The translations under genes and the position numbers were made by a program. Below the pieces are notes generated by a model, which worked only from the letters and a program-made list of their open reading frames with translations, ran no database searches and had not been told where the DNA came from. From the IMG/VR virus record IMGVR_UViG_3300035682_001995: a stretch of 17,607 nucleotides of DNA; one strand, 5' to 3'. The DNA comes from a virus. Of this stretch, positions 1-17,607 are shown one piece after another. How positions within the stretch are numbered: the stretch's first letter is position 1; every line of letters starts with the position of its first letter.

Positions 1-1
1 T

Positions 2-1075
2 GTAGGATCCAGGAGCGGTGCATCTATTACCACAGCTAGCAACAATATCACATTGGGCAATCTAACATTGTGCTCCAATACAACCGGAGACAGCAACGTA
101 GCCATCGGACACAATGCACTATCATCCTCCAATACCGGTAACACATCATCCACAGCCAATGTGGCTGTGGGAGCCAACTCTTTGCAGGCAGTAACGAATG
201 GTAATTCCAATGTGGCTGTGGGATCTAGAGCAGCCTTGGCTATTACTACTGGGTGTGGCAACATCGTATTGGGTAATACATCCTTGATCAGCAATACCAC
301 CGGATCATTCAATATTGCGGTTGGAACCAATGTGTTGTGTAGCATGAATGCCGCCACCACAAGTGCATCTGCTAACATTGCAGTGGGCGCATACAGCCAA
401 AGTTCATCAACCACAGGCAGTGGCAATACCAGTTTGGGTAATTTAACTCTTATTGCTGCAACCACTGGTTCCTGCAACACTGCTGTTGGTGCATGTGCAG
501 GATGTAATATCACCACTGGCACCAATAATACCTTCCTGGGATACAGGGCGGTAGCAGCCACAATAACAGACAGCAACACAATCACTTTGGGCAACAGTGC
601 TATCACCACTATCAGAGCACAAGTTACCAGCATTACTGCACTATCCGATTGTAGAGACAAAACCAACATTGTGGGCATTCCAGTGGGCTTGAACTTCATA
701 AGAGAAGTAAGACCAGTCAAGTTCACCTGGAACATGAGAGATCGTGCTCAGGTGGGCGTGGATGATGCAGGATTTATTGCACAGGAATTGGATGCACTCA
801 GCACTTGCTGGGGTGTGGAATGGTTGAATCTTGTGAAAAAAGACAATCCCAACAGATTTGAAGCCACTCCCAACAGACTGTTTCCAGTAGTGATCCAAGC
901 TATCAAAGATTTGGCCGATAGGTTGGATCAACAAAGTCAGCATCCATTGAAGGTTGCTAAATTCACAACTGAAACAAGAGATCAATTGGAAGTGCAAGAC
1001 GGTATGCTGATCTACAATGTCAATGAATCCAAATTCCAGGGATATGCCAATGGCGCATGGATAAACCTAGGTTGA
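2..1075 (+). CDS. Tail-fibre/tail-spike-like protein, 5' end outside the window. YadA-head-like (Hep_Hag) NxA(V/I)G repeats followed by a C-terminal peptidase S74 intramolecular-chaperone auto-processing domain.
   Basis: The frame is open from nt 2. The track ORF (53..1075) translation carries serial NVAIG / NVAVG / NIAVG / NTAVG repeats. The C-terminal ~100 aa (ALSDCRDKTNIVGIPVGLNFIREVRPVKFTW...VIQAIKDLADRLDQQ) match the endosialidase-type chaperone domain, including a Ser-x4-Lys dyad (SDCRDK). The stop is TGA at 1073-1075, immediately followed by an in-frame TAG. Confidence 0.75.
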   Translation, partial: VGSRSGASITTASNNITLGNLTLCSNTTGDSNVAIGHNALSSSNTGNTSSTANVAVGANSLQAVTNGNSNVAVGSRAALAITTGCGNIVLGNTSLISNTTGSFNIAVGTNVLCSMNAATTSASANIAVGAYSQSSSTTGSGNTSLGNLTLIAATTGSCNTAVGACAGCNITTGTNNTFLGYRAVAATITDSNTITLGNSAITTIRAQVTSITALSDCRDKTNIVGIPVGLNFIREVRPVKFTWNMRDRAQVGVDDAGFIAQELDALSTCWGVEWLNLVKKDNPNRFEATPNRLFPVVIQAIKDLADRLDQQSQHPLKVAKFTTETRDQLEVQDGMLIYNVNESKFQGYANGAWINLG

Positions 1076-1081
1076 TAGAAT

Positions 1082-1111
1082 AACCTCACAGTATGCAACT
1101 ACTGTGAGGTT
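1082..1111. terminator. Perfect 12-bp hairpin (AACCTCACAGTA-tgcaac-TACTGTGAGGTT) between convergent genes. Candidate bidirectional intrinsic terminator.
   Basis: The inverted repeat is seen directly. It sits 7 nt after the tail-fibre stop and about 30 nt after the stop of the minus-strand gene 1142..1558. The flanking T-tracts are only moderate. Confidence 0.4.
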
Positions 1112-1141
1112 TCAATTCCTGAAGATTTTGGTGGATTTATT

Positions 1142-1558
1142 CTATCTGCGTTTACCCAGTTCAGTCATCTTCAAATTACCGGCATATTGCACAGGACCTT
1201 TGTGATACAAAGGCATGAGATTGGCCTTTTTGGCTTGTGCTGCCTTGAGTGCAACTGATTCGCGGTCAGCCATCACAGGATCATCTGCATAGGTGCGTTG
1301 CCACTCACTGTCAAATACACTCTTTTTGAATCCACCCACGCCAAATCCATTACTGCATTCCAGATCTGTTTTTTCAGGCTTGACAGTGCGAGTGAGTTTG
1401 CCTGTGGATTTGGCTCTGCTTGCCAGTTGATCGGGATGAATGCCCTGCTTGCACAACCAAGCTTCATGTTCAGCTTTGGCCTTTTGCTGTTTAGCAGATG
1501 GCTTCTTGCGGGAATTGCCAATGTTGTTATAGGCAGGACCCAGTAAGTGCATGGTCAT
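1142..1558 (-). CDS. Hypothetical basic protein, 138 aa from the ATG at 1558.
   Basis: The track ORF is 1142..1603. The internal ATG at 1558 is preceded by GAGGAG with a 7-nt spacer (minus strand ...GAGGAGTTTGACAATG), so 1558 is the likelier start. No recognisable domain. Confidence 0.5.
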   Translation of the reverse strand: MTMHLLGPAYNNIGNSRKKPSAKQQKAKAEHEAWLCKQGIHPDQLASRAKSTGKLTRTVKPEKTDLECSNGFGVGGFKKSVFDSEWQRTYADDPVMADRESVALKAAQAKKANLMPLYHKGPVQYAGNLKMTELGKRR

Positions 1559-1612
1559 TGTCAAACTCCTCAACCTTCTATAATCTAGCACATGTGCATT
1601 CATGCGTCAAAG

Positions 1613-1642
1613 AAAAAAGGTGGTGTAATCAAATACACCACC
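1613..1642 (-). terminator. Rho-independent terminator on the minus strand. 9-bp GC-rich stem (GGTGGTGTA / TACACCACC) followed by T6 on the transcribed strand.
   Basis: Plus strand reads aaaaaaGGTGGTGTAatcaaaTACACCACC. On the minus strand the hairpin is followed by TTTTTT. It lies downstream of the gene 1739..1996. Confidence 0.45.
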
Positions 1643-1738
1643 CTTGAGTAACTAGTAACATTCAAATATTCTCTCAATTCACTGGGTGATCAAGAGTATC
1701 AAAATTGGATTTATTATAATCTATTTAGACTAGAGCAG

Positions 1739-1996
1739 TCATGACCTTTCAAAGGTGATCTTGCTGCGACTGCCATTCTTGTCCCTGGCACTGATGCTAT
1801 AGGATGTGAGCCCCTTGTAGTTGGTGCGAGTGTTCACACGCAAACCCAGCTTGCGCAGTTCACTCATTCTTGCACGTAGACTGCGAACATTCCACATTGC
1901 CTGGGCCTGAGCAGACGTGAGTTCACGGCCAGTGCCTCGCAGATAATTCACAATCTTTTGTGCTTGACTGACATCAGTAGTTGTAATGGTTGCCAT
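1739..1996 (-). CDS. Small hypothetical protein (85 aa), possibly a winged-helix DNA-binding protein.
   Basis: AAGGAGG sits 6 nt upstream of the ATG at 1996. The segment TSAQAQAMWNVRSLRARMSELRKLGLRV resembles an HTH/wing (weak, by eye). Local GC is higher than the window average. Confidence 0.5.
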   Translation of the reverse strand: MATITTTDVSQAQKIVNYLRGTGRELTSAQAQAMWNVRSLRARMSELRKLGLRVNTRTNYKGLTSYSISARDKNGSRSKITFERS

Positions 1997-2118
1997 AGTA
2001 TGCCTCCTTGTTGCTTGTTTTTGAGCTATGCAATACTCAAAATTTAAGCTAACAAACAGGCAACGTCAAGCACTCCACCAAGATAGTTGGTGGAGTCTCA
2101 ACTCACACTCCAGGACTA

Positions 2119-2403
2119 TTAGGCAACCATGCGCTGGTCACCATCACCAGCATCACCAACTTCCTCAGCCACAGTTTCAGCAGTGGGGATGGTGAGTCCG
2201 CGACGTGCAGCAAGATCAGCTGCCATCACAGTCTTGAAGGCATCTTCCTTGGTCATCTCGCCAGGCAGCTCGACGAACTCAATGTTCTCGAAGCCTTCCT
2301 TGGTCATGGTCTTGATGCGTGCATCAGCACGACCATTGGTAAAGCGAAACTTGTCCTTGCCCTTGTAGATGGCAGCGCCAATGTGAGTGAAAGTCTTGGC
2401 CAT
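2119..2403 (-). CDS. Hypothetical protein (94 aa).
   Basis: ATG at 2403 with GAGGAG 10 nt upstream and a sigma70-like promoter further upstream. GC is about 53%, above the window average. No recognisable motif. Confidence 0.5.
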   Translation of the reverse strand: MAKTFTHIGAAIYKGKDKFRFTNGRADARIKTMTKEGFENIEFVELPGEMTKEDAFKTVMAADLAARRGLTIPTAETVAEEVGDAGDGDQRMVA

Positions 2404-2443
2404 AGCTGTTGTTCTCCTCTGTTTTGAATCAGCTTATGTCATC

Positions 2444-2471
2444 AATATAGCATCTGACTCTGATCAGTCAA
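2444..2471 (-). promoter_or_regulatory. Sigma70-like promoter on the minus strand: TTGACT-N16-TATATT, driving gene 2119..2403.
   Basis: Minus strand reads cattgactgatcagagtcagatgctatattgatgac. The -35 box is RC of plus 2466-2471 and the -10 box is RC of plus 2444-2449. Confidence 0.4.
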
Positions 2472-2515
2472 TGGGATTTTTTGCCAAAATAACTGATTAA
2501 ACCCCTAATTGATTG

Positions 2516-2543
2516 TTGACATTTTTGCGCCTGGTGCTATTAT
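2516..2543 (+). promoter_or_regulatory. Sigma70-like promoter on the plus strand: TTGACA-N16-TATTAT. The predicted start falls at or next to the ATG of the PTH2-like gene (possible leaderless mRNA).
   Basis: Plus strand reads gattgTTGACAtttttgcgcctggtgcTATTATcaggtttATG. It is divergent from the minus-strand promoter above. Confidence 0.4.
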
Positions 2544-2550
2544 CAGGTTT

Positions 2551-2976
2551 ATGAAAAAGAATTCACCCGTTTACGCATATGTTTTGATGAGAAATGATCT
2601 GGCCAGCCTGGGCGCAGGCAAGGCAGCAGCACATGCTCATCATGCAGGAACAAGAATGACCTACCATGTACGCAAGCATGGCACCAGGGCACAAAAAGAT
2701 GTGCTCAACACCTGGGAACAGGAATGTGAGGGTGTGGGCACCACCATCGTGTTGAGTTGCGATGAAGAAACCATGAAGTGGTGTGTGGCAGAAATTGAAA
2801 AACTGCGAGATCAGGGTTGCAGTGCAGGTGTGTGGCGTGACCCCACCTATCCCAGCACCACAGAGCGTGGGTTCTGTTTGATGGCAGTGGATGTGTGTGC
2901 CTGGGTTCTGGGCAGCAAGGACGATCTTTCACCTATCCTCAGCGACCTGCCTCTCATGAACAATTGTGCATGGTAA
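2551..2976 (+). CDS. Peptidyl-tRNA hydrolase, PTH2 (archaeal/eukaryal-type) family.
   Basis: The segment YAYVLMRNDLASLGAGKAAAHAHHAG matches the PTH2 core (vVRtDLkMgkGKiaAQcaHAa). Downstream, W..G..TIVLSCDEETM...VWRDP matches the W-G-K-vvlk...eel / DAGrT blocks. The track ORF begins at a TTG (2509). The ATG at 2551 is the likelier start. Confidence 0.55.
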   Translation: MKKNSPVYAYVLMRNDLASLGAGKAAAHAHHAGTRMTYHVRKHGTRAQKDVLNTWEQECEGVGTTIVLSCDEETMKWCVAEIEKLRDQGCSAGVWRDPTYPSTTERGFCLMAVDVCAWVLGSKDDLSPILSDLPLMNNCAW

Positions 2977-2979
2977 CAC

Positions 2980-3189
2980 ATGCAAGTGACCTTGACTCTG
3001 TCAAAAGAACAAATTCATAAATGGCAACAAGTGTGGACTCACAACGGATTTAGAGACTGGAATGATGCTGGTAGTTGGCTCTGGTGTAATTACCGAGCCA
3101 ATGCCTATCGTGATCGTGGAGGCATGCTGTTTGTTTTTGAAACGCAAGAAGAACAAACGTCATTTTTGCTCTCCTGGCTGTCTGACTAA
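2980..3189 (+). CDS. Hypothetical protein (69 aa), apparently translationally coupled to the upstream PTH2-like gene.
   Basis: Its ATG lies 3 nt after the upstream TAA (TGGTAACACATG). It is Trp-rich. No SD and no recognisable motif. Confidence 0.35.
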   Translation: MQVTLTLSKEQIHKWQQVWTHNGFRDWNDAGSWLWCNYRANAYRDRGGMLFVFETQEEQTSFLLSWLSD

Positions 3190-3418
3190 TAGGCCTATTC
3201 CACATGATATGGCGTGAATACAGAGATATATGGAAAAACCAAACTCTCTACATAGTAAGTCTATCATCAGAAGAATGGCCCAGTGCAACCTTGCATGAAA
3301 TAGTGCATGGTCTCTGCTTCCAGAGACCCGCCGAATTACCGCTATCTTACAGCATCATAACTTGTGAACTGTTTGTTATTCACCAGCTATTATTAGCATG
3401 GGCATCGCACATTGTCAA

Positions 3419-3859
3419 CTACAAAGTATATTCAAAATTTTGCGTGTGTGAATTTATTTGCAGCAACTGAGCACCATTTTTGATGTGAAATTTGGTTGCC
3501 ATGTCCGTGAGAGGACTGAGAGTCACCAATCTTTGGATGTGACCCAAATTAGTCTTCACATGATTTCTCGCATGAACAATCATGGCCTGACCTCCACCTT
3601 TTTCAATAGCCCAGATGGTGTATAACACTGCCACTGTGGCATCAGTGCCCTGATAGCTGAACAATTGTTGCTCTTGAGTAGGCACTGTATCTGTGAATGC
3701 CACACATACCACACTCTGCGGCTCATCCTGCTCGTTTAACAGCACCCAAACACTGGCATTATTGCCCACTCGCTGATGTGGGGGAATATGAGGACGAACA
3801 GGATCTTCTTTGATCAATTCCATCAAGGGATCGTGGATATCCTCTAGAGTTACCAGCAT
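3419..3859 (-). CDS. Hypothetical protein (146 aa from the ATG at 3859). Weak resemblance to a GNAT-type acetyltransferase.
   Basis: The track ORF 3419..3913 starts at TTG. The internal ATG at 3859 has AGGAG 8 nt upstream. The segment VAVLYTIWAIEKGGGQAMIVHA is loosely like GNAT motif A. Confidence 0.4.
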   Translation of the reverse strand: MLVTLEDIHDPLMELIKEDPVRPHIPPHQRVGNNASVWVLLNEQDEPQSVVCVAFTDTVPTQEQQLFSYQGTDATVAVLYTIWAIEKGGGQAMIVHARNHVKTNLGHIQRLVTLSPLTDMATKFHIKNGAQLLQINSHTQNFEYTL

Positions 3860-3926
3860 GTGTGCGTCTCCTATAATACACATATTTAAAGACGCAGCAC
3901 TAGTGTATTTCAAATAGCTAGACTTT

Positions 3927-4184
3927 TTAGCACCAATTCAAATCAAAATATGTTTTGTATGCTTTGTCACAAAAATACACTGTGAGCAAAGTTTTTTTCT
4001 GATCACTGCTCCAATGCTGCCAACTGAGTTGGCCCATATGTTCCAGACACCATTTGATGATCAGTTGACTGCGTTCCTGATCCAGGTTGTGCAATTCAGT
4101 TTTGTAGGGCCAGTGCTTTGCCATGGGTTTGTATTTAAGATCTACTCTGCTAGGTATTGTGGATCCCACTGCAATACAAACCAT
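3927..4184 (-). CDS. Hypothetical protein (85 aa).
   Basis: Track ORF. It overlaps the next ORF by 43 nt in another frame. No SD. Confidence 0.3.
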   Translation of the reverse strand: MVCIAVGSTIPSRVDLKYKPMAKHWPYKTELHNLDQERSQLIIKWCLEHMGQLSWQHWSSDQKKTLLTVYFCDKAYKTYFDLNWC

Positions 4185-4372
4185 ACAAAAAGTTCATGAG
4201 TTCTAAAGATCAATGCCATATTCAAGGGATCAATATCCCAATCATCTGCGTCAAAATTATCCTTGCACCATTCTATTTGGTCCTTGACCAAATGTGGTAA
4301 TTTGTCCTTGTGACCAAAATTGACTATATCTATAGTGCGTAATTTATAGCTGGGATAGGGAACTGCTGTCAT
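4142..4372 (-). CDS. Hypothetical protein (76 aa from the ATG at 4372).
   Basis: Track ORF 4142..4381 starts at TTG. The first ATG is at 4372. It overlaps ORF 3927..4184 out of frame, so the two may be one frameshifted gene. Confidence 0.3.
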   Translation of the reverse strand: MTAVPYPSYKLRTIDIVNFGHKDKLPHLVKDQIEWCKDNFDADDWDIDPLNMALIFRTHELFVWFVLQWDPQYLAE

Positions 4373-4433
4373 CTTGTCCAAGAATGCGGCAAGAATTGTT
4401 GCAGAGTCAATTTGTAGGAGATTATGGAAATTT

Positions 4434-4558
4434 TGGTAGGCCCCCTCCGGTTCGAACGGAGATATGCTCGCTTATAGTTTGGGGATTGAGGAGTTGAACC
4501 TCATTGTGTAACCTACATCCCCCGAGGCGAGTTCATTCACCAATTATGATAGAGGCCC
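4434..4558 (-). tRNA. tRNA-Pro (anticodon CGG) with a 48-nt insert between positions 37 and 38 (insert 4473..4520). CCA is encoded.
   Basis: Hand-folded cloverleaf. Acceptor: GGGCCTC/GGGGCCT (two G-U pairs). D-arm: TCAT-AATTGGTGA-ATGA. Anticodon stem: CTCGC...GCGAG, with loop CTCGGG + insert + A. Variable region: CATAT. T-arm: CTCCG-TTCGAAC-CGGAG. Then A-CCA. Confidence 0.6.
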
Positions 4559-4575
4559 TTACCAACTGTTCATAT

Positions 4576-4602
4576 ATTATGTGCTAGATATGGGTTTGTC
4601 AA
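4576..4602 (-). promoter_or_regulatory. Sigma70-like promoter upstream of tRNA-Pro: TTGACA-N15-CATAAT (or N17-TAATAT).
   Basis: Minus strand reads gtgTTGACAaacccatatctagcaCATAATatatgaacagttggta, followed by the tRNA 5' end. Confidence 0.35.
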
Positions 4603-4706
4603 CACATAATATATAAATAAAGATGGTAATCCTGTTGCTACGAACAACAGGAAACCCGGCTTGGAGCCCCAGGCTGTCCCACACATATATTTACTTGGAG
4701 ATTCCT

Positions 4707-5195
4707 ATGTTTATCAATAACAAATATACCTCTTGGTATATCTCATTGGTTAGTAATGCTCAAACTAGAAATTTAGATAGATCTGTCTATACTGAAAAAC
4801 ATCATATTATTCCCAAGAGCCTAGGGGGCAATGATGCAAAAGATAATCTTGTTAGACTTACTGGCAAAGAACATTTTGTAGCACATTTATTACTTACCAA
4901 AATGACCTTTGGGGTCAATGCAAGAAAAATGGCCTTTGCCTTGTGGCGGATGACACAAGATAATAAGAAACGAGACAGGTTCCGAATGTCTTCTCGGCAA
5001 TATCAAAATATCAAAACTGGCATGAGCGAGGCAATGAAGGTACATAACAAAGGCAAGAAACTTTCTCCAGAGCATATTCAGAAAGTAAAAGAGGGAATAG
5101 CAGCAAAAGGCGGGGCACATAATAAAGGCAAATCTATGAGCGAGGATCAGAAACACACGCGCCTTTTGGCTAGGGGTGATTGGGAATGTTCATAA
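4707..5195 (+). CDS. HNH homing endonuclease with NUMOD3-like repeats. It ends at a TAA that interrupts a NUMOD3 motif.
   Basis: Translation reads MFINNKYTSWYISLVSNAQ...EKHHIIPKSLGGNDAKDNLVRLTGKEHFVAH (the HNH motif), then repeated GKKLSPEHIQKVKEG / GKSMSEDQKHTR blocks. GGAG sits 6 nt upstream of the ATG at 4707. The track ORF starts at 4623. Confidence 0.8.
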   Translation: MFINNKYTSWYISLVSNAQTRNLDRSVYTEKHHIIPKSLGGNDAKDNLVRLTGKEHFVAHLLLTKMTFGVNARKMAFALWRMTQDNKKRDRFRMSSRQYQNIKTGMSEAMKVHNKGKKLSPEHIQKVKEGIAAKGGAHNKGKSMSEDQKHTRLLARGDWECS

Positions 5196-5444
5196 GAAAC
5201 TCGCCAAAAAATATCTCAAGGGGTTAAGAGAAGAGCCGCAGATAGATCTAAACCCTATCAGAAAGGCATTCCTAGATCTCGTATGACATTTGTGTTACAG
5301 AATTCAATTACTCAAGAGCAGGTGGAAACCTGTAATTTGAGACAGTGGTGTGTATCCCAAGGATTCTCTAGTGGCATGATTTATCTGAATAAATCTCCCT
5401 GGAAGATAATATCCAAGGTACCCTTACATAAGGGACAATTGTAA
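5196..5444 (+). pseudogene. In-frame continuation of the HNH endonuclease after the TAA (likely the C-terminal DNA-binding part). Together this is a nonsense-interrupted homing endonuclease gene.
   Basis: The frame stays open for 82 codons right after the TAA. It reads S*ETRQKISQGVKRR...LRQWCVSQGFSSGMIYLNKSPWKIISKVP. A TAA-to-GAA change would restore a perfect NUMOD3 core (SEETRQKIS). There is no independent start or SD. Confidence 0.45.
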
Positions 5445-5462
5445 TCAAATAGAGAAAGAAAA

Positions 5463-5488
5463 GGCCGGAGAAGTTTCCTTCTCCGGCC
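5463..5488 (-). terminator. Rho-independent terminator for the MVP-like gene. Perfect 11-bp stem (GGCCGGAGAAG-tttc-CTTCTCCGGCC), followed on the minus strand by TTTTCTTTCTCTATTT.
   Basis: The inverted repeat is seen directly, 28 nt downstream of the MVP stop (5516-5518). Confidence 0.6.
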
Positions 5489-5515
5489 ATTCCCAAGTAG
5501 TATTGGATCTGCTTG

Positions 5516-13513: not shown

Positions 13514-13634
13514 TTCAGCATAGTTATCACAAGTTTGGATATCAAATGCACAGTTACTCCTTGGCCGGACGGTTATGTTTTCTGCAATTCCTTCTAGGTC
13601 TTTTCGCACTGCATTTCTTCTATTACTAGTTGAT

Positions 13635-13774
13635 TGGTGCCCCCGGCCCGATTTGAACGGGCACAGCCTTTCCAGGCCAGCGGATTTCTGTTGGACTATC
13701 AGGATTGAACTGATATGAGCACCTGTTGCTCTTGTCCCTAAGTCCGCGTCGTCTACCGATTCCGACACGGGGGC
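13635..13774 (-). tRNA. tRNA-Leu (anticodon TAG; class II with a long variable arm) with a 51-nt insert between positions 37 and 38 (insert 13686..13736). CCA is encoded.
   Basis: Acceptor: GCCCCCG/CGGGGGC. D-arm: TG-TCG-GAATCGGTAGA-CGA, close to E. coli tRNA-Leu GGCGGAAUUGGUAGACGCG. Anticodon stem: GCGGA...TCCGC, loop CTTAGG + insert + A. Variable arm: GCCT-GGAA-AGGC. T-arm: GCCCG-TTCAAAT-CGGGC. Ends A-CCA. Confidence 0.6.
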
Positions 13775-13886
13775 AAACTCTACTATCTTCATAGTAATAT
13801 AGTATCATAGTTTAGTCAACTGTATAAATATAGGTACGGATCACGATGCGCCAACATCCATCCGCTCTAGACAAGAAAGGAAGATC

Positions 13887-14561
13887 ATGTCCAGCGTAAC
13901 TGATATTTATTCTATCTGCCCCAAGTGTGGCAATAGTTTTGATCCCTATTCCAAATATGGTGCCAAGAAATTCTGTAGCAGAAAATGCGCCAATGCGAGA
14001 ATACATTCACAAGAAGTAAAAGACAAAATTAAATCAAAATTGAAAGGAAGACCTAGCCACAATAAATGATTGCCATCTCCCAACCGTGGAAAAAAATTTG
14101 GATCTAAAAAAGATATAATTAAGATTTGCCCCATTTGTTCTAAATCATTCTCGGCAGCTAGAGTTACCTGTTCGAGAATCTGTTTCAAACAAAGAGCAAC
14201 AGAAAATGCACTCAAACAAGAAAAACATGGAGGAGGACACAAGGGCAAATACAAAGGATTTCATTGTGATAGTACATATGAACTAGCCTTTGTGATTTGG
14301 CATTTGGATCATAATATTGAGATTGCTAGATCAACTTCTGTGTATGATTACACCTACAAGAACAAAAAACACAAATATCGTCCTGATTTTGTAGTGGAAG
14401 GTGTGGAAATTGAAATCAAGGGATTTATGAGCAAGAGAGCTCAAGCCAAAAAGGATCAATGTCCCAATGTTATGGTAGTGGATAAGATAGACATACAAGT
14501 CTACATCAAGTATGTTCGCGAAACATACAAAGTAAGAGACCTGCGGAAGTTGTATGAATGA
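13887..14561 (+). pseudogene. Homing-endonuclease-like gene: tandem zinc ribbons plus a NUMOD-like motif plus a PD-(D/E)xK nuclease domain. It is split by an in-frame TGA at 14067-14069.
   Basis: Track ORFs 13887..14069 and 14070..14561 are in the same frame (...GRPSHNK*LPSPNRGKK...). Duplicated CPKCGNSF...CSRKC and CPICSKSF...CSRIC ribbons. NUMOD-like HSQEVKDKIKSKLKG. YRPDFVVEGVEIEIKG fits the PD...ExK pattern. SD AAAGGAAG lies upstream of the ATG at 13887. Confidence 0.5.
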
Positions 14562-14588
14562 TCACAGTAACATAATACTGCAAAGAAT

Positions 14589-14663
14589 TGGAAGGGGTGC
14601 CTCGATTTGAACGAGGACTAAAAGATTCAAAATCTTTTGTGCTAACCATTACACTACACCCCC
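14589..14663 (-). tRNA. tRNA-Gln (anticodon TTG). No insert. CCA is encoded.
   Basis: Acceptor: GGGGGTG/CACCCCT (G1-U72). D-arm: GTGT-AATGGTTA-GCAC. Anticodon arm: AAAGA-TTTTGAA-TCTTT. T-arm: CCTCG-TTCAAAT-CGAGG. Ends T-CCA. It sits 12 nt downstream of tRNA-Leu(CAG) on the minus strand, so the two are probably co-transcribed. Confidence 0.8.
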
Positions 14664-14675
14664 GTGGTATATTTT

Positions 14676-14813
14676 TGGTGCCCGAAGCCAGATTTGAACT
14701 GGCATTGTCTTTCAACAAACGGTTTTTGTTTAGGCTATTGGGAGTGACCCAACAAGGGTATCAAAATACCTTGCCTCTGAGACCGTCGCGTCTACCGATT
14801 CCGCCATTCGGGC
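14676..14813 (-). tRNA. tRNA-Leu (anticodon CAG; class II) with a 51-nt insert between positions 37 and 38 (insert 14725..14775). CCA is encoded.
   Basis: Acceptor: GCCCGAA/TTCGGGC. D-arm: TG-GCG-GAATCGGTAGA-CGC. Anticodon stem: ACGGT...ACCGT, loop CTCAGA + insert + A. Variable arm: TTGT-TGAAAG-ACAA. T-arm: GCCAG-TTCAAAT-CTGGC. Ends A-CCA. Confidence 0.6.
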
Positions 14814-14942
14814 AATCTTCAAACAAACCTTGCTGTCACATACTATCTGCTGTTGATAAACATAATATACAGCCTAGAGCCACCAATGTCAACCCACTAT
14901 TCCTGGCTTTTAACAAGGGTGTTCTTATTGTAAGCGTTGGGT

Positions 14943-15263
14943 TTATTGATCCAAATAATATTGTGCAAGAGTTTCAAACTCTTTGATGGTTTTGCCCATG
15001 TGTTTCATGAACACAGCATTAAGCCATTTGCGGTTGGTAGCCTTGTGTTCAAGATTGTGAGTTTTCACCAACTGAGATAATTCTGGATTCTTTTTTATGA
15101 GATTGTCCATGTGATCTTCCAGTGAGTCACTGTTGCTGCCATCAGAGTCTTCATGGGCCAAATAGTCGCGTATCAGGGTCACCAGTTGTTTTTCCAGGTC
15201 TTCCTGGGTGTGGGTATTGGCTTGTTCAACCAGCAACATGAGTTTGCGCATATCGTGTATCAT
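14943..15263 (-). CDS. Hypothetical acidic protein (106 aa).
   Basis: Track ORF, divergent from the methyltransferase gene. No clear SD and no recognisable motif. Confidence 0.4.
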   Translation of the reverse strand: MIHDMRKLMLLVEQANTHTQEDLEKQLVTLIRDYLAHEDSDGSNSDSLEDHMDNLIKKNPELSQLVKTHNLEHKATNRKWLNAVFMKHMGKTIKEFETLAQYYLDQ

Positions 15264-15330
15264 GATTTTATTTATACTCTACTACATTCCAGATAAGTAA
15301 TGCACAAGTAATGACTTTCAAGGAGAACAT

Positions 15331-15891
15331 ATGGACCATTTTTATCAAAACATTCATGGTTGGATGGATTATGAAAATCTTTATCAACAGATGGTTAAGG
15401 CTGCTCCAGAAACTTCTTGGTTTGTAGAGGTGGGTTCCTGGAAAGGCAAAAGTGCAGCTTTCATGTGTGTGGAAATTGCCAACAGTGGCAAAACAATCAG
15501 ATTTGATTGTGTGGATACCTGGCAGGGCAGTGCTTGTCACCAATTGGGTGGCATATTTCAGGATGAGGATTGTGTGCATAACCGACTGCTGCAAAAATTC
15601 CAGGAGAATTTGATCTCTGTACAGCACATGTTCACTGCGGTTCAATTGCCTAGTTTACAGGCTGCAAAATTATACAAAGATTCAAGTTTGGATTTTGTGT
15701 TTATTGATGCTGATCATGAATATGAAAGCATTGTGGCTGACATAGAGGCGTGGTTACCCAAGGTCAAGGCAGGTGGTTATATTGCTGGTCATGATTATCC
15801 ATACCCACCTGTCAACCTGGCTGTCACTCAATTGTTACCACACGCGCAACCATTTACGGGGGGTTGCTGGATCTATCAAATTCCAACATAG
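15331..15891 (+). CDS. Class I SAM-dependent methyltransferase (Methyltransf_24 / CmcI-like family common in phages).
   Basis: N-terminal FYQNIHGWMDYENLY. FVEVGSWKGKSAAFM is the SAM-binding motif I. LDFVFIDADHEYESIVADIEAWLPKVKAGGYIAGHDY matches the family. AAGGAG sits 5 nt upstream of the ATG. Confidence 0.7.
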   Translation: MDHFYQNIHGWMDYENLYQQMVKAAPETSWFVEVGSWKGKSAAFMCVEIANSGKTIRFDCVDTWQGSACHQLGGIFQDEDCVHNRLLQKFQENLISVQHMFTAVQLPSLQAAKLYKDSSLDFVFIDADHEYESIVADIEAWLPKVKAGGYIAGHDYPYPPVNLAVTQLLPHAQPFTGGCWIYQIPT

Positions 15892-15926
15892 GATTACAAA
15901 TAGGTTGGTTTAACCAACCTATTTGT

Positions 15927-16487
15927 TCAGTTCACAGTTGTTTTGTTTAGATAGCTGTCCACTCTCACAAACACATGTGATCCCAACACAACTCGAGATT
16001 TACTTTTGCTACTCCACACGGGCTTCACATGTTTTTCATGAAAATGTGTGCTGCCCTTGGTGATATCCTGGACTTTGGCGTCAAACAACACAGCATATGC
16101 AATTTGTTGAGCCTGATCCCAGCTCTTTTGCTCCAGCGTGTTTTTATGTTTGTAAACGGTCCAACTGAATTGTGGCCTGCCTCTGGCACCATTTCTTTCA
16201 TACACAACAACACAGGCTGATTGATTTTTGATAGCCATGCGATTTTTCACCACCCAGGCCACACCCTGTTGATTGTTTACACTGGTGCCTCTAGCCTCGT
16301 GATACACATTGAGGCTCACACAAATCAAATCCTTTTGTTGATCTGGGGAGAGATCCTGGGCCTGATCCAGAGTAATCCTGGCATTGTTTGTGCCAAAATT
16401 ATATATGGGATTGGCATGTGCTCTTGTAGGCGTGAGGGCAGTCAACAGGGCAACAACTGCCCCCACCGCCCAATTGCGGATAGCCAT
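15927..16487 (-). CDS. Secreted SleB-like cell-wall hydrolase (Hydrolase_2 family) with an N-terminal signal peptide. Candidate lysis or virion-associated peptidoglycan hydrolase.
   Basis: Signal peptide MAIRNWAVGAVVALLTALTPTRAHA. ICVSLNVYHEARGTSVNNQQGVAWVVKNR and PQFSW / THFHEKHVKPVWS match the SleB motifs (yaEARGE...VAaVVLNR, QFS). AGAGGAG sits 6 nt upstream of the ATG. Confidence 0.75.
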   Translation of the reverse strand: MAIRNWAVGAVVALLTALTPTRAHANPIYNFGTNNARITLDQAQDLSPDQQKDLICVSLNVYHEARGTSVNNQQGVAWVVKNRMAIKNQSACVVVYERNGARGRPQFSWTVYKHKNTLEQKSWDQAQQIAYAVLFDAKVQDITKGSTHFHEKHVKPVWSSKSKSRVVLGSHVFVRVDSYLNKTTVN

Positions 16488-16824
16488 AATAGTCTCCTCT
16501 TTGTTGCGGACCCAGAGCCTATTCTCTGCGCCTGCGTGACTGTGAACCTATTTCCACGTCACAAACAAAACTGCAATCTCTAGTGTAGAGATACATAGTT
16601 TTGATTTGGGATTTGGAGATTCGGGTCGAATCTCGCAGGACCAAACCACAACAAACGGTTTGACCCATTTCCATGCCAATGTAGCATGGAACACAATGAT
16701 ATTTACCTCACTGTGTATAGTATAATTGTAGTTGATATCTTGAGGAAGTCAATATGAAAATTGATGTCAAAATTGTTGTGCGATCACTTAAATATTTCAC
16801 ACAGTAGTAGATAGAGATAGAGAT

Positions 16825-17607
16825 ATGAAATTACAAGATCTTTTTGAACAATCTTTGAATGAAATCAGCATGAGCCCCAGCAGCTTGTATGCCTTTGCCA
16901 ACTCACCACAAGCCAAGGGAATTCTTGTGGGGTTTGAAGCAGAATTGGTGGTGCCCATTCCAGGAGGCATAGGTGATGGTGATCTAGAACATGATTATAG
17001 TAGAGATGAGAAATGCTATGATATCAATCAAATTGTGGAGTTTTTCTCTCAGGGTGATATAGGCTTGACACGACGTGAGGCAGACAAACTACAACAGGTC
17101 ATGGCGGACGAATATAGCGACTGGCTGGGAGAGCAGGTGTATCTCACATACAACGATGTCAAACAAGAACAAATACAAAGACTTGCCCAAGCAGATGGCA
17201 TGAGTCAACAGGAAATAGATCAGATGCTGGATCAAGAATCCAGCAGTGAATATTTCAGGTATGCAGAATCAGTGGAAGATGATGTGCGTGAAGACATATA
17301 TGACACACATAGTGAATACGATTGGTTGAAAAGCCAAGGATATAACCGCATGATTAACATAGAATCAAATTTTGATGTCAGGTGGCCCTTCCTGACGGAA
17401 GGTGGCAATCCTGAAGCCATAGATGATATTGCTTCATCTATTGAAGATGCTCTGGGTATATATGTTATCGCCAGCCATGCTTATCATGGTGCACCTAGAA
17501 CAGCCAACAAATGGATATTGGAGCCTGACAGCAGCATAGTAACACCAGATGACAGCAAATATGGAGGTTTGGAATTGGTGACGCCCAGCCCACCTTTTCC
17601 AGTTGCT
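16825..17607 (+). CDS. Amidoligase-like protein (Amidoligase_2 / glutamine-synthetase-like fold), 3' end outside the window. Acidic.
   Basis: ATG at 16825 and open to the window end (261 codons). GILVGFEAELVVPIPGG and the terminal KYGGLELVTPSPP resemble the two signature motifs (GvEiEf ... ElvSP) of phage amidoligases. A 17-aa ORF with a strong SD precedes it. Confidence 0.45.
   Translation, partial: MKLQDLFEQSLNEISMSPSSLYAFANSPQAKGILVGFEAELVVPIPGGIGDGDLEHDYSRDEKCYDINQIVEFFSQGDIGLTRREADKLQQVMADEYSDWLGEQVYLTYNDVKQEQIQRLAQADGMSQQEIDQMLDQESSSEYFRYAESVEDDVREDIYDTHSEYDWLKSQGYNRMINIESNFDVRWPFLTEGGNPEAIDDIASSIEDALGIYVIASHAYHGAPRTANKWILEPDSSIVTPDDSKYGGLELVTPSPPFPVA

Follow-up and report, generated by a model that had tools for sequence, protein, structure and literature searches.

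A phage tRNA gene interrupted in its anticodon loop by a putative intron resembling a tRNA minihelix

A tRNA gene on the minus strand of the viral record IMGVR_UViG_3300035682_001995 (17,607 nt, all of which was analysed and is called the window below) is interrupted in its anticodon loop, which raises the questions of where exactly the insert sits, which codons the tRNA would read and how the insert might be removed. We know of no removal route for such small introns in bacteria. The present analysis establishes the anatomy, the boundaries and the conservation of the insert as well as the family to which it belongs (coordinates in Table 1). The best explanation as a whole, in which this phage tRNA gene is functional, carries an intron like two others in the window and would be spliced by the enzymes proposed below, has in our judgement about an even chance of being right.

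Table 1. Coordinates, strand and basis of the features discussed in the text
Feature	Position	Strand	Description and basis
Interrupted gene, predicted tRNA(CAU)	4434..4558	-	125 nt; 77 nt without insert; A73 and encoded CCA; ARAGORN intron mode, cloverleaf covariation in 4 alleles
5' exon, G1 to C34	4524..4558	-	last loop bases C32 U33 C34; allele comparison
48-nt intervening sequence	4476..4523	-	GGGGGAUGUAGGUUACACAAUGAGGUUCAACUCCUCAAUCCCCAAACU; borders from allele comparison
3' exon, A35 to CCA end	4434..4475	-	starts AUAA (A35 U36 A37 A38); allele comparison
Closing helix P1, 5' strand	4517..4522	-	GGGGAU; pair counts over four alleles
P1, 3' strand	4481..4486	-	AUCCCC; pair counts
T-arm-like hairpin	4487..4503	-	UGAGG-UUCAACU-CCUCA; directly abuts P1 3' strand
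Tail	4476..4480	-	AAACU; first A opposite first intron base, other 4 nt single-stranded to 3' junction
Second interrupted gene, tRNA-Leu(UAA)	13635..13774	-	51-nt insert of the same plan, 13688-13738; ARAGORN
Third interrupted gene, tRNA-Leu(CAA)	14676..14813	-	51-nt insert of the same plan, 14727-14777; ARAGORN, Rfam
Sigma-70-type promoter	4602->4574	-	TTGACA-17-TAATAT; 10/12 positions match; ~15 nt upstream of tRNA
Free-standing HNH homing-endonuclease gene	4623..5444	+	in-frame stop 5193-5195; opposite strand to tRNA; context only
TilS N-terminal catalytic domain (tRNA-Ile lysidine synthetase), 200 aa	8046..8648	-	NCBIfam TIGR02432; 3.5 kb from tRNA gene

Run with its intron option, ARAGORN placed a tRNA interrupted by 48 nt at c[4434,4558], exactly the gene outlined in a first-pass annotation made from the letters alone, while default ARAGORN missed it. 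The gene was also unmatched in Rfam, at the gathering threshold as well as at E ≤ 10; the tRNA model stayed below threshold on the unspliced gene, although it does reach threshold on the sister interrupted genes. All cloverleaf stems and the encoded CCA are present once the insert is taken out, as the annotation had described, and so is A73; the spliced sequence folds into acceptor, anticodon and T arms. The sequence was identical in six independent assemblies. Lakes in which the phage occurs are those sampled by the DNA runs SRR13827125 and SRR11639925 and by JGI 3300042517 and 3300044639. The insert itself folds into a closing helix, an abutting hairpin and a tail: the helix (6-7 bp) starts at the first intron base and, together with the hairpin of 5 bp and a 7-nt T-loop-like loop that the annotation had already seen, amounts to ~12 bp stacked. 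G4523 opposes A4480 as a G.A in the window allele, a position occupied by a C-G pair in the related loci L603 and L610. RNAfold likewise gave a single closing helix with unpaired flanks. The interrupted gene and its 48-nt structured insert are real, and as folded here the insert has the shape of a tRNA acceptor/T-arm minihelix, which it mimics.

The borders of the insert were deduced from four alleles or orthologs (window, L603, L479, and L610, in this order below). Only the 5' CUC and the 3' AUAA around the insert are invariant among them, while the dinucleotide following CUC is variable and changes in step with the far side of the insert: the intron bases next to the exons are G/C/G/C on the first side and A/G/G/G on the last side, and columns 36/82 read G.A, C-G, G.G, and C-G. 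This pattern argues for a mature loop CUCAUAA with anticodon CAU, in which the insert sits between C34 and A35 and not at 37/38, and for insert coordinates three bases away from the 4473-4520 given at first. The spliced string predicted under the CAU reading is GAACTCGCCTCATAAGCGAGCATATC, in which the loop, made up of exonic CUC and AUAA, has U33. ARAGORN named the four genes Pro(cgg), Arg(ccg), Pro(cgg), and Arg(ccg), because the base after CUC is G, C, G, and C, so that the window and L603 carry different names on nearly identical exons.

An intron at the canonical 37/38 of a tRNA-Pro(CGG), which would be spliced to GAACTCGCCTCGGGAGCGAG or CTCGGAAGCGAG, is the identity that ARAGORN reports and that the annotation had adopted; CUCGG is also found in L479, and the related jumbo phages have many tRNAs, GC-rich anticodons among them. 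The same columns, however, read CUCCG, i.e., Arg(CCG), on the same body in L603 and likewise in L610, and in L479 an A follows CGG, which would give A37. To our knowledge, tRNA-Pro carries G37. In addition, CCG is the rarest Pro codon of the phage (6/153), AUA is used 32 times, and the GG is accounted for by one base that opens the intron and one that opens the helix. We consequently give the Pro(CGG) identity hardly any credence, and the tRNA most likely reads Ile or Met codons. A relative (L606) has an uninterrupted tRNA(CAU) with the loop CUCAUAA at the syntenic site, after an MVP-like gene and an opposite-strand gene. A metagenome scan for an insert-less allele with the exons of the window gene found none.

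Between the two amino acids, the gene is probably a tRNA-Ile2, in which the phage-encoded TilS would turn C34 into lysidine; the preference over Met is made because TilS is co-encoded, and this is its sole basis. The TilS domain was matched over profile positions 2-189 of 189 (E = 1.9e-35, 122.5 bits, curated cutoff 93.6), and C34 of this tRNA is its likely substrate. In E. coli, the TilS determinants that separate tRNA-Ile2 from elongator tRNA-Met are C4-G69 and C5-G68; both are present in the window gene, and L479 has G4-C69 and G5-C68. Comparison of the tRNA body with 1234 phage tRNAs gave a mild excess of CAU tRNAs that is not decisive for identity. The joint presence of a likely tRNA-Ile2 and a phage TilS suggests that the phage brings its own AUA-decoding system.

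Covariation was counted over the same four alleles or orthologs, which comprise three different tRNA bodies. In the cloverleaf stems and both intron helices 96% of the cells pair and 19 pairs change on both sides, two of them in P1 and two in the T-arm-like hairpin; none of 500 shuffles attained the observed pairing level, and slid controls paired at 35-59%. Compensatory change has kept the stems of exons and insert in relatives whose neighbouring protein is just 71% identical, and on this evidence the insert structure is under selection. The same observations bear on the possibility, raised by the annotation, of a decaying pseudogene, here one broken by a small mobile DNA element or by homing-endonuclease repair. 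Homing-endonuclease genes do flank the tRNA genes and near-identical genomes do swap tRNA cassettes, yet a decaying gene is difficult to reconcile with stems maintained in exons and insert, an intact promoter and CCA, the absence of a target-site duplication, and one identical sequence in six independent assemblies, and we hold decay to be very improbable. The sigma-70-type promoter, a strong one, also bears out the bacterial expression signals noted at first.

The insert is one of a family. The other two interrupted genes of the window are tRNA-Leu genes (the Rfam tRNA model scored 44.8 bits on the Leu(CAA) gene, with an insertion of ~53 nt), and the cultured Caulobacter phage Cr30 has an unannotated interrupted tRNA gene with tRNA-Leu exons (NC_025422.1 81134-81292). 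Family members were found both in a T4-like phage and in unrelated jumbo phages. All inserts share a plan in which the closing helix runs from the 5' junction, a T-arm-like hairpin abuts the 3' strand or lies a few nucleotides from it, and a 4-nt 3' tail follows; the tails have no CCA. Helix and hairpin stack over 12 bp in the window gene (counting the G.A), L603, and Leu(CAA), and over ~11 bp in Leu(UAA) and L481, while in Cr30 and the IMG/VR locus L263 the T-like hairpin has 3 bp and stands 3 nt away from the helix, so that the stack is not contiguous. In six inserts examined by script (the three of the window, L479, L481, and Cr30) there are 13 unpaired flank bases each, 7 of the loop and 6 of the intron, and joining the flanks yields the canonical loops CUCAUAA, CUCAAAA, and CUUAAAA, which match the tRNA bodies: the Leu bodies obtain the anticodon CAA or UAA. 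L603 and L263 obey the same flank rule with a paired first base and the 4-nt tail, and flank lengths are constant in seven family members (by script; L603 by eye). The insertion site is 32/33, 34/35, or 35/36, and both junctions lie at a fixed distance from the helix, not from the anticodon stem. When flank lengths were measured automatically across the ARAGORN intron calls as a whole, they were noisy and heterogeneous; the rule is valid within the curated family and does not extend to every interrupted tRNA-like gene in IMG/VR. A MAFFT alignment of six paralogous inserts was not structurally consistent.

An insert-less tRNA-Leu(CAA) takes the place of the interrupted gene at the same site in L003 and L603, and therefore the two forms can be argued to be functionally equivalent. 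This interchange matters for the view that the insert is never removed and rejoined and that the transcript is a tRNA-shaped carrier. It would either stay whole and titrate anticodon nucleases or tRNA-binding factors, as a decoy or sponge, or be processed in the manner of RNase P into a minihelix and two tRNA halves, which would be the actual products. Many type II tRNA-like genes in IMG/VR keep acceptor, D, and T arms with 90-115 nt and have no recognisable anticodon loop, and therefore non-decoding tRNA-like RNAs seem to exist in phages; T4 has the stable tRNA-like RNAs rnaC and rnaD without an assigned function, and selection on the insert structure itself would also fit. A decoy, however, would not require that interrupted and uninterrupted genes be interchangeable, that the flanks join into a canonical 7-nt loop with U33 and an anticodon that suits the tRNA body in every family member, or that CUC and AUAA stay invariant while the neighbouring bases drift. 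We rate such a carrier as an unlikely alternative.

Under the intron reading, enzymes that recognise the shape of tRNA would take the insert out of the transcript. A cut just 5' of the helix, at the 5' junction (4524|4523), would be made by RNase P or an enzyme of equal geometry, a second endonucleolytic cut would fall four bases beyond the helix, at the 3' junction (4476|4475), and the exons, held together by the anticodon stem and with 3'-OH and 5'-phosphate ends, could be sealed by a T4 Rnl1/Rnl2-type RNA ligase; in Cr30 the predicted splice point is C|UCAAAA (...ACAGAC|UCAAAAUCUGU), and splicing there would yield a tRNA-Leu of 85 nt with the loop CUCAAAA and a released insert of 73 nt. The odds that the insert is excised by tRNA-shape enzymes and the exons religated, in a functional tRNA(CAU) gene, seem to us evenly balanced, and only tentatively would we put forward the specific version, a third tRNA-splicing route in bacteria and phages made up of RNase P, an endonuclease acting four bases past the helix, and a phage Rnl-type ligase. 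Among the features that RNase P reads in minihelices, a T-loop-like loop and a single-stranded 3' tail are present, the stack is ~11-12 bp or, in Cr30 and L263, non-contiguous, and CCA is absent. RNase Z normally cuts after the discriminator and not four bases past a helix, and we know of no enzyme established to make the 3' cut needed here. Cr30 encodes two RNA ligases, including an Rnl1/gp63 homologue, and the relative L605 a PF09414 RNA_ligase protein above the Pfam threshold; no RNA ligase was seen within the 17.6-kb window. RNA ligases are common in T4-like and jumbo phages irrespective of introns.

A true intron might also be removed by a dedicated, novel splicing endonuclease of phage or host that recognises the closing helix and makes a 4-nt staggered cut with no part for RNase P. 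The junctions, fixed relative to the helix and not to the anticodon stem at all three kinds of site, would be expected of such an enzyme, and many ORFs of the window match no family; a candidate nuclease, however, was not found, the T-loop-like hairpin placed as in a tRNA minihelix would be left unexplained, and the spread over T4-like and unrelated jumbo phages favours a ubiquitous host enzyme. A dedicated nuclease is thus improbable in our view. Still less plausible is a very small self-splicing or twin self-cleaving ribozyme of a novel kind. The compact conserved structure, the near-invariant first G and the G-C pairs beside the hairpin loop could belong to one, and no protein partner has been identified; the paralogous inserts, however, are too little conserved in sequence for a catalytic core, Rfam gave no ribozyme match even at E ≤ 10, and we know of no self-splicing RNA as small as 48 nt. 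Rfam covariance models of hammerhead, twister, pistol, hatchet, and HDV-like ribozymes were unmatched in or near any insert.

The closest precedent for the inserts lies in the tRNA genes of Lak megaphages, which have small 'enigmatic' introns containing a tRNA-like element (Devoto et al. 2019, Nat Microbiol, PMC6784885), one of which 'may itself encode a tRNA' (PMC6784885). The inserts of the window are of a class like these, and their kind is not wholly new. The small intron or other processed element proposed in the annotation remains the sensible reading. Both are small anticodon-loop inserts in phage tRNA genes, missed by bacterial-mode finders and without Rfam match, their presence differs between related phages, and both have an acceptor-like helix (7-8 bp in Lak, read by eye from Table S6) closed on a T-arm-like hairpin (GGUUCGAAUCC in Lak). 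The Lak introns differ in length (79-114 nt vs. 48-51 nt for the minihelix alone in the window) and in having an extra 5' hairpin and an A/U-rich linker, whereas in the window just 0-1 nt separates the helix from the 5' junction; the Lak introns stop 2-3 nt past the helix and are placed next to 37 by tRNAscan, in contrast to the sites 32/33, 34/35, and 35/36 of the present inserts, and they come from a Prevotella gut phage and not from freshwater jumbo phages and a T4-like Caulobacter phage. In the literature, small phage tRNA introns were found reported only in the Lak paper (PMC6784885), and nothing was found on their mechanism or on the Cr30 gene.

Archaeal and eukaryal bulge-helix-bulge introns (EndA/Sen) are likewise short and lie in the anticodon loop, and the archaeal position is variable and set by RNA structure, independently of how far it lies from the tRNA body. 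The annotation could not form a bulge-helix-bulge, and inspection by hand agrees: two 3-nt bulges around a 4-bp helix could not be drawn in the window gene or in Cr30, and the flanks do not pair with the tail. The present junctions are both set by a single helix, at distances of 0-1 nt and 4-5 nt. The promoter is of bacterial type, and the hosts would be bacteria, as Caulobacter is for Cr30. Group I introns interrupt bacterial-type anticodon loops, including at 34/35 (cyanobacterial tRNA-Leu(UAA) at 34/35; Patescibacteria, PMC13011429), and they often come with homing endonucleases. They are, however, ~200 nt or more and have a P1-P9 core, a 5'-junction U.G and a terminal G, all absent from the window insert, and its 48 nt and the lack of an Rfam match at E ≤ 10 uphold the initial verdict that it is no group I or II intron.

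Other comparisons concern RNAs with tRNA-like parts. In mitochondrial tRNA punctuation and in MALAT1 mascRNA, tRNA-like elements are excised by RNase P and RNase Z; there, as proposed here, an embedded acceptor/T-arm shape marks cut points in a longer transcript, but the flanks are not rejoined, whereas the present tRNA requires precise rejoining. In T4 repair by Pnkp and Rnl1, the ligase seals an anticodon-loop break held by the anticodon stem, and Cr30 has a homologue of Rnl1/gp63; that break, unlike the cuts predicted here, is host-nuclease damage from which nothing is removed, and a role in intron removal is a proposal of the present work. The insert further recalls the 3' end of tmRNA genes in the order GAUGYAGGUU, T arm (loop UUCAACU in the window gene), helix strand, and 4-nt tail. 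In tmRNA, however, the GAGGAUGUAGG segment is not paired with the acceptor 3' strand, and the intron is without G3.U70; the likeness may come from chance together with what T arms have in common generally.

The distribution of the inserts was searched more widely. When the interrupted genes were compared by BLAST with 50,697 phage records, no insert relatives came up except Cr30, which was found via its tRNA-Leu exon match; tRNA-Leu 5'-half matches in the jumbo phages BcepSauron, RsoM2USA, and Atu_ph07 turned out to be ordinary unannotated tRNAs, and T4 rnaC/rnaD were dismissed as homologues, as they have a tRNA-like 3' end but no comparable insert. A 14-base motif from the 3' part of the insert gave chance matches only in an IMG/VR scan. 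A tRNA-Leu pattern run over 185,579 bacterial and archaeal genomes recovered no insert of the present kind, the matches being ordinary tRNA-Leu genes, fortuitous hits in coding sequence and, in Pseudomonadales, duplicates of the tRNA-Leu 5' half. In a second metagenome scan normal tRNA-Leu genes predominated among the matches listed, with no family insert among them, and for the relatives L006, L007, and L478 tRNA genes were absent from the stretch obtained.

Judging from the IMG/VR scans, interrupted tRNA genes appear to be a common feature of viral contigs. Finders run in bacterial mode miss such genes, and intron-aware finders assume 37/38 and return wrong anticodons, with one body named Pro(CGG) or Arg(CCG) by strain although the evidence points to CAU; this biases phage tRNA repertoires as well as the codon-usage arguments and host predictions built on them. 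The fixed geometry (helix at the 5' junction, T-arm-like hairpin, 4-nt tail) provides a concrete, falsifiable hypothesis for removal, and as the same kind of insert occurs in the cultured phage Cr30, the question posed by Lak in 2019 can be addressed in a standard model bacterium. If true, splicing of minihelix introns by the proposed route would make tRNA maturation a housekeeping task of T4-type RNA ligases and would tie these in function to the tRNA-splicing ligases of fungi and plants, which they resemble.

As for the surroundings of the gene, the adjacent HNH reading frame is nonsense-interrupted, as had been noticed at first: the ORF 4623-5195, with a PHROG homing-endonuclease match at E = 1e-42, stops after codon 190 and the frame stays open for 82 codons more. 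An HNH+NUMOD3 gene lies at the corresponding place in the relative L605, and tRNA cassettes are exchanged between near-identical genomes.

Default ARAGORN and Rfam gave no call for the tRNA gene at 4434-4558, but once introns were allowed ARAGORN placed a gene with a 48-nt intron at c[4434,4558], exactly where the first-pass annotation had it. The interrupted gene is real and non-random, with CUCGC and GCGAG set 55 nt apart and a promoter (TTGACA-17-TAATAT) ~15 nt upstream. The hairpin described earlier in the insert is present, and, as was also stated then, no bulge-helix-bulge could be drawn. Group I and II introns and small ribozyme families gave no match even at permissive thresholds, and a tRNA-Leu-based pattern run over 185,579 bacterial and archaeal genomes found no such insert.

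Four versions of the gene were compared, those of the window, L603/L604, L479 and the IMG/VR locus L610 (L numbers denote related contigs or loci); the window version is identical in L001-L005. The MVP-like protein of L603/L604 is 100% identical to that of the window over 97% of its length (71% for L479). Pairs were counted on the four-sequence alignment, using a structure specified by ourselves (cloverleaf and two intron helices). Standard pairs occupied 96% of cells and 19 pairs had changed on both sides, two of them per intron helix, in a sample that is small for covariation (four sequences). The observed pairing was reached by 0/500 shuffles, and slid controls paired at 35–59%. The base opening the intron and that opening the tail form G.A or G.G in some versions and C-G in others. 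A decaying gene is disfavoured by these four sequences, since the exons differ strongly between tRNA bodies (acceptor strands GGGCCUC, GGGGGAU, and GGGCGUA) with pairing kept. No target-site duplication was found at the insert.

ARAGORN, which presumes an intron junction near position 37, named the four genes Pro(cgg), Arg(ccg), Pro(cgg), and Arg(ccg). Window and L603 exons are nearly alike (3 substitutions) with different inserts, and giving this one tRNA body two identities is absurd. Around the insert, invariance is limited to CUC and AUAA. The two bases that follow CUC are accordingly read as opening the intron and the closing helix, respectively, and the predicted mature loop is CUCAUAA, with anticodon CAU and the intron (4476-4523) between C34 and A35. 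The insert had previously been assigned to position 37/38 of a tRNA-Pro(CGG); the alignment displaces that junction, and the proline identity gives way to CAU (CCG is read instead in the L603 and L610 calls). As for the comparison with related phages proposed in the same annotation, the syntenic site of L606 has an uninterrupted tRNA(CAU) with loop CUCAUAA, in agreement with CAU. L479 has A immediately after CGG, therefore a tRNA-Pro there would be without G37. Codon use in the phage (CCG is the rarest proline codon, AUA is used 32 times) also agrees with CAU over Pro(CGG), as does a TilS catalytic domain above the NCBIfam curated cutoff; the substrate of TilS is tRNA-Ile2(CAU). This TilS lacks the tRNA-binding domains usually found at the C terminus and consists of the catalytic N-domain, which is also encoded beside the MVP-like gene of L478, L603, and L604. 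A G1.U72 wobble atop the acceptor stem is common to many tRNAs of these phages, whatever their anticodon.

Features of the window (coordinates without a handle) and of related loci; slashes mark predicted junctions
Feature	Location	Strand	Details
Interrupted tRNA, 5' part	from 4558 downward	-	GGGCCUC UA UCAU AAUUGGUGA AUGA A CUCGC
Interrupted tRNA, 3' part	ending 4434	-	GCGAG CAUAU CUCCG UUCGAAC CGGAG GGGGCCU A CCA
Window junctions			CUC/G GGGGAU ... AUCCCC A AACU/AUAA
L603 junctions			CUC/C GAAGAU ... AUCUUC G CAAG/AUAA
MVP-like protein	5516-8086	-	856 aa
TilS domain ORF	8046-8648	-	200 aa
tRNA-Arg(UCU) and adjacent gene	11966-13015
GIY-YIG/SegE-like gene	12173-13015	+
Called ORF	13169-13792
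Interrupted tRNA-Leu(UAA)	13635-13774	-	51-nt insert, ARAGORN intron mode
Stop-interrupted ORF	13887-14561	+	224 codons
Interrupted tRNA-Leu(CAA)	14676-14813	-	51-nt insert, ARAGORN intron mode
Uninterrupted tRNA-Leu(CAA)	L003:149-231; L603:2450-2532
tRNAs with G1.U72	4434-4558; 14589-14663; L020:1496-1654; L481:17576-17650, 17811-17936
ROOL RNA	L201:3837-4428		312 bits
Interrupted tRNA-Leu(UAA)	L201:4435-4570
Run of tRNA-like pieces	L189:53-724		also L162, L256
GAUGYAGGUU + T arm	L608, L611-L615, L617, L621		IMG/VR

Two tRNA-Leu genes of the window are interrupted as well, and that for CAA scored 44.8 bits against the Rfam tRNA model with an insertion of ~53 nt. The three window inserts have a common plan, i.e., a closing helix (GGGGAU/AUCCCC, GGAC/GUCC, AGGC/GCCU), a variable first hairpin, a second hairpin adjoining the 3' strand of the helix (T-loop sequence UUCAAYN in 2/3), and an A-rich tail. 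The tRNA-Leu(UAA) lies within the 5' end of a called ORF, the start of which is therefore probably an artefact. Uninterrupted tRNA-Leu(CAA) genes replace the interrupted version in L003 and L603, with a different acceptor stem in otherwise identical flanks; this difference is a cassette swap inside one phage population.

In the cultured T4-like Caulobacter phage Cr30, a 73-nt insert interrupts a tRNA-Leu that is not annotated; there only C precedes the insert and U33 and anticodon CAA follow, hence a 32/33 junction; L481 holds a further member (68% relative). In 6/6 members (by script), the bases left unpaired from the anticodon stem to the closing helix total 13, namely 7 loop and 6 intron bases. 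The sole partition giving U33 throughout puts a single intron base on the 5' side of the helix and five on its 3' side, and yields CUCAUAA, CUCAAAA, and CUUAAAA, each fitting its own tRNA body. Where the first base is paired (L603, L610, and L263 from IMG/VR) the counts are 0 and 4, so the intron is read as an element closed by a stem and ending in a 3' tail of 4 nt. Its loop position varies (32/33, 34/35, 35/36) at a constant distance to the helix, and the predicted cut sites must therefore be read from intron structure.

In L603 the insert stacks 7 bp on a 5-bp T-like stem (12 bp, loop UUCGAUU), and a 12-bp stack with a T-like loop has the dimensions of a tRNA acceptor/T-arm minihelix. This geometry, with the 5' exon as leader, suggests that RNase P would make the 5' cut; a second cut four bases beyond the helix would leave a 3'-OH and a 5'-phosphate within the stem-closed anticodon loop. 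Such broken loops are substrates of T4 Rnl1-type ligases, which would seal the ends. The model thus suggests excision by RNase P and a second cut, followed by exon ligation. Cr30 encodes two RNA ligases and the relative L605 a PF09414 protein, but ligases are common in such phages anyway, which weakens this argument; stack length also counts against the mechanism, as 12 bp do not occur in all members, and we know of no enzyme for the 3' cut four bases past the helix.

The window had no match in INPHARED and IMG/VR, and exact-protein look-ups found the near-identical contigs L001-L005 in freshwater metagenomes. Homologues of its MVP-like protein occur on contigs of up to ~400 kb, hence it belongs to a jumbo-phage lineage. 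This protein carries shoulder and repeat domains of the major vault protein, and its gene is conserved in jumbo phages, with >5,600 homologues, many on 100–570 kb contigs. A tail fibre, SleB-like hydrolase, Pth2, saccharopine-dehydrogenase-like enzyme, and GIY-YIG and HNH homing endonucleases are also encoded. The HNH gene adjoining the tRNA does contain an in-frame stop, as noted at first reading. Codon 61 of another ORF, which has zinc-finger-like and NUMOD-like motifs, is an in-frame stop, and this ORF may likewise be a nonsense-interrupted homing endonuclease next to the tRNA genes; its L001 counterpart is called as a single 224-aa gene. The tRNA-Arg(UCU) and SegE-like gene are both uncalled in L001 and L003, where a 248-aa gene takes their place.

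Full-text literature searches returned a single precedent, the "enigmatic" introns of Lak megaphage tRNAs, where phage tRNA introns were stated to be previously unreported and one intron may itself encode a tRNA (Devoto et al. 2019, PMC6784885); no paper was found on the removal mechanism or the Cr30 gene. Lak introns share the acceptor-like helix with abutting T-arm-like hairpin, but an extra hairpin and linker precede this tRNA-like part. The window element hence belongs to a class already described though unexplained, of which it is a shorter variant that obeys a clear structural rule, and Cr30 provides a cultured model. In IMG/VR, pattern scans turned up >100 more tRNA-like genes with interruptions, and several of these exceeded the Rfam tRNA threshold; the set is heterogeneous and includes eukaryotic-type tRNA-Tyr introns of giant viruses.

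A motif of the intron, GAUGYAGGUU followed by a T arm, also matches tmRNA gene 3' ends or att sites, and the intron is similar to the tRNA-like domain of tmRNA in its 3' half. In L201, a ROOL RNA is immediately followed by an interrupted tRNA-Leu(UAA) whose insert end repeats the anticodon stem 5' strand. L150, L187, L207, L230, and about 20 other IMG/VR loci form a tRNA-like family with nearly constant acceptor (AGUCAGG/CCUGACU), D arm (GGCGGAAUUGGUAGACGC), and T arm (CAGGUUCGAAUCCUG) around a hypervariable, structured middle of 90–115 nt without recognisable anticodon loop. Pseudomonadales MAGs (L268, L282, L288, L303, L356) carry the initial ~27 nt of tRNA-Leu in 1–2 copies, after which come a conserved segment of ~60 nt (GGAGCCCAAGUGUCGCGAUAGGCAGGACGCC...) and, just downstream, the real tRNA-Leu gene. 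The dense run of tRNA-like pieces in L189, where ARAGORN "introns" take in a T arm from one tRNA together with the 5' half of the tRNA after it, looks interleaved or truncated.

Follow-up and report, generated by a model that had tools for sequence, protein, structure and literature searches.

A structured 51-nt insert within the predicted anticodon of a phage tRNA-Leu(UAA) gene is one of a family of putative mini-introns

The locus at positions 13635-13774 is a genuine phage class II tRNA-Leu gene that carries a structured insert in its anticodon loop. Comparison with orthologues and with other interrupted genes predicts that the insert splits the anticodon of a tRNA-Leu(UAA) between A35 and A36. 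The insert is one of a group of structured, putative mini-introns, and these are probably excised by structure-guided cutting followed by ligation, a judgement that draws on comparative sequence data. All positions refer to the window, i.e. the whole 17,607-nt stretch of viral DNA that was analyzed (IMG/VR record IMGVR_UViG_3300035682_001995). For tRNA genes of bacteria and bacterial viruses, no introns other than self-splicing ones (group I or group II) are generally recognized, and we know of no bacterial way to remove inserts of the kind described here.

The interrupted tRNA-Leu gene and its insert

The components of the gene, all on the minus strand, are as follows (in 5' to 3' order of the transcript, after the gene as a whole).

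13635..13774, minus strand: interrupted class II tRNA-Leu(UAA) gene (ARAGORN intron mode, MFE cloverleaf; coordinates verified)
13739..13774, minus strand: 5' exon, with acceptor stem, D arm, 5' strand of the anticodon stem and loop nucleotides C32 U33 U34 A35 (its end, the junction, is placed from orthologues and the family rule)
13743-13747, minus strand: 5' strand of the anticodon stem, GCGGA, in the 5' exon
13688..13738, minus strand: 51-nt type-A mini-intron GGGACAAGAGCAACAGGTGCTCATATCAGTTCAATCCTGATAGTCCAACAG (ARAGORN -i and family comparison; type-A covariance model)
13738, minus strand: first intron nucleotide, G, unpaired (C in the L188 and L190 orthologues)
13734..13737, minus strand: 5' strand of helix P1, GGAC, pairing with 13693-13696
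13717..13731, minus strand: hairpin A, GAGCA-ACAGG-TGCTC, with a D-loop-like loop ending in a conserved GG
13697..13715, minus strand: hairpin B, TATCAG-TTCAATC-CTGATA, with a G-C closed 7-nt loop that fits the T-loop consensus
13693..13696, minus strand: 3' strand of P1 (P1'), GTCC, pairing with 13734-13737
13688..13692, minus strand: single-stranded intron tail AACAG, 5 nt (5 nt in 23/23 family members under the 7-nt-loop rule)
13635..13687, minus strand: 3' exon, with A36 A37 A38, 3' strand of the anticodon stem, variable arm, T arm, 3' strand of the acceptor stem and ACCA
13680-13684, minus strand: 3' strand of the anticodon stem, TCCGC, in the 3' exon

The gene is 140 nt long, or 89 nt once the insert is excised. 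Its acceptor stem has 7 bp, its D arm is of the Leu type, its variable arm is long and its T arm canonical, and it has A73 and an encoded CCA. An earlier sequence-only reading had described a class II Leu cloverleaf of this kind with a structured 51-nt insert in the anticodon loop. Both the cloverleaf and the insert were recovered with ARAGORN in intron mode, which also detected interrupted tRNAs at 4434-4558 and 14676-14813, and the MFE fold of the whole pre-tRNA is a cloverleaf with an extended anticodon arm. The gene was missed by default ARAGORN and by Rfam at the gathering threshold; in its unspliced form it was not reported by RF00005, while the class II-like tRNA-Sec model gave 23 bits with a 55-nt gap. 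The exons, for which tRNA scoring had been proposed as a check, were called tRNA-Leu(taa) by default ARAGORN when spliced at the UAA junction. The noted likeness of the D arm to that of E. coli holds for the D-loop segment GGAATCGGTAGAC, which matches E. coli leuZ exactly. Over its whole length the spliced tRNA compares at 68.6% with leuZ and 67.5% with leuW, values that do not discriminate, and BLAST searches with it against E. coli genomes, masked and unmasked, gave no matches.

The insert forms a three-way junction of the closing helix P1, hairpin A and hairpin B, the last being the 6-bp hairpin with a T-loop-like loop that had been pointed out earlier. P1 is 4 bp long, and no 5' hairpin precedes it. 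The core conforms to the type-A alignment (GAGCA-NNNGG-TGCTC, A, yATCAG-TTCAATC-CTGATA), in which hairpin B is near-invariant across 12 members, and the insert scores 95.7 bits with the type-A covariance model, among whose training sequences it is included. The anticodon arm and insert together fold far better than expected by chance (z = -3.84; none of 200 shuffled sequences as good). In its overall design the insert resembles a miniature tRNA nested inside a tRNA.

Position of the junction and identity of the anticodon

Taken by itself, the sequence of the gene allows five junction placements. The sequence-only reading had chosen position 37/38 (13686-13736; CTTAGG, 51 nt, A) and hence the anticodon UAG (TAG). 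Orthologues, synteny and the rule common to all 23 family members instead select CTTA, 51 nt, AAA. The insert then occupies 13688-13738 and separates A35 from A36, and the spliced tRNA would have the 7-nt loop CUUAAAA, that of a tRNA-Leu(UAA), with a predicted spliced junction of GCGGACUUA joined to AAAUCCGC.

The nearest orthologues (L188, c7549-7687, and L190, 610-749) have the same exons and insert core, with C after CTTA, and a 37/38 junction would give them the anticodon UAC (Val) on a Leu body. The orthologue at L183 6460-6593 reads CTTG and would receive UGG (Pro) on a Leu body. The UAG reading is excluded because the orthologues would have to carry these Val and Pro anticodons. The G at 13738, misread as the last letter of "TAG", opens the insert; this first nucleotide varies among the orthologues and is not anticodon position 36.

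Synteny points to the same anticodon. The cluster order Leu(CAA)-Gln(UUG)-tRNA(UAA)-Gly(UCC)-Arg(UCU) occurs with uninterrupted members in L084, L125 and L138, and the UAA slot corresponds to the gene studied here. Across the family, Leu anticodons on 10/10 Leu-like bodies and UCU on 3/3 Arg-like bodies are obtained only if the insert starts 1 nt before P1 and ends 5 nt after P1'; read at 37/38, these bodies would carry Val, Pro, Arg or Gly anticodons. The remaining members resolve to CAU, GUU (Asn) or class I UAA under the same 1+5 rule, and the 37/38 model yields a body-matching anticodon in just three of the 23 members. A junction fixed at 34/35 was also rejected, as it gives UGA in the tRNA-Leu at 13635-13774.

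A family of structured inserts in phage tRNA genes

At least 23 distinct members of the family were found in related phages, each in a tRNA anticodon loop. They range from 43 to 62 nt, fall into three core types (A, B and C), and interrupt tRNAs of the Leu(UAA), Leu(CAA), CAU, Arg(UCU), Asn(GUU) and class I UAA kinds. Among the sequences examined, the family is confined to tRNA anticodon loops and to one clade of large freshwater and groundwater phages. Two further members lie in the window.

14676..14813, minus strand: tRNA-Leu(CAA) gene with a 51-nt type-C intron at 14727-14777 (ARAGORN -i)
4434..4558, minus strand: tRNA(CAU) gene with a 48-nt type-B intron at 4476-4523 (ARAGORN -i)

The second of these had been read as a tRNA-Pro(CGG) and becomes tRNA(CAU) under the family rule. 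With three such genes in the window, the argument that a repeated insert speaks against random disruption holds, and the set now extends to 23 distinct members.

All members share one layout: on the 5' side, the anticodon stem, 3-4 exon nucleotides, one unpaired intron nucleotide and P1 (4-7 bp); on the 3' side, P1', five unpaired intron nucleotides, 3-4 exon nucleotides and the anticodon stem. The number of unpaired nucleotides between the anticodon stem and P1 is 13 in 23/23 members, split 4+9 or 5+8; the tRNA-Leu(UAA) gene, with 5+8, fits this rule. Among the genes the junction slides from 34/35 to 35/36, while its distance from P1 is fixed. This boundary geometry is common to three different cores. 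Types A and B contain a GG-containing D-like element and a hairpin with a G-C closed TTCRAnn T-loop, an arrangement similar to the tRNA elbow, and P1 stacked on the T-loop hairpin resembles an acceptor/T-arm minihelix; type-C cores have no good T-loop, and their boundaries are unchanged. The type-A core is near-identical across different host tRNA genes. The splice-site nucleotides vary: the intron begins with G or C, and any of the four bases can end it; a terminal G is present in the tRNA-Leu(UAA) insert.

The covariance-model search that had been proposed was run, and a model trained on type A alone found type-B and type-C members, with scores of 47.7, 33.3, 21.1 and 18.6 bits. The highest is that of the tRNA-Leu(CAA) gene at 14676-14813, which lies outside the training set. 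With the same model no free-standing copies of the insert were found in 346 kb scanned. The metagenome matches to the type-A core sit inside tRNA genes in 8/8 cases. Equivalent genes lacking an insert occur for CAU (L023), Arg(UCU) (the window and L020), Leu(CAA) (L084, L188 and L005, where the uninterrupted allele occupies the Leu(CAA) slot) and UAA (L084, L125 and L138).

Searches of wider collections added few relatives. A search of INPHARED phage DNA yielded no relative, its sole match being tRNA-Gly-like. In IMG/VR, a Leu D-loop plus T-loop pattern retrieved two unrelated, odd tRNA-like genes, and scans with a tRNA-Gln anchor and, at the protein level, with homospermidine synthase gave zero matches. 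A loose nested-T-loop pattern produced mostly chance hits among the matches listed; a stricter version returned 59 loci, with new family members only in the L066 and L084 groups.

Evidence for selection on the RNA fold and on the exons

In the alignment, 96.7% of the cells are paired, compared to 25-37% in slid controls, and the observed pairing score was reached in none of 500 shuffles; it should be noted that these controls overstate independence, as the members come from related phages. Contigs L004-L018 are variants of the same phage (>98% identical) and are uninformative for covariation. The third P1 pair occurs as all four Watson-Crick types (AU, CG, UA and GC), and across the core types at least 12 different P1 helices are found, all complementary. 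The flanking anticodon stem covaries at 4/5 pairs. Hairpins A and B show sequence conservation but no covariation, so that only energy and conservation support their pairing. The exons form intact cloverleaves in 23/23 members, in phages whose homospermidine synthases are only ~70% identical.

Comparison with known intron and ribozyme classes

The absence of a convincing bulge-helix-bulge (BHB) motif, remarked on before, was borne out: of the 3-nt bulge, 4-bp helix and 3-nt bulge, the central helix can form only two of four pairs in tRNA-Leu(UAA) (C32-G and U33-A), and these are not conserved in the family. The 51-nt insert has no match to a group I core (P1-P9) or to an Rfam intron model at E ≤ 10, and its 5' exon ends in A rather than the U of the group I splice-site rule; across the family, neither that U nor a G at the intron end is kept. 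Small self-cleaving ribozymes (hammerhead, twister, pistol, hatchet, HDV-like and others) likewise gave no Rfam match at E ≤ 10. A hammerhead was rejected on the further ground that the junction strands leave no room for its core. Other candidates that were discarded are (i) a kink-turn in the 13-nt internal loop (no consensus), (ii) pairing of P1' with the exon as an internal guide (not conserved), and (iii) a MITE-like DNA element (neither a conserved terminal repeat nor a duplicated target).

A new, very small ribozyme, self-splicing or self-cleaving and self-ligating without protein, would account for a type-A core that is near-invariant across host tRNAs, as expected of a catalytic core, and for excision that must be precise in a setting for which no bacterial protein pathway is known. 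We nevertheless give this explanation a small probability, since 43-62 nt is far below the size of any self-splicing intron we know of, no Rfam ribozyme matched even at permissive thresholds, the splice-site nucleotides vary, and the three cores have in common only their boundary geometry and no catalytic core.

It is also unlikely that the insert is never removed, i.e. that the tRNA copies are disabled by selfish DNA, or kept interrupted as protection against homing endonucleases, so that no functional tRNA-Leu is made. Homing-endonuclease-like ORFs do lie among the tRNA genes, alleles with and without the insert swap between identical flanks, and the near-identity of the type-A core in different tRNA genes suggests mobility. 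Set against this are the intact exon cloverleaves of diverged phages, the compensatory changes in the anticodon stem flanking the insert, and the constant 13 unpaired nucleotides, which always permit a 7-nt loop with a body-fitting anticodon. Furthermore, P1 varies yet stays complementary, unlike a terminal repeat recognized by a transposase, there is no target-site duplication by our own reading, and among the genes seen in the window, Leu(UAA), Leu(CAA) and CAU are represented solely by interrupted copies.

The nested mini-tRNA might itself be the product, e.g. a decoy that engages host defences against tRNAs or some tRNA-binding enzyme, released by tRNA-processing enzymes from a tRNA gene that is mainly a carrier, with the halves religated or not. 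In its favour, conservation is strong for the elbow-like features (the GG-ending loop and the canonical T-loop), RNase P and RNase Z are known to release tRNA-like RNAs elsewhere, e.g. mascRNA, and one Lak phage intron "may itself encode a tRNA" (PMC6784885). We doubt this explanation, however: type-C cores lack a good T-loop and have the same boundaries, the constraints on the exons argue that the tRNA matters too, and neither the 346-kb covariance scan nor the metagenome matches contained a free-standing copy. Finally, a canonical 37/38 intron in a tRNA-Leu(UAG), removed in the archaeal or eukaryal manner, is permitted by the gene's own sequence (loop CUUAGGA with G37; ARAGORN calls the spliced form tRNA-Leu(tag)) but is very improbable in view of the mismatched anticodons in the orthologues and the wider family, the UAA tRNA that synteny puts in this slot, and the lack of a BHB motif and of any splicing endonuclease in the DNA examined.

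Relation to described tRNA introns and tRNA-like structures

The only precedent found in the literature, reported without a mechanism, is that of the "enigmatic", unexplained tRNA introns of Lak megaphages (Devoto et al. 2019, Nat Microbiol; PMC6784885). The present family is related in kind to these but smaller and differently built. Both groups are short, non-group I introns in anticodon loops of tRNA genes of very large phages, highly conserved in sequence, present or absent between related genomes, offset in their junction from the prediction of tRNA software, and equipped with a nested tRNA-like module whose T-arm is closed by a stem (PMC6784885). The Lak introns, however, measure 79-141 nt compared to 43-62 nt here, and have a ~30-nt 5' hairpin and a spacer before a 7-8-bp closing stem, whereas the tRNA-Leu(UAA) insert has no 5' hairpin and a 4-bp P1, with the 5' junction 1 nt before it. 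Their 3' junction lies 1 nt after the closing stem (our reading of the printed tRNA-Thr sequence), compared to 5 nt after P1' here. They come from gut rather than freshwater or groundwater phages, of another clade and with other host tRNAs, and the Lak tRNAs lack the encoded CCA that the present ones have (PMC6784885).

Archaeal BHB introns are likewise short, occupy variable tRNA positions including non-canonical ones, have boundaries set by local RNA structure, and are removed by cutting and ligation, as proposed here. The present inserts differ in having no BHB motif, asymmetric boundaries (1 nt and 5 nt from P1) and a bacterial-type setting, with no EndA homologue seen in the DNA examined.

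The group I intron of cyanobacteria and plastids has the same host, tRNA-Leu(UAA), and nearly the same site, inside the anticodon; in the L183 gene at 6460-6593 the interruption falls precisely at U34/A35, where the classical group I intron sits. Both kinds of element are associated with homing endonucleases, but group I introns exceed 200 nt, whereas the 51-nt insert has neither a P3-P9 core nor an Rfam match. Group I introns are also found in tRNA genes of other bacteria. They occur in those of Patescibacteria as well (PMC13011429).

The tRNA-like domain of tmRNA, mascRNA and minihelices have, like the present inserts, an acceptor-like helix stacked on a T-arm with a canonical T-loop, a possible GG elbow element and no anticodon arm. 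Compared to such tRNA-like substrates of RNase P and RNase Z, the inserts are nested in an anticodon loop, have a non-CCA tail and need a ligation. The step needed here, the joining of tRNA halves in the anticodon loop by a phage ligase, is known from phage T4, in which Pnkp and Rnl1 act after PrrC; T4, however, repairs damage and removes no intron, and no ligase gene was seen in the DNA examined here.

Genomic setting and tRNA demand

The surroundings of the gene are bacterial in type, with an encoded CCA, a peptidoglycan hydrolase and a sigma-70-like promoter match upstream of the tRNA-Leu gene.

13791..13819, minus strand: sigma-70-like promoter match, TTGACT-17 nt-TACTAT (9/12 consensus positions; a consensus match only)

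The promoter region holds six such matches, compared to 3.6 ± 2.1 expected. Codon usage fits tRNAs with UAA, CAA, UCU and CAU anticodons (TTG 83, AGA 52, CCG only 6), and the interrupted genes are the sole Leu(UAA), Leu(CAA) and CAU genes seen in the window with ARAGORN -i. The homing-endonuclease-like ORFs among the tRNA genes are free-standing, and HNH, GIY-YIG and endonuclease-like proteins are represented. RNA ligase, Pnkp, RtcB and a splicing endonuclease (EndA) were not seen in the window or in the ~±10 kb stretches of 74-485 kb related genomes; a Pfam scan of 72 ORFs near tRNA clusters revealed zero ligases, kinase/phosphatases or splicing endonucleases. Recoding of TGA, considered for an in-frame stop in a neighbouring ORF, was rejected, the large ORFs being intact in code 11.

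Proposed route of removal

In the preferred explanation, the insert is a true intron, and the RNA would be cut at two exact points, 1 nt ahead of P1 and 5 nt beyond P1', whereupon joining of the tRNA halves would restore the 7-nt loop CUUAAAA. Because the junction slides at a fixed distance from P1 and three cores share one geometry, the cutting machinery most likely reads the intron's own fold rather than the tRNA body or a conserved catalytic core. That these are genuine introns removed by an undescribed splicing route, in which a nested mini-tRNA is recognized by its fold, possibly by RNase P with a second nuclease, and a ligase joins the halves, has in our estimation an even chance of being correct.

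Speculatively, the 5' site could be cut by an endonuclease of the tRNA-end-processing type, e.g. RNase P. Stacking of the first nucleotide, P1 and the T-like stem in type B amounts to 12 positions, as in tRNA; by our own reading, type A, to which the tRNA-Leu(UAA) insert belongs, has 11 and type C does not fit. A second cut might follow in the A-rich tail; the 5-nt tail is not CCA-like, and we know of no bacterial nuclease documented to cut at such a site. The resulting 3'-OH and 5'-P ends could be sealed by an ATP-dependent Rnl-type RNA ligase. Rnl1, Rnl2 or RtcB ligases are commonly encoded by jumbo phages (PMC7824862). Homing-endonuclease genes nearby, together with the exchange of alleles at tRNA slots, suggest that the introns may spread or persist through DNA-level cassette exchange at these slots.

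Significance

Standard annotation misses the interrupted genes or misassigns their anticodons (Pro for CAU; Gly for Arg; Ser, Cys and Phe for Leu), which distorts inferences about phage codon usage and recoding. The putative substrate is now precisely defined by exact predicted junctions, one simple geometric rule and a set of 23 naturally occurring variants, making the phage tRNA introns called "enigmatic" in 2019 directly testable in vitro. As a scaffold, the compact tRNA-like module could be of use in work on RNase P, elbow-binding proteins or ligases.

At 51 nt the insert is too small for a group I or group II intron, yet it splits the predicted anticodon of a tRNA that the phage appears to need, as do its relatives. 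If it is spliced, an unrecognized excision-and-ligation pathway operates in infected bacteria. Maturation of these tRNAs would then depend on phage or host repair enzymes, and the element could move between tRNA genes.

Interrupted tRNA-Leu gene and its insert

The tRNA-Leu gene occupies 140 nt of the minus strand (13774 to 13635), and the two strands of its anticodon stem are separated by 58 nt, compared to 7 in a normal tRNA. It was reported neither by default ARAGORN nor by Rfam at the gathering threshold. In intron mode, ARAGORN detected this gene and two other interrupted tRNA genes, at 4434-4558 and 14676-14813, the latter of which scored 44.8 bits with the Rfam tRNA model, with a 53-nt gap. 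The MFE fold of the 140-nt precursor is a cloverleaf whose anticodon stem runs on into a three-way junction, and the anticodon arm plus insert is much more stable than shuffled sequence (z = -3.84; 0 of 200 shuffles as stable). The sequence-only reading of a Leu-type gene with a structured anticodon-loop insert was thus confirmed, as were its hairpin TATCAG-TTCAATC-CTGATA (hairpin B) and its E. coli-like D arm, whose D-loop segment matches E. coli leuZ exactly. The spliced sequence was recognized as tRNA-Leu(taa) by default ARAGORN.

Parts of the tRNA-Leu(UAA) gene and of its 51-nt insert
Acceptor stem: 7 bp, GCCCCCG/CGGGGGC
D arm: Leu-type, TCG-GAATCGGTAGA-CGA
Anticodon stem: GCGGA/TCCGC
Variable arm: long
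T arm: canonical, GCCCG-TTCAAAT-CGGGC
3' end: A73 and CCA, encoded
13738 (-): first intron nucleotide, G, unpaired
13734-13737 (-): 5' strand of P1, the closing helix of the insert, GGAC
13732-13733 (-): linker between P1 and hairpin A, AA
13717-13731 (-): hairpin A, GAGCA-ACAGG-TGCTC
13716 (-): linker between hairpins A and B, A
13697-13715 (-): hairpin B, TATCAG-TTCAATC-CTGATA
13693-13696 (-): 3' strand of P1, GTCC
13688-13692 (-): tail, AACAG

This arrangement, designated type A, was compared in 12 distinct members. Hairpins A and B hardly vary; the loop of hairpin A ends in a conserved GG, and that of hairpin B, UUCAAUC, is a canonical T-loop with a G-C closing pair. Standard pairs make up 96.7% of the proposed pair cells, compared to 25-37% with slid partners, and none of 500 column shuffles equalled the observed covariation score. 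All of A-U, C-G, U-A and G-C occur at the third pair of P1, and the flanking anticodon stem covaries at four of its five pairs. The stack of P1 on hairpin B is similar to an acceptor/T-arm minihelix, and the GG element with the T-loop to the tRNA elbow; we read the insert as a miniature tRNA without an anticodon arm.

A family of interrupted tRNA genes

Homospermidine synthase was used as a handle to fetch neighbourhoods from related large phage contigs (74-485 kb), and further members were sought by DNA-pattern scans of IMG/VR and JGI metagenomes. At least 23 distinct tRNA genes with an insert of this kind were found; their cores fall into three types with common boundaries. In type B (the window CAU gene and the Arg genes of contigs L023, L066 and L084), the core is a single strand with AGGU followed by a T-arm-like hairpin. 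In type C, exemplified by the window tRNA-Leu(CAA), an AAGG…CCUU hairpin precedes a second hairpin whose loop, in most members, is not a typical T-loop. Across the types, P1 is represented by at least 12 different helices, each fully complementary. When a covariance model was trained with type-A sequences alone, it recovered unseen type B and C members (47.7, 33.3, 21.1 and 18.6 bits). All eight type-A core matches in metagenomes lie inside tRNA genes, and no free-standing copy was found in 346 kb searched with the type-A model.

Other interrupted tRNA genes of the window
4434-4558 (-): tRNA(CAU), type-B intron of 48 nt at 4476-4523, after C34
14676-14813 (-): tRNA-Leu(CAA), intron at 14727-14777

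Class-I-sized tRNAs (about 76 nt, short variable loop) with anticodon UAA fill the relatives' slot of the window's class-II Leu(UAA) gene (L084 c8712-8787, L125 1185-1260, L138 c6648-6723, L180 1691-1817, L186 c1202-1329, L192 c7974-8101 and L193 460-587), and some of these also carry a type-A intron.

Short inserts also occur in tRNA anticodon regions of unrelated viral contigs: CTC-40 nt-ATAA in L108 (1514-1630), CTT-35 nt-AAAA in a Leu-like body in L063 (c227-349), and a 90-nt insert in L184 (670-836). Short non-group-I tRNA inserts may be broader than the window-type family. A recurrent tRNA-like family was seen in IMG/VR viral contigs L146, L152, L155, L160, L162, L045, L070 and L137, with acceptor stems AGTCAGG/CCTGACT, large, variable internal inserts and inconsistent ARAGORN labels.

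Junction placement and anticodon

Taken by itself, the window sequence allows five junction placements with a restored 7-nt loop, and the resulting anticodon is UGA, UAA or UAG. The sequence-only reading had chosen UAG, with the insert at 37/38 (CTTAGG, 51 nt, A). Comparative evidence instead places it between A35 and A36, at 13688-13738 (GGGAC…CAACAG). Two orthologues (L188 c7549-7687 and L190 610-749) share the exons and insert core of the window gene, but have CTTAC in place of its CTTAG; with a 37/38 junction their anticodon would be UAC (Val), and Leu results only from CTTA+AAA (UAA). A third (L183 6460-6593), whose anticodon stem is identical and whose acceptor stem is nearly so, reads CTTG…AAAA, for which 37/38 yields UGG (Pro) and only CTT+AAAA (UAA) yields Leu.

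A geometric rule leads to the same placement. Unpaired nucleotides between the anticodon stem and P1 total exactly 13 (4+9 or 5+8) in 23 of 23 members, and excision of 1 nt, P1 through P1' and 5 nt restores a 7-nt loop in every one. Under this 1+5 rule, the anticodon matches the body wherever the body type can be recognised: UAA or CAA on 10/10 Leu-like class-II bodies and UCU on 3/3 Arg-like bodies, the remaining members giving CAU (5), GUU (1) and class-I UAA (4). The 37/38 reading would place Val, Pro, Arg, Gly, Ser or His anticodons on these bodies.

Uninterrupted counterparts in sister phages carry CAU, Arg(UCU), Leu(CAA) and UAA. The cluster order conserved among relatives, Leu(CAA)-Gln(UUG)-tRNA(UAA)-Gly(UCC)-Arg(UCU), corresponds to the window's order, tRNA-Leu(CAA)-Gln-tRNA-Leu(UAA)-Gly-like-Arg, and window codon usage fits the assigned anticodons (TTG 83, AGA 52, CAA 90, GGA 45), with CCG the rarest Pro codon (6 of 143). 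The ARAGORN intron-mode call also agrees with UAA. From the orthologues, the geometric rule, the uninterrupted counterparts and synteny with codon usage, we assign the gene as tRNA-Leu(UAA); gene, insert family and junction position are established with high confidence. By the same junction logic the companion gene at 4434-4558, named tRNA-Pro(CGG) in the earlier reading and by ARAGORN, becomes tRNA(CAU); its body matches the uninterrupted L023 tRNA(CAT), including G1·U72, C4-G69, C5-G68 and U6·G67.

Genome setting and probable exchange of tRNA cassettes

The window derives from a phage; it encodes a tail-fibre or spike protein, HNH and GIY-YIG homing endonucleases and an endolysin, and has no close relative among sequenced phages. 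A conserved module (5516-11287, minus strand), parts of which recur in the related phage loci examined, is conceivably linked to wobble-cytidine modification of CAU tRNAs.

Other window genes
4623-5195 (+): free-standing HNH homing endonuclease, interspersed with tRNA genes
5516-8086 (-): major-vault-protein (MVP)-like ORF
8046-8648 (-): PP-loop ATPase, TilS/QueC-like
8880-9617 (-): ORF of unknown kind; same position in L020 is an R2K ATP-grasp protein
9884-11287 (-): homospermidine synthase
12173-13015 (+): free-standing GIY-YIG homing endonuclease, interspersed with tRNA genes
13041-13117 (-): tRNA-Gly(UCC)-like gene, non-canonical T-loop CGCGCTA
13887-14561 (+): endonuclease-like ORF between tRNA-Leu(UAA) and tRNA-Gln

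The Gly-like gene, in the Gly slot of the conserved cluster, shares about 84% identity with the tRNA-Gly of T4-like Aeromonas phages; neither ARAGORN nor Rfam detected it. The ORF at 13887-14561 has an in-frame TGA (14067-14069), which may reflect read-through, a pseudogene or an artefact of gene calling; public gene calls of sister contigs give its counterpart a continuous 224-aa product. Related phages carry tRNA(CTA) amber-suppressor genes (L020 18182-18256, L180 14580-14655, L183 15972-16046, L084 c531-604) and, in one case, a release-factor-1-like gene (L019 4141-4845), which hints at TAG recoding in the clade.

In the near-identical contig L005, a different, uninterrupted tRNA-Leu(CAA) (3287-3369) stands between flanks identical to those of the window; this is a cassette swap, not precise intron loss. 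In L010 (2819-4025), a different 248-aa ORF replaces the tRNA-Arg and GIY-YIG segment (11940-13038), with breakpoints coinciding with tRNA gene edges. Five independent assemblies (L004, L014, L015, L016, L018) end at the 5' edge of tRNA-Leu(CAA), at window ∼14810-14819, and L012 ends within the Leu(UAA) intron (13694), which is consistent with polymorphism in the population or with assemblies being broken by repeated intron cores. The type-A core is near-identical in Leu(UAA), Leu(CAA) and class-I UAA tRNAs, while the phages' homospermidine synthases are about 70% identical. Together with the homing-endonuclease ORFs, these swaps, breaks and cores make cassette exchange or intron mobility seem likely.

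Comparison with known introns

The insert sits at nearly the classical group I site of tRNA-Leu(UAA), and the L183 orthologue is interrupted exactly there, between U34 and A35; however, it is 51 nt long, with no group I core, no Rfam match and no conserved U or terminal G. A BHB intron is rejected by the absence of the 3-4-3 motif, as the sequence-only reading had noted, by a position other than 37/38, and by EndA not being seen in the loci examined. No known small ribozyme in Rfam matched.

The nearest parallel is in the Lak megaphages, whose tRNAs carry "enigmatic", highly conserved introns, stated as previously unreported in phage tRNAs (Devoto et al., 2019; PMC6784885). One "may itself encode a tRNA", and its junction is offset from the software prediction (PMC6784885). 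In Table S6 of that study they are 79-141 nt long, and in each a 5' hairpin is accompanied by a closing stem of 7-8 bp and a nested tRNA-like module (PMC6784885); on our reading of the printed sequence, the 3' junction of the tRNA-Thr intron lies 1 nt past the closing stem. The theme is shared with the present family, but geometry and size differ. We found no later literature explaining either the Lak introns or the window-type inserts.

Proposed splicing route

The exons form a perfect tRNA in every family member, and the stem either side of the insert shows compensatory changes; with the constant 13 nt, these point to selection both on a spliced product and on the RNA fold of the insert. We infer that the insert is an intron excised at fixed distances from P1, and hold RNA-level splicing with moderate confidence. 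Among orthologous tRNAs, the junction shifts between 34/35 and 35/36 at a constant distance to P1, and the three cores have only boundary geometry in common, so a conserved catalytic core is less plausible than a common machinery that recognises the intron's own structure.

Counted over the first intron nucleotide, P1 (6-7 bp) and the T-like stem (5-4 bp), type B has 12 stacked positions, like the acceptor and T stems of tRNA, and the 5-nt tail might be equivalent to position 72 followed by a 3' overhang of 4 nt. Speculatively, RNase P would cut at the 5' junction, where the tRNA-like stack would place it, a second cut would follow within the A-rich tail, and an Rnl-type ligase would seal the 3'-OH/5'-P ends; ligases of this type are frequently encoded by jumbo phages (PMC7824862). 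Counting against this route, type A (the window tRNA-Leu(UAA)) has 11 stacked positions, not 12, type C is a misfit and the 5-nt tail does not resemble CCA. The window and the related phage loci examined yielded no ligase or nuclease candidate for splicing, and confidence in these particular enzymes is low. The splicing mechanism is probably new for bacterial systems. We would class the family with the poorly understood tRNA introns of phages, as a new variant that is compact and defined by its geometry.
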